DNA from: Gemmatimonas sp.
GTDB lineage: Bacteria > Gemmatimonadota > Gemmatimonadetes > Gemmatimonadales > Gemmatimonadaceae
DNA length: 64,000 bases
Assembly: GCA_965279375.1 (NCBI GenBank)
Contig: OZ257156.1
Location: 2,304,001-2,368,000, forward strand
Direction of reading: 5' to 3'
Below the pieces are notes generated by a model that saw only the letters and a program-made list of their open reading frames with translations, did no database searches and was not told where the DNA came from. A program made the translations under genes and the position numbers. Shown here piece after piece: positions 1 through 64,000 of the stretch; the first letter of the stretch is position 1; each line of letters begins with the position of its first letter.

Positions 1-650
1 GCCGCATTCGACAACGTCTGCATCGCACCGGTGATATCGCGCAGTGTGCCAAAGGCGAGAACGCCGAGCACAAGCAGCGAGACGACGAGGACCAGCGTGA
101 CGACCCAGCGCATGGTCGTCTGCATCGTACGCGCATCGGCGTAGGCCTTGGCGACCTCCGCCTCCATGTGTTTGGTCTGACCCTGCAGCGCCTTGGTCAG
201 CGGCAGCAGCTTGGCCTTCACCGTCTGCATGCCACCCATCAGGTCGTCCGACGAACCGGTGATCATCCCGACGCTCATCGTGCGTGCGGCGGCCGCGTAC
301 GCTGCAAAGTCCTTCTCGATTGCAGTCGTCGACGAGTCATCCGTGATCGGGTTCTTCGTCAGGCTGTCGGCAACGATGGCAAACGACTTGACCAAAGTGT
401 CCGCCGCCGTGACCGCGCCCGTGTCACTCGCGCCGACGGCGTCGCGAAGTGCGCGCTGGTAGGCGTCGAGCTTGAGTTCGAGCAGCCGGCTCTTCTCGAG
501 CGCGGGTGTGTAGCCTGTCTCGATGCTGGCCAGCTCCGTCTGCGACCGTTGGCCAAGCACGAACGTTGTGCCGAGTGCGATGATGAAACCGAGCGCGGCC
601 ACGATGGGAAGCGCGAGGATTTTTGACCGAAGGGTCAGCGTACGAAACAT
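1..650 (-). CDS. Methyl-accepting chemotaxis protein or HAMP sensor, N-terminal part (runs off the window edge)
   Basis: Translated by hand from ATG at 650: MFRTLTLRSKILALPIVAALGFIIALGTTFVLG (TM1), a ~150-aa helical periplasmic region, TM2 (WVVTLVLVVSLLVLGVLAFG), then a HAMP-like start (DITGAMQTLSNA). The signalling domain lies outside the window. Confidence 0.7.
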   Translation of the reverse strand, partial: MFRTLTLRSKILALPIVAALGFIIALGTTFVLGQRSQTELASIETGYTPALEKSRLLELKLDAYQRALRDAVGASDTGAVTAADTLVKSFAIVADSLTKNPITDDSSTTAIEKDFAAYAAAARTMSVGMITGSSDDLMGGMQTVKAKLLPLTKALQGQTKHMEAEVAKAYADARTMQTTMRWVVTLVLVVSLLVLGVLAFGTLRDITGAMQTLSNA

Positions 651-721
651 TGGCAGAGCGATTTGAGAGCAGTACCGCCAGGGTGGGGCATCGTCGCCGC
701 CAAAACCCATCACGCTCTGGG

Positions 722-749
722 GTATCGGACGCTGTCGTCACACTCTTGA
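722..749 (-). promoter_or_regulatory. Possible sigma28 (FliA)-type promoter for the MCP gene
   Basis: Minus strand reads TCAAG-N15-TCCGATAC about 70 nt upstream of the ATG, resembling the TCAAG/TAAA...GCCGATA consensus; spacing is one base long. Confidence 0.35.
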
Positions 750-839
750 ACGCTGATGAGAATCGCGGTACGAGCGTGCACTGTGACGTCTTGTTCATCT
801 CGCCCTCCCGGGGACGAACGCACTTCTGGATGGGACGCA

Positions 840-882
840 ACGCAACACGCCGCCCGGGAGCTCCCCGGACGGCGTGTTGCGT
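840..882 (-). terminator. Stem-loop downstream of rho
   Basis: Inverted repeat acgcaacacgccg...cggcgtgttgcgt, 22 nt past the rho stop; weak U-tract. Confidence 0.6.
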
Positions 883-904
883 CAACCGACTGTCGTAATT
901 CGAC

Positions 905-2917
<2,013 letters not shown>

Positions 2918-3126
2918 TCGGAAACTGCGTGTGGAACGTGGGCCCCGAGCCGGAACGGCTGGAGCAGGGCATCACGGCGAAGATCGCCGAGAACCGGAAA
3001 AGCCGAGCCCCAAGACGGGGCGCGAAACGCGCACAGCGCGTGAAATGCGGGTTGGTCTGGACGGGTGTCTGTCGTGCCGTCGCACATCCGGAAAGCAGGT
3101 CGTTGCCGTCCGGTACCGCTTGGGGG

Positions 3127-3316
3127 GAGCGCGAAAGGATCGCGCATCCGGTCACTGAGGGGTCGAACCGGCTCCTGGAGCCCGGCGCCCCCGCCGGTCC
3201 GTCATGCGTGGTGTGTATCTTCCATGCCGTCCGATCGAAATCCGATCGGGGCACGCACCACCAGCATCCGTCGGGCGTTACGGGGACATCCGAATCTTCC
3301 CGGCGATGCCCCGCGC
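3127..3316 (-). ncRNA. Candidate structured RNA (6S-like, or rho 5' leader)
   Basis: About 190 nt that can fold into a long irregular rod with apex ccgatcgga-ttt-cgatcgg and a side hairpin ccgggctcc-a-ggagccggttcga; preceded by TTGCGC-N17-AATACT. Folded by eye only. Confidence 0.4.
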
Positions 3317-3394
3317 CTCTGAGTATTACGACCAAGACCGATCTGCGCAACCCGCAGCACTGGGGCTGCGACAAGGTTGCTACCTTCTTTCGTC

Positions 3395-3988
3395 ATGATC
3401 GCACCCCCAATCAACCTCCCCGCTGCGCTCGCCGACGCGGTGAACGCCTACGAAGCCAGCGGCAATATCGGCGCGCTCATGCAGCGTCTACACGAGCTGC
3501 GGGCGATGGCCACGCCGGACGCGCTCGTCACGGCAGCGGAGCCGTTTCTGCACATGCCGGAGGTGGCCGGGCCCCTCTACGAGCGTATCGTCGAAGAACA
3601 GCCCAGCAACGCGCGCGCGCTGGTGATTCTCGCCAATGCGTACTGGCTCTCCGGACGCGGCCCCGAGGTCGTCGGGGATATCGCCAGCCGTGCGATCGCC
3701 GCCGACCCGGACAATCGCGGCGCGTGGCACATGTGGGCCCTGACGGAAGGCAATCAGCGCGATCGCACGATTCGCTGGCTGCAAGTCACGCAGCGCTATC
3801 CGGACGACCAGCTCGCCAAGGCCGCGCTCGCGGACAACGCGGCATCCCTGGCCGCCGCGGAACACGACAAGGAAGCGCTCCAGATGGCGATCGACGCCTA
3901 CGAATCGTTGTGGGCTTCGTCACCAACCGAGCAGCAGCGCGCCGCACTCGAGAGCGCGCTGACCACACTGCGCAACTACAAGTTCTGA
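3395..3988 (+). CDS. TPR-like alpha-helical hypothetical protein
   Basis: Repeated helical units (PSNARALVILANAYW; AIAADPDNRGAW; ALQMAIDAYESL); GC-biased codons; ATG at 3395. Confidence 0.7.
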   Translation: MIAPPINLPAALADAVNAYEASGNIGALMQRLHELRAMATPDALVTAAEPFLHMPEVAGPLYERIVEEQPSNARALVILANAYWLSGRGPEVVGDIASRAIAADPDNRGAWHMWALTEGNQRDRTIRWLQVTQRYPDDQLAKAALADNAASLAAAEHDKEALQMAIDAYESLWASSPTEQQRAALESALTTLRNYKF

Positions 3989-4031
3989 TCTCCCAGACAG
4001 CGGGGACCCACGCTTGGCCCGTGCACGATGT

Positions 4032-5111
4032 TCAGTGCGCGGGCTTGGCGATCACTGCCGGGTTGCCGTCGGAGACGTAGCGCGCCATTGGTCCGCTTTT
4101 GTCCATGAGATCGAGCGTTGGCGTGAGCTTGGTGCCGCCCTGCAACGGAACGCGCGGCAACTTCCTGGCATTGAATTGCGGATCGTACGGGCTGCGCGCC
4201 GGACCGCCGGCCACCTCGAACACCGCCTCGTGCTTGTAGCGGATGTCGCGCTTTCCCTTGGGGTCGTGCCAGGAGCCGCTGTAGGCCAGCGCGCGATTCT
4301 TGGGCCACACGCCATACGGCAGCGCCATGCCGCGAATCACGTAGCCGGGTACGGCCGAGTCGATGGCCAATGCGCCGCGCGCGAACTGCTCCTGCACGAC
4401 GGTCTCGTTGTACTTGTTGAGCTGTGCGTGCCACAGGGTGTGATTGCACAGTTCGAATCCATGGGCGACCAGGAACTGCAGCTTGGGAAAACGCCACGCC
4501 GTCTTCTGCCCATCGATGCCCTTGTCGCCAAAGAACGCGTGGCCGACCTGCGCCGCCGGTAGCGCACAGAAGAGCCCCTTCGGTTTCCAATCCGGGTGCG
4601 CCTTGATGAAGTCGAGCAGGATCCCCACCGCACTCGTCGGATCGATGACGAGCTTGCCGTCGCGCTCGAGATACCGAAACTGGCTCGGCGAGGCATCGTC
4701 GAAGGTGAAGAGCACGGGCGACTTGCCGGCAGGGATGTCGATCTTCCTGTCGAGCAGCTCCGCCAGCGTGATTGGGACATAGCCCCGCGCGTGGAGCTCC
4801 TGCAGTTCGGCGCGGAAACGGTCGCGCGAGACCTTGTACGTGCCGTCCGCATCCACGACCTGGTGCCACTCCACGATGGGAATGCGCCCCATCTCGTTGG
4901 GCTCACGCGCTGCCGAGCTGGAGTTGGGCGTGGAGGCCGTTGTCGGGCGGTTGGCACCTCTGGGCGGCGCCTGACGTAGGAGAGCGTGGGCCGGAGAGGC
5001 GACGATCGCCGTCAGGGCGAGCGCCAATGCAACCGAAAGACGTACTCCGACTGTCCAACCCGCGGCGGGGCGCCGCGAGTCTGCGGGGTGCGGCGCAAAT
5101 GGAAGACGCAT
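4032..5111 (-). CDS. Secreted polysaccharide deacetylase (NodB/CE4 family)
   Basis: Signal peptide (VALALALTAIVASPAHA), IPIVEWH, TFDD motif, ELCNHTLWH metal-binding motif, LPYG. Start uncertain. Confidence 0.85.
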   Translation of the reverse strand: MRLPFAPHPADSRRPAAGWTVGVRLSVALALALTAIVASPAHALLRQAPPRGANRPTTASTPNSSSAAREPNEMGRIPIVEWHQVVDADGTYKVSRDRFRAELQELHARGYVPITLAELLDRKIDIPAGKSPVLFTFDDASPSQFRYLERDGKLVIDPTSAVGILLDFIKAHPDWKPKGLFCALPAAQVGHAFFGDKGIDGQKTAWRFPKLQFLVAHGFELCNHTLWHAQLNKYNETVVQEQFARGALAIDSAVPGYVIRGMALPYGVWPKNRALAYSGSWHDPKGKRDIRYKHEAVFEVAGGPARSPYDPQFNARKLPRVPLQGGTKLTPTLDLMDKSGPMARYVSDGNPAVIAKPAH

Positions 5112-5242
5112 GAAGGCACGGCCAGCGGCAAGACGACGATTGTTCGTGCGCTGGGCCGCGCTGTATGACGAGGTAGTGCGAGAGGCGGAAAGACGAGTCA
5201 CGCGGGCTGTCGGAATCAGTGGGACCGGATCCTGGAGAAACG

Positions 5243-7798
5243 ATGAAGGACGAGAAAGCTAACGATCCGAATCCCGAGATTGCGGCTGAGTCAGCCGTAC
5301 CATCGGCACCGTCTCCGTCGCGCTGGCGCATGCTGCTCGCACGCATTCGATCCGGCCGTATTCCCGCCGATGGCACGTCGGTTGGAAACGGCGCGTTCGC
5401 TTCCTCGCCCGCCGAGACTGCGACATTCTCGGGCGCGCCATCGCCCCGCACGCTTTCACTTCGCGCCGTACTTGGCGTGCTGCGACGCCCACGCGTGCTG
5501 ATCGGGACGTTCGCGGTGTGCGCCATTGCGACCGGCTTCGTGGGCTCGTGGTGGTACAGCTGCGGCTACGACGGATGTCCCACCGTGGACCAGCTGCGCG
5601 CATGGCAGCCGACCGAAGGTGGCATGCTGCTCGATCGTGCGGGCGACATCATCGCGCCGCTCGCACCGGTCAAGCGCGTCAACGTGCGCATCGCTCGGGT
5701 GCCGGCCACTGTGCAGGCCGCGTTCATCGCCGTCGAAGACCGACGCTTTCGCACGCATCACGGCATCGACTGGTACGGCGTCGCCCGCGCGGCGGTCATG
5801 AATGTGCGGGCCGGTGGCGTGCGCGAGGGCGCGAGCACCATCACGATGCAGCTCGCGCGCAATGTGTTTCTGAGTCATCGTGCGGCGGAGCGCAGCTTCG
5901 GTCGCAAGCTGCTGGAAGTGCGCTACGCGACACTGCTCGAAGCCGCGCTCAGCAAGGATGAAATTCTCGAGCGCTACCTGAACGCCATCTATCTCGGCAA
6001 CGGTGTGTACGGCGTGGAAGGCGCCAGCCGCGACCTGTTCGGAAAAGGCGTGAAGTCGGTGACGCTGGCGGAAGCAGCGGTACTGGCCGGTCTGCCCAAG
6101 GCGCCCAGTGGCTACTCCCCGCGCAACGACATGCGTCGTGCGCGCGCGCGTCGCAATGTCGTGCTCGATGTGATCGAACGTGAAAAGGTGGCGACGCCGG
6201 CACAGGTCGCCGCCGCGCGAAACGCGCCGCTGGCAGTGGCACGCAACGAATGGGTGCCTCGCGTCGTGGACTCGTGGGCCGTGGAGATGGTGCGCGGCAC
6301 GCTCGACTCGCTGCGCAAGGCCGGAATCATTCCGTCCACGCTCAACGACGGACAGCTGCGCGTGCAGAGCAGCTTCGATCGCCGCGCGCAGGTTGCCGCC
6401 GAGCGTGCCGTCGCGAGTGGTGCTGCGCAGGTGGACGCCGAGCGCGATGGCTGGTACGGCGACGGCTCCCGCACGCAGGGCGCGCTCGTGGCCATCGATC
6501 CGGCCACCGGCGCGTTGCGTGCGCTCGTGGGCGGTCGGCGCATGGAACGGCGCGGCTACAATCGTGCGGTGCGTGCACATCGCCAGCCGGGCTCCGCGTT
6601 CAAGCCATTCGTCTACGCCACGGCGCTGCTCAACGGCTACACCTCGGCGACGATGGTCGACGACGAGCCCATCGAGATCGAGGTTGGTGACGACATCTGG
6701 ACTCCGGCCAACTTCGACGACGACTACGCGGGATCGATCACGCTCCAGGACGCGCTCGCGCGTTCTTCGAATGCGGCCACAGTGCGCATCAGTCGCGATG
6801 TCGGCATCGCGCGCGTCGCGCAACTCGCGCACGCGCAGGGCATCACCAGCACGCTGCCGCTCGTACCTGCGCTCGCACTCGGCGCCGGCGCGGTCACGCC
6901 CATCGAACTGACCACCGCCTACGCGCCGTTCGCCAACGGTGGCGTGCGCGTCACGCCGTATGCCGTTGAGCGTGTGGAGGATGTGTTCGGTCGCGTGTTG
7001 TGGCAGCATCCGCTTGTCGCGACCCCGCGCGTGCTCGATCCGGCAGATGCATTCCTCGTCACCTCGCTGCTGCGTGGCGTCGTGGACAACGGCACCGGTC
7101 GAGGAGTGCGCTCTGCAGGCATTCGCGGGCCCGTGGCGGGCAAGACCGGCACTACCAACGACGGCGCCGACATCTGGTTCGTGGGGTACACGCCGTCGAT
7201 CGTCGCCGCGATCTGGTTTGGCGCCGACGAGCCGCGTCCGTTGGGTGGCGCCGCCACCGGAGGACGTTTCGCTGCACCGGCGTGGGCGCGTTTCATAAGC
7301 GACGGCTGGCACAGCCCCGAGCGCGACAGCGCGTGGCGTGCACCCGCTGGCGTCGAGAGTCGACAAATCGATCTGGCTTCGGGGCAGTTGGCCGGAGAGT
7401 GGTGCGGCGAGTCGCGCCGCGCCTGGTTCCGCACCGGGACCGCGCCGCGGAACACCTGCTCGGGTGAGGAGCACGTTGCATTCAACGACATCGGCGAGAT
7501 GATCGGTGAACTGGCGGGAATGCCTGAGGTACCTGCCGCGCCGCCCGTGCCGAGGGTGCCGCGCCCCTCGCGCTCTCGCGGCATCGACGTCGATACGCGC
7601 GACTTGGGCTCGACGGTGAAGGACGTGTTGCGCGCCGTGGCCAAGGCGGGCGACGGCAACGCCGTTTCTCGCCGTCTGATCGCGGAGCTGCGCAACATTG
7701 CGCGTGAGCAGGAGCGCGCTGCGCGTCGCGAGGCGGAGCGACTGAAGCGGGAGCAGCAGCAGCGGGATCAGCAGTTCCGGGCCCGCGGCACGTACTGA
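5243..7798 (+). CDS. Class A penicillin-binding protein (PBP1A family transglycosylase/transpeptidase)
   Basis: GT51 motifs EDRRF..H.G, GASTITMQLARN, RKLLE, KDEILERYLN; transpeptidase motifs SAFK, SSN, KTG. Confidence 0.96.
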   Translation: MKDEKANDPNPEIAAESAVPSAPSPSRWRMLLARIRSGRIPADGTSVGNGAFASSPAETATFSGAPSPRTLSLRAVLGVLRRPRVLIGTFAVCAIATGFVGSWWYSCGYDGCPTVDQLRAWQPTEGGMLLDRAGDIIAPLAPVKRVNVRIARVPATVQAAFIAVEDRRFRTHHGIDWYGVARAAVMNVRAGGVREGASTITMQLARNVFLSHRAAERSFGRKLLEVRYATLLEAALSKDEILERYLNAIYLGNGVYGVEGASRDLFGKGVKSVTLAEAAVLAGLPKAPSGYSPRNDMRRARARRNVVLDVIEREKVATPAQVAAARNAPLAVARNEWVPRVVDSWAVEMVRGTLDSLRKAGIIPSTLNDGQLRVQSSFDRRAQVAAERAVASGAAQVDAERDGWYGDGSRTQGALVAIDPATGALRALVGGRRMERRGYNRAVRAHRQPGSAFKPFVYATALLNGYTSATMVDDEPIEIEVGDDIWTPANFDDDYAGSITLQDALARSSNAATVRISRDVGIARVAQLAHAQGITSTLPLVPALALGAGAVTPIELTTAYAPFANGGVRVTPYAVERVEDVFGRVLWQHPLVATPRVLDPADAFLVTSLLRGVVDNGTGRGVRSAGIRGPVAGKTGTTNDGADIWFVGYTPSIVAAIWFGADEPRPLGGAATGGRFAAPAWARFISDGWHSPERDSAWRAPAGVESRQIDLASGQLAGEWCGESRRAWFRTGTAPRNTCSGEEHVAFNDIGEMIGELAGMPEVPAAPPVPRVPRPSRSRGIDVDTRDLGSTVKDVLRAVAKAGDGNAVSRRLIAELRNIAREQERAARREAERLKREQQQRDQQFRARGTY

Positions 7799-7870
7799 TT
7801 GGCACGACACGGGAGCGGTCCGGCCACGGTCGCTCTCACGCGCAGGGCACATCGAGCCCGTCTGCGCAAT

Positions 7871-7908
7871 TAGTTTGATTTGACAAACCAAACTAACTGC
7901 TCTAGGCT
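7871..7908 (+). promoter_or_regulatory. Sigma70 promoter with overlapping palindromic operator (probable MarR site)
   Basis: TTGACA (7880-7885)-N17-TAGGCT (7903-7908); inverted repeat TAGTTTGATTTG-A-CAAACCAAACTA (7871-7895, one mismatch) covers the -35. Confidence 0.8.
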
Positions 7909-7914
7909 TCTCGC

Positions 7915-8388
7915 ATGCCACCTGTCGACGCCGTCGCCGCCGTCATGCGCGACTACCCCCGGATCTACTTCGGCTGCCACCGGCGTCACACCCGCGACCC
8001 GCAAAGCGGCGAGTTGGTCAGCCAGAAGCACGTCCAGATCCTCGATCATCTCGACGAAGTGCAAGCGATCACGCTGAATGCGCTTGCCGAGCATCTCGGG
8101 GTCACCGCCGGCACGATGAGTGTTGCCGTCGATCGGTTGGTACAGCGCGGCTTCATCTCGCGTGTGCCTGACGAGGTGGATCGGCGTCGCGTCCATCTGC
8201 GCCTCACGGCGGCCGGCGCGTGCATCTGCCAGGCGCACTCGGTGCTCGACCCCGATCTCGTCCGCGCGATGGTGACGTCGTTGACGCCTTCAGAGCGCAA
8301 ACAGGCGCTCGCGGGGCTCGCCCTATTGGCCAACGCGGCCAGCGCCACGCGTGGAACGCGTCGCTCGGCGCTCAGTCAGTCCGCATAA
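7915..8388 (+). CDS. MarR family transcriptional regulator
   Basis: Winged HTH: LNALAEHLGVTAGTMSVAVDRLVQRGFISR..DRRRVHLRLT. Confidence 0.93.
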   Translation: MPPVDAVAAVMRDYPRIYFGCHRRHTRDPQSGELVSQKHVQILDHLDEVQAITLNALAEHLGVTAGTMSVAVDRLVQRGFISRVPDEVDRRRVHLRLTAAGACICQAHSVLDPDLVRAMVTSLTPSERKQALAGLALLANAASATRGTRRSALSQSA

Positions 8389-8404
8389 CCCGAGGACTCA
8401 TCGC

Positions 8405-8938
8405 GTGAAGTCATTGGTCGTGGTGGCGGTCTCCCTCGTTCTGCTGCTGGTGATTGCGCTGCGAATTGGTGCGCGACTGCCGCGCGATCACGTCGCCACC
8501 GTTCGTTCGCGCTACGCCGCGTCGGTCGACGTGATCTGGTCCAAGCTCACGGCACCCGCGGCATACGCCGCGTGGCGGACCGATCTGAAAGGCGTCGAGC
8601 TGCTGAACGCCGACTCCAGTCACCCCGAGTGGGTGGAGCACGGCAAGCATGGCGACATTCGCTACGTCATCGCCGAGCGCACAGAACGCACGCGACTGCT
8701 CACGCGCATCACCGACGAGACGCTGCCGTACGGCGGGACGTGGGAATTCACGCTCACGCCGGATGGCACCGGCACGCTGCTGACGATCACCGAACGCGGC
8801 TTCGTCAAACCGGCGCTCTTTCGACTGCTCTCGCGCTTCGTGTTCGGATTGACGGGTACGCTCGAGGCATACCATCGATCACTCGCGCGCGCCGTGGGTG
8901 AGACGCCTGCACCGGACATCGTGTCCAGCGGGCGCTGA
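8405..8938 (+). CDS. SRPBCC (START-like) family protein with N-terminal TM
   Basis: LPRDHVAT, WRTDL, LPYGGTWEFTLTPDGTGTLLTITERG; GTG start with upstream GAGGA. Confidence 0.8.
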   Translation: MKSLVVVAVSLVLLLVIALRIGARLPRDHVATVRSRYAASVDVIWSKLTAPAAYAAWRTDLKGVELLNADSSHPEWVEHGKHGDIRYVIAERTERTRLLTRITDETLPYGGTWEFTLTPDGTGTLLTITERGFVKPALFRLLSRFVFGLTGTLEAYHRSLARAVGETPAPDIVSSGR

Positions 8939-9023
8939 GTCGCAATCACGCGGCCATCTCGCACGTCCAGCCGCTCAACGAAGTTCACACGTTCGGCTCG
9001 TCCACCATTCAACAGACACGCGC

Positions 9024-9659
9024 ATGGGACTCGAACTCACGGGGCACGCGGTGCTCACGCCAGCCAAGGGCCGTACGGGTATCGAGAAGCAGACGGGCGA
9101 CGCAAAAATTCTACTCGAGAGTGACGAGCTGATTCTGCGCGGTGGCGTCAAGGCAAAGATCGCGCGTGCGACCATCCGCGATGTGACCAGCAAGGCGGGT
9201 ACGGTGCGCATCTCGGCCGATGGGTGCACGCTGCAACTCACGCTGGGCGACGCGACTGACAAATTTCTCGCCAAACTCGCGCAAGCGCCCAAGTCACGTC
9301 TCGAGAAAATGGGCATCGGCGCCACGAGCGTTGTCACCCTGCTCAACCTTTCCGATGCGACGTTGCGCGCCGAGCTCGAGGCCATTGGAGCCACGGTGCG
9401 TACACGTGCAACGAAAGGCGCGGCGCTGCTGATTCTGGGCGTTGATGACGCGACCGATCTCGCGCGAATCGCCGACGCCGCGAAAAGCCTCGACACCAAA
9501 AGCGCCCTGTGGGTGGTTCATCCCAAAGGCGCTTCGGGCGTCAAGGACACCGATATCTTCGCCGCAGCAAAGGCTGCAGGGCTCACGTACGTCAAAGTCG
9601 CGCGCTTCTCCGAGACGCACACCGCGGAGAAGCTGGTAGTGCCTGCAGCCAAGCGTTAG
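9024..9659 (+). CDS. Hypothetical protein (C-terminal half DUF3052-like)
   Basis: SRLEKMGI...ALWVVHPKG...VKVARFSETHTAEKLV pattern; coding-like codon bias. Confidence 0.6.
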   Translation: MGLELTGHAVLTPAKGRTGIEKQTGDAKILLESDELILRGGVKAKIARATIRDVTSKAGTVRISADGCTLQLTLGDATDKFLAKLAQAPKSRLEKMGIGATSVVTLLNLSDATLRAELEAIGATVRTRATKGAALLILGVDDATDLARIADAAKSLDTKSALWVVHPKGASGVKDTDIFAAAKAAGLTYVKVARFSETHTAEKLVVPAAKR

Positions 9660-10924
9660 AGCACGCCAAGCCACTCCTTTTCGCGACCCGCGTAGCCCGG
9701 GAAGATTCGGTCGAGCTGCGTCGCGCCGAGATGCTTGGTGGCAATTTCGCCGAACACGGCACGGAAATCGGTAGTTAGTGCCAGATCGCGCCCTTCGTTG
9801 AGTTGCTCCGGAGCGAGCCCGGGCCAGCGGCCGTGCACCTTCTGCGCACCGCGCAGCTGTCCACCAATCACGAACATCGCGCCCGCGTGTCCGTGGTCGG
9901 TGCCACCGGTGCCGTTCTGCCGCACGGTGCGCCCGAACTCCGACATCGTGAGAATGACGGTGTCGTTCATCCGATCGCCGAGGTCGGCGACCAGCGCCGC
10001 GATGCTCTGCGAGAAATCGCTGAGTCGCGTGGCAAGCTGTCCCTGCGCGCCGCCCTGGTTCACATGCGTGTCCCAGCCGCCGACATCGGCGAAAGCCACT
10101 TCGAGCCCGACATCGGACTTGATGAGCTGCGCGATCTGCAGCAGATGCTGCCCGAATGGTGAGCGCGGGTAGTTCACGCCCGCCGCTGGCCTGTACTGCT
10201 GCGGGTTGGCCGCGCGCAGCACCTTGAGCGCTTCGAACATCTCCGCTCCGCTGCCGTGCACGAGGTCTGCATTGCCGGTGCGATACAGCGCCTCGAGTCG
10301 CTGCTCCGAGCCTCCGCCATTGGTGCGAATGGAGAACTCCTCGATGGAGTTCATCGCCACCGTTGGCGCGGCGCCGCCGAGGATTCGCGGAGTCTGCGCC
10401 GACATGGCCACGGCGCGAAACGGTACCTCGGCGCCGGGAACGCATTGCTGGCAGGTGCCGCGTGTTGCGAGATAGCGATTCAGCCAGCCGTCCGTCGTGC
10501 CCTTCATGTCGGGCGTACCCGTTTCCATGTAGTCCTGCGCATCGAAGTGCGAGCGCGTGGAGCTGGGGCTGCCAACGGCGTGAATGGGCGCAAGCATCTT
10601 GCGGTCCCACAGCGCCTTGAACGGCGAGAGCGACGGATGGAGCCCGAAGTATCCATCCAGATCGATGGCACCGGCGGTCGCTGCCGCTCGCGTGGGCTCA
10701 GCGATCGCCAGCTGCGGACGCGCGGCGTAGTACGCCTTGTCGCCAAAAGGGACGACGACGTTCAGCGCGTCGGCCGCGCCGCGCTGGAAGAGCACGATCA
10801 ACGTCTTGCCGCGCGCAAGCGTCGGCAGCTGCGCGGCGAACGCGGTACGACGCAGAAAGCTCGGCGACAAGCCCATCGTCACCAGCGACAGCGCACCCGA
10901 CTTGAGAAACACTCGGCGGTTCAT
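9656..10924 (-). CDS. DUF1501 family protein with Tat signal
   Basis: MNRRVFLK twin-arginine signal; RGAADALNVVVP, RSHFDAQ, GGWDTH, SEFGRT..NG..GTDHG motifs. Confidence 0.92.
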   Translation of the reverse strand: MNRRVFLKSGALSLVTMGLSPSFLRRTAFAAQLPTLARGKTLIVLFQRGAADALNVVVPFGDKAYYAARPQLAIAEPTRAAATAGAIDLDGYFGLHPSLSPFKALWDRKMLAPIHAVGSPSSTRSHFDAQDYMETGTPDMKGTTDGWLNRYLATRGTCQQCVPGAEVPFRAVAMSAQTPRILGGAAPTVAMNSIEEFSIRTNGGGSEQRLEALYRTGNADLVHGSGAEMFEALKVLRAANPQQYRPAAGVNYPRSPFGQHLLQIAQLIKSDVGLEVAFADVGGWDTHVNQGGAQGQLATRLSDFSQSIAALVADLGDRMNDTVILTMSEFGRTVRQNGTGGTDHGHAGAMFVIGGQLRGAQKVHGRWPGLAPEQLNEGRDLALTTDFRAVFGEIATKHLGATQLDRIFPGYAGREKEWLGVL

Positions 10925-10946
10925 GATTCGCTCCGGTGTGCGGCGC

Positions 10947-13061
10947 CTAGCGGCGCTGAAATTCAGGGGCGCCGAGCGCGAGCCCGACGATCTGTGCGAA
11001 ACCGGCCATCGGAGGGAGCGTGCCGATCGCTTGCGTCAACGTCGCGCCGCGCGTGGGCTTGATCGCTTCGCGTCCAGCGGCCTTCTGCTGCTGGTCCATC
11101 GGACGACGGGCGTCTCGTTGCTGATTGCGTTGCGCAGCGCGCGCGGTATCGCGCGTTGGTGCACCTGCGCTGCCAGCCATGCTGCCACCCATCAGGTCGT
11201 CGGCTGTGTCGTCGAGGGACATGGTGTCGCTCGCGGCACGCGCCTGCAGAAACGGGTTGGTGCCGGTGAGGAGGACCTGTCGCGTGTCGGTCGAGACAGC
11301 GCCGCCGAACAGCTCCTGGATCACGCCATCGACCTGCTTCTCTCGTGCCTGGGTGGCATAGGTCTGCGTCGCGGGCCACTCGACGAGCTTGACGCCCGGA
11401 ACCCGCCCCGACGCCGCGGCCAGTCCGAAGTTGATGCGATTGAGAATTGCGCCCGTGTTCATCCACGCGTCGCCCGTCTCCGGATAGCCGTTGGGCGCCT
11501 GATGCCCAAAGATCGGCTGGCCAAGACGACTGACGAACTGCGCTGTGCGAGGGGACGCGTCGGGCTTGGCGTTCATCGCGCGCAGCGTGCTGACCACCAG
11601 CTCGAAGGGCGACTTCACCTTGGCGCGGTACGAAGCCGTCGCGAAGAACTCGGGGCTCGTCACGATCGTGCGCAGCGTCTCGCGGATATCGCCGTCGGTA
11701 CGCTCGAACGTGGCCGCAGCACGTGCCACCAACGCGGGCGGTGGTGTGTCGCTCACGAAGCGGCGCGCCAGTTTCGTCGCGATGAACGTCGCCGTCTTCG
11801 GGCTGCGTGCGAGCATGTCGAGGACAGCTTCGCCTTCCTCCTGACCACGTCCCGCAGGGAATGCGGTGCCGAGGATGGACTTGGCGCCGGCATCGTGCGC
11901 TTCGCCGCGGAAGGTGAAGTCGCCGCCGTTCGCACCGCGCGCGATCGTCCATCCCGTGAGTGCGCGCGCCACTTCGGTGACGTCGTGTTGCGTGTAGCCG
12001 CCATCCACGCCGAGTGTGTGCAGCTCCATCAGCTCGCGGGCGTAGTTCTCGTTGAGGCCGCGTCGGCGATTGCCGACCGCCTGTGCGAGTTGTGTCAGTC
12101 GTTGCTGTGCTTCCGCGGGTGTCAGCTTGCGCAGCTCGGCTACGCGCTCCGGGGGCAGCGTGGCGAGACGCTGTTGCAGCGCCGGCGGCAGCTGGCCGCG
12201 ATCGATCAGGTCGCCGATGGTGACGTTGGCCATCGCGCGCTGTCCGGCTGCGTTGGGGCGACGGGCGCCTGCCGCGCCGGCTCCTGCGCCGCCGCCCGCG
12301 CGCTGTGCCAAGCGCCGCGCGGGAGCGAGCGTCGGCTGCCCGCTGTCCGCGACGCTTTGCCAGTTGTCGAGGTAGTAGAGCATCGCCGGGCTCTTGGCCA
12401 CCGCACCGAGTAGCGTGCGGAACTTGCCCATGGCGTTGGGGCGGATCGTGTTGGCGTCGTACTCGGGGAGGAAGTACCGCGTGCGGTCCTTGCCGGCGAA
12501 GACGTTGAAGTGATTCTCCCAGAAATCCACCATCACTTCGTTGAGCTGGCGCTCCGTCATGACGGCGCGCGCCACTCGACTGGATGCGATCTCACCGAGG
12601 AACGCGTACGACTGTCGTCCCTGCGCGGCGAGCTTGGCAGAATCGGCGGCGGAGACCGAGCCACCGTTCGCGCGCAGGCGAGCCAATGCCACGCCCGGCG
12701 GCGGATACGCAGCCAGCAGCTGCTCGCCGGTCTGGTTGAGCGTCTTGAATTGTGCCAAAAAGGCGTCGGTGGCACCGTCCGGAATGCGTTCCACTTCGAG
12801 CTGCCGGGCGATCCACGCGTCTACGCCGATGGCGCGCACCGCGGCGACATCGCCGGGCCGGGCACCAAAGCTCAGTCGGTTGAGGGCGTGATGGACCTGT
12901 TGGTCTGCGGTCTGCTCACGAGATGCGACCTCGCTTGAAGACGGGAGCCGGTCCTGGCCCGGGTCTGTGCGGCGGGGGCTGGCGCCCGCACAGGCGGCGA
13001 GAAGAAGCACTGCGCCGGTGCGCGTTGTCGTGGCGAAGGTACGTCGAACGGAGGGTGCCAT
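10947..13061 (-). CDS. DUF1800 family protein (putative lipoprotein)
   Basis: LLLAAC lipobox; LNRLSFG, FWENHFNV, PAMLYYLDN, NENYARELMELHTLG, KVKSPFE motifs. Confidence 0.92.
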   Translation of the reverse strand: MAPSVRRTFATTTRTGAVLLLAACAGASPRRTDPGQDRLPSSSEVASREQTADQQVHHALNRLSFGARPGDVAAVRAIGVDAWIARQLEVERIPDGATDAFLAQFKTLNQTGEQLLAAYPPPGVALARLRANGGSVSAADSAKLAAQGRQSYAFLGEIASSRVARAVMTERQLNEVMVDFWENHFNVFAGKDRTRYFLPEYDANTIRPNAMGKFRTLLGAVAKSPAMLYYLDNWQSVADSGQPTLAPARRLAQRAGGGAGAGAAGARRPNAAGQRAMANVTIGDLIDRGQLPPALQQRLATLPPERVAELRKLTPAEAQQRLTQLAQAVGNRRRGLNENYARELMELHTLGVDGGYTQHDVTEVARALTGWTIARGANGGDFTFRGEAHDAGAKSILGTAFPAGRGQEEGEAVLDMLARSPKTATFIATKLARRFVSDTPPPALVARAAATFERTDGDIRETLRTIVTSPEFFATASYRAKVKSPFELVVSTLRAMNAKPDASPRTAQFVSRLGQPIFGHQAPNGYPETGDAWMNTGAILNRINFGLAAASGRVPGVKLVEWPATQTYATQAREKQVDGVIQELFGGAVSTDTRQVLLTGTNPFLQARAASDTMSLDDTADDLMGGSMAGSAGAPTRDTARAAQRNQQRDARRPMDQQQKAAGREAIKPTRGATLTQAIGTLPPMAGFAQIVGLALGAPEFQRR

Positions 13062-13185
13062 GCACGCATTCTCGGATTGAAGTCACGCCATTGGACGCCG
13101 AGGGGCTCTGCATGTTAACCCCGCAATCGGGTTGCTGGTGTCACGCGGACCTTGAGCCGTGGTGTGGCGATCGGTTGCTTACGCC

Positions 13186-13659
13186 ATGGCTCAGACCGAC
13201 TCTTCCCGCTCGCTGCTGGACCGCGCCCTCGCGGCGGGCGCCCTGTCCACAGTCGCGACCGGTGGCGCATTGATCGGCCTCGGGCTGCGCGAAGCGGAGG
13301 CGAGTCGGGTCTTCCGTCTCGTGGGGCGCGGGCTGCTCGAGCATGTGGGAGTCGTTGGCGTGAGTGCACCGCTGACGTCCGTCGCGCTCGGCTACCTCCA
13401 TCATCTGCTGATTTCGGCGCTCTGGGGCGTCACGCTGGGGGCCATCGTGCTGTCCCCGCGCACGGTGTCCAGGCGAGTGGTGTTCAGCGTGCTCGCGGTG
13501 GTCGTGTACGCCGTGCTCGCCCTGTTTGTGCTCCCATCCCTGCTGCGCATCGGCTACGCGGTGACGTCAAACGTGCCCGGCGTGGTTGCCATTGGTGTAG
13601 CGCTGCTGCTGGCGCTGCTGGGCACCGTATGGGTGGACGCCGCTGAAGTGCACGACTGA
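13186..13659 (+). CDS. Hypothetical membrane protein (about 4 TM)
   Basis: Four hydrophobic segments; LHHL motif in TM2. Confidence 0.65.
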   Translation: MAQTDSSRSLLDRALAAGALSTVATGGALIGLGLREAEASRVFRLVGRGLLEHVGVVGVSAPLTSVALGYLHHLLISALWGVTLGAIVLSPRTVSRRVVFSVLAVVVYAVLALFVLPSLLRIGYAVTSNVPGVVAIGVALLLALLGTVWVDAAEVHD

Positions 13660-13883
13660 CGCGACGTCCGTCACTTGCCGGTGTGACAAAGGCGGCCATT
13701 CGCGGGTATTGCGGGTGCGTGTGTGACGGAATCGCGACGGTTTTTGCGACCCCGGTCACGCGCGGCGTTTCTTGCACTGTTCTACGTTGCAGATCGTTGG
13801 ATGAACCGTCTTAGCCGTGGACGGCGCACGGGGCGACAAGTCCATCCAACCGGTGTTTCCCTTTGACCACAGGAGGTTTGCAG

Positions 13884-14447
13884 ATGGACGTCCTCGTACG
13901 ACTCGAGGCCCGTCCGAGTGATTCGCCGGTGCTTGCGCACGTGAATTCGATCCCGGTGCTTCCGTTTGGTACGCGCTCTCGGCGTGAAGTAGTCACGCTG
14001 TACGGTGCGGCCGACGCCCAGTCCCTCGCCTTGGCCCTCGCGGCCACCGTCGAGAGTGAGCGACAGGAAGTCCCGCAGTCGGGCGTGGTGCGACACATTG
14101 GCGTGTGGCCGGACCGTGGGGCGATTGGCGATTCGGCATGGCGGGATGGCTCGACCGGACGATTGGTCACGCGTGATCTCGACATTCCGTTCGTGGCACT
14201 CGAAGCGCGAGCGGTCGAGTTGCTTGGAGAATGTGGTCCGACGTTGCGTCGTATTACCGCTGGGCTGGGAATGGCCGACTGGCCGGAAGGAACCGATCGC
14301 GCACTGAGCTTCACCTTTGCATCCACGCCGAGCGCGTTGCAGGGCGGCGGGGCAGGGGAGACGCTGCGGGACGAGATGGGCGTGGAAAATTGGCTGGACT
14401 CACTTCGGGCAGCTGATGCGTTTTCATTTGACGTGGAGGGCGACTAA
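13884..14447 (+). CDS. Hypothetical protein
   Basis: Strong AGGAGG Shine-Dalgarno before ATG 13884; followed by a terminator hairpin; no recognisable motif. Confidence 0.6.
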   Translation: MDVLVRLEARPSDSPVLAHVNSIPVLPFGTRSRREVVTLYGAADAQSLALALAATVESERQEVPQSGVVRHIGVWPDRGAIGDSAWRDGSTGRLVTRDLDIPFVALEARAVELLGECGPTLRRITAGLGMADWPEGTDRALSFTFASTPSALQGGGAGETLRDEMGVENWLDSLRAADAFSFDVEGD

Positions 14448-14474
14448 GCCCCTTTCTTCGTTCGAGTAGGACCC

Positions 14475-14503
14475 AGAGGCCGCGATCACTGATCGCGGCC
14501 TCT
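14475..14503 (+). terminator. Intrinsic terminator
   Basis: Perfect inverted repeat agaggccgcgatca-c-tgatcgcggcctct followed by cgtattt. Confidence 0.7.
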
Positions 14504-14714
14504 CGTATTTCCGGCCCATCGGTCGCGAAGCAACAGGCACGGTCGCGTCGCCGAGCACGTGCACTGTCGGGACCGCCACCGCAACGCTCAGGGTTTCCCT
14601 GAATTGACGTTCCAGTGGGCCGGCGCCATGCTCGAGGCGTCAGCAGGCGAGTTTCCCCTGCCGATGGTTCTGGGCCCTGCACTGCGCGGCCAGACGCCGC
14701 GCCCCGGAGGAACG

Positions 14715-16811
14715 ATGCGGGAGTACGATAGCGCCGGCATCAGGAACATCGCCGTGGTCGGTCACGGCGGAGGTGGCAAGACGAGTCTCGTGGATGCGCT
14801 CTGCTTTGCAGCGGGCTCCGGACGACGGCACGGCACGGTCCACGCAGGTAACGCGCTCACCGACTATCTCCCCGAGGAGATAGAGCGCGGATACTCCATC
14901 GCTTTGGGCTGTGCATACGCCGAGTGGATGGATAGCAAGATCAACTTCATCGACACGCCGGGTTCGCTCGACTTTCAGGGCGATGCGATCGGTGGTCTCG
15001 CGGCCGCCGACGGCGCGCTCTGCGTGATTGGTGCCGCCGCCGGCGTGGAAGTGGGCACGGAGCGCATGTTCGACGCCGCGCTCGACCGGCAGGACCCGAT
15101 CCTCTTCGTCGTCTCGATGATGGACAAGGAGTTCGCCGACTTCGATCGTGTCTACGCGCAGATCAAGGAGCGCCTCACGCCGAAGGTCATTCCCGTCGAG
15201 ATTCCGATCGGCGCCGGCGCGAACTTCCGCGGCGTGATCAATCTCTTCACCCAGCGCGCGTATCTCTACGCGCCCGGTGCCAAGGGCGAGTTCGTCGAAG
15301 GGGATGTCCCGCCGGAATGCGCCGATCGTTTCGCACGGTATCGCCAGGAACTCATCGAAGCGATCAGTGCGACGGACGACACGCTGCTCGAGCGCTATCT
15401 CGAAGGTGGCGACATCGACCGCGACGAAGCCATCGAGGGCATGCGGGAAGCCATGAAGCGCATGGACCTCTTCCCGCTCTTCTGCGCGTCGTCGGAGACC
15501 ATGATCGGCGTGCGTGCGCTGCTCACCGAACTTGTGCAGCTCATGCCGAATGCGCGCGATATGGAAGAAATCCACGCGCTCGTCGGTGCCGAAGGCGCGG
15601 AGACGATTCAGCTGCACGCGCGTGATGACGGACCCTTCGCCGCGCTCGTCTTCAAGACTCTCGCCGAGCCGCACGTGGGTGAGGTCAGCTACTTCCGCAT
15701 CCTGTCAGGGTGTGTGCGCACAGGGCAAGACGTGTTCAACGCGACGCGGGATCTGGGCGAGAAGCTGGCGCATCTCGCGATCCCCTGCGGCCGCGAACGG
15801 ATCGATGTCGACACGCTGCACGCCGGTGATATCGGCTGCGTCGCGCGCCTGCGCAACACGCACACCAACGACACGCTGTCGTCTCGTGAGCATCCGATTC
15901 GCCTGCAGCCTATTCGCTTTCCCGAGCCGCTCGTGCACTACGCCGTACGTGCAGCAGCGCGCAGCGACGAAGAAAAGCTGCAGATCGGACTGCATCGCCT
16001 GCACGATGAGGATCCGACGATCGAAGTCCACTACGATCCCGATACCCACGAGACGATCGTCAGCGGATTGGGCGAGCGACATCTCGACGTGGCCGTGTCC
16101 CTGCTGCGTCGCAAGGCTGGAGTGCAGGCGGAACTCGCAGCGCCAAAGATCGCCTATCGCGAGACGATCACGGTGCGTGGCGAAGGGCAGGGCCGGCACA
16201 AGAAGCAGACCGGTGGACGCGGACAGTTCGGCGACTGCTGGGTGCGACTGAGTCCGATGCCGCGCGGTGAAGGCTATCTCTTCGACAACCGCATCGTCGG
16301 TGGCGCGATCCCGTCCAAGTACATCCCAGCCGTGGATCGTGGCGCGCAGGAGGCGGCCGCGCGCGGTGTGCTCGCCGGCTATCCGTTGGTGGACGTGCGC
16401 GTCGAATTGTACGACGGCTCGACGCACTCCGTGGACTCCAACGAAATGGCGTTCAAGCTGGCCGGGATGCTCGCGTTCCGCAGCGTCGTGCCCAAGTGTC
16501 GTCCGGTGCTGCTCGAGCCACTCGATCTGCTCGACATCACGCTTCCCGACACCTTCCTCGGCGATGTGCTCGGCGATCTCTCGGCACGCCGTGGCCACAT
16601 CCTCGGCACGGAAAGCGGCGCCAAGGGCACCATCGTGCGCGCCGTGGTGCCGCGCGCCGAGTTGCATCTGTATGCCACGCAGCTGCACTCGCTCACGCAC
16701 GGGCGCGGCCAGTTTTCCAGTCGATTCAACGGATACGAGCAGGTGCCAGCCGAAGCCACGCAGCGCATCGTCGCCAGCAGACAGCGCGAGGTGGAGCTGG
16801 TGGACGCCTGA
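14715..16811 (+). CDS. Elongation factor G paralog (EF-G2-like)
   Basis: IRNIAVVGHGGGGKTS, DTPG, IAYRETI, HKKQTGGRGQFG, HSVDSNEMAF, LLEP; GGAGG SD; not within an rpsL-rpsG-tuf operon. Confidence 0.92.
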   Translation: MREYDSAGIRNIAVVGHGGGGKTSLVDALCFAAGSGRRHGTVHAGNALTDYLPEEIERGYSIALGCAYAEWMDSKINFIDTPGSLDFQGDAIGGLAAADGALCVIGAAAGVEVGTERMFDAALDRQDPILFVVSMMDKEFADFDRVYAQIKERLTPKVIPVEIPIGAGANFRGVINLFTQRAYLYAPGAKGEFVEGDVPPECADRFARYRQELIEAISATDDTLLERYLEGGDIDRDEAIEGMREAMKRMDLFPLFCASSETMIGVRALLTELVQLMPNARDMEEIHALVGAEGAETIQLHARDDGPFAALVFKTLAEPHVGEVSYFRILSGCVRTGQDVFNATRDLGEKLAHLAIPCGRERIDVDTLHAGDIGCVARLRNTHTNDTLSSREHPIRLQPIRFPEPLVHYAVRAAARSDEEKLQIGLHRLHDEDPTIEVHYDPDTHETIVSGLGERHLDVAVSLLRRKAGVQAELAAPKIAYRETITVRGEGQGRHKKQTGGRGQFGDCWVRLSPMPRGEGYLFDNRIVGGAIPSKYIPAVDRGAQEAAARGVLAGYPLVDVRVELYDGSTHSVDSNEMAFKLAGMLAFRSVVPKCRPVLLEPLDLLDITLPDTFLGDVLGDLSARRGHILGTESGAKGTIVRAVVPRAELHLYATQLHSLTHGRGQFSSRFNGYEQVPAEATQRIVASRQREVELVDA

Positions 16812-16857
16812 GTGGCGCCAGTGTCGTTCCGTGCAACGTGTGTACGCAGTGTGTACG

Positions 16858-16895
16858 ACGAAGGCGCTCACCGATGAACCGGTGAGCGCCTTCGT
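16858..16895. terminator. Bidirectional terminator between the EF-G paralog and the pilin cluster
   Basis: acgaaggcgctcaccg-atgaac-cggtgagcgccttcgt between convergent genes. Confidence 0.75.
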
Positions 16896-16936
16896 GCATT
16901 GCATGACTCGACGACGTTGCGTATCGCGAGCTCGCG

Positions 16937-18865
16937 TTAACGCCCCGTGAACCAGGTCGACGGATTGAACCCCTGCGGATTCACTTCGTAGTACTGACTC
17001 CGCGTCCAGCGGCCCGTCGTCGGGAAATACGGCGGCGGATACTGCAGCAAGCAGCGGTTGAACGACAAGTCATCGTAGTAGCCATGCAGATTGCTGCCAC
17101 TCATCGTGCCCGTCTGTCCGGTGCGTGCTTCGATCGTGCCACCGATCAGTCGCGTGGTACCGCGCGTGACGTAGCGGTTGGCGGCCAGGCCTGCGGGCGG
17201 CGACGCATTCTCGGCAGCGACGGACTTGAGGGCCAGCAGCGATGCGTGGATCGCCATGTCCGGTCGATTCGCCGACGGATCGAAATCCTTGCGCGGCCAC
17301 GTCCAGGCGCTGCCGTCGTTGTTGGTGCGACGCCACTGCGGTGTCGCGAGCGTATTGTCGGCGTACATCACGTACTCGCCGGAGAACAAGCCGACAACGT
17401 CGTCGTCTGGGGTACACGCACCAGTGGTGACGCCAGGGCTCGTGGCCTGCGTGAGGTTGTGCGCGATGACGAGCATGTTCCGCGATGCAACGGTCACGCG
17501 ACCGCGTACGACACCGCTGACCGCGACCTTCCCTTCGGCGAAGATCACACCGCGAAAGTTCGGATTGTACGCGGCGCTGAGCGGCCACAGGTAGTCCGCA
17601 TCGGCCCGCGCCGCCAGCGAGGCGGGAATGCTGCCTGAGGTGCGCGGCATCCAGTAGCCACCGGAATCGGACGCGGCAAAGATACCCGTCGCGGTCAGGC
17701 GCTCATCTCCGCCCAAGTAGCAGCGCGTCGTGTTGTCATCGAAGGCATCGGCCTTGTCCTTCATCAGCGTCTGGTAGTTGCCGCTGGCGCGATGTGCAAT
17801 CGCTCGCATGGTGATGGGCACTGCACTGCGTCCACCGACATTGGTGACGCGACCGCAATTCGGCGAATACAGCACGCTGTCGATCGGTACGGCTGAACCG
17901 GTCGGCACCGGAGCGCCCGAGGCCGCCGTTGGCGGAATCGGCGGGCGCGCCATCGCCCAGCCGGCGCCCAACGGTGAGCCGGTCTTCGTCTGATAGACAC
18001 GGAAGTAGCCGTCATTCGGGCCCGTCGTGTTGCCGTCACCGTCGGCATCGATTGCGAGAAACTCGATACGCATCGTGGCCAGCGCCGAGTCGCCCGTGAC
18101 GACGTTGGGCGTGAAGACGTAGCCGGCCCGATTCGCGATGTTCTTGAGCACGTTCAGATCGGCCGTTGTCGGCATCGGGATCCTGGCGATCCGCTCCGTC
18201 GGCGGCCCCTTCTTGAACAGCGCAAACGTCTTGTTGGTGACGACAGCGGACGTGGTCACCACGTCATGGAAGGTGGCCTGCGGCGACGGTGTGCCGCCGT
18301 TCCAGACGTAAATCGTGTCGTTGCTGTGCACGGGCCCCTGCGCTTGCGCGCCGAGCGCCCAATACAGCAGCCAGCCCGCCGTCGATCGCGCCTGATCGGT
18401 GAACGACGCGTAGCGCGCAAACGACTCCTGGAACATCTGCGCGCGTCGAATGGCCGTGTTGCCGTAGCTGTCCGTCACCTGCGCCACCACCTCGGCCTGC
18501 ACGCCGAACTCACCCGCGTTGCGGAGCGAGTCGGAGTTGCCGAGACGCGAGACCCAGATCGAGCGGCGCAGACCGCCGCCGATGTTCACGTTGTTCGCGA
18601 CGGTGAGGTAGCCTTCCATCGGCACGGTATCGAGGCGCGCGTTCATGCGCGAGCGCTCGATCTCGAGTGAGGAGATCGCGGCGTCGTCGACGCTGGACGC
18701 GCGGTCGGATCCAGCCTGCACCAGCTTGCCGGACATCGCCATCACGGCCGACGCGAGTGCGATGACGGTCGCCACCATCGCGATCAGCAGTACCGCGACG
18801 AGCGCAAAGCCGCGACGGGTGCGAACGAGCTTTCGTCCCGGAAGCCTCATGCGTGTGGTCCTCAT
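16937..18865 (-). CDS. Large PilX/GspK-like minor pilin
   Basis: Class III signal RRG|FALVAVLLI lacking Glu5, typical of PilX/GspK; last gene of the four-pilin cluster; ATGA overlap with upstream gene. Confidence 0.75.
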   Translation of the reverse strand: MRTTRMRLPGRKLVRTRRGFALVAVLLIAMVATVIALASAVMAMSGKLVQAGSDRASSVDDAAISSLEIERSRMNARLDTVPMEGYLTVANNVNIGGGLRRSIWVSRLGNSDSLRNAGEFGVQAEVVAQVTDSYGNTAIRRAQMFQESFARYASFTDQARSTAGWLLYWALGAQAQGPVHSNDTIYVWNGGTPSPQATFHDVVTTSAVVTNKTFALFKKGPPTERIARIPMPTTADLNVLKNIANRAGYVFTPNVVTGDSALATMRIEFLAIDADGDGNTTGPNDGYFRVYQTKTGSPLGAGWAMARPPIPPTAASGAPVPTGSAVPIDSVLYSPNCGRVTNVGGRSAVPITMRAIAHRASGNYQTLMKDKADAFDDNTTRCYLGGDERLTATGIFAASDSGGYWMPRTSGSIPASLAARADADYLWPLSAAYNPNFRGVIFAEGKVAVSGVVRGRVTVASRNMLVIAHNLTQATSPGVTTGACTPDDDVVGLFSGEYVMYADNTLATPQWRRTNNDGSAWTWPRKDFDPSANRPDMAIHASLLALKSVAAENASPPAGLAANRYVTRGTTRLIGGTIEARTGQTGTMSGSNLHGYYDDLSFNRCLLQYPPPYFPTTGRWTRSQYYEVNPQGFNPSTWFTGR

Positions 18866-20055
18866 GGCACCACCACCGCGATCGAGGCCGCGAGCGTCGA
18901 GAGATTGGGTGTGCAGTCCTGCACGGCCAATCCGTACTGGTACGACTTCGCCGAGCCACGCTCGACGCCGCCGTCCTTGTAGTTGTAGGTCATCGTTCCT
19001 CCGACCACACCAATGGTGGCCAGCGGCTCACCCCACACCGCTGCGCCTGACAACCTGCGCCAGAGTACGTAGCGCACGGCATCGGTCTCGCCGCCGCCAT
19101 CGTCAGTGGCCTTGCTCCACGACAGCATCACTGCGTTGCTGTCGACGTTCCACGCGGCACTCGCCGCACCGGGCGCGATCGGTGGACGTCCGCAGGCGCG
19201 TGACTGGCGCGCGACCGCGGTATTCGGCATGGGGACGGTGTAGCGCACCACGTTGCGCGTGCCGGCGCTCGGCGTGGTCGCCTCGAAGGTGACCTCCACG
19301 CCGCGCAGCTGATCGATGCGCGTCGACGTGGCGGTGCCCGTGTCCGGCGTGACGCCCCGATACATGACGGACTTCGACAGCGGCAGCCAGCTGCGCGGTA
19401 CCGTGTCGAGATCGGTGAGCGTTGAGTTGTAGCGGGTCGGGTCGTACCAGTAGCGGAAGAACGGCGTCGATGGCGACTTGCGAAGTCCGGTTGCGATGAT
19501 CTCCGCGGTGCCGTTGTTCACCTGACGCAACAGCATGTAGTCCGCCGCGTCGGAGGACGATGTGTCGCGCGTGAATCGGAAGATGATCAGCTCTGCATCG
19601 CCGCTGGTGCCCGCGATGGTCGAATAGTCGGCCAGCGGGTACGTGAACGACGATCCGGGGATCGTGATCGCGTTCGAGAGCGAAATGGCGCTGACCTCTG
19701 CCGCGGTCGCATACGGATCGACGTACACGGCGCCGGTGAAGCGCGCCGAGTCGGCGTCGTTGCTCGTGAGGTCGCTGTTGAAGGCGAAGACGCTGTCGTT
19801 CGCGTACACCACGATGGGCTGATTGTCCATCACGTTCGTGCCGGCCGTGCGTAGCTCTTGGCGCATGATGTCGCGACCGAAGCGGCCGTTCTGAATCGAC
19901 GCGGACTTGGTGGCAAGCGTGCGGAATCCCTTGCCTTGCGCCAGCAGGAATCCGAATGCGGCGCTCATGATCAGCCCAAAGACGACCAGGGCGACCATGA
20001 CTTCCGCAAGCGTGAAGCCGCGTCGTGCGCGGCGGATCGATGTCGAAGGGGTCAT
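18862..20055 (-). CDS. PilW/GspJ-like minor pilin with C-terminal beta-sandwich (FN3-like) region
   Basis: RRG|FTLAEVMVAL; QELRTAG motif; ATG 20055 overlaps the upstream stop. Confidence 0.8.
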   Translation of the reverse strand: MTPSTSIRRARRGFTLAEVMVALVVFGLIMSAAFGFLLAQGKGFRTLATKSASIQNGRFGRDIMRQELRTAGTNVMDNQPIVVYANDSVFAFNSDLTSNDADSARFTGAVYVDPYATAAEVSAISLSNAITIPGSSFTYPLADYSTIAGTSGDAELIIFRFTRDTSSSDAADYMLLRQVNNGTAEIIATGLRKSPSTPFFRYWYDPTRYNSTLTDLDTVPRSWLPLSKSVMYRGVTPDTGTATSTRIDQLRGVEVTFEATTPSAGTRNVVRYTVPMPNTAVARQSRACGRPPIAPGAASAAWNVDSNAVMLSWSKATDDGGGETDAVRYVLWRRLSGAAVWGEPLATIGVVGGTMTYNYKDGGVERGSAKSYQYGLAVQDCTPNLSTLAASIAVVVP

Positions 20056-20453
20056 GGTGCGGCGATGGTGATGGTTCGACTGATCGGCGTCGGCAGATTC
20101 GTCGACACGACGGCCGACACCCGCACGGTGACCGTGGTGGTGTTCATGCCGCTGGTCGTGTCGCGGGTCACGGTGGTCTGGGATATCAGTCCGTTCGAAG
20201 TGCCGTTGAAGCGCACCTCGGTCAGCTGACCGATCGTGGAATACGTAGGCCAGGCCCGTGCTCGCCCGATCTGCATCTCGGCGACCGACTGCGCGCGGTT
20301 GCGGATGTCCGCATCGCTCACCGAGCGCGACATCGTTGTGGTGCCCATGCCCATGGCGAGAACCACACCGGCGAGAATCACCAGCGCGATCATCACCTCG
20401 ATCAACGTGAATCCGTCTCGGGAACCCGCGACGGCCGTACGAGAAGTGCTCAT
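20052..20453 (-). CDS. PilV/GspI-like minor pilin
   Basis: DG|FTLIEVMIALVIL; short (133 aa); ATGA overlap. Confidence 0.82.
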   Translation of the reverse strand: MSTSRTAVAGSRDGFTLIEVMIALVILAGVVLAMGMGTTTMSRSVSDADIRNRAQSVAEMQIGRARAWPTYSTIGQLTEVRFNGTSNGLISQTTVTRDTTSGMNTTTVTVRVSAVVSTNLPTPISRTITIAAP

Positions 20454-21040
20454 CGTCCATGCCTCCAGGCGCTGTTGGCCCACGCGTACCACTCTGGCCG
20501 AGCCGTGGCGCGCGCAATCACGACCGCACGGGTGTCGGCGTCGCTTCCGCCCGACATCGCCTTCGCGGTCGACAGGTAGAGCGTCACGGTGCGGTCCACG
20601 CTGCCGTTGCGTTGCAGCACCAGCATGGGCTTGCCGTTGCTGGTCAACATCGTCGGCATGCTGGCTGTCGCCGTACCCAGGGCGCCGACGGATGAGGGGC
20701 GACCGAACTTCACGCGCTCGGGCAGCGGAAAGGGGCGCGTACGTTCGCCGCTATCGAAGCGGCCGTTGTTGTTCGCGTCCCAGACGGTCTCGATGTTGTG
20801 GCCCGCGGTGTCGATCACGAACAGCACGTTGTGCTGTCGCGCAGCGGCGTCGCGCTGAGCCACCATCAAAGCCATACCGAATGTGCGAGCAGCGGCATCG
20901 ACCTGGGAATTGTCGACCCGCACTTTGGGCATCACTAACGCAGCGAGGATGCCGACAATCGTTATGGCGATCAGGAGTTCGATTAACGAGAAACCGAGCG
21001 CGGTTCTTCGTCGAATCGGGCGCGGTACTGTGACGGACAT
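20450..21040 (-). CDS. FimT/FimU/GspH-like minor pilin
   Basis: LG|FSLIELLIAITIVGILAALVMP; first gene of the cluster. Confidence 0.85.
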   Translation of the reverse strand: MSVTVPRPIRRRTALGFSLIELLIAITIVGILAALVMPKVRVDNSQVDAAARTFGMALMVAQRDAAARQHNVLFVIDTAGHNIETVWDANNNGRFDSGERTRPFPLPERVKFGRPSSVGALGTATASMPTMLTSNGKPMLVLQRNGSVDRTVTLYLSTAKAMSGGSDADTRAVVIARATARPEWYAWANSAWRHGR

Positions 21041-21159
21041 GGTGCTGGCCTGGAAATGGGGAGTCCTGTCTCACCCACCAGACGCCGCCTGCGTGCGGCT
21101 CGTCACCGATCGTCACCCTCGCGGCACGCACCGTTTTGCGGTGCGTGCCATTCAGCCAA

Positions 21160-21927
21160 TCAGACCTTGTGGTAGCTGATCCGGGCCGCGTCGCGGCGGT
21201 CTGCCGCCTGATAAATCTCGAAGTCGCTGAAGAACGCAGGCGCCTCCGCCTGCAGGACGCGCAAGGTGGCCACCGCGACACGACGAATCTCGAGCTCTGC
21301 CGCCTCGCTCGATCGCAACTCCAGCATCGTGCGCCAGGCGCGCGCGTTGCCGGTCACGACGATCTTGGTCTCCGTGCTGTTGGGGAGCACGCCACGGGCC
21401 GCCTCACGCGCCATCTTGCGACGATGGACCTTGTCGTCCACCCACGAGTAACGCGTCATCAGCGAATCGACCAACGCGACGTAGCTGTCCAGCGCCGACG
21501 TCACCTGTGAACGCCACGCCGTCTCCAGCGCCTCGTCGCCGATCATCGCCGGTGGCATCACGAAGCAGGCGTCACTCTCGTCCACATAGCGCTGGGATAG
21601 CTGCGAGTATGCAAAGCCAGCGCGGTGGCGCACCAATTCGTGCGTCAGTGAGCGCGAGACGCCCTCCAGGAGCAGCGAATAGTTGGCATGCTCCAACACG
21701 CTGCCGTGCCCCTGCTTCTTGATGTTCTCCAGATACTCGCGCGTGCTGCGTCCGGCCGGATTGCGCTGGCTCATGTAGCACAGGCGCCCGGCGAACTCCG
21801 CGAGCCGCTCGCCGTCGGTGGACTCGCCCATCCACTGCACGGGCATGTGCGCAGGCTCGGCGAACTGTGGACGGGACAACACCGTGATCGTGGGCTCGAG
21901 CAGAATCGCGTGGTCGGCGAGAGGCAT
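21160..21927 (-). CDS. thyX: FAD-dependent thymidylate synthase
   Basis: GHGSVLEH, RHRAGFAYSQLSQRY signature, REAARGVLP, NARAWR. Confidence 0.96.
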   Translation of the reverse strand: MPLADHAILLEPTITVLSRPQFAEPAHMPVQWMGESTDGERLAEFAGRLCYMSQRNPAGRSTREYLENIKKQGHGSVLEHANYSLLLEGVSRSLTHELVRHRAGFAYSQLSQRYVDESDACFVMPPAMIGDEALETAWRSQVTSALDSYVALVDSLMTRYSWVDDKVHRRKMAREAARGVLPNSTETKIVVTGNARAWRTMLELRSSEAAELEIRRVAVATLRVLQAEAPAFFSDFEIYQAADRRDAARISYHKV

Positions 21928-21996
21928 GGCGTACAGTCGGAGAAAGGGTGCTGTCGAGGAGTGCAGAAAAGTAGTCGGAGCAGCGACGCGACGCGG

Positions 21997-23637
21997 TCAG
22001 TCCGCCGCGAAATCGAGCCGGAAGCGATGCCACGCTCGCTCGCGCTCGATCTGGTCCAACGCGGCACGTGCGCGAGGGTCCAGTGGTGTGGCCTCAGGAT
22101 CGTGCCGGAGCGCGCCGATGGCCTCGTCTCCGGGGCGCGACACCTTGCAACCCGGATTGAGAACGCCCGAGGGATCGCCCGCAGCCTTGACGTTCGCGAA
22201 GGCGGCCAGCGCTTCGGGGTTCCACACCGACGAGAGCAGCGGCGCCCGCAACCGACCGTCGCCGTGCTCCCCGGCCAGCGTGCCACCAAGTGCAGCGGTC
22301 AACTCGCACACCTCGTCGAGTAATCCGCCCACGACCTCTCGCCACCCGGCCTGCGCGGTGTCCACCAGCGGGTTCACATGCGCGTGCGCATCGCCAGCGT
22401 GTCCGAAGATCACACCGGTCACCCCGCGTCGATCGAGCGCCGCGCGCACGCCGCGCACATAGGCGGGATAGTGCGTGGGCGGTACGCAGCCGTCCTCGAT
22501 GAACTGCATCGATCGCAACCGTGGCGCGAGGCGTGTGAGAATCGGGCTGGCCGCGTGTCGTAGCTCCCAAAGCGCGTGCTCCGCTGCTGGGTCGTTCGCG
22601 GTGTTGATCTCCGTCGCGCCATGTTTGCGACAGTCACGCGCCACGCGCTCCAGCGCAGCCAGTGCCGCCGCGCGATCTCCTCCTTCCACCTCGATCAGCA
22701 GCACCGCTTCGGCGCCCGGTCGAATGCCCGTCGGGCCGCCCGTGGCGGCGATGTCCAGAAAGGTCCGATCCAGCAGCTCACAGGCGGACGCTCCCGCTTC
22801 GCGCGCGTCCATCGCGCACGCCGTGGCCGCCTCCAGCGAAGGGAAGGTGGCCAGCACGGTCGCCGTCGCCCCCGCGACGGGGATCAGCGCCAATTCCACG
22901 TCCGTGAACATCGCCAGCGTGCCTTCGCTCCCGACCAACAGGTCGATCAGATGACCGTCGGGCGCCAGCGCTGCGGCAATGCCGTAGCCGGATGACTCCT
23001 TGCGAACGCCCGCGTGCGACAGCGACGCGAGATTCGCGTGCGCCTTGAGATCGGCCAGCGTCGCGATCAGGCGAGCGACGGCGGTGATGTTGGCGGGCGG
23101 TGCTTCGTCGCGTCGGATCCACGCCGATTGCCCATCGTCGAAGACGCAATTGAGCCCGGTCACCCACGGGCGTGTCGCGCCAAAGCGCAGCGTCCGCGCG
23201 CCCGCCGCATTGGCGCCCACCATGCCGCCGATCGTGCAGAATGCGCCGCTGGACGGATCCACAGGAAAGCGAAGTCCCGCTGCACGCGCCTTGGCGTCGA
23301 TTGCCCCACGCAATGCGCCCGACCCCACGCGGATGCGCTGCGCGCCAAACTCCACATCGCCCATGCCATTGAAGCGGCTCAGGTCCACCGCGATTCCCGG
23401 ACCCACCGCGCCCGCGGCCATGCCGCTTCCCGAGCCACGCGGCATCAGCGCCGCGCCCGTCCGCTTGGCCCACCGCGCCAGAACGCTCAAGTCATCGCGG
23501 TCAGCAGGGACGGCTACGGCCGCTGGCAGCGTGCGCGCAATGCCAGCGCCCTCTGCATACAGCCCGCGCGCGAGCTGGTCGGTGCGGAAGATCCCGCGGA
23601 AGTCCGGAGGCAGATCAGCTGCATGAATTTCGGCCAT
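21997..23637 (-). CDS. FAD-binding oxidoreductase (GlcD/D-lactate dehydrogenase-like)
   Basis: PRGSGSG, DPSS...TIGGMVGANAAG, GSEGTL, GHAGDAHAH, GEHGDG, LNPGCK. Confidence 0.9.
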   Translation of the reverse strand: MAEIHAADLPPDFRGIFRTDQLARGLYAEGAGIARTLPAAVAVPADRDDLSVLARWAKRTGAALMPRGSGSGMAAGAVGPGIAVDLSRFNGMGDVEFGAQRIRVGSGALRGAIDAKARAAGLRFPVDPSSGAFCTIGGMVGANAAGARTLRFGATRPWVTGLNCVFDDGQSAWIRRDEAPPANITAVARLIATLADLKAHANLASLSHAGVRKESSGYGIAAALAPDGHLIDLLVGSEGTLAMFTDVELALIPVAGATATVLATFPSLEAATACAMDAREAGASACELLDRTFLDIAATGGPTGIRPGAEAVLLIEVEGGDRAAALAALERVARDCRKHGATEINTANDPAAEHALWELRHAASPILTRLAPRLRSMQFIEDGCVPPTHYPAYVRGVRAALDRRGVTGVIFGHAGDAHAHVNPLVDTAQAGWREVVGGLLDEVCELTAALGGTLAGEHGDGRLRAPLLSSVWNPEALAAFANVKAAGDPSGVLNPGCKVSRPGDEAIGALRHDPEATPLDPRARAALDQIERERAWHRFRLDFAAD

Positions 23638-23746
23638 GGGTGAGTCTCGCCGGGACGCCGACTGGCGACAAGCGGTGAAACACTGACAGGCTCCATCAGC
23701 TTCGCTGCCGTGACGGAGAGCGCCGCCGCCTCGTATGTTGTGTGCC

Positions 23747-24805
23747 ATGTCTCTCGACCCGACCATCACCAGCGCCCTCGAACGCCGCGACGCGGATCGC
23801 TTCTGCACAGCGATCCTCCCCGCCGTGTCCCGTACGTTCGCGCTCGGCATCAAAGTGCTGCCGGGAGACCTGGGACAGGCCGTGCTCGACGCCTACCTGC
23901 TCTGCCGCATCGCCGATACAGTCGAGGACGCACCGGGGGTGGATCCGCAGGTGAAGGCCGTCATGTTCGACGACTTCCTGGCGGCGTTCGACGACCAGGC
24001 CGCGCTGACGCGCTTTCTGTCGGGCGTCGAGACGTTGCGTGGCGATCTCGCGCACATCACGCTCACGCGCAACACCGACCTCGTGCTCGAACACTTCGCC
24101 GCGCTGCCGAGCAAGACGCGCGATGTGGTTCGCAAGTGGGTGACCGAGATGGCCGTCGGCATGCGCAAGTTCGTGCTGCTCTACCCGGACGGCATTCGCA
24201 TCCAGACCATCGACGAGTACAAGGAGTACTGCTACTACGTCGCGGGCACCGTGGGGTACATGCTCACGGATCTGTGGCACGAGCATTCGTCGAGCATCGG
24301 GTCGCGCCGATACGAGGTGCTGCGCGAGCGGTGCCGCGCCTTCGCCGAAGCGCTGCAGACGGTCAACATCCTGAAAGACGTCGCCGTCGACGCGGAGAAG
24401 GAGAACTCGGTATACGTCCCCGAGGAGCTCTTGCGCATGCACGGCAGCACGCAGAGCCGCATTCTCGCGCCGGAGTTGGTCGCGAAGAACCGCGAAGCGC
24501 TCACGCAGCTCATCCAGCTCGCGTGGCACGATCTCGAGGAAGCACGCAACTATCTGTTGCTCATTCCGCGCCGCGCTGTCTCCATCCGACTCTTCTGTAT
24601 TCTGCCGCTGCTGCTTGCGTACGCCACGCTCCGCGATCTCGTGCAGAGCACGGCGATGCTCAAGCCCGGTGGGTCGGTCAAGATTTCACGCAAGGAAGTG
24701 AAGTCGCTGCTGATGACCGGCTCGATGCTCGTGATGAGCAACTGGGCCGTGCGCCGATTGGTCGAACGCGTGCGACTGCGCGCCTTCGAACTGGCGATCG
24801 CCTGA
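23747..24805 (+). CDS. Squalene/phytoene synthase family protein (squalene synthase-like)
   Basis: VSRTF, YLLCRIADTVED, YCYYVAGTVG, LQTVNILKD, VKISRK. Confidence 0.88.
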   Translation: MSLDPTITSALERRDADRFCTAILPAVSRTFALGIKVLPGDLGQAVLDAYLLCRIADTVEDAPGVDPQVKAVMFDDFLAAFDDQAALTRFLSGVETLRGDLAHITLTRNTDLVLEHFAALPSKTRDVVRKWVTEMAVGMRKFVLLYPDGIRIQTIDEYKEYCYYVAGTVGYMLTDLWHEHSSSIGSRRYEVLRERCRAFAEALQTVNILKDVAVDAEKENSVYVPEELLRMHGSTQSRILAPELVAKNREALTQLIQLAWHDLEEARNYLLLIPRRAVSIRLFCILPLLLAYATLRDLVQSTAMLKPGGSVKISRKEVKSLLMTGSMLVMSNWAVRRLVERVRLRAFELAIA

Positions 24806-24817
24806 CGGCACACGCGA

Positions 24818-24860
24818 CCTAACGCTTCGTCGCTGCGCTCAGCAGGGCGTTGGTCACCTG
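24818..24860. repeat. Direct repeat copy 1 (displaced 3' end of the 27958-28809 gene)
   Basis: cctaacgcttcgtcgctgcgctcagcagggcgttggtcacctg; 42/43 identical to 27957-27999. Confidence 0.95.
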
Positions 24861-24880
24861 AGCGGTGGTGCTCCCCGCCG

Positions 24881-25801
24881 CTACGAGCGCGGGAGTACCT
24901 GCGCCACCTCGACGACACGGAAGCCGCCATGGGTCTCGAACAGGTGACGGAGAATCGGCACATGCGACGATCCGACGATGATCACGATCCGGCGCTCGCC
25001 GAACGTCATCCACTTGAGGACCTTGCTGTACATCTGAACGTTTCGCCGGTACCAATCGGCCACGAGGTTGGCGCCGCTTGTGCTCACGCCCGAGGTGTCG
25101 CCGAGATCGGTGCGGATCTCTCCGATGCGGGCGAACCGGCTCAGATACACGCTATGGTCCGAGGCGAGTGAGGCCGGCGCATTCACCTGCTGGAGGTAGG
25201 CTGCGAGTGTCATCGAGTCGCGCGGGGCGTGCGGCGATGTACGCGCTTCGTAGTCGGCCCGGTAGCTAAACGGAGCTCGTCCCTCGAGCACATCCACTTG
25301 GCCATGGCTGCGCGCGTAGGACTCCATCGGAGCGTAGAGCGCACCATACAGGCCGGGGTGGTCCATCAAGTACACGCGCGGATGCCGCAGCTGAACCGCT
25401 GTGCGAATCCCGAGCTGATACACCTCATTCCGACGCCGCAACGGCCCCGTGGTTCGGTGCTGCTCAAGCAGTGAATCCGCCATCAGCTGGTTGAACTCGG
25501 GCTGCCACTCCACGAATAGCTTGTCCGGTTGCCAGCCCACGAGCGAAGCGACCACCGCGTCTACCTCGGCAGCGCGCCGTGACGTCAGCACATCGTAGGT
25601 CAGCGTGTCCGTCTGCGCGAAGTGAAACGTGCCAACGAGCAGCACCTCGATCGGATGCGATTCGCGTAGGGCCGCCGCAACGAGCGGCGCTGGCACGAGC
25701 GGTGGCCCGGATCGGCAGGAGGCCAGGCCGAGCAGCAGGCCAACGCCTGCTCGGCAGAGACGCGAGTGGAACCGCGGGTTCGGGACGGCTCGTCGGCTCA
25801 T
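24881..25801 (-). CDS. DUF5694-like putative lipoprotein
   Basis: LASC lipobox; LLVGTFHF, KLFVEW, NEVYQLG, WYRRN, RIVIIVGSSHVPIL. Confidence 0.72.
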   Translation of the reverse strand: MSRRAVPNPRFHSRLCRAGVGLLLGLASCRSGPPLVPAPLVAAALRESHPIEVLLVGTFHFAQTDTLTYDVLTSRRAAEVDAVVASLVGWQPDKLFVEWQPEFNQLMADSLLEQHRTTGPLRRRNEVYQLGIRTAVQLRHPRVYLMDHPGLYGALYAPMESYARSHGQVDVLEGRAPFSYRADYEARTSPHAPRDSMTLAAYLQQVNAPASLASDHSVYLSRFARIGEIRTDLGDTSGVSTSGANLVADWYRRNVQMYSKVLKWMTFGERRIVIIVGSSHVPILRHLFETHGGFRVVEVAQVLPRS

Positions 25802-25825
25802 GGTGATGACCTCAGGGTAGGGGTA

Positions 25826-25877
25826 TGCTAAATTTCCAGCACTGCTGGATTTCTAGCATTGTGCTATCTTTTTAGCA
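25826..25877. promoter_or_regulatory. Three tandem TGCTA-N6-TAGCA-type boxes (probable BlaI-family operator)
   Basis: TGCTAaatttcCAGCA (25826-41), TGCTGgatttcTAGCA (25843-58), TGCTAtcttttTAGCA (25862-77), in the divergent intergenic region. Confidence 0.8.
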
Positions 25878-25916
25878 ATACTGGTGAAGCGCCCACCCGC
25901 CCAGCACTCTTTGCCA

Positions 25917-26308
25917 TGCCCCCGCGCCAGCTCGCTGACTCGCTCTCACGTCGAGAGAAGCAGATCATGGACATCCTCTTCCGCCGCGGCGAGGGCACCG
26001 TGACCGACGTGCGCGCCGAGCTTCCCGACCCGCCCTCCTACTCCGCCGTGCGCGCGCAGCTGCGGATCCTGGAGGAGAAGGGGCACGTCACGCACCACGA
26101 AGACGGGCCGCGTTTCGTTTTCACGCCAACCGTACGCCGCGACGACGAGCGTGTGCGCGCTCTCGAGCATCTCGTCACCACCTTCTTCGAAGGCTCGCGC
26201 GAGGCGCTGGTGAACGCGCTCATCTCCGACGGCGACACGCGCCTCGACGACGATGAGCTGCGCCGCCTCGCATCGCTCGTCGCCAAGGCGCGCAGAGACG
26301 GCAGATAG
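25917..26308 (+). CDS. BlaI/MecI/CopY family transcriptional repressor
   Basis: LSRREKQIMDIL, PSYSAVRAQLRILEEKG, LVTTFFEGS, ELRRLASLV. Confidence 0.92.
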
Positions 26309-26310
26309 TC

Positions 26311-27828
26311 ATGAAGGCGTCGCTGATTCTGGCAGCGTGGCCGCTGCTCTACGGTGTTGCGGCGCGTGTCACGATACTCGTCCTCGCAGCGCTGCTGGCG
26401 GATCGCGTCCTGCGTCGCCGTAGCGCATGGCTACGACACGGCATTTGGCGGGCGACGCTCTGGGGAACGATCGCCCTTGGCATCGGCGCTGTAGTGCTGC
26501 CGAGCTGGCACGTGGCACTGCTCCCGCAGCGACCGCCGCAGCTTCTGGCGCAGGTGATGCCAACCGAGGCGCTGCGAACGCGCCCGGAAGCGCTGTCCGC
26601 CAATCCGCAGTCTCGTGAAATCGGCGACGGCAACGCCGCAAACGCTGCGCAGGCGATTCCGATCGCCGCCGGTATCGTGGCCATCTGGCTGATCGTGCTC
26701 GGCGTTCTGTTGCTGCGCATGCTGCTGGGCCGTATCGCGCTCGGCCGCGCCGTACGCCCGGCACACCAGTTACGCGAAGGTCCGGTTGCTCATCTCACGG
26801 CTCAGCTCGCGCATGAGCTTGGAGTCTTTCGGCCGGTTCGGGTTTTACTCCATGAGACTGCGGTGGTCCCGTACACCTTCGGCGTTTGGCAGTCGACGTT
26901 GGTGCTTCCCATCGATGCCGCGCATTGGCATCGAGACCGATTGGAGCGAGTCATCACTCATGAGCTGGGCCATGTTCGGCGCGCTGACGCGTTCGAGTGC
27001 GTTCTTGTTCGCTTTGTGACGGCGTTCCTTTGGTTCCACCCCGGAGTCTGGCTGCTCTCGCGTCGACTCGCGGCCCTGCGAGAGGCCGCCTGCGACGACA
27101 TCGTCCTGCTGCGCGGTGCTCGCGCATCCGACTATGCGGCAGACCTGCTTCACGCCGTACGCAGTGCACGGGCGCTGCGGCCACCTGAGGCAGTACTCGC
27201 GATGGCCAGTCGTTCGGAACTTGGCACGCGCCTCTCGGACATTCTCGATGCGTCGCGCCCACGCCGGATCGACGCACGCGCCACGCGTCGGTTGATGGGA
27301 GCGGCCTGCGTGCTGCTTGCCATGCCGCTGGCTGCGCTGTCCCCCTCGCGTCGGCAGAGCTCCAGCCAACTCGCAATGCGCGCGCAGACCACGTCCGCCG
27401 AGCGGCGTGCGATGCCACGCACACGTGCAGCGTCGCCGTCGCCAGCGCGCGGTGCAGAACGAACTGTGGCAAAGCGCCCGAGTGCACGACGACGTGTGCG
27501 CTTGTCATCACCAACGCATTCCGCGCTCGTAGCCGCGCGTCTCGCGTCGCTCGACAGCATCTGCGCCATCACCAATGGACGGACGCGAGGTGAACGGCTG
27601 GTGGCACTCGCCGACCATTGGATTGAGGATGCGCGATTCTTGGAGGCGTTCTTCCGCGTGCTCGATGGCATTCCTGGCGCCCGCGTCCGCGCAGAGGTCG
27701 TCGTGCACGCGCTCACGGCATCTCGCACGTCAGAGACGAGGAGCCACGCGCGCGCAATCATCGACGGGCTGCCGGACCGCGGGCTTCGCGAGGCCATGTT
27801 CGATCGCCTGAGCGCGATGGATCTCTAA
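26311..27828 (+). CDS. M56 family (BlaR1-like) membrane metallopeptidase with non-canonical C-terminus
   Basis: TM helices, HELGH zinc motif, WFHPGVW, REAACDD, YAADLL; 2 nt after blaI. Confidence 0.88.
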   Translation: MKASLILAAWPLLYGVAARVTILVLAALLADRVLRRRSAWLRHGIWRATLWGTIALGIGAVVLPSWHVALLPQRPPQLLAQVMPTEALRTRPEALSANPQSREIGDGNAANAAQAIPIAAGIVAIWLIVLGVLLLRMLLGRIALGRAVRPAHQLREGPVAHLTAQLAHELGVFRPVRVLLHETAVVPYTFGVWQSTLVLPIDAAHWHRDRLERVITHELGHVRRADAFECVLVRFVTAFLWFHPGVWLLSRRLAALREAACDDIVLLRGARASDYAADLLHAVRSARALRPPEAVLAMASRSELGTRLSDILDASRPRRIDARATRRLMGAACVLLAMPLAALSPSRRQSSSQLAMRAQTTSAERRAMPRTRAASPSPARGAERTVAKRPSARRRVRLSSPTHSALVAARLASLDSICAITNGRTRGERLVALADHWIEDARFLEAFFRVLDGIPGARVRAEVVVHALTASRTSETRSHARAIIDGLPDRGLREAMFDRLSAMDL

Positions 27829-27956
27829 GCAGACCTCTGGCCGTAAAGATGTCGTCACACGGGCCACAACTGCTACTCGCACATTGGTCGGTCCGACGCG
27901 CAGTTCCTGCTGGGGCGCTTCTGTGTAGGAATGCGGTGAGCAGTGCGCGTCGTGCG

Positions 27957-27999
27957 CCTAACGCTTGGTCGCTGCGCTCAGCAGGGCGTTGGTCACCTG
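27957..27999. repeat. Direct repeat copy 2 (current 3' end of the 27958-28809 gene)
   Basis: cctaacgcttggtcgctgcgctcagcagggcgttggtcacctg, encoding QVTNALLSAATKR-stop on the minus strand. Confidence 0.95.
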
Positions 28000-28809
28000 G
28001 CCAATCACCGACGGTGGCGGCTGCATCGCACCTTGCTCGAGATCATCGAGCAGCTGATCCACGCGCAGCTGCACCCGCGCGACCGTGCGCTTGAACGATC
28101 CCTTGATGGCGCGCCACAAGCCGTAGCCACCGGCGACCTGAACGACGGCGAGTGCCCCAATCGCCGCAGTGAATCCGCCCGGATTCGCCGAGTTCGAGGC
28201 GATCACCGTGAGCACCGTCGACAGCACCCCGAACGTCACCGCATTGACGCCTACGACAACGGCCAGTGCAGCGTTCCGCTGCGCGCGACGCACACCGCTC
28301 AACTCGACATCGAAACGCACCACGGACTTTGCGTCGTCAACCGGCGTCACCGTCGCGATGAGTTGGTCGACGCGCACGAGATCAAATCGGCGACCGCCTG
28401 TGCCGAGCGCGCGCAGCGCATTTCCGATCGGATCGTGACGAGGCTCCCAGCTCGTGCGCTGAGGCATCCGTCTGCGGACGGCCAGCCCTTCCATTCGCGG
28501 GAGCCACGCGTCGATTCGCGCCTGGACGTCACTCGCACTTCCCGGAACCACTCGCTGTGCGCCTACGATCGCCGACCCCAGTGCGTCGAGAATCGGGCCG
28601 CCGCCAGGCGCGTCAAACGCCACACGCGCCCGCTCTTCCGCCAGCGCCTGCTTGAGATGCGACGCGTCGATACCCACCTCGCGTGCGACCTCGAGCAAGC
28701 GAGACTCCGAGAGCGCCTCTGTCGCGTCGCCCGTCGTTCCCTGCAACTCGGTCGCACGCGCGAGCACGCGTTCGAGCGCGTCGCGCGGAATCGAGGGTTC
28801 GTCAGCCAT
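27958..28809 (-). CDS. Hypothetical membrane protein (2 TM)
   Basis: N-terminal ERVLARATELQ...LLEVAREVGID helical domain; two C-terminal TM segments; start overlaps the upstream stop. Confidence 0.75.
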   Translation of the reverse strand: MADEPSIPRDALERVLARATELQGTTGDATEALSESRLLEVAREVGIDASHLKQALAEERARVAFDAPGGGPILDALGSAIVGAQRVVPGSASDVQARIDAWLPRMEGLAVRRRMPQRTSWEPRHDPIGNALRALGTGGRRFDLVRVDQLIATVTPVDDAKSVVRFDVELSGVRRAQRNAALAVVVGVNAVTFGVLSTVLTVIASNSANPGGFTAAIGALAVVQVAGGYGLWRAIKGSFKRTVARVQLRVDQLLDDLEQGAMQPPPSVIGQVTNALLSAATKR

Positions 28810-30044
28810 TAGATGCCACCCAGCACGATATCGATCTGTCGGGAAATGCCGTCGCGGATCGCGGCGGGTATGTCAAAGGTACTCGCGAACGTCGCCTTGA
28901 GCGTTCCGGTGGGCGTCGCCGCATCCGCCCGCACGCCGCTCTGAGTGAGATAGAATCGCATGTAGCCGTCCAGCAACTCCGGCGCGACACGCTCGAGCAA
29001 CAACGCCCCGGCCCGCACCTGCCCAAGCGAGATGTAGCGATCGGCTGCACCAGACCGCTGTTCGGCCGGCGTCGTGTTGTCGCCAATCACACCCGTCACA
29101 AGCGTACCGGTGAACTCGTGCGCCAACACGAAGAGCGCATCCGCCGCATCCTGCACGCGCCCGGGCAACGGCACGGCCACCACCGTCTGCCGGTCGCGCC
29201 CCACACCGGTGCGTCCTTCGCCGCCGACGGGAATGGACAGCACCACATCGCCATTGCGCTGACTGGTGTTGTTCAGAAAGCGATCGAACCGCGCGCGATA
29301 CGTGCCCTGCCACAATGAATCCACGGCCGAAATCACGGCGTGCCGCGTGCGAATGACGCGCGTGTGCTCAGCGTTGAAGAACCGTGCCTGCTCATCCGTC
29401 ACGCCATTCAGAAACAAGCGCAGCCACTCCCGATCCGCCGTCGTAGGAAAGAGCGCCGCGAAGGAAAGCGCGCCACCCGAACGATCAGGCGTACGGCGCG
29501 GATCGTCGCCCTGTGTCAGGAAGCGTTCCGCAGCCACGCGCATCTCTTCCCAATTCGCGTAGCCAAACGGCACGAACTGCGCCTGCAGATAGCTTGGCGA
29601 CGATGCCAGTCGCTTGGCCAACGTCCCGCGATTCACGTCGAGTGACGTGAGCAGGTTGGCGCGATTCTTCTCAACCGTCAGCGAGTCACGATAGCCGCGC
29701 CGAAACAGCGGTACCTTCGTCGTGTCGTTGCTGACCATCGCAAAGGCGTGCAGCCACAGGTCCACGTGCTCCGACGTCTTGATCGGCCAGCGTGAGGCGC
29801 GATAGGGCAGCGCCGGGTTCTCCGCCTCGCTGGTCTGCGCTCTGGCGCGCACCGGCGCGCGCGTGGGCGCACGCGTTGGCTGCGGGGCAGGGGCCGGCTC
29901 AGGGTTGGACACCGGAATGGGCTGCGCGCACGCACTCAGCGTGCAGGCAACGAGGACGCAGCCGCTCAGCGCGAGGGCCGCCGTCGCACGAGACGATCGG
30001 GGCGCAACGGTAGACCGTCGCGCCGAATTCAACAGAAGAGACAT
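28809..30044 (-). CDS. Hypothetical lipoprotein
   Basis: Signal ending LSAC, Pro-rich linker, LAHEFTG segment (incomplete HExxH). Confidence 0.7.
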   Translation of the reverse strand: MSLLLNSARRSTVAPRSSRATAALALSGCVLVACTLSACAQPIPVSNPEPAPAPQPTRAPTRAPVRARAQTSEAENPALPYRASRWPIKTSEHVDLWLHAFAMVSNDTTKVPLFRRGYRDSLTVEKNRANLLTSLDVNRGTLAKRLASSPSYLQAQFVPFGYANWEEMRVAAERFLTQGDDPRRTPDRSGGALSFAALFPTTADREWLRLFLNGVTDEQARFFNAEHTRVIRTRHAVISAVDSLWQGTYRARFDRFLNNTSQRNGDVVLSIPVGGEGRTGVGRDRQTVVAVPLPGRVQDAADALFVLAHEFTGTLVTGVIGDNTTPAEQRSGAADRYISLGQVRAGALLLERVAPELLDGYMRFYLTQSGVRADAATPTGTLKATFASTFDIPAAIRDGISRQIDIVLGGI

Positions 30045-30127
30045 GGAGTGCAAGATCGCCGTGTCACCGCAGTCGGAGCTAGCGCGTGCGTTCACGCGCG
30101 CCGCCACGGAATGGCGCTCTATACCCG

Positions 30128-30874
30128 CTAGCTGGCTGCTCGCTTCGCCAAGGGCGCGCTCGCCGGCGTGTCGGGGAGCTCTGCGCTCCGACCGCAGGTC
30201 ACGCAGAAGCGCCACGCCGCATCCAGCTCGGTGCTGCAGGCGGGGCACTGCCGCTTGGTCTGGTCCAGTCCGCAGTGCGGGCAGAAGGTGACGCGACGAT
30301 CCTGCGGAAGTCGGCCGCCACAAAAGCGGCAACCACACCCCTTGCCATCGCTACCGCGCGAGCGAGCTGCCGACGCGCCGTCGCTCAGCACCTCGACACG
30401 CAGCCCCGCGCGGTTCGTGGTCGTCGTGGCGGCCGCGCTCACGCTCGCCTCTCCTCGGCGGCCCTGCATGCTCTCCGACGACAGCTGCGCCGCGTCGAAG
30501 GCACCGCTCACCCGCTCCATTCCCACGCTGATCGCGGCCTCGCCGAGCGCCAGCGACGCACCGGACCAGCTGCGCACCAGCGCGAGCGTGGGGGACGGCA
30601 GCGCCAGCGCATTGTGACAGGCTCGCTGCAACTCTCCCTCGGCGTGCACATAGCCTCGCTCGCCGCCCACCAGCCGAAGCACCGTGCGTTCCCACGCGTC
30701 CGCGCCACCGTCGGCCATCTCCCGACGGGATTCGCGAAAGGGCAGCAGCCGCTCCTCGAGGTCCGTGAGCGAAAAGCCATGCTCACGAAGCTGCGGATAG
30801 TGCTGACGGATCGTGCGAACGAGACGAAAGGCCAGCCGATCGAGATCGTCCATCGAACGAGCGGTGGTCGTCAC
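30128..30874 (-). CDS. Double zinc ribbon domain protein
   Basis: CRFC..CPHC..CPAC..CVTC at the C-terminus; GTG 30874 overlaps the upstream TGA. Confidence 0.8.
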   Translation of the reverse strand: MTTTARSMDDLDRLAFRLVRTIRQHYPQLREHGFSLTDLEERLLPFRESRREMADGGADAWERTVLRLVGGERGYVHAEGELQRACHNALALPSPTLALVRSWSGASLALGEAAISVGMERVSGAFDAAQLSSESMQGRRGEASVSAAATTTTNRAGLRVEVLSDGASAARSRGSDGKGCGCRFCGGRLPQDRRVTFCPHCGLDQTKRQCPACSTELDAAWRFCVTCGRSAELPDTPASAPLAKRAAS

Positions 30875-31053
30875 CGCTTCTCGGCCTGCACCATCTGGGC
30901 GTCCACGTCTCCACTGACCATCGCGCGGCTCGCGCCGCCGATCTGTCCGATCATGCGCTCCGCCACGTTCAGGTCGTGCAAGTGCGCGTCCTTCCAGCCG
31001 TAGCCATACCCGATGGCCACGCCGATGCACAGAATGAGGAGGAACTTGAACAT
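30871..31053 (-). CDS. Small membrane-anchored protein (60 aa)
   Basis: MFKFLLILCIGVAIGYGYGWKD...; stop overlaps the downstream start. Confidence 0.65.
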   Translation of the reverse strand: MFKFLLILCIGVAIGYGYGWKDAHLHDLNVAERMIGQIGGASRAMVSGDVDAQMVQAEKR

Positions 31054-31190
31054 GAATCCAGGGGGTGGGGGCGGTGAAACGGCCCGGTGATCTACCCCTG
31101 ACGACGCACTGTCGCAGAGCCGCGTAACGGCACTTTCGCCCACTCTGTCACACCCACGGCAACGCCCTCACGTGCGCTGCCGTTCTGTCC

Positions 31191-31802
31191 TCATCCTAGT
31201 CGTGCGGCCGGGACAAATCGCGCGGCATCGGGGAACGGCGCAATCGCCGGCTGCGGCTTGCCGGCCTTCACGGGAAGCGATGCCATCCATGCCTCGAAGC
31301 CTGACGCGACGAGGCTGTCGCTCGCGTCCTGCTGCGCTGCCGCGCGCGTCGCGAGATGATTGGCGTATTCGTTCTGCGGGTGCCCGGCGTGTCCTTTCAC
31401 CCACTGCCACATGCACTCGTGCGCGGCGATCGCCTCGACGGCATCCTGCCACAACTCGAGGTTCTCCACCGCGCCTTCCTTTCGCTTCCAGCCTCGCGCA
31501 ATCCACCCGCGTACCCACGACGTCATCCCATCGACGATGTAGCGCGAGTCGGTGGTGAAGTGAATCGAGAGTGCGTTGCCTTTGCGCGAGAGTGCGCGCA
31601 CCGTGTCCGTCACGGAGCGAAGCGCCATGCGATTGTTGGTCGTGTTTGGCTCCGACGCCCACAGATCGAATCGCTGCAGCGTTCCATCGGCGCGACGGAA
31701 TTCAATCAGCGCGCCGAAGCCGCCCGGCGTGTCTCCGGCCTTGCCGTTGCCCAGGCACGACTCGTCCGCGTACACGGACACCAATGGGTAGCGCGCGCTC
31801 AT
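31191..31802 (-). CDS. rnhA: Ribonuclease HI with atypical active-site residues
   Basis: YADESCLGN, TTNNRM, TTDSRY..G.T.W, W..RGWK, VENLELW, WVKGHAGHPQNE. Confidence 0.9.
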   Translation of the reverse strand: MSARYPLVSVYADESCLGNGKAGDTPGGFGALIEFRRADGTLQRFDLWASEPNTTNNRMALRSVTDTVRALSRKGNALSIHFTTDSRYIVDGMTSWVRGWIARGWKRKEGAVENLELWQDAVEAIAAHECMWQWVKGHAGHPQNEYANHLATRAAAQQDASDSLVASGFEAWMASLPVKAGKPQPAIAPFPDAARFVPAARLG

Positions 31803-32014
31803 CGCACGATCTCGATGGCGTCGAGTTCATCGAGAAACAGCTCGAGTCGCCCTCCAGTGGACGGATGTCGCGCGAGAATCACCTCGCGTCCGCCTACGAG
31901 TCGCAGCTGATCGGGAATGACGAGATACTCGGTGCCTCGACGCCAGATCGAAATGCGCTTGCCATCCACGATCGCCCGTTCGAGCCGATCGTAGTCACCC
32001 ACCGACATGTCCAT
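31799..32014 (-). CDS. Small protein, WYL/Sm-like fold suspected
   Basis: 71 aa: LERAIVDGKRISI...LVIPDQL...VILAR...RLELFLDELDAIEIV; TGA overlaps the rnhA ATG. Confidence 0.65.
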   Translation of the reverse strand: MDMSVGDYDRLERAIVDGKRISIWRRGTEYLVIPDQLRLVGGREVILARHPSTGGRLELFLDELDAIEIVR

Positions 32015-32046
32015 GACTTTCCAGTTAACGTCTGATCTGCGCCCGC

Positions 32047-33201
32047 TCAGCGACCCCAAGCCGCGCACACCTGTTCCAGCACAGCGGTCGCCTGCTCCAG
32101 CTGTTCATGCTCCACCCACTCCTCGGCGGAGTGCGCACGCGCAATATCACCGGGCCCGAAGCACAGCGCTGGTATACCGGCCGCGTTGAACAATGCCGCA
32201 TCGGTCCAGCAGGCGAGCCCCGTGACCGTTTCGCTGAGCCCTTGAGCGCCCACGGCAGACAACACCGCACGCGTCAGCGGCGCATCCAGCGCAAGATCGC
32301 TGGGTGGCTGCGCGCACGCGAGGGAGAGCGTCGCCTCGAATTCCGGACGTGACGCGCGGATCTCGTCGCAGAGTGCCTGCACTTCCTGCATGACACTCAC
32401 AGCGAGTTCACCCGGAATCGTGCGGCGCTCGATGCGCAGCGTGCACTGATCGGCATATGTAGACCAACCCGTTCCGCCGTGAATCGTCGCGGCATGCAAC
32501 GATGGACGACCGAGCAGCGGATGTTGACGCTGCGTCAGCACGTCGTACTCGAATCGATCGAGCGCTGCGAGGAGTAGTCCGGCATGCCGTACCGCATCCA
32601 CTCCCACGTCGTAGCGACTGCCGTGTGCGGCGATGCCGCGTAGCACGACCTCGATCCACGCAAAGCCCTTGTGCGACGGCACGACGGCGAGACGCGTTGG
32701 CTCCGTGACGATCGCGCCCGCAGCACGCAGTCCATTCTCCAGCAATGCACGTGTGCCGATCGATTCGTACTCCTCGTCGCACACGGCGGCGATCACCATC
32801 TCGCTGACGAGCGAGCCGCGCGCCGAGGCCCGCGCGGCGGCGACGCACATCGCGGCGATTCCGCCTTTCATGTCACTCGAGCCGCGTGCGTACAGGCTAC
32901 CGTTGCGAGTCAGTGGCACGAACGGGTCATGCACCATGCCGTCGGTGCCGACGACGTCGAGGTGGCCGTTGAGCACCAACGGCGTTCGTCCGGTCGGACC
33001 GATGCGCGCTACGACATTCGGCCGCCCAGGAGCGACTTCATCCAACGACACGGCGAAGCCCCAGCCGCTCAGTACCTTCGCCAAGAACTGCGCGCACGCC
33101 ATCTCACCGGGTGCGCCAGGCACCAGGCTGGGATTGCGCGAATCGATCGCGACGAGCGCTTCAGTGAGCGCGATGGGATCGAGCGGGAATCGAGAATGCA
33201 C
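32047..33201 (-). CDS. M20 family metallopeptidase (ArgE/DapE-like deacylase)
   Basis: NGHLDVV, RGSSDMKGG, DEE, EPT, AHGS, GPG...AHSAEEWV. Confidence 0.92.
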   Translation of the reverse strand: MHSRFPLDPIALTEALVAIDSRNPSLVPGAPGEMACAQFLAKVLSGWGFAVSLDEVAPGRPNVVARIGPTGRTPLVLNGHLDVVGTDGMVHDPFVPLTRNGSLYARGSSDMKGGIAAMCVAAARASARGSLVSEMVIAAVCDEEYESIGTRALLENGLRAAGAIVTEPTRLAVVPSHKGFAWIEVVLRGIAAHGSRYDVGVDAVRHAGLLLAALDRFEYDVLTQRQHPLLGRPSLHAATIHGGTGWSTYADQCTLRIERRTIPGELAVSVMQEVQALCDEIRASRPEFEATLSLACAQPPSDLALDAPLTRAVLSAVGAQGLSETVTGLACWTDAALFNAAGIPALCFGPGDIARAHSAEEWVEHEQLEQATAVLEQVCAAWGR

Positions 33202-33248
33202 AGGGTTGGCTGAGACACCCGGAGCATACCGCGCGGTGGCGCGATTGG

Positions 33249-34229
33249 TCAGTCCGCGTCGCTCCACGAAACACGCGCACCATTCCGTGCCACTCGCCAC
33301 GGCAGCAGCTCGCCCCACGCTCTTGCCGCCCCCTCCACCGCACGAATCCGCTCCGGCGGTGCCATGACGATCACGCACCCACCGCCCGACGCACCCAGCG
33401 CCTTTACCGCCGATGCCCCTGCACGGCGCGTCGCCTCTTCCAGGCGGTCGATCCGTTCGGTGCTGATCTTGGGATGCAGCGATCGCTGATGGATCCAATG
33501 CTCATCCACCAGCGCGGCAAGACTCGACACATCGCCGGCGGCTATCGCGTCGCGCATCGACATCGCCAGCGTCTTCATGCGATCCAGCGCCTGCAGCACG
33601 CGCGGCTCCCGATCGGCGTACGCATTCAGCACCGCCGAGATCGTCGTTCCGGAGATTCGCGACTCGCCTGTATAGATGAGCAGGCACTGCGCCTCTAGCG
33701 CGTCGCAGGCGGTCTGCGTCAGCGGGATCTGCTCCACGGTCGTCTCGCGACCGAACGTCAAGCCGAGCGCGCCGCCGAACGCGGCGGCATAGTGGTCCTG
33801 AAAGCCGCCCGCCACTCCAAGTTCGTTCACTTCCACCGCGCGGCTCCACTCGGCGAGCGCCTGCGGGTCGGTCGGGCGCTTCTGTAGCGTGGCCAGCGCG
33901 ATCGCGAGGGCGACGCCTGCCGCCGAGGACCCGCCTAGCCCTGCGGCAACGGGAAAATCGGACGTGAGCGCGCAGCGATGCAGTGACCCGACGGGACCAT
34001 GACGAGCAGCCGCACGAAGCGCGGCGGCCACGAGCGGGCCGTCGTCCGATGGCGGGCCGTCGGTCGGGGCAAATCGGAATGCGACCGTCGCTCGTCGCTC
34101 GATGGCGAGGTTACAAACGAAGCCGCCTCGCTCTTCGGGGAAGGGTGGGACATCTGTCCACCCTCCGCCAAAGTCGAGGCGCGTCGGCGCCGACGCGCTG
34201 AGCGTGCGGCGCAATTGAGGCTCGTTCAC
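33249..34229 (-). CDS. GHMP family sugar kinase (HddA-like)
   Basis: APTRLDFGGGWTD, PVAAGLGGSSA, GFQDHYAAAFGG, KALGASGGG. Confidence 0.88.
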   Translation of the reverse strand: MNEPQLRRTLSASAPTRLDFGGGWTDVPPFPEERGGFVCNLAIERRATVAFRFAPTDGPPSDDGPLVAAALRAAARHGPVGSLHRCALTSDFPVAAGLGGSSAAGVALAIALATLQKRPTDPQALAEWSRAVEVNELGVAGGFQDHYAAAFGGALGLTFGRETTVEQIPLTQTACDALEAQCLLIYTGESRISGTTISAVLNAYADREPRVLQALDRMKTLAMSMRDAIAAGDVSSLAALVDEHWIHQRSLHPKISTERIDRLEEATRRAGASAVKALGASGGGCVIVMAPPERIRAVEGAARAWGELLPWRVARNGARVSWSDAD

Positions 34230-34242
34230 GCGAGCCCGGTAC

Positions 34243-35124
34243 TTACTTCTTGGCGGTCTTCTTGGCCGGTGCCTTGGCGGCCGGCTTGGCCGGCGCCTTG
34301 GCCGCAGGCTTCGCAGGGGCCTTGGCCGGCGCCTTAGATGCAGACTTCGCAGCAGGAGCAGCCTTGGCTGGCGCGGCCGACTTGGCGGGAGCCGCAGCCT
34401 TAGCCGGCGCCTTTGCCGCTGGCTTGGCGGCGGGCGCAGCCTTGGCCGGAGCTGCGGCCTTCGCAGGCGCAGCAGCCTTTACCGGTTCCGGCGCCGGAGC
34501 AGCCTTGGCGGGTGCCTTGGCTGCGGGCTTCTCGGCGACCTTCTCGGCCGGCTTTTCCGCGACCTTCTCGACGACCTTCTCCGCAACCTTCTCAACCTTG
34601 GGCGCGACGGGCTTGGCGACCGGCGCCGGGCGATCCGGAGAGCGAGGCGGTTCGATGCGCATGGCGGCGCGCGCTTCGAGCGCTGCCTCGGCGGCGGCGG
34701 CGGGAGCCGCGACAGCCTTGGGCATCTGGCCGAGCGGGATCGGCTTTGGCGGTGGCGCCTTGGGTTCCGGCTTGGGGAGCGAGCCGTGCTTGGCGATGTA
34801 CGCCGCCTCGGCCTGCTGGATCAGCACTTCGGCTTCCTCGGCGCCCATCTGGCCGCGGCGGACCATGTAATGCACCAGGTCGCGAGCGCTTTCGATGGCG
34901 AAGGCGCTGAATCCCGCCGCCGCACCGATCACTTCGCGCATGGCGCCGGCCATCTTGCTGCCGGCCTCCAGGCTGATTTCATGCGCCCGCGCGGCCATTT
35001 CGGCAGCGGTGTCGCGCGCATCCGCAGCGCGGTGTCCAGGGCCACGACGAGGGGGGGGGCTGGCGGCCGGTGCGGCCTCGCCTTCCGTCATCGCTTCGTC
35101 GTCTTCCTGCGGCTTATCGGCCAT
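34243..35124 (-). CDS. PhaF-like protein: phasin-type N-terminal domain plus histone H1-like AKP-rich tail
   Basis: GAAAGFSAFAIESARDLVHYMVRRGQMGAEEA segment; C-terminal (A)AKPA/KAPA/KAAPA repeats and AEKV/AEKP repeats. Confidence 0.7.
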   Translation of the reverse strand: MADKPQEDDEAMTEGEAAPAASPPPRRGPGHRAADARDTAAEMAARAHEISLEAGSKMAGAMREVIGAAAGFSAFAIESARDLVHYMVRRGQMGAEEAEVLIQQAEAAYIAKHGSLPKPEPKAPPPKPIPLGQMPKAVAAPAAAAEAALEARAAMRIEPPRSPDRPAPVAKPVAPKVEKVAEKVVEKVAEKPAEKVAEKPAAKAPAKAAPAPEPVKAAAPAKAAAPAKAAPAAKPAAKAPAKAAAPAKSAAPAKAAPAAKSASKAPAKAPAKPAAKAPAKPAAKAPAKKTAKK

Positions 35125-35400
35125 GGATCGAACGCACTCCTTCCGCCAAACATGGTGGGCACGGAGACCTGGAGTGCGTACCGCGCGCTCTAGCAAGCGC
35201 GCATTGTGCCTTCCGGGTCGTCCAGAATGCGGGTAACTATATGATTTTCAGACATCTACGCAAGTCGCTGCGGTGCAAAAAGTGCCCTCGACATACATGG
35301 TATATGCGAGCTGCGGCCGGGATCGACTGGTGCGAGAGCGCTCGGCGATCCATTCGGAATAGAGAATTTAGAAGCACTATCAGGACATTTTGGAAACAGT

Positions 35401-36528
35401 ATGAAGACACTTCCGCTAAAAGACGTTCGAGTGCTCGATCTGTCGCGGGTGCTCGCCGGGCCACTCTGCACGATGATGCTGGGTGATCTGGGGGCGAACG
35501 TCATCAAGGTCGAGCGGCCTGGCACGGGCGACGACACGCGTGGTTGGGGGCCGCCGTTCGCGGCGGATGGGCAGTCGGCCTATTTCCTGAGCAGCAATCG
35601 GAACAAGCTCTCGATCGCTGCTGACTTCCGGAATCCGGAAGATCGCGATCTCGTTTTGTCGCTCATCCGCGGCGCGGATGTCGTCATCGACAACTTCCTA
35701 CCCGGCTCACTGGCTCGATATGGGCTTGATAGAGCTTCTGAACTGGCAGCTAATGAGCGCCTGATCTGGTGCTCGATCTCCGGATTTGGCGCAGATAGCC
35801 AGCGACCCGGCTACGATTTCGTCGTGCAAGCCGAATCCGGGTGGATGTCGATCAACGGCCCCGAGGCCGGACCGCCGATGCGAACCGGGGTTGCCTTGGT
35901 CGATGTCATTACCGGCAAGGACGCGGCGATCGCCATTCTCGCTGCGCTGGCGGGCCGGGAGCTTGGGCACCCGATCGAGCGAGAGATCGAGATCTCGCTG
36001 CTCGGGAGCGCGACCGCGGCGCTCATCAACGTTGGGCAGAACACGCTCGTCAGCGGACTGGAAGCCAAGCGCTGGGGCAACGCGCACCCCAACCTCGTCC
36101 CCTATCAGTTGTTCGACGCGGCGGACCGGCCGTTCGTGATCGCGGTCGGGTCAGACACGCAATGGATTGCGGCGGCCAACGCGCTCGGCCTGTCCGAGCT
36201 CGCAGCCGACCCCGCGCTGGCGACCAACGCCGGCCGCCTCGCCCACCGGCAGCGCCTCGTCGACGCTATCACAGCCCGGGTGCTGGGCGCGGACGCCTCC
36301 GTCTGGCTGGCCGCGCTCGATGCCGCCGGCGTCCCCTGTGGCGTGGTCCGTTCCGTCGGCGAAGCGTTACAGAATGTGCAGGCGTCGCCGGTCACAGGAA
36401 TCTCGTCCCCAGTGAACGGTGTCGTTCGCTACCCGCCACCGTCACTAAGTGCGCACAAAAAAGAAATTCAAGAAAAACAGTGGAGAGCTTTCGATGACGT
36501 GCCGATACTGCCTCAACAGGTCCTGTGA
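35401..36528 (+). CDS. CoA-transferase family III (CaiB/BaiF)
   Basis: VRVLDLSRVLAGP, LGANVIKVE, GDDTR, NRNKLS, GYDFVVQAESG, catalytic D in LVDVITG. Confidence 0.93.
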   Translation: MKTLPLKDVRVLDLSRVLAGPLCTMMLGDLGANVIKVERPGTGDDTRGWGPPFAADGQSAYFLSSNRNKLSIAADFRNPEDRDLVLSLIRGADVVIDNFLPGSLARYGLDRASELAANERLIWCSISGFGADSQRPGYDFVVQAESGWMSINGPEAGPPMRTGVALVDVITGKDAAIAILAALAGRELGHPIEREIEISLLGSATAALINVGQNTLVSGLEAKRWGNAHPNLVPYQLFDAADRPFVIAVGSDTQWIAAANALGLSELAADPALATNAGRLAHRQRLVDAITARVLGADASVWLAALDAAGVPCGVVRSVGEALQNVQASPVTGISSPVNGVVRYPPPSLSAHKKEIQEKQWRAFDDVPILPQQVL

Positions 36529-36573
36529 CTTCCCATCTGTCGGTTCGTCCACTCAACGAGACGAGAAGCAACG

Positions 36574-37206
36574 ATGTCCTCTACGATTCCGTGGTCAGCA
36601 GGGGTGTCGGTCCCGATCGTGCGGCGCTATTCTGGCACCGTGACTATGTCGGAACCCGAAATCCAGCTCCCCGAGGTCGATTCAGACCAGGATGTCATCT
36701 CCCGCGTAATCGCGGGTGATCGCGACGCATTCGCGGTGCTAATCGGTCGGTACAGCGATCCGCTGTACCGTCACGCTCTTGGCATGACGGGCAGTCCTGA
36801 CGTCGCCGAGGACATTCTCCAGACGTCGTTCATCAAGGCCTACCATCACCTGACCGAGGTGCGTGGCCGCTTCGACGCCTGGTTGTTCCGGATCGTTGCG
36901 AACGGGTGCAAGGATTGGCTGAAGAACATTCGGCGCACGCACCTGAGCTACGACGAAGACGATCAGCCCTCCGGCTATGCGAGCCCCGATGAGGACCTCG
37001 ACCGCACCGAACTGCGGAACGACCTCGACTATGCGCTCGCACAGCTGGCCCCATCGCTCCGCGAAGCCTTCATCATGAAGCACGTTGAAGGACGTTCGTA
37101 CGAAGAGATGGCGGACCTTCTGGGGACCACCGTAGGCGCACTGAAGATGCGCGTGCATCGGGCACGCGAGGCTCTTCAGGCCCTGCTCGAGGAGAAATAC
37201 GCCTGA
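36574..37206 (+). CDS. ECF RNA polymerase sigma factor
   Basis: GDRDAF, AEDILQ.SF.KAY, FDAWLFRI..N.CKD, EGRSYEEMA..LG..VG.LK.R.HRAR. Alternative ATG near 36646. Confidence 0.93.
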   Translation: MSSTIPWSAGVSVPIVRRYSGTVTMSEPEIQLPEVDSDQDVISRVIAGDRDAFAVLIGRYSDPLYRHALGMTGSPDVAEDILQTSFIKAYHHLTEVRGRFDAWLFRIVANGCKDWLKNIRRTHLSYDEDDQPSGYASPDEDLDRTELRNDLDYALAQLAPSLREAFIMKHVEGRSYEEMADLLGTTVGALKMRVHRAREALQALLEEKYA

Positions 37207-37679
37207 TGCTAGACCAACACGAAGCGCACGACGGCTCGAACGACCTGAGCCAGCACAAGGAGCACCGCGATGCCGCGGGCGACCGTCCGCAGGCCGACCG
37301 TCCGCTCGCTGATCGCGAAGTGCCGCTTCAGGGATTGACCGCAGCGACCGACGGTGCCGCCCTCGCGATCAATCACTGGCTGGATGGCGATGTGACCGAA
37401 GCCGACGCGCGTCGCGCGGACAGCAAGCAGGTGGACATGTGGAAGCTCGTGGCGGCGGAGACCGATCGCCGCAAGCGCATGGTGACGCCGGCCCACGTGG
37501 CCGCCAACATCATGGCCGCATTGCCGGAAAAGCAGATCCAGACCTCCGCCGCGAAGGTCGCGACTACCGCGACCGTGTCGCAGGTGGAGTCGGAGCGTGG
37601 ATTGTCGGTGAACATGGCTGCCGCGATCGGTGCGGGGCTGTTCGCCATCGGACTCGCGATCGGCAAGCTGGTGCTGTAG
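37206..37679 (+). CDS. Hypothetical protein, candidate anti-sigma factor with C-terminal TM
   Basis: TGATG overlap with the sigma gene; INHWLDGD motif; single TM at the extreme C-terminus. Confidence 0.65.
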   Translation: MLDQHEAHDGSNDLSQHKEHRDAAGDRPQADRPLADREVPLQGLTAATDGAALAINHWLDGDVTEADARRADSKQVDMWKLVAAETDRRKRMVTPAHVAANIMAALPEKQIQTSAAKVATTATVSQVESERGLSVNMAAAIGAGLFAIGLAIGKLVL

Positions 37680-37702
37680 TCACACGCGCAGTCTGGCAGC
37701 AA

Positions 37703-37745
37703 ACGAAAGCGCCCGGCCGGAGAGACTCTCCGCCGGGCGCTTCGT
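37703..37745 (+). terminator. Intrinsic terminator
   Basis: aagcgcccggc-cggagag-a-ctctccg-ccgggcgctt followed by cgtgtttc. Confidence 0.75.
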
Positions 37746-37843
37746 GTTTCCCGCCGCACCGAGCGCCGTGACTGGCGTCTCGCGCTTCCCGGTGATCTCC
37801 GGCGCGGCTTGACAGCCCGTTCGTGAAGGCGGAATGTCGCCCA

Positions 37844-38689
37844 ATGCCCACTTCGCAGCCTTCCTTGTCGATCGCAAGCGCGCTGACCACCACCGGCGAC
37901 GTTCGTACGTGGCTCACCGCACTCGAGCAGCAGCTATTGGCAGCGCGAGACCGACGCGGCGTGTTCGTGACCGCATACCTCACCATCACGAAAGCCGTCG
38001 AGGCGCAGTGCGACGCCGGCGGATTCCACGACCCAGCGTGGGTTCGTCGCTATCTGGTCGCATTCGGCACGCTGTACCGCGACGCGCTGCGACAGGACCA
38101 ACTCGCGCGTGCGGCGACGGCCGCGAACCCTCCCGTACGAGTGCCCAAAGCCTGGCGCGTGGCCTTCGACGCCGCACGCGATCGACGCGGCTGGGTGATT
38201 CAGCACCTCATGCTCGGCGTCAACGCGCACATCAATCACGATCTGGCGCTCGCGCTGTTGATGGTCGGCATCGATACCGACCGTGCGCAGCGCTACGCCG
38301 ACCATACGGCGGTGAATGTGGTGCTCGAGCGCGCCACGCTGGCGCTCAAGACCGAGGTGGCAACCAAGTGGGCACCGATTCTCGAACGACTCGATCATGC
38401 GGGTGGCACCCTCGACGATGACGTCACCGAGTTCAGCATCGCCAAGGCGCGCGACCACGCGTGGGCGATGGCGGTCGCGATCGACGCGACGCGTGGGACG
38501 CCCGGTGAATCGCTCGTACGCATGGCGCTCAACGATCAGGCTGGCGTACTGGCCCGACTCATTCTCGCACCGCCGGTAGAGAGCCCTGTGATATCGCAAT
38601 CAAAGCGCGTGCTCGAACGACTCGATCAGGCGGCGCGCGTCGCCGATCGTGTGGCCGCGTTCGCTTCCGGTGGGCGCCTGGGACTGTAG
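37844..38689 (+). CDS. DUF5995-like protein
   Basis: DRRGVF..YL.IT, F.DP.WV, P.AW..AF, LGVNAHINHDL, DH..VN.VL. Confidence 0.75.
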   Translation: MPTSQPSLSIASALTTTGDVRTWLTALEQQLLAARDRRGVFVTAYLTITKAVEAQCDAGGFHDPAWVRRYLVAFGTLYRDALRQDQLARAATAANPPVRVPKAWRVAFDAARDRRGWVIQHLMLGVNAHINHDLALALLMVGIDTDRAQRYADHTAVNVVLERATLALKTEVATKWAPILERLDHAGGTLDDDVTEFSIAKARDHAWAMAVAIDATRGTPGESLVRMALNDQAGVLARLILAPPVESPVISQSKRVLERLDQAARVADRVAAFASGGRLGL

Positions 38690-38776
38690 TCGCATCGCGC
38701 GCGACCAAACGGCGGAACGTTTCGATGACGCGGGGTCTGACGAGGTGCAGGTTTCTCTCATCAGCGAGCGCACCCG

Positions 38777-39133
38777 ATGTCCGACAAACAGAGCGGTTAC
38801 AAGCACGACGCCAGCGACAAGAAGCTCGACAAGGCAGCGGTGTCAGCGGCAGAAGTGGAAGCCGCAGCACATGGGCACGCGCACGCGGGACATGACCCCG
38901 AGAAGATTCGTCAGCACGACGACGCTGGAAAGGATCGCTTGTTCGAAGGACGCATTCAGCACGACGATGCGGACAAGGAAAGCAATCGCAATCGCTTGGA
39001 GAAAGACGTCGCCAAGCATCATCACGCGCCGGACGAGGTTGGGACGATCTCCGACACGGACACGCACTCGAAGCACGCAAAGGAAGAGAAAGCCGAGCAG
39101 AAGCACGAACACAAGATCGAACACAAGCACTAG
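38777..39133 (+). CDS. His/Asp/Lys-rich hydrophilic small protein
   Basis: 118 aa, strongly host-like codon usage, followed by a terminator. Confidence 0.75.
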   Translation: MSDKQSGYKHDASDKKLDKAAVSAAEVEAAAHGHAHAGHDPEKIRQHDDAGKDRLFEGRIQHDDADKESNRNRLEKDVAKHHHAPDEVGTISDTDTHSKHAKEEKAEQKHEHKIEHKH

Positions 39134-39153
39134 CCCGGCACGCGAAAAACTAA

Positions 39154-39187
39154 ACGGCCCGACGATGCAGAGGCATCGTCGGGCCGT
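39154..39187. terminator. Bidirectional terminator
   Basis: acggcccgacgatgc-agag-gcatcgtcgggccgt between convergent genes. Confidence 0.75.
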
Positions 39188-39208
39188 CGTGCGAATTGGA
39201 CCCTGTGG

Positions 39209-40618
39209 CTACATGTGCAACGCGCGACCGATCGCGCTCAAAGCCGCTTCCTTCACGGTCTCGCTGAGCGTGGGGTGCGAGTGCACCGTGATGCCGATGT
39301 CTTCCGCGCTGCCGCGGTACTCCATGGCCAGCACCACTTCGGACATGAGATCGGACACGTTGGGGCCGACCATGTGCGCGCCGAGGATTTCGTCTGTGGT
39401 AGCATCGACAACGAACTTCACGAAGCCCTGCGTCTCGCCCATCGTGCGTGCGCGGCCGTTGGCACTGAACGGGAACTTGCCGACGCGATAGGCTCGGCCG
39501 CTCGCCTTCACTTCCTGCTCCGTTTGACCAACGGTTGCAATCTCGGGCCACGTGTACACAACGCCGGGTACGGTGCGGTGGTGCATGTGCACCGGCTTGC
39601 CGGCGATGACTTCGGCCGCCACGACACCTTCTTCTTCGGCCTTGTGCGCGAGCAGCTTGCCACCGCACACGTCACCGATGGCATAGACGCCGGGGAGATT
39701 GGTATGCTGCTGATCGTCCACCACGATTTCGCCGCGCGTACCCATCGTCAGACCAAGTGCCGCTGCATCGACGCCGCGCAACAGCGGCTTGCGACCGACG
39801 GACACCAGCACGTAGTCCGCATCGATGCTGGACGGCGCGCCGTCCTTTTCCACGTGAATGGTCACACCATCATCACGCACATCGGCGCCGGTGACCTTCG
39901 TGCCCGTGTGGATCTCGAGGCCCTGCTTGCGGAAGATCTTGTCCGCTTCCTTGATCACGTCATCGTCGTTGCCGGGAAGAATCGTCGGCGCGAATTCGAT
40001 AACGGTGACCTTCGCGCCCAGGCGACGCCACACGCTCCCCAGCTCCAATCCGATCACGCCGCCGCCAACGACGATCAGATGCCGCGGGACTTCCGGAATC
40101 GTCAACGCGCCAACGTTCGACAACACCCGTTTCTCGTCGAAGCGGAGGAACGGCAGCTCCACCGGAATGGAGCCGGTCGCGATGATGACCGACTTGCCCT
40201 GCCACTGGGTCACCACGCCATCGGCGTCGGTGACTTCCACGATGTTGCCCGGCTTGAGCGCACCGAAGCCCTTGGCCCACGTGATCTTGTTCTTCTTGAA
40301 GAGGAACTCGACGCCTTTCGTGTTCTGCGCGACGACATCGCTCTTGCGCGCCATCATCGTCGGTAGATCGAGGCGAATCCCGTCCACCGCGATGCCATGC
40401 TCCGCGGAATGCAATCGCAGCCACTCGTAGTGCTCCGACGAGTGCAGCAGTGCTTTGGATGGAATGCACCCCACGTTGACGCAGGTGCCGCCGAGTGTCT
40501 TGTCGGACTCGACGCAGGTGACAGAGAGGCCCAGCTGGGCCGCGCGAATACTGGCGACATAGCCGCCCGGGCCGCCGCCCAGCACCACGACGTCGGCAGT
40601 GAGGAGTTGGGGAGTCAT
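39209..40618 (-). CDS. lpdA: Dihydrolipoamide dehydrogenase (E3)
   Basis: GGGPGGY, GGTCVNVGCIPSK, GGGVIGLE, LAHKAEEEG, HPTLSE. Confidence 0.97.
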   Translation of the reverse strand: MTPQLLTADVVVLGGGPGGYVASIRAAQLGLSVTCVESDKTLGGTCVNVGCIPSKALLHSSEHYEWLRLHSAEHGIAVDGIRLDLPTMMARKSDVVAQNTKGVEFLFKKNKITWAKGFGALKPGNIVEVTDADGVVTQWQGKSVIIATGSIPVELPFLRFDEKRVLSNVGALTIPEVPRHLIVVGGGVIGLELGSVWRRLGAKVTVIEFAPTILPGNDDDVIKEADKIFRKQGLEIHTGTKVTGADVRDDGVTIHVEKDGAPSSIDADYVLVSVGRKPLLRGVDAAALGLTMGTRGEIVVDDQQHTNLPGVYAIGDVCGGKLLAHKAEEEGVVAAEVIAGKPVHMHHRTVPGVVYTWPEIATVGQTEQEVKASGRAYRVGKFPFSANGRARTMGETQGFVKFVVDATTDEILGAHMVGPNVSDLMSEVVLAMEYRGSAEDIGITVHSHPTLSETVKEAALSAIGRALHM

Positions 40619-40802
40619 GCCGGAAACTTAACGAGGGCGAGGGGGCATTCGTCCAATCGACCGTTCGGACGCTGCGCGTTGAATCGGAGTCGAGCTCCAA
40701 TCCAATTCGCGCGTGACGGCGTATATCGTCGGGCGTCTATCGCACGACAACCGTCGGACGCGACTCCAATCCTCGCATTGAAACGCGAACCGGCGGAAAC
40801 AC

Positions 40803-40844
40803 CACGCGGTACCAGTCACTCTCACGAGTGGCTGGTACCGCGTG
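40803..40844 (-). terminator. Stem-loop between sucB and lpdA
   Basis: cacgcggtaccagtcactc-tcac-gagtggctggtaccgcgtg. Confidence 0.65.
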
Positions 40845-40923
40845 TCCTTTCTGCCTGTGTTTTGTCCCAACACGTACGCGGTCGTTACAGCACGCGCACG
40901 AATCGTTTCGGCGCGTGTTGTTC

Positions 40924-42141
40924 CTAGAGCACCAGCATCGCGGCGGGGTCTTCCATGAGTTCCTTCACGCGCACGAGGAACAGCACGGCCTGCTGCCCGT
41001 CGATGAGGCGGTGATCGTAGCTGAGCGCGATGTACATCATCGGGCGGATCTCGACCTTGCCGGCGATGGCCACCGGGCGGTCCTGGATCTTGTGCAGACC
41101 GAGGATACCGACCTGCGGGTAGTTGATGATCGGCGTGGAGACGAGCGAGCCGAACACACCACCGTTGGTGATTGTGAAGGTGCCGCCGGTGAGGTCATCG
41201 ATGGAGAGCTTGCCGTCGCGCGCGCGCTTGGCGACCGCACCGATGTCCTTGCCGATCTCGACGACGCTCTTGGCGTGCGCGTCCTTCACGTTGGGCACGA
41301 CCAGCCCCGCATCCGAGGCGACGGCGATGCCCATGTTCACGTAGTGCTTGTACACGACGGTGTCGCCATCGAGCTGCGCGTTCACCAGCGGATACGCCTG
41401 TAGCGCGTGGCAGGCGGCCTTCGCAAAGAACGGCATGAAGGACAGCTTGACGCCCTGCTCCTTTTCCACGCGCTCCTTGAGACGATCACGCAGCGCGGAG
41501 ATCGCCGTCATGTCGATCTCGTTGAACGTGGTCAGGTGCGCGGTCATGTGCTGCGACTGCAGCAGGTTCTCAGCAATGCGCTTGCGGCGCGTCGTGAGCT
41601 TCTCGCGCGTTTCGCGCTGACCTTCCGGGGCACGCGTTGCGACTGGGGCTGGGGCTGCCGCCTTCGGAACCGCGGCGGCAACCGTCGCCGGCTTCGGGGC
41701 TGACACCGCCGCGACCACGTCCGGCTTGCTGATCACGCCGCCGCGACCGGTGCCGCTGACCGAGGCGAGGTTGACCCCCGCTTCGGTGGCCAGACGCTGC
41801 GCGGCCGGAGAGACCTTGGCGTCAGGCGCTGGGGCCGCGGCTGGTGCGGGCACGCTCGGCGCGGTGGCGCTGGGCGCTGGCGCACTGGGTGTAGCAACCG
41901 CGCCGCTGCCGGCACCGATCTCACCGAGCGATTCGCCAACGGCGACAACGTCGCCCTCGGCCTTGGCACGAGAGGCGAGGACACCGCTTTCGAGCGCTGC
42001 GACCTCAACGGTGATCTTGTCGGTTTCGAGCTCGACCAGCGTGTCCCCGGCGGCGACAGCGTCGCCTTCCTTCTTGAGCCAGCGGGAAACGGTCGCCTCG
42101 ACGATGGATTCCCCGAGGGGGGGGACCTTTATGGACGCCAT
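40924..42141 (-). CDS. sucB: 2-oxoglutarate dehydrogenase E2 (dihydrolipoamide succinyltransferase)
   Basis: [12 protein letters not shown], lipoyl motif [45 protein letters not shown]. Confidence 0.95.
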
Positions 42142-42248
42142 GAGGAAAAAGCGATGCGGTGGACTGACAAGGGGAGTGGTGAACGACCAAATATATGACT
42201 CGGACCAGCGAAGTTCGCCCGTTGTCTCTCAAACTCGTGCCTGTGCCT

Positions 42249-43298
42249 ATGACCGTGATGCGCGCCCTGATGATCGACGCCCATGGTGGCATGGACCAGC
42301 TCCGCTACCGGGAAGACCTCCCGATCCCCGAGCTGGTCGGCGCTGACGACGTGCGTGTGCGGGTGCAGGCCGCCGCGCTTAACCGCTTGGACTTGTGGGT
42401 GTTGGGCGGCATTCCCGGGGTGAAGATCCACCCGGGGTGGGTGATGGGATCCGACGGCGCGGGTATCGTGGATGCGGTGGGACCAAGCGTAACCAGCGTG
42501 GCCGTGGGTGACCGGGTACTGCTCAATCCGGGGATCGTAGACCGCGCCTGCCGCTGCGAGTACTGCCAGGATGGGGACCAGCCGTTCTGCCTCACCTACG
42601 GGATTCTCGGAGAACACCGGCCGGGCACGCTCGCCGACTATGTAGTGGTGCCGTCGGCCAATGTGCACCGCTTCCCGGACACGATTCCTTTCGAGACGGC
42701 GGCCGCCTTTCCGCTGGCCAGCCTCACGGCGTGGCGGATGATCGTGGGGAGGGCCCGGGTGAAGGCTGGGGACCAGGTGCTCATCTGGGGAATTGGCGGC
42801 GGCGTGGCACAGGCCGCGCTGCAGATCTGCAAGCACTTGGGCGCGACCGTGTGGGTGACCTCCGGCAGCGAGGAGAAGCTGGCGCGCGCCGCCGAGCTCG
42901 GAGCGGATATCCTGCTGAATCATCGCAACCCAGAGCTGGGGCGCGAGATTCGCGCCCGCACCAACAAACGCGGCGTGGACGTGGTGATCGACTCGGTCGG
43001 TGAGGCCACGTGGGCGCAGTCGTTGGTCGCGCTCGGCAAGCGCGGGCGTCTGGTCACGTGCGGGGGCACGACAGGGCCGCAGCTATCGATCGACGTGCGG
43101 CGAATGTTCTGGAACCAGTGGACGCTGATGGGTTCGACGATGGGCAGCGACGCGGAATTCGCCGCGATGACCGAACTGTTCCGGACGGGAGCGATTCAGC
43201 CGCCCGTTGACTCGGTGTGGTCGCTACAGGAGGGGCGCGGGGCATTCGAGCGCCTGGCCTCGGGCGACCAGTACGGCAAGGTGGTGGTGCGACTGTGA
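42249..43298 (+). CDS. Zinc-binding dehydrogenase / quinone oxidoreductase (MDR family)
   Basis: AAALNRLD, GSDGAG, structural Zn C.CEYC...C, GIGGGVA, GKVVV. Confidence 0.9.
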   Translation: MTVMRALMIDAHGGMDQLRYREDLPIPELVGADDVRVRVQAAALNRLDLWVLGGIPGVKIHPGWVMGSDGAGIVDAVGPSVTSVAVGDRVLLNPGIVDRACRCEYCQDGDQPFCLTYGILGEHRPGTLADYVVVPSANVHRFPDTIPFETAAAFPLASLTAWRMIVGRARVKAGDQVLIWGIGGGVAQAALQICKHLGATVWVTSGSEEKLARAAELGADILLNHRNPELGREIRARTNKRGVDVVIDSVGEATWAQSLVALGKRGRLVTCGGTTGPQLSIDVRRMFWNQWTLMGSTMGSDAEFAAMTELFRTGAIQPPVDSVWSLQEGRGAFERLASGDQYGKVVVRL

Positions 43299-43537
43299 GC
43301 GAGTCTGCCCCCAAGCCGGAGGCGGCGCGCTACTCGGCCGCCGAGGAGAAGGCGCTGCGCGCGGCCGTCGCGGCCGGCGAGGTGCCCACCTGTCCGCGGT
43401 GTGTCGTCCCGATGACGGCACGCCCGATCGGCGGGGGCTCCTTCGGACTGGGCTATCACCGGCAGCGCGAGTGGCTGTTGTGCCCGAACTGCAAACGCAG
43501 CGCGATCTTTGACACGAAACGCGGGACTCGGCTGTAG
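43295..43537 (+). CDS. Small zinc-finger protein (80 aa)
   Basis: CPRC...CPNC; GTG overlaps the upstream TGA. Confidence 0.65.
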   Translation: MSESAPKPEAARYSAAEEKALRAAVAAGEVPTCPRCVVPMTARPIGGGSFGLGYHRQREWLLCPNCKRSAIFDTKRGTRL

Positions 43538-43655
43538 TAGGGGGCAGCCGGCGTCGGGCGCTTCAGAAGTACCGCCTTGATGCATGCATTCCGGCGTGTC
43601 ACTAAGTTTTTCGGAGCGGCACATCCCGAATGTGCCGCCATGCCCACTGCCTGCG

Positions 43656-44606
43656 ATGTATTCGTTGCCGCTTACTCAACCGCTTCATACTCTGCTGCTC
43701 GTTCAAGCCAGCACGACCCGCGGTGACGGTTCTGCCGTCGTCTCCACGTTCACGCAACGCCTCGAGCAGAGCTTTTCCCTGCTTGGCGAATTCGTGCCGG
43801 CGCTCTTTGGCGCGCTCGTCATCCTCTTTGCTGGCTATCTCGTTGCCAAGGTGATCGAGAAGGGGACGCAAAAATTGCTGCGTCGCGTGCGCTTCAATCA
43901 GCTGCTCGAGCGCGGCGGTGTGATGCACGCCGTGGAGCGCTCTGGTTCGCATTTGAACCCGGCGAAGGTCATCGCCAATCTGCTCTTCTGGTTCGTGATG
44001 TTCGCGGTGCTGCTCGTCGCGGCCAATGCGATCGGTCTCGAGTCGTTGGCGAACGTCTTCTCCGAGCTGGTGAGCTACATCCCGAGCGTGATCGCGGCGA
44101 TCGTGATCATCATTCTGGGCATCGTGCTAGGCGGATTTGTCGGAGGCCTCATCATGGCTTCGGCGGGCGCGCTGCACGGTGGGCCTTGGCTGGCGCGCAC
44201 CGGTCGTGTGGGCGTGATCGTGCTGGCGGTGTTCATGGCGCTGCAGGAGTTGGGGATCGCGACGGACATCGTGACGACGGCGTTCGCAATACTCTTTGGC
44301 GCGGTCGCGCTGGCGCTGGCACTGTCGTTTGGTCTTGGTAATCGCGAGCTGGCCGCCGAGGTGACGCGCGAGTGGTATCAGCGCTATCGGGCGGAGCGTT
44401 TGGCGATCGACGCTGAGGCCGCAGCCGAGGAAGCCGAAGACCTGGCTGAAGAGGCGTCGGAGGCCGCGAACGACGCGGACGAGGAGCGTCAGGCCGAGGA
44501 GAAGGTGGCCGCGGAGCGTGCCGCACAGGAGCGCGCCAAGCAGGAGCGTGCTCGCGCGGCGATGGAAGTGGCGCCGATCGCGGCAGCGCCGGGCCGCGGG
44601 GCCTGA
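43656..44606 (+). CDS. TM-helix repeat protein (CmpX/MscS-associated type) with acidic coiled-coil tail
   Basis: FVPALFGALVIL..G, YIPSVIAAIVI..G, ALQELGIA, ALALSFGLG.RE.A. Confidence 0.8.
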   Translation: MYSLPLTQPLHTLLLVQASTTRGDGSAVVSTFTQRLEQSFSLLGEFVPALFGALVILFAGYLVAKVIEKGTQKLLRRVRFNQLLERGGVMHAVERSGSHLNPAKVIANLLFWFVMFAVLLVAANAIGLESLANVFSELVSYIPSVIAAIVIIILGIVLGGFVGGLIMASAGALHGGPWLARTGRVGVIVLAVFMALQELGIATDIVTTAFAILFGAVALALALSFGLGNRELAAEVTREWYQRYRAERLAIDAEAAAEEAEDLAEEASEAANDADEERQAEEKVAAERAAQERAKQERARAAMEVAPIAAAPGRGA

Positions 44607-44741
44607 GCGGCCCAAAAACTCGTTTGTAAGTTGTTGTCAATCAGCAAGTTATGAGCGGCCCGTTGCGTTGATTTTACGTGACGGGTCGCCTACATTTCCG
44701 ACGTTGTCTGCCCGCCGCCGGACCTCCTTCATCGACGTCCC

Positions 44742-47276
<2,535 letters not shown>

Positions 47277-47313
47277 TCACGCTCGGCGCTGTCGTCGCGC
47301 GGTTAAAAGGAAC

Positions 47314-47344
47314 GGGGGGTCAGCGTGGACGCTGGCCCCCCTTT
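47314..47344 (+). terminator. Intrinsic terminator after gyrA
   Basis: ggggggtcagcgt-gg-acgctggcccccc-ttt. Confidence 0.7.
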
Positions 47345-47368
47345 CTGTCGGCAGGTACGTTTAGCGAG

Positions 47369-48361
47369 ATGCAGACCGACTCCCTGATTTCTCTGCGCGA
47401 TCTCGAAGCGGCCGCCGCCGGACTTGCCGGTGTGGCGGTGCGCACGCCGTTGTTGCCGGTCGATGCGCTGCTCGACCGATTCCCCGCCGGCGTGTGGGTG
47501 AAGCCCGAGATGCTGCAGCGTACCGGCGCATTCAAGTTCCGCGGTGCGTACACGTTCATGCGCAACATGATGCCGACGGATCGGGCGCGCGGTGTGATCG
47601 CGCCTTCGTCGGGGAATCATGGCCAGGCGGTGGCGTATGTGGCGCGCATGTATGGCGTGCCCTGCACCGTGGTGATGCCGACTACCGTGACCGCGGCCAA
47701 GCGTGCGGGCGCCGAGAGATATGGCGCAGCGGTGGAGCTCGCGGGGGTGACGAGTCTTGATCGGGCCAATCGCGCGGCGGAGCTGGCGGTGTCGAGCGGT
47801 GCGACGGTGGTGCCGCCGTTTGACGATCCATGGATCATTGCCGGGCAGGGGACGCTGGGGCTCGAGATCGCGGAGGACCTGCCGGACGTGGGCACTGTGA
47901 TCGTGCCGGTGGGCGGCGGTGGTTTGTCATCGGGCGTGGCGGCGGCGGTCAAGCTGCGTTGCCCCAAGGCGCGCGTGATCGGCATCGAACCCGCGGGTGC
48001 ACGCAAGTTGTCGGCGGCGCGCGCGGCTGGTGGTCCGGTCACGCTGCCCAGTTCATCGGGTCTGCCTGATGGCCTGCTGGGTGTGCGCATTGGAACGCGC
48101 AACTACGCGCATCTCGATCAGTACTGCGACGACGTCGTCGCGGTGGAAGATGGAGCGATTCGCTGTGCGATGCGTTTCCTGCTGGACCGCATGAAGCTTG
48201 TGGCCGAGCCGAGTGGCGCGATCACGATTGCAGCGTTGATGGAAGGATTGGTAACTCCGACAGGACCGACGGCGGTCGTGTTGAGTGGCGGAAACATCGA
48301 GTGGGCGGGGTTGCTCCCGTTGATCTCGGATCCTGCGGCGATGCCCGCAACCTCGAGCTGA
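47369..48361 (+). CDS. PLP-dependent threonine/serine dehydratase (catalytic domain only)
   Basis: KPE.LQRTGAFKFRGA, SSGNHGQ, GQGT, VGGGGL, EPSGA, SGGN; no ACT domain. Confidence 0.9.
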   Translation: MQTDSLISLRDLEAAAAGLAGVAVRTPLLPVDALLDRFPAGVWVKPEMLQRTGAFKFRGAYTFMRNMMPTDRARGVIAPSSGNHGQAVAYVARMYGVPCTVVMPTTVTAAKRAGAERYGAAVELAGVTSLDRANRAAELAVSSGATVVPPFDDPWIIAGQGTLGLEIAEDLPDVGTVIVPVGGGGLSSGVAAAVKLRCPKARVIGIEPAGARKLSAARAAGGPVTLPSSSGLPDGLLGVRIGTRNYAHLDQYCDDVVAVEDGAIRCAMRFLLDRMKLVAEPSGAITIAALMEGLVTPTGPTAVVLSGGNIEWAGLLPLISDPAAMPATSS

Positions 48362-48367
48362 TTCCGC

Positions 48368-49843
48368 ATGGCATCATCGCGCATTCTGGTTGCAGACGAC
48401 GACGTGGCTGTGCTCGAGTCCGTGACGTGGCTGCTGAAGGAAAATGGATACGATGTGGTGCCGGCGAGTGGTGGGGCCGCCTGCATGGAGCAGTTGGAGC
48501 GTCGCACGCCCGATCTGCTGTTGCTCGACATCCTCATGCCGGATGCAGATGGCTTTCAGCTGCTCGAGCGCATCAAGGGTGACGAGCGATGGCGCGACCT
48601 GCCGGTGCTGATGCTGTCGGCGCAGCCACCGGAAGAGTCATCGGTGCGCTCGCTCGGGCTGGGCGCGTCCGATTTCATTCGCAAGCCGTATCGCCCCAAG
48701 GAGTTGCTGGCGCGCGTGCAGGCGCAGCTGCGCACCGGCGCGGTGCTGCGCGCAACGCGTCAGGCGCTCACGCGGACGGAGGAGGCGCTCGTACGCGCGC
48801 AGCAGGACGCGGACAGCCGTCGCAAGCTGGTGGACATTCTGCACGAGGTCACGGGCGACCTGTCCGTCTCCGAGCTGTTCCATCTGCTCGTGCGTCGGGC
48901 GGCGCGTGCTCTTGGCGTGTCGCACTGCTCGGTCGTGCTGGCCAAGCCCGGCGAGAACACAGCGGTCGTGGTCGCGGCGTATGAGAATCCCGGCTTGCAT
49001 CAGCTTTCGATTCAGCTCGATCGCTATCCGGAACTCAAGGCCGCGCTGGACAGCGGGCAGCCGGTGCTGGTGGAAGATCTCGACACGCATCCGCTGTACG
49101 CGAACGTGCGTCAGGTGTGGGGCATCGAGGGAATCGAGGTCGCGATCCGCTCGGTGATTGCCCTGCCGTTCTCGATCGAGCGTGGCCAGTACGGTGTGTT
49201 TCTCGTGCGCCGCACGCGGGATCAGGATCGATTTGGTGTCGCGGATCTGGATTTCGCGCAGGCCGTCATCAACGCGGCCGTCGCGGTCATCCAGCGTGCG
49301 CAGATGGTGGAGAGCACGATGGCGGACAATGCGCGCCTCGAGCAGCTCGCGCACACCGATCCGCTGACGCAGCTGCTCAATCGTCGCGCACTCACCGAGC
49401 GCATCACTGCGGAGATGGAGCGCGCGCTGCGCTACGACTCCACCCTCGCGTTGCTGATGATCGACCTCGATCACTTCAAACGCGTGAACGACACGTACGG
49501 CCACCTGGTGGGCGACGATGTGTTGCGCGACGTGGCGGCGCTCCTGAGCGAGACGATTCGCGGAAGCGATATCGTGGCGCGCTACGGCGGCGAGGAGTTC
49601 CTGATGCTGTTGCCGGAGACTGACGACGCGGGCGCGGAACAGTTTGCGGAGCGCATCCGACTCGCGATCGACGAACACCCGTTCGGCGAGGACGCGGACC
49701 ATCCGACGTTGCGCCTCACGGCCAGCATCGGCGTCGCGATGTTTCCCGCTGCGCGCATCGAGTCGGTGGAAGATCTCTTCGCGCGCGCCGACGCCGCGCT
49801 CTATCGCGCCAAGGCCGACGGACGCAATCGCGTGCGCATGTAG
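48368..49843 (+). CDS. Diguanylate cyclase (REC-GAF-GGDEF)
   Basis: Receiver (ADDD, LLDILMP, KP), GAF-like middle, TDPLT.L.NRR, DLDHFK, RGSD I-site, RYGGEEF. Confidence 0.94.
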   Translation: MASSRILVADDDVAVLESVTWLLKENGYDVVPASGGAACMEQLERRTPDLLLLDILMPDADGFQLLERIKGDERWRDLPVLMLSAQPPEESSVRSLGLGASDFIRKPYRPKELLARVQAQLRTGAVLRATRQALTRTEEALVRAQQDADSRRKLVDILHEVTGDLSVSELFHLLVRRAARALGVSHCSVVLAKPGENTAVVVAAYENPGLHQLSIQLDRYPELKAALDSGQPVLVEDLDTHPLYANVRQVWGIEGIEVAIRSVIALPFSIERGQYGVFLVRRTRDQDRFGVADLDFAQAVINAAVAVIQRAQMVESTMADNARLEQLAHTDPLTQLLNRRALTERITAEMERALRYDSTLALLMIDLDHFKRVNDTYGHLVGDDVLRDVAALLSETIRGSDIVARYGGEEFLMLLPETDDAGAEQFAERIRLAIDEHPFGEDADHPTLRLTASIGVAMFPAARIESVEDLFARADAALYRAKADGRNRVRM

Positions 49844-49889
49844 CCGCGGCGCGGCCGCGAGTCAGCGGCCGTTCGTGAGCCGCCGTACG

Positions 49890-50357
49890 TCAGTGGTCGC
49901 GGCGGCGTAGCTCTACGGCGATGCACCGATCCTGTACCACCTGAATGCCGGCCCGCGCGAACTGCTCCGCGGCGGCGTCGTTACGAATGCCCAACTGCAT
50001 CCACACCACGCCGGGTGCGGCGGCGAGAATCGCGTCGACGTGCTTCGCAACGTCTGCTGGGCGACGGAACATGAGCACGAGGTCCGCCGGCGGCGCGATC
50101 GTCGCGAGCGTGCGATGCACCGGACGCCCAAGTATCTCGGTGATCTCCGGATAGTAGACCGGCACAGGTACCACATCGAAACCGAGCTGCTGCAGCGCGG
50201 CAGGCACCGAGTATGACGGCCCGTCCTCGTGCGCTCGCTTGATGCCGATGACGGCAATACGCCGCATCGCGGTGAGAATCTCTGTGATGGCCGACTTCGA
50301 GTTATCGAGTCGCTCCCGCCACGCGCTGTCGCCCTCCATTAACTTCTCCACCGTCAC
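49890..50357 (-). CDS. CoA-binding protein (YccU-like)
   Basis: RIAVIG, DLVLMFR, VWMQLGI, VVQDRC. Confidence 0.88.
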   Translation of the reverse strand: MTVEKLMEGDSAWRERLDNSKSAITEILTAMRRIAVIGIKRAHEDGPSYSVPAALQQLGFDVVPVPVYYPEITEILGRPVHRTLATIAPPADLVLMFRRPADVAKHVDAILAAAPGVVWMQLGIRNDAAAEQFARAGIQVVQDRCIAVELRRRDH

Positions 50358-50386
50358 TCCCCCATCCTCAAGTCTGGAGTTCCCAG

Positions 50387-51532
50387 ATGCGTATGCTCGT
50401 ACTCGGCGCCGGACTGCAAGGTACCGCGTGCGCGTTCGATCTGTTGCACACCCCTCAGGTCGAGCGCGTGCTGCTCGCCGACGTCAAGATCGGCGCAGTC
50501 CCCGCGTTCTTGCAGTCTTTCGTAGGCAATCGCTTGCAACAAGTCGCGGTCGATGTGCGTGACGCGGACGCCGTGCGCGCACTCTTTGCGCAATGCGACG
50601 CGGTGTGCAGCGCGATCCCGTACTACTTCAATCTTCCGTTGGCGCAGCTTGCTGTTGAGGCAGGCGTGCACTTTGCCGATCTCGGCGGCAACACCGAAAT
50701 CGTTCGGCAACAGCAGCAACTCGATGCAGCCGCGAAGGCCAAGGGCGTGAGCGTTGTGCCGGACACTGGCCTGGCTCCCGGCATGGTGAACGTCATTGCG
50801 CAGCACGGCATCGATCAGTTCGACACCGTGGATCGCGTGCAGCTCTTCGTTGGTGGCTTGCCGCAGGTGCCCGAGCCACCGCTTGGCTACCAGATCGCGT
50901 ACTCGATCGAAGGGATGGTGGACTACTACACCACCAAGTCGCTCGTCGTGCGTGATGGTCAGCCGACGGAAGTCGATGCGCTATCGGAAATCGAGACGGT
51001 GAAGTTCGAGCGTCCGCTGGGAGAACTCGAAGCGTTTCACACCGCAGGTGGTCTCTCCACGATGGTGTATCGCTACGCGGGAAAGATTCCCGTGATGGAG
51101 TACAAGACGCTGCGCTATCCCGGGCACGCGCGCATCATGGCGGCCATTCGCGACCTTGGCCTGCTTGGAACCGACGCCGTCGAGGTGAAGGGACAGCAGG
51201 TGGCGCCGCGCGATGTGTTCGTGCGCGTGGCCGGCGAGAAGCTGCACAAGCGCAAACCTGATCTTGTTGCGCTGCGCGTCGTCGTGGCAGGCACGAAGGA
51301 TGGTGTGCAGGGCGTGCGTGCGTGGGAAGTGGTGGACCGTTTCGATCCCATTCACGGCATCACGGCGATGATGCGTACGACGGGTTACACGCTCTCCATC
51401 ACGTCGCAGCTGCAGGCGACAGGCGCCATCTCTGCCGGCGTGCACACGCCGGACGAATGCATCCCCGCCGAGCGTTACTTCTCGGAGCTGGCCAAGCGGG
51501 GCGTGATCGTGCGGGAGATTCTGGCCGACTAG
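50387..51532 (+). CDS. Saccharopine dehydrogenase / lysine 6-dehydrogenase family protein
   Basis: [54 protein letters not shown]. Confidence 0.9.
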
Positions 51533-53235
51533 GTGCGGAACTCGCCGATCAGGCCGCGCACGCGCATGCTGGCGGTCTGCAGCATCTCGGCGGTGCCGGA
51601 GACTTCCTGCGCCGAGGCCGACGTTTGCTCGGTGCTGGCGGCCACTTCTTCGGCGGCGGCAGCATGGCCTTCGGACGTGTCGCGCGCGCTGGTGAGGGCG
51701 CGCTGCACGGCGCCAAGCGAGGCGCGGTTGGTGGTGACGGCACTGGAGACACGCGTGGCCGCTCCTTCCACCTGAGAGACCGCTTCGTCGATGCGGGAGA
51801 GCGCGGTGGAGACACCAGACGCCACGAATTCGACGTCCTTGAGTCGTGTCGTGCCCGATTCGACCGAGTTGGACGCACTCGCGATGCGCGATCGAATGCG
51901 CTTCACGTTTTCCGTGACTTCGTTGGCCGCGCTGGCGCTCTGCTCGGCGAGCATGCGCACTTCCTGGGCAACCACGGCGAAGCCGCGCCCTGCGCTGCCG
52001 GCGCGCGCTGCTTCGATCGCCGCATTGAGTGCGAGCAGGTTGGTCTGTGTGGCGATCTCGGAGATGACGCCGACGAAATCGTCGATGACCGCCGTCGCAT
52101 CGCGCAGCGCCGCCATTTCGTTCTTGGAGTCGATCACCACTTCGCGTGCGCTGAGCAGCGTGTCGATGGCGATCTGCACCTGATCGCGCGTGCTGTTGGT
52201 GGTGCGACGGATCTCGCGGCCCACGCGTTCCGTTTCCACCGCGGCTTCACCGATGGTGGCGCCCGCTTCGGCGAGATCCTTGACTGTATCGCTGGCGAGA
52301 TTGAGTGCGCCCAACTGCACCGTGGCGCCGTGCGACATCTCCATCACCGCCGTGGTGACGTGCTGTGAGGAGGCGGCGGCTGCGGAAGCGGAGGCACTCA
52401 GTTCACCGGCGGCGAGCGTTACCTGATCGGCCTCGTCCTGCACGCGCGAGAGCAGAATGCGCAGACGCTCACGCGCCTGCTGCATCGCGGCAATCAGATC
52501 GGCGTACTCCTGCGCCACCTGACGGGTGCGCATCGGAATCGCCGGCAGGCGCAGATCGCCGGCGCCGATGGCTGCCATCTCTTCGCGCAACTGCGAGAGT
52601 GGCGTGGTGACGGCGCGCGCGGTGGAGAGACCAAAGAACGCCGCGAGCCCGAACGCCAACGCGATGACGATCGCGAGACTGGCTTCAGCGCGATGGAGGC
52701 CATCGCGCATGTGCTCCATGGAGTCGTTGGCGCCTGTGCGTGCGACGATGCGAAGGCCCTGCAGTTCGCCTTCGACGGCCTGCATGTCTTTCGTGGTTTG
52801 TTGCAGCACGCGTCGAGCGTCCGCCTCACGGCCTGCCACCTTCCACGCGTGCGTCATGGCGATGCGCACTTCGAGCGTGGCCTGTAGCGCGCCCAGCGTT
52901 TCGAGACGACGGCGTTCGTCTGCCGAAAGAATCTGCTGGCGAATTGCATCGCGGCGGAGCTGATCGGCCTGATCGACGAGCGCGAGATACTGCGCATGAT
53001 CGGTGTCGTCACCGCTGTTGAGATAGCGCATGCCGGCGATGAGCTCGCGCAGAATCGTGGCGGTGGAGCGTTCGGTGAACTCGGAGCGGTCCGAAAGTCG
53101 ACGCACAGTGCTGTCGGCCTCCGCATTGCTGCTGACGAGTCCATACCAGCCCAGAAGCCCGGCAAGCAGCAACAGTCCGATGGACGTCCCGAACCCGGCG
53201 ATGAGGCGAGAGCGGATGGTACGGAGCAGCATCAC
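51529..53235 (-). CDS. Methyl-accepting chemotaxis protein
   Basis: Two TMs, [40 protein letters not shown]. Confidence 0.96.
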
Positions 53236-54350
53236 TTGCCGCCCCCGATCGTGGTGACGACGACCGAGCGGCCGGAGATGTCGTGATTGGGTTCGAAGGC
53301 GATTGGTCCGGCGGCACCCTGCACAGGCGCGACACCGTGGCCGAGTCGCTCGAGCGCGTCTTTGACTCCGGGGCGCGTGCGGCTGCCGGCGAGTGCGGCG
53401 CGGCCGATCGCGAGCGCCGCGTCATACGAGAGCGCGGCGAACATGTCCGGCTCGGCGTGATACTTCTCGCGATAGCGCGAGAGAAAGAGCTTGCCCTCGT
53501 CGCTCGTGGCGCGTTCAGGGCGGAAGAAGGCGACGAAGCGCGCCCCACGGGCTACCGAGGCGCTTTGCATCCCCTCGGTACCATCGCCGCCAACGAACGG
53601 GATGTGGACGTTGATGGCCTCGAGGGCGCGGAGCAGGGCGATGGCATCCACGGCGTCGCCGGGGAAGAGCAGCACGTCGGGGCGCTGAATCGCCAGCAGT
53701 CGGGCGTAGGCGTCCCACTCCATGATGCCGTTGAGGTACGGCTCGCGGTCGATGACCGTCGCGTTGCCGCGCGCAAAGGCATCGCTGAAGGTGCTGGTCC
53801 ACTCGCGCCCGTAGGCGTCGTTGCGGTAGACGATGGCGGCGCGCGTGGCGCGTAGCGTGTCGCGCACCCACTGCGCGACAAAGCGGGCGGCGTCGTTGTC
53901 GCTCGGGGCGACGCGGAAGAACCACGGGCTGATTCCGCTCAGCTTGGGCGAGGACGCCGTAGGAGAGACGGCGACGACCGCGTTGGCGCCGGCGTGCTCG
54001 ATGTCGGCGTAGACGGGGACGGCCTCGAGGGTGTTGCCGCTCTCCGGGTGACCGACCACGCCCAGCACCGACGGATCGTCGCGGAGTTGCTCAGCGATGC
54101 GCACCGCACTGACGGCGCGGGCGTCGGGGAGTCGAACTCGGAACTTGGCTGTGCCGGCCTCGTTGAGTCGCGCCACGGCGAGGTCGAGCCCCTGGAGGAC
54201 CGCCTCGTAGCCGGGGCGCCCGGGGATGGCCCCGACGCCGATGGCAATCGTGTCCGAGACCGGCGCCGCCTTGGCGCCGCAGGCGACGGTTAAGGCCGTG
54301 GCAATGGTGGCGCACAGGGTACGCGCACGCGCGCGCGAACGCCCGCGCAT
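53232..54350 (-). CDS. Branched-chain amino acid (LivJ/PBP type 1) substrate-binding lipoprotein
   Basis: TVAC lipobox, [36 protein letters not shown]. Start uncertain. Confidence 0.88.
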
Positions 54351-54653
54351 GTGCGCGGCTTCATGTGGCGGCAGTGGCTGCGAAGAGAGGAGCATCGCGG
54401 GGAAGACGATCCGCGTGGAGCAAGGCAAATCGTGACGATTCTGGACCGACGGTACAGCATGTCACCAGTAAAAAATATGTTTGGCAGTTACTCGAGCTCG
54501 CCCGGTCGCAACGATTGTTCCTTTTCCTTTAGGCTTTCCTTGCCAGCAGCCGAAACCCCTGTTTAGCTTCGCTCTGCTTCTCCTACACGATCGCCTCATG
54601 ACAAAGTGCGGAAGCGTACCTGTCCTGAGGCCGCCCACATTCAAGGAACCGGC

Positions 54654-55970
54654 ATGGTTGGCATGTCCCGCCCGCGACGAGTTGCGCTCGTCGCGCTGCT
54701 GGGCGCAATGGCTCTCGGCCTTGCAGCCTGCGGTGAGAGTTATCCGAATTCGACGTTCAATCCGAATTCGGAGTACAACGCCGCAATCGACGCGCTTTGG
54801 GATCGCCTGCTGTATCTCGGCACGGCAGTCTTCATCGCAGTCGAGGCAGCTCTCGTCTACACGATCTTCCGTTATCGTCGTCGCCCGGGTGGCGGCGTGC
54901 CGAAGCAGGTCCACGGTAACACGACGCTCGAAATCGCATGGACTGCGATCCCGGCCGTCATTCTGATTTTCGTCGCCATCCCGACGGTTCGCACGATCTT
55001 CAAGACGCAGGCCAAGGCGGCGCCGGATGCGCTGCAGGTCGAAGTGATCGGGCATCAGTGGTGGTGGGAGTTCAAGTACCCGCAGTACGGCATTGCAACG
55101 GCCAACGAGCTGTATCTGCCGAACGGGCGCACGGTGAACTTCCAGCTCAAGACGATGGACGTGCTGCACTCCTTCTGGATCCCTCAGATGGGCGGCAAGC
55201 GCGACCTGATCTCGAACAAGACCAACTATCTGTGGTTCACGCCGAACAAGGACCTGCCGTCGTCGGCATGGAACGGGTTCTGCGCCGAGTTCTGCGGACC
55301 GTCGCATGCGAACATGAAGTTCCGCGTGTACACGGTGACGCCGGAGGAGTTCACGCAGTGGCGTGAGCATCAGGTGCGGCCGGCGGTGTTCCCGGTGGCT
55401 GTCGCGGACAGCGCGGCAACGGGTGTGTCGCCGGTACCGACCGGTGCGGGCAGTGCGCCGATGCTGCAGACGGCTGCGGCGACGCCGACGGCAGCGCCTG
55501 CGGGGGCCGCGGCTCCGACGCCGGTGACGCCTGCGGCGTGGACGTTCCCGATGGAGAAGATCGAGAAGGACTTCGCGTACGTGATCCCGAAGACGCCGCT
55601 TCCGACAACGATCAAGTTCGACGAGTCGCTGCTGGCGAAGGGCGATGCGAAGCGCGGACACGAGATCTACAGCCGGTCGTCGTGCATCGGTTGCCATGTG
55701 GTCACGGGCAACCCGATGAGCATGGGCAACATCGGCCCGAGCCTGACGCACGTCGGCACGCGCCACACCATCGCCGGCGGGCTGTATCCGAATGACAGCA
55801 AGCATCTGGCGTACTGGATCAAGAACGCCCCGATCATGAAGCCCGGCAGCATCATGCCGACGCTCGGCAAGGGCGAGACGGATCCGAAGACGAAGATGGT
55901 GATGAACGTTGGCGCACTGACCGACGCGGAAATCGCCGACATCGTGGCGTACCTGCTGGCTCTCAAGTAA
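54654..55970 (+). CDS. coxB: Cytochrome c oxidase subunit II with fused cytochrome c (caa3 type)
   Basis: LAAC lipobox, LEIAWT.IP, QWWWEF, DVLHSFW, CuA motif CAEFCGPSHANM, heme c CIGCH with KPGSIMP. Confidence 0.95.
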   Translation: MVGMSRPRRVALVALLGAMALGLAACGESYPNSTFNPNSEYNAAIDALWDRLLYLGTAVFIAVEAALVYTIFRYRRRPGGGVPKQVHGNTTLEIAWTAIPAVILIFVAIPTVRTIFKTQAKAAPDALQVEVIGHQWWWEFKYPQYGIATANELYLPNGRTVNFQLKTMDVLHSFWIPQMGGKRDLISNKTNYLWFTPNKDLPSSAWNGFCAEFCGPSHANMKFRVYTVTPEEFTQWREHQVRPAVFPVAVADSAATGVSPVPTGAGSAPMLQTAAATPTAAPAGAAAPTPVTPAAWTFPMEKIEKDFAYVIPKTPLPTTIKFDESLLAKGDAKRGHEIYSRSSCIGCHVVTGNPMSMGNIGPSLTHVGTRHTIAGGLYPNDSKHLAYWIKNAPIMKPGSIMPTLGKGETDPKTKMVMNVGALTDAEIADIVAYLLALK

Positions 55971-55993
55971 CCGCTCACCACACACATACAGCG

Positions 55994-57877
55994 ATGGCTA
56001 CCCTCGTCGCAGCGCCCCCGTACACCGAGAGCCAGACGGAGCCCGGCACCACCGGGATCATGAGCTGGCTCACCACGGTGGACCACAAGCGAATCGGGAC
56101 GCTCTATCTCGTTTCTGCGTTGTTTTTCTTCGTGTTCGGCGGCCTCGAAGCCGGACTGCTGCGTGCCCAGCTGGCCACTCCGAACGGCAAGGTGTTGTCG
56201 GCGGAGCTGTACAACCAGATGTTCACGATGCACGGCACGACGATGGTGTTCCTTGCCGTCATGCCGCTCTCCGCCGCCTTCTTCAACCTGCTGATTCCTC
56301 TGCAGATCGGCGCGCGCGACGTCGCCTTTCCGCGGCTGAATGCGTTCAGCTACTGGGTGTACGTGCTCGGCGCGCTGTTCATCACGTTCCCCATCTTCTT
56401 TCAGATGGCGCCGAACGGTGGCTGGTTTGGTTATGCCCCGCTGAGCACGAAGGCGTACTCGCCTGAGATGAACATGGATTTCTGGGTGATTGGCCTCCAG
56501 ATACTTGGCATCTCGTCGCTCGCGGCCGCGTTCAACTTCATCACGACGATCATCAACATGCGTGCACCGGGCATGACGCTCATGCGCATGCCGATCTTCA
56601 CGTGGATGTCGTTCGTGGTGCAGTTCCTCGTGGCGCTGGCGTTCCCGGTCATCACCGTGGCGCTGATCTTCCTGCAGTTCGACCGCTTCTTCGGCACGAA
56701 CTTCTACACGATCGCCAAGGGCGCCGACCCGCTGCTGTGGCAGCATCTGTTCTGGGTGTTCGGCCACCCCGAGGTGTACATCCTCATCCTGCCGGCCTTC
56801 GGTCTCGTCTCCGAAGTGCTGCCGACGTTCTCGCGCAAGCCGTTGTTCGGCTACCCGGTCATGGTGTACTCGGGCACGCTGATCGGCTTCTTGGGCTTCG
56901 GCGTGTGGGCGCACCACATGTTCTCCGTGGGCATGGGCGCGATCGCCGACGCGGTCTTCTCGCTGACGACGATGCTCATCGCCGTGCCGACGGGCGTGAA
57001 GATCTTCAACTGGATCGCGACGATGTGGGGCGGCCAGCTGCGCTTCACCGTGGCGATGAAGTTCGCCGTGGCGCTGGTGGGCATGTTCACGATCGGCGGT
57101 ATCTCCGGCGTGATGCACTCCTCGCCGCCGGCCGACCTGCAGCAGACCGACACGTATTTCGTGGTGGCGCACTTCCACTACGTGCTGGTCGGCGGCTCGA
57201 TGTTCGGCCTGTTCTCCGGCGTGTACTACTACTTCCCGAAGTTCACCGGTCGCATGATGAGCGAGAAGCTCGGCAACTGGAACTTCTGGGTGTTCCTGCT
57301 CGGCATGAACCTGACGTTCTTCCCCATGCACTTCAGCGGTCTGCTCGGCATGCCGCGCCGCATTTATCAGTACGATGCGGGGCAGGGGATCGAACTGTTC
57401 AACATGATCTCGTCGGTGGGCTACGTCATTCAGGCGCTCGGCGTGCTGTTCGGCGTGATCAACATGTGGGTCAGCTGGCGCAACGGCGCGCGCGCGTCGA
57501 GCAATCCGTGGGGCGCTCCGACGCTCGAATGGACGCTGCCGTCTCCGCCGCCCGACTACAACTTCGCCGAGATTCCGCAGGTGAAGTCGCGCTACCCGCT
57601 GTGGAACGTGAAGGGCGGCGACACGCTCGTGCACGAGACCACGTGGGAAGAAGAGAAGAACCGCGTCATTCCGACCGCCAAGCAGCTTGGCATCGTGATG
57701 CCAAACCCGTCGATCTGGCCGCTGATCTGCGCCGCGGGACTGATCGTGATGTTCTCTGGTCTGTTGTTCCTGGAGCGCACGCCGTTCGTCGGCATCGGCA
57801 TCATGCTCGCCGGTTCCGCGTGGATGGTGGGATCACTTTACAAGTGGCTCATGACGCCGCTCGAGGACCATCACTAA
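55994..57877 (+). CDS. coxA: Cytochrome c oxidase subunit I (A1 type)
   Basis: TVDHKRIG, TMHG, GHPEVY, WAHH, AHFHY, GMPRR. Confidence 0.97.
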   Translation: MATLVAAPPYTESQTEPGTTGIMSWLTTVDHKRIGTLYLVSALFFFVFGGLEAGLLRAQLATPNGKVLSAELYNQMFTMHGTTMVFLAVMPLSAAFFNLLIPLQIGARDVAFPRLNAFSYWVYVLGALFITFPIFFQMAPNGGWFGYAPLSTKAYSPEMNMDFWVIGLQILGISSLAAAFNFITTIINMRAPGMTLMRMPIFTWMSFVVQFLVALAFPVITVALIFLQFDRFFGTNFYTIAKGADPLLWQHLFWVFGHPEVYILILPAFGLVSEVLPTFSRKPLFGYPVMVYSGTLIGFLGFGVWAHHMFSVGMGAIADAVFSLTTMLIAVPTGVKIFNWIATMWGGQLRFTVAMKFAVALVGMFTIGGISGVMHSSPPADLQQTDTYFVVAHFHYVLVGGSMFGLFSGVYYYFPKFTGRMMSEKLGNWNFWVFLLGMNLTFFPMHFSGLLGMPRRIYQYDAGQGIELFNMISSVGYVIQALGVLFGVINMWVSWRNGARASSNPWGAPTLEWTLPSPPPDYNFAEIPQVKSRYPLWNVKGGDTLVHETTWEEEKNRVIPTAKQLGIVMPNPSIWPLICAAGLIVMFSGLLFLERTPFVGIGIMLAGSAWMVGSLYKWLMTPLEDHH

Positions 57878-57878
57878 G

Positions 57879-58577
57879 ATGACTGCGACCACGACTCCAA
57901 CGGCCGCACCACACGGTGACGGCCACGCGCACGGCGGCGGTGGGCACTACACCACGCTGGGGCTCGACAATCGTAAAGTGGCCATTTGGACCTTCATCGG
58001 GTCCGAGTGCATGCTCTTCGCGTCGCTCATCTCGACGTATCTGATCTACAAGGGCAAGAGCCCGGAAGGCCCATATCCGCACGAGGCGTGGACCAACCCG
58101 GGCACGGGCGAAGTCTTCAAGCCGATCCTGAACATCCCGGTGACGTCGGCGTCCACGTTCGTGCTGCTGATGTCGTCGCTGGCGATGGTGCTCGCGCTCG
58201 CCGCAGTGCAGAACCGCGACATGCCCAAGCACGGCACGTGGGAGAAGATCCTGGGCTCGTCCAAGTTGTGGCTGTGGACGACGTGTCTCTTGGGCATCGG
58301 CTTCCTCGGCTGTCAGGCGTACGAATTCACGTCCTTCATTCACGAAGGGCTGTCGATGCGCACTAACCTGTTCGGTTCGAGCTTCTTCACGCTGACCGGC
58401 TTCCACGGCGCGCACGTCACGGCGGGTGTGCTGTGGCTGTTCACGCTGCTGGCGATCGACTACAAGCGTGGACTCGGCCCCAAGGACGCCACGACCGTCG
58501 ACATCTGCGCGCTGTACTGGCACTTCGTCGACGTGGTCTGGATCGCGATCTTCACGCTCGTCTACCTGATCAAGTAA
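57879..58577 (+). CDS. coxC: Cytochrome c oxidase subunit III
   Basis: WTFIGSE, TGFHGAHV, YWHFVDVVW. Confidence 0.95.
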   Translation: MTATTTPTAAPHGDGHAHGGGGHYTTLGLDNRKVAIWTFIGSECMLFASLISTYLIYKGKSPEGPYPHEAWTNPGTGEVFKPILNIPVTSASTFVLLMSSLAMVLALAAVQNRDMPKHGTWEKILGSSKLWLWTTCLLGIGFLGCQAYEFTSFIHEGLSMRTNLFGSSFFTLTGFHGAHVTAGVLWLFTLLAIDYKRGLGPKDATTVDICALYWHFVDVVWIAIFTLVYLIK

Positions 58578-58587
58578 GGAGCTCGCC

Positions 58588-58929
58588 ATGGCAGATCACG
58601 CACAGGCCGGCGGCCACGCGCACGACGAATACCATCCGACGTGGTCCACGTACTGGAAGGTCGCGTTGTTCCTCACCGTCATCACGGCGATCGAGGTCTC
58701 CGCGTACTACATCCCCGCGTGGGAAACGTCGTGGATCTACGTCCCCAGCATGCTCATCATGTCGGGGATCAAGTTCGCGGTGGTCGTCGCGTTCTACATG
58801 CACCTCAAGTACGACCACAAGATCTTCCGCGCGCTGTTCACCGGACCGCTGATGATCGCGACGCTGACGCTCATCGGCTTGCTGTTCCTCTTCTCCAAGC
58901 TGGCCATCAAGCTCGGCCTCTTGGCGTAG
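58588..58929 (+). CDS. coxD: Cytochrome c oxidase subunit IV
   Basis: TAIEV, KF..V..FYMHLKYD; AAGGAG SD. Confidence 0.88.
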   Translation: MADHAQAGGHAHDEYHPTWSTYWKVALFLTVITAIEVSAYYIPAWETSWIYVPSMLIMSGIKFAVVVAFYMHLKYDHKIFRALFTGPLMIATLTLIGLLFLFSKLAIKLGLLA

Positions 58930-58933
58930 CCCG

Positions 58934-58951
58934 GCCGCCCTTCGGGGCGGC
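58934..58951 (+). terminator. UUCG hairpin after the oxidase structural genes
   Basis: gccgccc-ttcg-gggcggc followed by tatctt. Confidence 0.55.
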
Positions 58952-58963
58952 TATCTTGGGTAC

Positions 58964-59878
58964 ATGATGCTTCTCCATCCCGCCGCGCAGCTTTCCTGGA
59001 CGAACTTCACGGTTCATCCGAGCACCGCGATCGGGATAGCGGCCCTCGGTGCGGCGTATCTCATGCGCGCGCGCCGGGGGCCGTCTGCTGCCGACCGGTT
59101 TCCCGTCACCGTCGCGAACATCGCTGACGCAACACCGGCGCAAATCGATGCGGCGGCCGCAGCGCCGGGCCCGACCGTCGGCCAACGTGCGAGCTTCTTC
59201 GCGGCACTCGTGCTGCTGTTCTTCACGCTGAACGGGCCGCTGCACGACCTGAGCGACTACTACCTGTTCAGCGCGCACATGGTGCAGCATCTCGTGCTCA
59301 CGCTGATGGTGCCGCCGCTGATGGTGCTCGGCACGCCCGGCTGGATGCTGCGTCCGCTGCTGCGCAATGCGCGCGTCTATCGCTTCGCGAAGGCGATCAC
59401 GGGATTCGGCGGCAGCTTTGCGATCTTCAACGTGGTGCTGGCGTTCTGGCATCTGCCGCCGATGTACAACCTCGCGTTGGCGCAGCACCCGATTCACATC
59501 GCGCAGCATCTCATGTTCATCGCGGCGTCGGTGTTCATGTGGTGGCCGCTGACATCGCCGCTGCCGGAGTTGCCGCGGGCGTCGTATCCGATGCAGATGC
59601 TTTACTGCTTCATCATGACGATTCCGATGTCCGTCATCGCGATCTACATCGCGATGGCCGACTCGCTGCTCTATCCGGGCTACGCCGTCGCACCGCGCGT
59701 GCTGGGCATCACGCCGATGATGGATCAGCAGTACGGCGGATTGATCATGTGGATCCCGGGCGGGCTGTTTTTCTACAGCGTGATGACGGTCGTCTTCTTC
59801 AAGTGGTCGGGACGCGGCGAAGACACCGAGGCAAGCGCACAGGTGGGATGGGTGGGCGGGGATACCGTCTCCGGGTAG
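58964..59878 (+). CDS. ctaG: Cytochrome c oxidase assembly factor (Caa3_CtaG family)
   Basis: LFSAHMVQH, WHLP..Y, H..QH, DQQYGGLIMWIPG. Confidence 0.9.
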   Translation: MMLLHPAAQLSWTNFTVHPSTAIGIAALGAAYLMRARRGPSAADRFPVTVANIADATPAQIDAAAAAPGPTVGQRASFFAALVLLFFTLNGPLHDLSDYYLFSAHMVQHLVLTLMVPPLMVLGTPGWMLRPLLRNARVYRFAKAITGFGGSFAIFNVVLAFWHLPPMYNLALAQHPIHIAQHLMFIAASVFMWWPLTSPLPELPRASYPMQMLYCFIMTIPMSVIAIYIAMADSLLYPGYAVAPRVLGITPMMDQQYGGLIMWIPGGLFFYSVMTVVFFKWSGRGEDTEASAQVGWVGGDTVSG

Positions 59879-59916
59879 CTTTCGTCTCGAGGTTCGATCC
59901 CCAGCCGGAGTGCAGC

Positions 59917-60432
59917 ATGCCCGCCAGAAAGCCGTCCAGTGGCAAACGCGCCGTGAAGAAGACCGTCCAGGCCACCGAGAACAAGTTCGGCAAGGCCGCG
60001 CGTGTTGCGGCCCAGTTGGGCGGCAAGAAGCCGGTGGCGTGGCAGAAGTCCGAAGCCCCCAGGCGTGCGGCGTACGTGCCACCTGAAGCGATGGAAGAAG
60101 CCGCGTTCGCCAAGGCGAGCGTGTTCAGCGCGACGGCGGCGCGCACGCTCGACGCGTCAGTCTCCGACGTCTTCCGCGCGTTCAACGATCCGATGCGTCG
60201 GGACTGGTGTCACGAGCGGATGTTCAGCGTGCGTGCGGCGGTGGCGCCGCGCATGCTCAAACTCGAGATGCCGGACAAGAGCCTCGTGCTGGTCGGCATC
60301 GAGCGCAAAGGCAACTCGCGATGCATTGTGTCGGTGGAGCAGTCACAGATGCTGAGCGCGGACGCAGCCGATCGAGCGAAAACGACGTGGAAGCAATCGC
60401 TCGATCGGCTGGCGATGAAGCTCGACGAGTAG
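59917..60432 (+). CDS. Hypothetical protein (basic N-terminus, SRPBCC-like C-terminus)
   Basis: GGAG SD; RTLDASVSDVFRAF.D..R..W, V.VEQ, W...LDRL. Confidence 0.6.
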   Translation: MPARKPSSGKRAVKKTVQATENKFGKAARVAAQLGGKKPVAWQKSEAPRRAAYVPPEAMEEAAFAKASVFSATAARTLDASVSDVFRAFNDPMRRDWCHERMFSVRAAVAPRMLKLEMPDKSLVLVGIERKGNSRCIVSVEQSQMLSADAADRAKTTWKQSLDRLAMKLDE

Positions 60433-60441
60433 ACCGGTCTG

Positions 60442-60933
60442 CTACTCCAGTGCGCCGGCGAGGACCGCGTTGACGCGGCCCGGAAGTGCGGGATGCTGGC
60501 GCCACATGTAGAGCCCCATCGCGGCCGCACCGATCAGGTTCGCGATGAACACCTGCAGCCAGGTGAGTTCACCGAAGCCCTGCGAGAGCACCGACGTCCA
60601 GCCGACCCAGCCCACTTCGAAGACAGCGACGAGTCCCAGGAATCCAACGAGCACCGACGGTGTCTTTTCGCCCGCGTTGACGACCCAGGAGAACACCAGG
60701 CCGATCATCGTGAACAGCGCGAAGTGAAGGACGGTGTAGCCGAGGAAGGAGGCAGCGAAGCTGGGTTCGACGTTCTGCAGGAAGAGCGATCCGAATGACT
60801 TGCCGAGCATGACCGGCGTGGCAAGGAGCTGTCCTTGCACGGCGTCGAGGATGGCGAACCAGACTGCGATCGCGCTGGCGCCGATGAGGCCAGCGGAGAT
60901 CCCTTCACGAGCAACTCGATTGGTCGTGGACAT
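60442..60933 (-). CDS. Hypothetical membrane protein (4 TM)
   Basis: EGISAGLIGA..VWF..D, TP..LG, YTVLHF, ANL. Confidence 0.7.
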   Translation of the reverse strand: MSTTNRVAREGISAGLIGASAIAVWFAILDAVQGQLLATPVMLGKSFGSLFLQNVEPSFAASFLGYTVLHFALFTMIGLVFSWVVNAGEKTPSVLVGFLGLVAVFEVGWVGWTSVLSQGFGELTWLQVFIANLIGAAAMGLYMWRQHPALPGRVNAVLAGALE

Positions 60934-61177
60934 CTGATGCCTTGCTCCTGTCGAAACGGTTAGGAAGGCGATGGAGAGTGTGTCGCCGCCGTTGTTCGGC
61001 GTCGGCGTCACTGCGGATCGGGAGGTGGGGACTGCGGAATCCGAATCTCTCAACAACTGTATATTCGCTCGCGTAGCGGCGTCCGCCAGAGGGACCCTCG
61101 ACAAAGCCGCGCCCCTGTCTCAGTCTACGCCTCGTCCGCCGAAGCGTTCCCCCTTCGATCGCCTATCCGACCAGCCC

Positions 61178-61732
61178 ATGGCCCGACGTTCGCGCTGCCT
61201 CCTGATGTCTCCTGTTGTGCTTGCCTCGGTTGCGCTGGTCGGTGCCGCCTGCGGCGGCGGGCCAGAGAAGGGGAGCACAGCCGACAAGATCGCGCAGAGC
61301 ACCAGCGCGGCCGCCTGTGCCGCGGCGGACACGACGGCGCTGTACGTGGCGGTGAAGGAGTACATCTCCACCGTGCGTCCCACGCCGCAGCGTTTTCTGA
61401 GTGCGGCGGGAACGGACTCGGCGGTGCCCGAAGACGCCTTCAAGGCGTTGCAGGACAAGGGGCCGTCGTTCTTCTACAGCTCCGACACGGCCGCGCAGCG
61501 GCAGATTCGCGACAAGCTGGCCGCAGTGGGACCGTACGCGTCGCTGCTCGTGCTGTTCAAGGGCAAGACCGCAAGCTCGACGGGTGATTCGATCACCGTC
61601 CAGCTGGGCGGCCAGTACGTGGGTGGGGAGCACGAAGGCAAGCGTGCGGCGATGGGTCGCTATGTGGTGCAGTGTGATTCGTCGCGGTGGAAGCTGGTGA
61701 GCGCCACGCTCGACTCGTCGGCCACGCGCTGA
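61178..61732 (+). CDS. Hypothetical lipoprotein
   Basis: GAAC lipobox; stop overlaps the next ATG. Confidence 0.68.
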   Translation: MARRSRCLLMSPVVLASVALVGAACGGGPEKGSTADKIAQSTSAAACAAADTTALYVAVKEYISTVRPTPQRFLSAAGTDSAVPEDAFKALQDKGPSFFYSSDTAAQRQIRDKLAAVGPYASLLVLFKGKTASSTGDSITVQLGGQYVGGEHEGKRAAMGRYVVQCDSSRWKLVSATLDSSATR

Positions 61733-62931
61733 TGTCCCGCCCGGAGCGACTGCTTTCGCTCGACGTGTTCCGCGGCATGACCGTCGCGGGGATGTTGCTG
61801 GTGAACAATCCCGGGACGTGGAGTGCGATCTACGAGCCGCTCGAGCATGCCGCGTGGAACGGATGGACGCCGACGGACCTCATCTTCCCGTTCTTCCTGT
61901 TCATCGTCGGCATCACGACCGAGCTGTCGCTGCGCGTGCGACGTGCGCGCGGGCACGATGAGTCAGCAATCCTCAAGCAGATTTTGCGGCGTGGGGCGCT
62001 GATCTTTCTCTTTGGTCTCGCGCTGTCGGCGTTTCCGTTCTTCACGTGGACCGCCATCCCGGACATGCCTGACCCGTCGTTTCTCGACCGGGTGGTGTAC
62101 CGCGTTGAGCATCTGCGCATTCTGGGCGTGCTGCAACGCATCGGGTTGGCGTATCTGTGCGGGGCGCTGCTGACGCTGCGCACGTCGTGGAAGCAGCAGC
62201 TCGGCATTCTCGCGGTGCTGCTCTTCGGCTACTGGGCGCTGCAGACGCTGGTCCCGGTGCCCGACACCGGCGTGGCGGGACGGTTTGTGCTCGACAAGCC
62301 CGAAGCGCTCCTGAGCGCGTGGCTCGATCGGACCGTGTTGGGTGTCGATCACCTGTGGTCGGGGAGCAAGACGTGGGATCCGGAAGGGCTGCTCAGCACG
62401 ATGCCGGCGATCGGTACGATGATGCTGGGCACGTTTTCGGGGCGCTGGATCAGCGAGCAGGCGCGTCCGCTCTCGGAACGTCTGGCGGCGCTGTTCTCGG
62501 TCGGCGCGCTCACGATGATGCTCGGGCTCATCTGGAACTGGGGATTCCCGATCAACAAGAGCATCTGGTCGAGCAGCTACGTGCTCTTCACTGCCGGCAT
62601 GGGAGCGGTCGCGCTGGCGACGTGCATGTGGATCATCGACGTGCAGCAGTGGAAGCGCTGGACCTTCCCGTTCGTGGTGTACGGGATGAATCCGATGCTG
62701 GCGTTCCTTGGCTCGGGGCTGATGGCGCGCATGATCTCGAGCATCATCATGCTCGATGCAGGCGCTGGGGACGGAACGCGCATCTCACTGCAGTCACTGG
62801 TGTTCAAGACGGTGTACGCGCCATTGCTTCCGCCGCGTGATGCGTCTTTGTTGTACGCCATCAGTTTCGTGACGCTGTGGTTCATTATTCTGTGGGGCGC
62901 GTTGAAGAAGGGCGTGGTGCTCAAGGTCTGA
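61732..62931 (+). CDS. Membrane acyltransferase, NagX/HGSNAT-like (DUF5009) family
   Basis: RLLSLDVFRGMTVAGMLLVNNPG, L.HA.W.G.TPTDL.FPFF, GVLQRI, DPEGLLS, PINKSIWSSSYV. Confidence 0.9.
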   Translation: MSRPERLLSLDVFRGMTVAGMLLVNNPGTWSAIYEPLEHAAWNGWTPTDLIFPFFLFIVGITTELSLRVRRARGHDESAILKQILRRGALIFLFGLALSAFPFFTWTAIPDMPDPSFLDRVVYRVEHLRILGVLQRIGLAYLCGALLTLRTSWKQQLGILAVLLFGYWALQTLVPVPDTGVAGRFVLDKPEALLSAWLDRTVLGVDHLWSGSKTWDPEGLLSTMPAIGTMMLGTFSGRWISEQARPLSERLAALFSVGALTMMLGLIWNWGFPINKSIWSSSYVLFTAGMGAVALATCMWIIDVQQWKRWTFPFVVYGMNPMLAFLGSGLMARMISSIIMLDAGAGDGTRISLQSLVFKTVYAPLLPPRDASLLYAISFVTLWFIILWGALKKGVVLKV

Positions 62932-63014
62932 GTGCCACCGCACGTGTTTCGCATTGCGATTCACGTTTCGCTCACGCGCGTACGCCTTCAGCCTGGTGCT
63001 TGATGACTTTGCGC

Positions 63015-64000
63015 ATGTCTCGACGGTGGATTGCGGTGCAGCACGCGCGCCTGGGCGCGCGACTGTGTATGGCGGCGCTGGCCGCCCTGATGCTGTCGGC
63101 GATGACGCCGACGCTCACCTTGTCCTCGTCGCTGCAGGCGCAGTCCAGAAGCAGCAAGCGTTCGACCAAGAAGCCCACCACGCGGAAGGCAGCGCGGCGG
63201 CCGGTCCGAGCGAGTCGTGCGCCGATCGTGCCGGTGCTGCGCTTCACGACGCCCATGGGCGCATCGGCACTCAAGAGCGATATGACAACGCTGCTCGACA
63301 GCCGAACGAAGACGGGCACGTGGGGGGCGATGGTGATCTCGCTGACGCGCGGCGACACGCTCTTTTCGCACGGCGCGGACACGCGCATGGTCCCGGCGTC
63401 GACGATGAAGCTGTTCACGTCCGCGATCGCGCTCGATCGCCTGGGACCCGATCACATCTTCAACACGGACGTCCTGCGCGACGGCCCGATCGATGCCACC
63501 GGCACGCTCACTGGCAATCTGATTTTGCGCGGAGACGGCGATCCGTCGCTGGCGCCGCGCTTCGTGCGCGGCGGCCCCGAGGCCTCGATGGCACTGTTGG
63601 CCAAGATCACCGCTGGCGCGGGGGTCAAGCATGTCACCGGCGATCTGATCGCTGACGCGTCCGCGTTCGAGTCGCGCCGTATCCCCGAGGGGTGGCTCAA
63701 TCGCTATGCCGGCGCCGGGTACGCCGCGCCCTTTTCGGCGCTATCGCTCAACGAGAACATCGTCATCGTCGGCGTGGCGCTGGGAAAGAGTGGCGATGCC
63801 ATCGTCGCGCTCGAGCCTGCGACGAGCGGCATGAAGGTCACCAGCACGGTGCGCGTGGTGGCGGGGCGTAGCGCCCGCATCAGCGCGCGCCGCGTGGGCG
63901 ACAACGAAGTGCTGGTCACGGGGACGATCGGCTCACGGTCGATGGGGGTGCGCTATCAACTGGTGGTGGGCGACCCGCCCACGTTCACTGCGGGTGCCTT
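63015..64000 (+). CDS. dacB: D-alanyl-D-alanine carboxypeptidase/endopeptidase PBP4 (S13), truncated by window end
   Basis: Translated by hand: signal peptide, MVPASTMKLFT (SxxK), LDRLGPD..F.T, GNLILRGDGDPSL, SALSLNEN. Alternative ATG at 63003. Confidence 0.9.
   Translation, partial: MSRRWIAVQHARLGARLCMAALAALMLSAMTPTLTLSSSLQAQSRSSKRSTKKPTTRKAARRPVRASRAPIVPVLRFTTPMGASALKSDMTTLLDSRTKTGTWGAMVISLTRGDTLFSHGADTRMVPASTMKLFTSAIALDRLGPDHIFNTDVLRDGPIDATGTLTGNLILRGDGDPSLAPRFVRGGPEASMALLAKITAGAGVKHVTGDLIADASAFESRRIPEGWLNRYAGAGYAAPFSALSLNENIVIVGVALGKSGDAIVALEPATSGMKVTSTVRVVAGRSARISARRVGDNEVLVTGTIGSRSMGVRYQLVVGDPPTFTAGA

Follow-up and report, generated by a model that had tools for sequence, protein, structure and literature searches.

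The three-gene block that lies between a squalene/phytoene synthase family gene (SQS) and a gene of no assigned family in this Gemmatimonas sp. genome is an insertion that duplicated the 3′ end of the latter gene, hereafter the target gene, and it carries no recombinase. We give an even chance to the reading that the block was inserted by a single host-recombination crossover and is now moving between sister species. The window is the whole stretch of 64,000 nucleotides analysed (GCA_965279375.1, OZ257156.1:2304001-2368000). Its relevant features, numbered from its first letter, are as follows.

23735..24805 (+): SQS (PF00494), the left flank; where the site is empty, it converges on the target gene
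24818..24860 (−): repeat copy A, which duplicates the final 13 codons of the target gene, its stop and one further base but is detached from the gene; it has ACG for Thr and lies 13 bp away from the SQS stop
24881..25801 (−): gene for a DUF5694 protein of 306 aa (PF18950, E=1e-31)
25826..25877 (no strand): three tandem 16-bp palindromes, TGCTR-N6-YAGCA, in the divergent promoter; candidate BlaI operators
25916..26308 (+): gene for a repressor of the BlaI/MecI/CopY family, 130 aa (PF03965, E=4e-24)
26311..27828 (+): gene for an M56 (BlaR1-type) membrane metalloprotease, 505 aa (PF05569, E=3e-29), with HELGH at 217
27829..27956 (no strand): non-coding cargo end, 128 bp, lacking an attC and unmatched in the rest of the genome
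27957..27999 (−): repeat copy B, the target gene's working 3′ end, with Thr codon ACC; ends in GTTAGG, then C
27958..28809 (−): target gene, 283 aa, of no Pfam or NCBIfam family; present in 82 of 86 congeners

Repeat pair and empty site

The sequence-only reading had described copies A and B as direct repeats that encode the tail of the target gene. Recomputation bore this out: the two copies are identical at 42 of 43 positions, both encode QVTNALLSAATKR followed by the stop on the minus strand, and their sole difference is the synonymous Thr codon (ACG or ACC). Were the 3139-bp unit deleted, the stop of the target gene would lie 13 bp from that of SQS, in agreement with the ancestral layout that had been proposed. 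No third copy was found on either strand of the 5.31-Mb genome with up to 12 mismatches allowed, and the exact repeat gave 0 matches in JGI metagenome contigs; the computed chance expectation of a 43-bp repeat is about 3e-9. Scanning the whole genome for gene ends duplicated up to 120 kb downstream yielded nine matches, of which the 43-bp pair was the longest. The other eight (18–37 bp) were judged by eye to be paralogue-like or chance-like, and the 43-bp pair is the sole non-paralogous gene-end duplication of such size found in the genome.

The genus genomes are one per species, and the empty sites described here thus come from other species rather than strains. Searches with SQS and the target gene gave matches to both in 80 of 87 genus genomes. 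For each genome, a single match to either gene was kept (partial second matches were dropped in G008, G014 and G061), and five genomes with the two genes on different contigs were set aside, leaving 74 besides the genome under study (G000). The gap between SQS and the target gene was at most 300 bp in 68 of these 74 congeners, which marks the three-gene block as an insertion. Six congeners have wider gaps, occupied by an IS (G041), a hydrolase-like gene (G008), a pilin-like cluster (G013 and G055) or non-coding repeats (G005 and G100); no integrase was seen by eye among their ORFs, and the gap of G041 has no exact direct repeat of at least 16 bp.

In G062, the target gene ends in QVANALLGAATKR and a stop, 5 bp from the SQS stop. 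The correspondence of this tail to the repeat identifies the 43-bp sequence as the target gene's native tail. Because G062 uses ACC for Thr, as copy B does, the single mismatch does not tell which copy was incoming. A derivation of the repeat from an attC relic was considered and rejected, as the same comparison makes the tail native coding sequence. Of 87 genomes, 20 gave some DNA match, and G000 alone among these has the gene end twice; sliding identity of its target gene against eight congeners gave no clear mosaic. The sequence-only reading had taken the block for an insertion flanked by attL and attR. Duplication of the gene's 3′ end by insertion stands, given the empty site in 68 of 74 congeners and the native tail, while the assignment to a site-specific integrase is not shown, as no recombinase lies nearby and no integrase was seen at this site in relatives.

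Assembly support

As far as contigs show, the duplication is not an assembly artefact. Contigs of the probable source run break at a 32-bp identical core of the repeat, and the depth there is consistent with two copies (20, against 7.7, 10.7 and 13.9 on three neighbours, though this run is not independent of the assembly). The contig graph by itself would permit an empty site plus a separate circle. That the duplication is an assembly artefact is nevertheless extremely improbable: the repeat copies differ at one base and are carried on separate contigs, the core has about twice the depth of its neighbours, the genome is a single closed contig, and a sample from another study (X6, below) has the repeat at both ends of the cargo. 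An excised circle or an empty junction, products that the sequence-only reading had envisaged, was looked for, and no such joint was listed in four runs. The cargo depth in the source run (10.7) is not raised, which also counts against a circle.

Cargo: a putative inducible switch

The cargo has a GC content of 65.7%, against 66.2–66.3% in the flanks. A surplus of T-ending codons had been ascribed to it as a whole; this holds for the M56 gene (T at four-fold sites 0.150, 96th percentile of 2716 genes) but not for the DUF5694 and BlaI genes (43rd and 45th percentiles). The claimed lack of a recombinase was upheld, Pfam giving DUF5694, Penicillinase_R and Peptidase_M56 alone. Apart from the three genes and the promoter, only 20 and 128 bp of cargo remain.

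The DUF5694 protein has a hydrophobic N-terminus that ends in Cys and looks, by eye, like that of a lipoprotein. It had no PDB sequence match, an atlas lead to TraB/PrgY/GumN reached 0.78 only, and no paper naming DUF5694 was found in the literature search. The other two genes have the arrangement of a BlaI-M56 regulatory module, namely a Penicillinase_R gene followed by an M56 gene with HExxH. The three palindromes are the only cluster among 27 exact TGCTR-N6-YAGCA sites genome-wide and are conserved in the congener G050; they are likely operators to which the BlaI-family repressor would bind.

In the blaZ/blaR1-blaI switch, blaZ is divergent from blaR1-blaI with palindromes between, and related BlaI-M56 switches are alike. 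The block shares this layout: its repressor and M56 genes point away from a third gene, and palindromes occupy the space that separates them. It differs in its output, DUF5694, in that no other Pfam domain, including a penicillin-binding sensor domain, was detected in the C-terminal 200 aa of M56, and in scores: the repressor reaches neither the BlaI nor the CopY cut-off of NCBIfam (23.8 versus 180 bits for BlaI), and M56 falls short of that for blaR1 (73.8 versus 400 bits). With both proteins so far under the cut-offs, the block is no bla locus, and a bla/mec beta-lactam resistance locus was rejected on the same scores and on an output gene that is neither a beta-lactamase nor a PBP gene. The repressor and sensor protease likely control the DUF5694 protein. 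By analogy, the cargo would be a self-contained inducible switch in which BlaI, bound at the three palindromes, keeps both its own operon and the divergently transcribed DUF5694 gene repressed until the M56 protease, in response to some signal, inactivates it.

The cargo genes are rare among relatives. DUF5694 was matched in 4 of 86 congeners, full-length and close only in G050 (59%), which was also the only congener with an M56 match at E<=1e-40. G050 carries the same three-gene layout about 90 kb from its empty SQS site, followed by ABC-transporter-like genes; with the module at another locus there, it is a unit that occurs at more than one locus. Further afield, DUF5694 relatives in genome contigs comprised five distant loci (23–41%) with Bacteroidota titles, and none was confirmed in metagenome or viral contigs. 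Another 19 proteins are related, four of them at 79–85%, and are known without genomic context. The 400 genomes of the order gave two distant DUF5694 matches, and the matches listed for the cargo DNA in them were short (best E 1e-36) and nearly all over BlaI. No RNA runs were among those listed as containing the locus.

Cargo in other samples

Three runs from two other studies, all of mixed communities (X5, X6 and X7), contain the cargo; the following figures are from the contigs listed. In X5, the cargo is 95.6–98.2% identical (four listed pieces) and SQS 89.1 and 89.4%. In X6, four of five listed cargo pieces are at 95.3–97.4% (the fifth at 87.2%), against 86.7% for SQS and 81% for the upstream gene. 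In X7, two of three listed pieces are at 96.4–98.5% (the third at 86.1%), against 87.0 and 93.6% for SQS. Between species, the cargo genes diverge faster than SQS (M56 33% versus SQS 82% in the comparison with G050). That the cargo is closer than SQS in X5–X7, though it normally diverges faster, points to recent horizontal exchange. The target gene in X5 is 97.2% identical beside the cargo and 90.8% further up, the pattern expected of a recombination tract. One X6 contig spans M56 through copy B, contigs over copy A show a different 9-base outer flank and a 3-base insertion just within the cargo, and at the listed SQS positions all X6 coverage differs from G000. Taken together, these identities suggest that the cargo has likely been exchanged recently between sister species. 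Among the contigs listed for X5–X7, however, none joins the cargo to SQS or to divergent host alleles, and the 95–98% pieces could therefore come from a patchily assembled close strain.

Origin of the insertion

According to the host-recombination reading, a circle or fragment made up of the module and a stretch of the gene end would have undergone a single crossover with the chromosomal 43-bp tail. Such a crossover would leave the target gene intact and copy A as a spare, perhaps once longer and then trimmed. The block would afterwards be carried from one sister species to another through DNA uptake and homologous recombination, anchored by copy A, short, on one side and by the target gene, long, on the other, and it could be lost by recombination between the two repeats. 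A ComEC-family gene is present in G000. Against this reading, 43 bp is short for RecA, the repeat extends a single base beyond the stop, as in gene-restoring integrase elements, and the cargo lacks the restriction-modification genes that define the class of Furuta et al. (below). The reading would also make coincidences of the GTTAGRY end and of the resemblance of copy A to an integron box (top 0.15% of gene ends, see below).

The four tyrosine recombinases encoded by G000 all lie at least 1 Mb away from the site, and no serine recombinase was found in this genome. Two of the four look like XerC and XerD; one adjoins a 75-kb island at tRNA-Thr with a 35-bp repeat; the fourth is an integron integrase. 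An integrase at the same site in relatives, as the sequence-only reading would lead one to expect, was not seen by eye among the ORFs of the 74 same-contig congeners. The block could be what PMC5704250, in the part available, describes as a CIME, an element without integration genes that keeps both att sites; here, an element with a tyrosine integrase and a 43-bp attP core would have lost the integrase and kept attL and attR. The geometry would fit attL and attR, with repeats that cover exactly the gene tail through the stop, and the tRNA-Thr island provides one classical case, integrase included, in the same genome. We consider this origin unlikely all the same, since none of the 74 congeners shows an integrase-bearing insert here, the little cargo outside the genes and promoter contains no relic of a mobility gene, and no viral contig encodes a DUF5694 relative. 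Moreover, the target gene tail varies widely among species and would be a poor fixed target, and the 43-mer is unlike the att of the tRNA island (local score <=5).

Movement of the block in trans by a transposase that makes long target duplications would account for a near-perfect repeat that is unique in the genome, and transposons with long duplications exist (IS1630, 19–26 bp, in the part of PMC2853133 available). This origin is highly improbable: the block has no terminal inverted repeats (the best, a 9/10 match, is offset from the ends), G000 has no match to DDE_Tnp_1, the only transposase family searched, and there is no second islet of such form in the genome.

The fourth tyrosine recombinase opens a third reading, absent from the sequence-only reading, which joins the integron integrase to the GTTAGRY end of the repeat. 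IntI of G000 (TIGR02249, 383.9 bits, cut-off 265; over the cut-off in 58 of 87 genus genomes) is accompanied by 121 attC matches at E<1e-3 in an array at 1.25–1.40 Mb and eight outside the array. On the minus strand, the repeat ends in GTTAGG and then C or T, which has the form of a G↓TTRRRY cassette start (GTTAGGC at copy B). GTTAGGC and GTTAGGT are the commonest starts of array cassettes (20 and 16 of 95, together 36 of 95), and genes ending in GTTAGRY are few (13 of 2716; the motif was noticed after the fact). The module would then be a cassette inserted by the host IntI at the G↓TT of the Arg-stop, an attG-type site where TTAG would re-create the stop; the 37-bp stretch upstream of G↓TT would either have replaced the attC later or act as a makeshift attC. 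Further points agree with this: a score of 7.2 bits on the R''-spacer-L'' matrix places copy A in the top 0.15% of 2635 gene ends, its minus-strand fold begins at the repeat's first base, a reverse-oriented BlaI-M56 pair occurs inside an array cassette (1.357–1.360 Mb), and IntI puts cassettes into GWT genome sites, according to the available part of a preprint on attG sites (10.1101/2022.09.11.507474).

Against the IntI reading, the cargo and its surroundings lack an attC, as do 16 homologue loci; the 10–13-bp end repeat of array cassettes and an R'' complementary to the cassette start are absent; and true attC halves score about 30 bits, copy A about 7. The local-alignment likeness to 33 attCs is unremarkable, 14% of 300 gene ends scoring as well, and the hairpin lacks significance (z −0.87 and −1.38 for copy A, about 0 for copy B). 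The stretch from AAC to GTT, with its 25 bases, is too short for attC geometry. Of 12 candidate outlying cassettes, two had a start that could be placed; both keep their attC and have no flank duplication. GTTAG is also simply Arg-stop, seen in congeners with an empty site, and the preprint, which describes insertion at GWT and imprecise excision, does not contain the word 'duplication' in the part available (10.1101/2022.09.11.507474). We regard this insertion route as doubtful and an IntI origin as a live minority reading. A bolder version, in which IntI would use the gene 3′ end as a stand-in attC, excise the three genes with their promoter as an attC-less cassette and re-insert it at the same gene end in sister species, with regeneration of the duplication each time, is quite improbable. 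A literature search found no paper combining an integron integrase, a secondary site, target duplication and a cassette, and for Gemmatimonas integrons only resistome and community surveys were among the matches listed.

Significance

With the islet, a class already described, but of still unsettled mechanism, gains a regulatory cargo without restriction-modification (RM) genes, and there are hints that species have recently exchanged it at one site. As an integrase-free islet it is useful but unsurprising; it would matter more if IntI were the agent. To our knowledge, it is not settled how DNA can turn into a cassette when no attC exists beforehand, and use of a stand-in attC by IntI, if true, would be a natural route by which cassettes are made and spread outside integrons. 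A 3.1-kb unit with one marker base between the repeats is easy to assay.

Comparison with known systems

Cassettes at attG sites (SALINs; 10.1101/2022.09.11.507474, in the part available) share with the block a host with IntI and outlying attCs and a G↓TTAGRY junction. The block differs in having no attC, no cassette end repeat and a target duplication, which that part does not report for the attG route. CIMEs are similar in their two att-like repeats, kept gene end and lack of integration genes, but no parent integrase element was found at the target gene here.

For the H47 island of E. coli, integrase-free excision and integration via direct repeats have been described, mainly by PCR, and excision has also been reported for a 46-bp repeat pair (available parts of PMC3191183 and PMC5426353). 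It resembles the block in being small, recombinase-free and flanked by direct repeats, with mobility by host functions. It is larger (13 kb), its repeats of about 148 bp are only 77% identical, and its mobility was PCR-tested.

The closest likeness in form is to the insertions with long target duplication of Furuta, Abe and Kobayashi (2010), which, in the part of PMC2853133 available, are under 20 kb, have a repeat of more than 30 bp and no other mobile element, and occur mostly in naturally competent species; the H. influenzae cases have unique repeats of 44/46 bp that overlap gene 3′ ends. The block has the same features, being 3139 bp long with a 43-bp repeat that is single at the empty site and no mobile-element gene. 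Shared traits thus include a length under 20 kb, a unique, near-identical direct repeat of 43–47 bp, overlap with a gene 3′ end, an empty site in relatives and a competence gene in the host. There are two differences: the empty sites here are from other species, not strains, and the cargo (DUF5694, BlaI and M56) lacks the RM genes used there for screening, so the nuclease-break idea in that part of PMC2853133 does not apply. The integrase-free islet is a known, fairly ordinary structural kind with a new, non-RM cargo.

Inserts between the squalene synthase gene and the target gene

The 64-kb window contains a pilin-like gene cluster upstream:
window 16937-21040 (L101, L102), pilin-like gene cluster

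In two congeners, G013 and G055, this pilin-like cluster occupies the gap between the squalene/phytoene synthase family gene and the convergent target gene; the intergenic spot has therefore received several unrelated inserts.

Other repeats and islands in the Gemmatimonas sp. genome

Further repeat-associated features lie on the closed contig (C1):
651431-653307, 57-bp direct repeat pair and enclosed gene
4274283-4349673, island of 75 kb
205056, 244704, 2703447, 4699269 and 5100841, dispersed repeat family (150-240 bp)

The 57-bp repeat is perfect and hairpin-like and flanks a single aldehyde-dehydrogenase-like gene. It is probably a REP-like repeat, because five close congeners, none of which gave a strong match to the gene, still show scattered matches to the hairpin. 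The 75-kb island, which carries a tyrosine recombinase and a 35-bp repeat, adjoins tRNA-Thr(CGT), itself within a tRNA cluster. Another BlaI-M56 module (repressor and metalloprotease genes), at 5.10 Mb, is enclosed by a pair of dispersed-family repeats 3194 bp apart.

A large chromosomal integron

Outside the window, the same contig carries an integron and scattered attC sites:
1245979-1396000, large chromosomal integron
1245979-1247300, integron integrase gene, same strand as the cassette array
109649, 316902, 318315, 673929, 904839, 911715, 923736 and 3705123, outlying attC sites
near 2289095, 2925159 and 3703112, weaker attC remnants

Downstream of the intact integrase (IntI) lie about 120 attC sites, each roughly 110 bp long. 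The cassettes have terminal inverted repeats of 10-13 bp, several are present in multiple copies, and the attC sites are eroded at the tail end of the array. Above-cut-off IntI was found in 58 of the 87 genomes of the genus. Eight attC sites lie apart from the array, alone or in small clusters; these are natural candidates for cassette insertions at genome sites. Integrons usually have an integrase gene divergent from the cassette array; here it lies upstream and shares the array's strand, the opposite of that layout.

Follow-up and report, generated by a model that had tools for sequence, protein, structure and literature searches.

Directly upstream of rnhA, the RNase HI gene of a Gemmatimonas sp., lies a small open reading frame that overlaps it by four nucleotides, and the question arises what its product does and why it is encoded beside this enzyme. 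The locus was analysed in a window of 64,000 nucleotides (contig OZ257156.1, positions 2,304,001 to 2,368,000), which is part of a complete 5.31-Mb genome. From the sequence alone, the product had been proposed to be a miniature WYL-like protein which senses nucleic acids and acts on a variant RNase H. The best explanation obtained here, which we put forward tentatively, is that it is a Rof-like inhibitor of Rho that is co-expressed with RNase HI.

The small gene and its surroundings

The relevant features, in descending coordinates, are:

32047..33201 (start approximate), minus strand: ArgE/DapE-family M20 deacylase gene, 32 nt upstream of the small gene
32017..32022, minus strand: GGAAAG, putative ribosome-binding site, better spaced for Met3 (32008)
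31799..32014, minus strand: small ORF of 71 amino acids without internal stop, predicted to encode a stand-alone protein with an Sm fold, of the WYL/Rof/Hfq group
31799..31802, minus strand: ATGA, stop/start overlap of the small gene (TGA) with rnhA (ATG), as read in the sequence
31191..31802, minus strand: rnhA, 203 amino acids, LC9-type DEDN active site (D13, E14, D85, N148) with Ala at the position of E. coli E48
30128..31030 (start approximate), minus strand: gene of a double zinc ribbon (DZR) protein, downstream of rnhA

The small ORF is confirmed as a real gene, and it is present as a single copy in the complete genome. The sequence-only reading had described a 71-aa frame whose TGA overlaps the ATG of rnhA, and this is exactly what is found (ATGA, 31802-31799); the strand, which had been left unstated, is the minus strand, and the plus frame over 31799..32014 is not the gene. 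Translational coupling of both genes through this overlap is likely. Since GGAAAG (32022-32017) is located 8 nt ahead of Met3 at 32008 and only 2 nt ahead of Met1, the true start may be Met3, which would yield a protein of 69 amino acids. A scan of positions 30000-35600 for promoters and terminators returned 0 sites.

A large family without annotation

The 71-aa protein gave no match in Pfam or NCBIfam, none in the phage records, and chance matches only in sequence searches of the PDB. The literature searched on the RNase H of Gemmatimonas and on Rho and Rof of Gemmatimonadota, in which subscription journals were little covered, held nothing on the small protein. Homologues were numerous: 147 of 148 candidates were homologous at E ≤ 0.001, all of them from Gemmatimonadota, and a broad family profile recovered 4318 of 7996 candidates scored. 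Among the 120 members of the broad profile that were listed, none carried a Pfam label.

A search without length limit resulted in 71 cluster representatives of 39-117 amino acids, except three of 143, 164 and 270 amino acids. Since even these three, which look like chimeras, show no HTH-WYL-WCX layout, the small protein stands alone, with neither HTH, WCX nor enzyme domain, as the sequence-only reading had assumed. For residue conservation, two member sets were compared (119 close and 61 diverse members). E12, A14 and R20 are invariant across the family, L11, R25, R26, G27, E29, T53 and G54 nearly so, and position 44 is occupied by E or D in all members. The hairpin R25-R26-G27-x-E29-Y30 represents the strongest motif.

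The small gene occurred in 88 of 151 sampled genomes of the phylum, almost only in Gemmatimonadales (28/30 and 58/74 in two large families of this order and 1/46 elsewhere, with the own genome uncounted); the tallies over 151 genomes include two genomes flagged as unpublished (G053 and G093), and related genomes are non-independent in all distribution and linkage counts. It was missed in 18 of the 104 genomes of the two carrier families. With the broader profile, no clear copy was detected in 62 of 63 negative genomes (90-100% complete), which means 'not found' and not 'absent', and three weak matches occurred (E 0.001-0.006). The small gene is dispensable, and RNase H was matched in all 151 genomes of the same sample.

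The small proteins form a real and large Sm-fold family that has not been described before and is placed between WYL, Rof and Hfq; by the defining features of these three, they are members of none of them. A separate 82-aa ORF at L208:1459-1707 (+) is weakly family-like (E 0.004) and has no Pfam match. We take its flanking genes, named by eye, to be nitrilase/NAD-synthetase-like and CrcB-like.

Predicted fold and sequence kinship

The AlphaFold2 model of the small protein (pLDDT 94.6) shows a helix (residues 5-17) followed by five strands. With this model, Foldseek listed WYL regulators in leading position, Rof and Hfq, none of them at E ≤ 0.001; the comparison with Rho-bound Rof (8W8D) gave a TMq of 0.79, an rmsd of 2.0 and 20% identity. 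In VIA-align, Hfq was the top match (Z 10.6, rmsd 1.7, 62 aligned, 10% identity), and a repeat run agreed; CapW (9C5G, a WYL protein) was matched with Z 9.2 (rmsd 2.4, 71 aligned, 14% identity) and YaeO (6JIE) with Z 8.8 (rmsd 1.9, 63 aligned, 19% identity). The identity to Rof/YaeO (19-20%) exceeds that to Hfq (7-16%). The model points to an Sm-like fold, in agreement with the WYL/Sm-like fold expected earlier, and such a fold does not name a function.

At the sequence level, Pfam WYL (PF13280) was matched at E ≤ 1 by 23/119 close and 11/61 diverse members (best 8e-6 and 2e-5). When the family profile was compared over 70 columns with 44 true WYL domains of the same phylum, the probability was 91-94%, with a score of 36 in comparison to 10.6 for the reversed control, so that the WYL-like pattern noticed from the sequence is above chance. 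For Rof, the E. coli reference was taken from MG1655, and the profile consisted of 11 non-redundant sequences of 50 gathered. The family-Rof profile alignments had P values of 4e-4 to 5e-3 (reversed control 0.3); with the 11 Rof sequences the score was 24.7 (P 4e-4), and reversed profiles scored about 10.5. With 36 against 25, the full WYL profile outscores Rof; when WYL is subsampled to the depth of the Rof profile, the scores range from 10.8 to 34.8. Because 5/12 of these subsamples lie above Rof, sequence kinship to WYL and to Rof is a tie at equal depth. Pfam ROF (PF07073) was matched by 0/119 close and 0/61 diverse members and gave no match in the genome scan. In a language-model atlas, which provides a lead only, the nearest named leads were ROF- and WYL/ROF-containing clusters (0.87-0.88), with ROF on 19% of the members.

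Residues shared with Rof and the possible inhibition of Rho

The alignment with the Rof profile (67-68 columns) is in structural register and pairs Y8/D9/E12/A14/E44/L61/D62 with Y13/D14/E17/A19/E50/L65/D66 of Rof. A different register, obtained with a shallow Rof profile (RRGTEYL on RKNVEYL, P 0.016), was discarded, since it misfits the model with five strands and the register over the full length is recovered by deeper profiles. Y13, D14, E17 and E50 of Rof are reported to touch Rho, as do the N-terminal arm (I8-D11) and the C-terminal tail; the exchanges Y13A and D14A abolish binding to Rho, and E17K abolishes toxicity (PMC11018626, PMC11018607).

In the small family, D or E is present at position 9 in 119/119 close and 53/61 diverse members, and E12 as well as E/D44 in 119/119 and 61/61. 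In the 44 true WYL domains, position 9 is mixed, position 12 is mostly occupied by R, and 35 domains carry W at position 44. It is these kept residues that separate a kinship to Rof from one to WYL: three of the four main Rho contacts of Rof are retained across the family (D9, E12, E44). The fourth, Y8 (Y13 in Rof), is found in 119/119 close members and 33/61 diverse members; in the other 28/61 it is replaced by L/M/I/F/V, and the Rho surface is unchanged in those lineages.

Thus, the small protein and Rof/YaeO have in common a stand-alone Sm fold, a similar size (70-72 amino acids; Rof class 70-85), the helix Y-D-x-x-E-x-A, a Glu after the beta2-beta3 turn and L-D before the last strand. Unlike Rof/YaeO, the small protein has no Pfam ROF match, its tyrosine is not universal, and neither the YQPINC arm (I8-D11) nor the C-terminal tail is present in the family alignments. 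Its additional RRGxEY motif, its different phylum and its linkage to rnhA are further differences; Rof is described as restricted to Pseudomonadota (PMC11018626), and no Rof relatives were confirmed on viral contigs.

The genome harbours two Rho genes; two matches were obtained in most genomes of the class and one in most genomes of other classes. The canonical Rho (417 amino acids, genome positions 2655627-2656877) retains S82, S84, Q85, R88, F89, K105, L114, K115 and E125. The 670-aa Rho (window 905-2917, minus strand) has S, A, L, L and H at positions 82, 84, 85, 88 and 89. The canonical surface only permits a Rof model and does not discriminate, because the Rho residues contacted by Rof are reported to be conserved irrespective of the presence of Rof (PMC11018626). 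The paralogue pair is located at window 905-2917 (-) and L174:622-1875 (-), and the 670-aa protein has a long N-terminus rich in R/G/N/D, no Rho_N match and a changed primary RNA-binding site.

On these grounds the small protein may act on Rho in the manner of Rof, as an inhibitor. By analogy, it would use its first helix together with the turn at E44 to bind to the primary RNA-binding site of Rho, which Rof is reported to block (PMC11018626), and the bound protein would damp Rho. RNase HI made alongside would then clear the RNA-DNA hybrids that build up when Rho is damped. As E. coli mutants in the primary site of Rho are described as synthetically lethal in the absence of RNase HI (PMC12203952) and Rof blocks just this site, simultaneous production of RNase HI would benefit a cell in which Rho is damped. 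Binding to Rho, its inhibition, co-transcription of both genes and the reason for their linkage are the steps that we infer. Several observations stand against this explanation: in fold, the protein is closest to Hfq, which exceeds YaeO by more than one Z unit, the RRGxEY hairpin has no role in the model, and the linkage may be inherited gene order, as the DZR gene is nearly as constant (72/80).

In its most far-reaching version, which we regard as rather doubtful, the protein would be a Rof-kind Rho inhibitor outside Pseudomonadota that evolved on a WYL-like scaffold, with the ssDNA groove swapped for Rho-binding acids. Its gene and rnhA would make up a single operon, a module to 'release Rho, clear the R-loops', and its target would be the canonical Rho and not the long paralogue, which has no contact residues.

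An Hfq-like function as an alternative

A serious rival, even if it appears rather unlikely when judged by itself, is that the small protein is an Hfq-like RNA-binding or adaptor protein of a lineage that has no Hfq, perhaps oligomeric, which binds RNA by the basic RRGxEY hairpin on the face opposite to the helix. The residues R20, R25, R26, G27 and E29 are invariant or nearly so; besides, Hfq (PF17209) is the best match in fold and has the same Sm core size, and a search of the complete genome yielded no Hfq. The sequences speak against this rival. The identity to Hfq is only 7-16%, the family profile scores 9.4 against the single E. coli Hfq sequence, which is in the range of reversed controls, and Pfam Hfq was not matched by any of the 119 close or 61 diverse members. 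Furthermore, the YKH stretch of Hfq corresponds to F/Y-L-D-E in the small family (in an inferred register), and the median net charge of the family is -1 to -2.

Linkage to rnhA and gene order

In total, 226 genome loci were found, and the best 80 of these were used for neighbourhood counts. Among them, rnhA directly follows the small gene in 79, the one miss being a contig end, with a gap of -4 nt in 57, 0 in 6, 5-34 nt in 3 and an unplaced gap in 13 loci; the DZR gene is present in 72 and argE in 70. Among the 88 carrier genomes, the small gene is located directly before rnhA in 59 and at a distance of 760-1030 nt in 25, three cases lie at contig ends, and one (G101) is unlinked, so that rnhA is found within about 1 kb in 84/88. 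All four gap genes tested encode universal stress proteins (Usp). Conservation of the gene pair, which had been named as a check of the original idea, is therefore observed, either directly (59/88) or one gene apart (25/88).

The ArgE/DapE-family gene is the usual upstream neighbour only in the family of the organism itself. Between the two families the upstream neighbour switches from argE to selD, and the small gene is still situated upstream of rnhA. Of the 19 frames scanned in the second family, 16 had selD ahead of the small gene. In loci without the small gene, selD lay directly against rnhA in 13 of the 15 upstream frames scanned. In two losses of the small gene within the first family, a histone-like gene abuts rnhA. 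Downstream of rnhA, the DZR gene is conserved with or without the small gene.

The linkage of the small gene and rnhA is real and outlasts a change of the upstream neighbour. The 4-nt overlap is an ordinary and unspecific operon feature, because rnhA abuts selD where the small gene is missing. From the coupling claimed by the sequence-only reading, the overlap stood; its specificity did not, since selD takes the same place elsewhere and Usp splits the pair in 25/88 genomes.

These data also bear on the explanation that the small protein is a mere passenger of the operon, i.e. a housekeeping protein unrelated to RNase HI or Rho that is kept by inherited gene order. The synteny of the whole block (DZR 72/80 and argE 70/80 of the best 80 of 226 loci), the coupling of rnhA to selD in 13/15 frames, the intervening Usp gene in 25/88 genomes together with the unlinked copy in G101, and the 18/104 genomes of the carrier families in which the gene was not found would all be in line with a passenger. 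We nevertheless consider this doubtful, as the upstream neighbours vary by family but the distance to rnhA does not exceed about 1 kb in 84/88, and as the surface residues match known Rho contacts.

Some further features of the neighbourhood were observed. The order in the second family is selD - small gene - (Usp) - rnhA, which shortens to selD - rnhA in loci without the small gene (L153-L172, L115-L132). A Lys/Ala/Pro-rich protein with a histone-like tail is encoded at 34243-35124 (-); its N-terminal part is conserved, it has no Pfam match, and it was found in 49/80 loci. A hydrophobic 60-aa ORF (30871-31053, minus strand) follows rnhA in 44/80 loci, and the DZR gene does so in 72/80. The N-terminal part of the DZR gene product is without any family match.

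The neighbouring RNase HI

The genome encodes one RNase HII and, as its sole RNase H1, the rnhA product. The structure closest to the rnhA product is LC9-RNase H1 (4IBN; 58% identical, TM 0.91), with which it shares the motifs D-E-S, NNRMAL and NEYAN and the RNase H1 fold, with no material difference. LC9-RNase H1 was cloned from a compost metagenome and is a type 1 RNase H with a type 2 active-site motif. Nguyen 2013 reportedly found it to be active alone. Judged by the 58% identity to 4IBN, the rnhA product presumably cleaves the RNA of RNA-DNA hybrids.

In comparison to E. coli RNase HI, 165/165 readable sequences have D10, E for G11, A for E48 and D70; at the fourth position of the active site, 140 sequences have N, 22 have D and 2 have H, and 2 are unreadable. 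As E48 is reported to bind metal B in type 1 RNase H (PMC4032109) and the Glu beside the first Asp does so in RNase H3 (PMC4132731), the catalytic glutamate has moved in the RNase HI of Gemmatimonadetes. That this constitutes a new type of RNase H was rejected, since LC9-RNase H1 (4IBN, DEDN) already represents it. The name DEDN is given to this enzyme in PMC4239480 (also in a reference line in PMC4423430); passages of PMC9719913 state DEDD as the rule for RNase H and leave LC9 unmentioned. The RNase H termed 'atypical' by the sequence-only reading is already known, and the enzyme itself is not new. As an aside, the presence of DEDN-type RNase H1 in all 165 readable class members ties the metagenomic LC9-RNase H1 to Gemmatimonadetes.

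The active-site pattern is identical in 128/128 loci with the small gene and in 37/37 readable loci without it, i.e. there is no co-variation of the active site with the presence of the small gene. A C-terminal extension is conserved as well (S167 and W172 invariant in 96 sequences) and is alike in loci without the small gene. The RNase HI gives no sign of needing a partner; because the active site is the same with or without the small gene, this argues against an obligatory role of the small protein. It is also the reason, together with the solved structure 4IBN, why the 'undescribed system' suggested from the sequence, with a variant RNase H at its centre, finds no support.

It is improbable that the small protein is an accessory subunit that binds or tunes the DEDN RNase HI by another route than a WYL ssDNA groove. 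Direct adjacency in 79/80 close loci, with an overlap of 4 nt in at least 57, would suit such a subunit, the conserved extension (S167, W172) could dock a partner, and stimulation of Cas13d by WYL1 has been reported as a precedent. On the other hand, active site and extension are the same without the small gene (37/37 readable), the structure of an enzyme of the same type, cloned from a metagenome, has been solved under the name LC9-RNase H1, and in 25 genomes the two genes are uncoupled by an interposed Usp gene.

Loss of the WYL ligand residues

The small protein shares with WYL domains (PF13280; PafBC, DriD, CapW, BrxR) the fold, the L..AI helix and the V.P..L strand, in addition to the profile match given above. 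It differs from them in a shorter beta1-beta2 loop and the lack of HTH and WCX; the absence of W-Y-L residues and of an HTH noticed at first holds across the members. The residues Y25, R36, Y51, R66 and R69, conserved in 41-44 of the 44 WYL controls, correspond to R25, Y30, V/A45, a variable position and E/D63 in the small family. The controls have Y in beta1 (44/44), R in beta2 (42/44) and Y in the W-Y-L triplet (42/44), none of which is matched. The arginine pair between beta4 and beta5 was found in 0/119 close and 0/61 diverse members, and its second position is E or D.

In PafB, R181, the tyrosine of the triplet and the arginines between beta4 and beta5 are each reported to be required for binding of ssDNA (PMC11804915, PMC6789036), and loss of the arginine pair is described to abolish ssDNA binding in PafBC (PMC11804915). 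Because all five conserved ligand residues are replaced, the small protein is best described as a probable WYL relative and not as a WYL-type ssDNA sensor, and sensing of nucleic acids in the manner of WYL domains, as first proposed, is not supported. A true miniature WYL sensor, with ssDNA bound in the WYL groove as a DNA-damage signal, is therefore very improbable in spite of the profile kinship of 91-94% and the leading place of WYL in the Foldseek list, as a WCX or effector domain is missing too.

Weak WYL matches were also obtained in short frames of 134 and 118 amino acids at L237:1480-1701 (-) and L238:1480-1713 (-). These frames also have no W-Y-L triplet, and the second arginine of the loop is missing as well; they would be further stand-alone WYL-like proteins in the phylum.

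Significance and other occurrences of Rof

Cellular Rho inhibitors are few, and Rof has been reported only from Pseudomonadota. If the small protein is indeed a Rof-like Rho inhibitor, it would represent a second, independent family of such inhibitors in an abundant order of soil bacteria, and one that is coupled to RNase HI. Damping of Rho and removal of R-loops would be co-regulated, as the genetics of E. coli would predict, and the WYL and Rof families would be linked in evolution. Even if the link to Rho fails, there is an unannotated single-copy Sm-fold family of more than 4000 clusters, in bacteria where the present analysis detected no Hfq.

During the searches, divergent copies of Rof itself (36-39% identical to that of E. 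coli) were detected in Enterobacter, on about 60 large plasmids, most of which are conjugative. These copies carry His at the position of Y13 (L241:43-327, L242:52-327).
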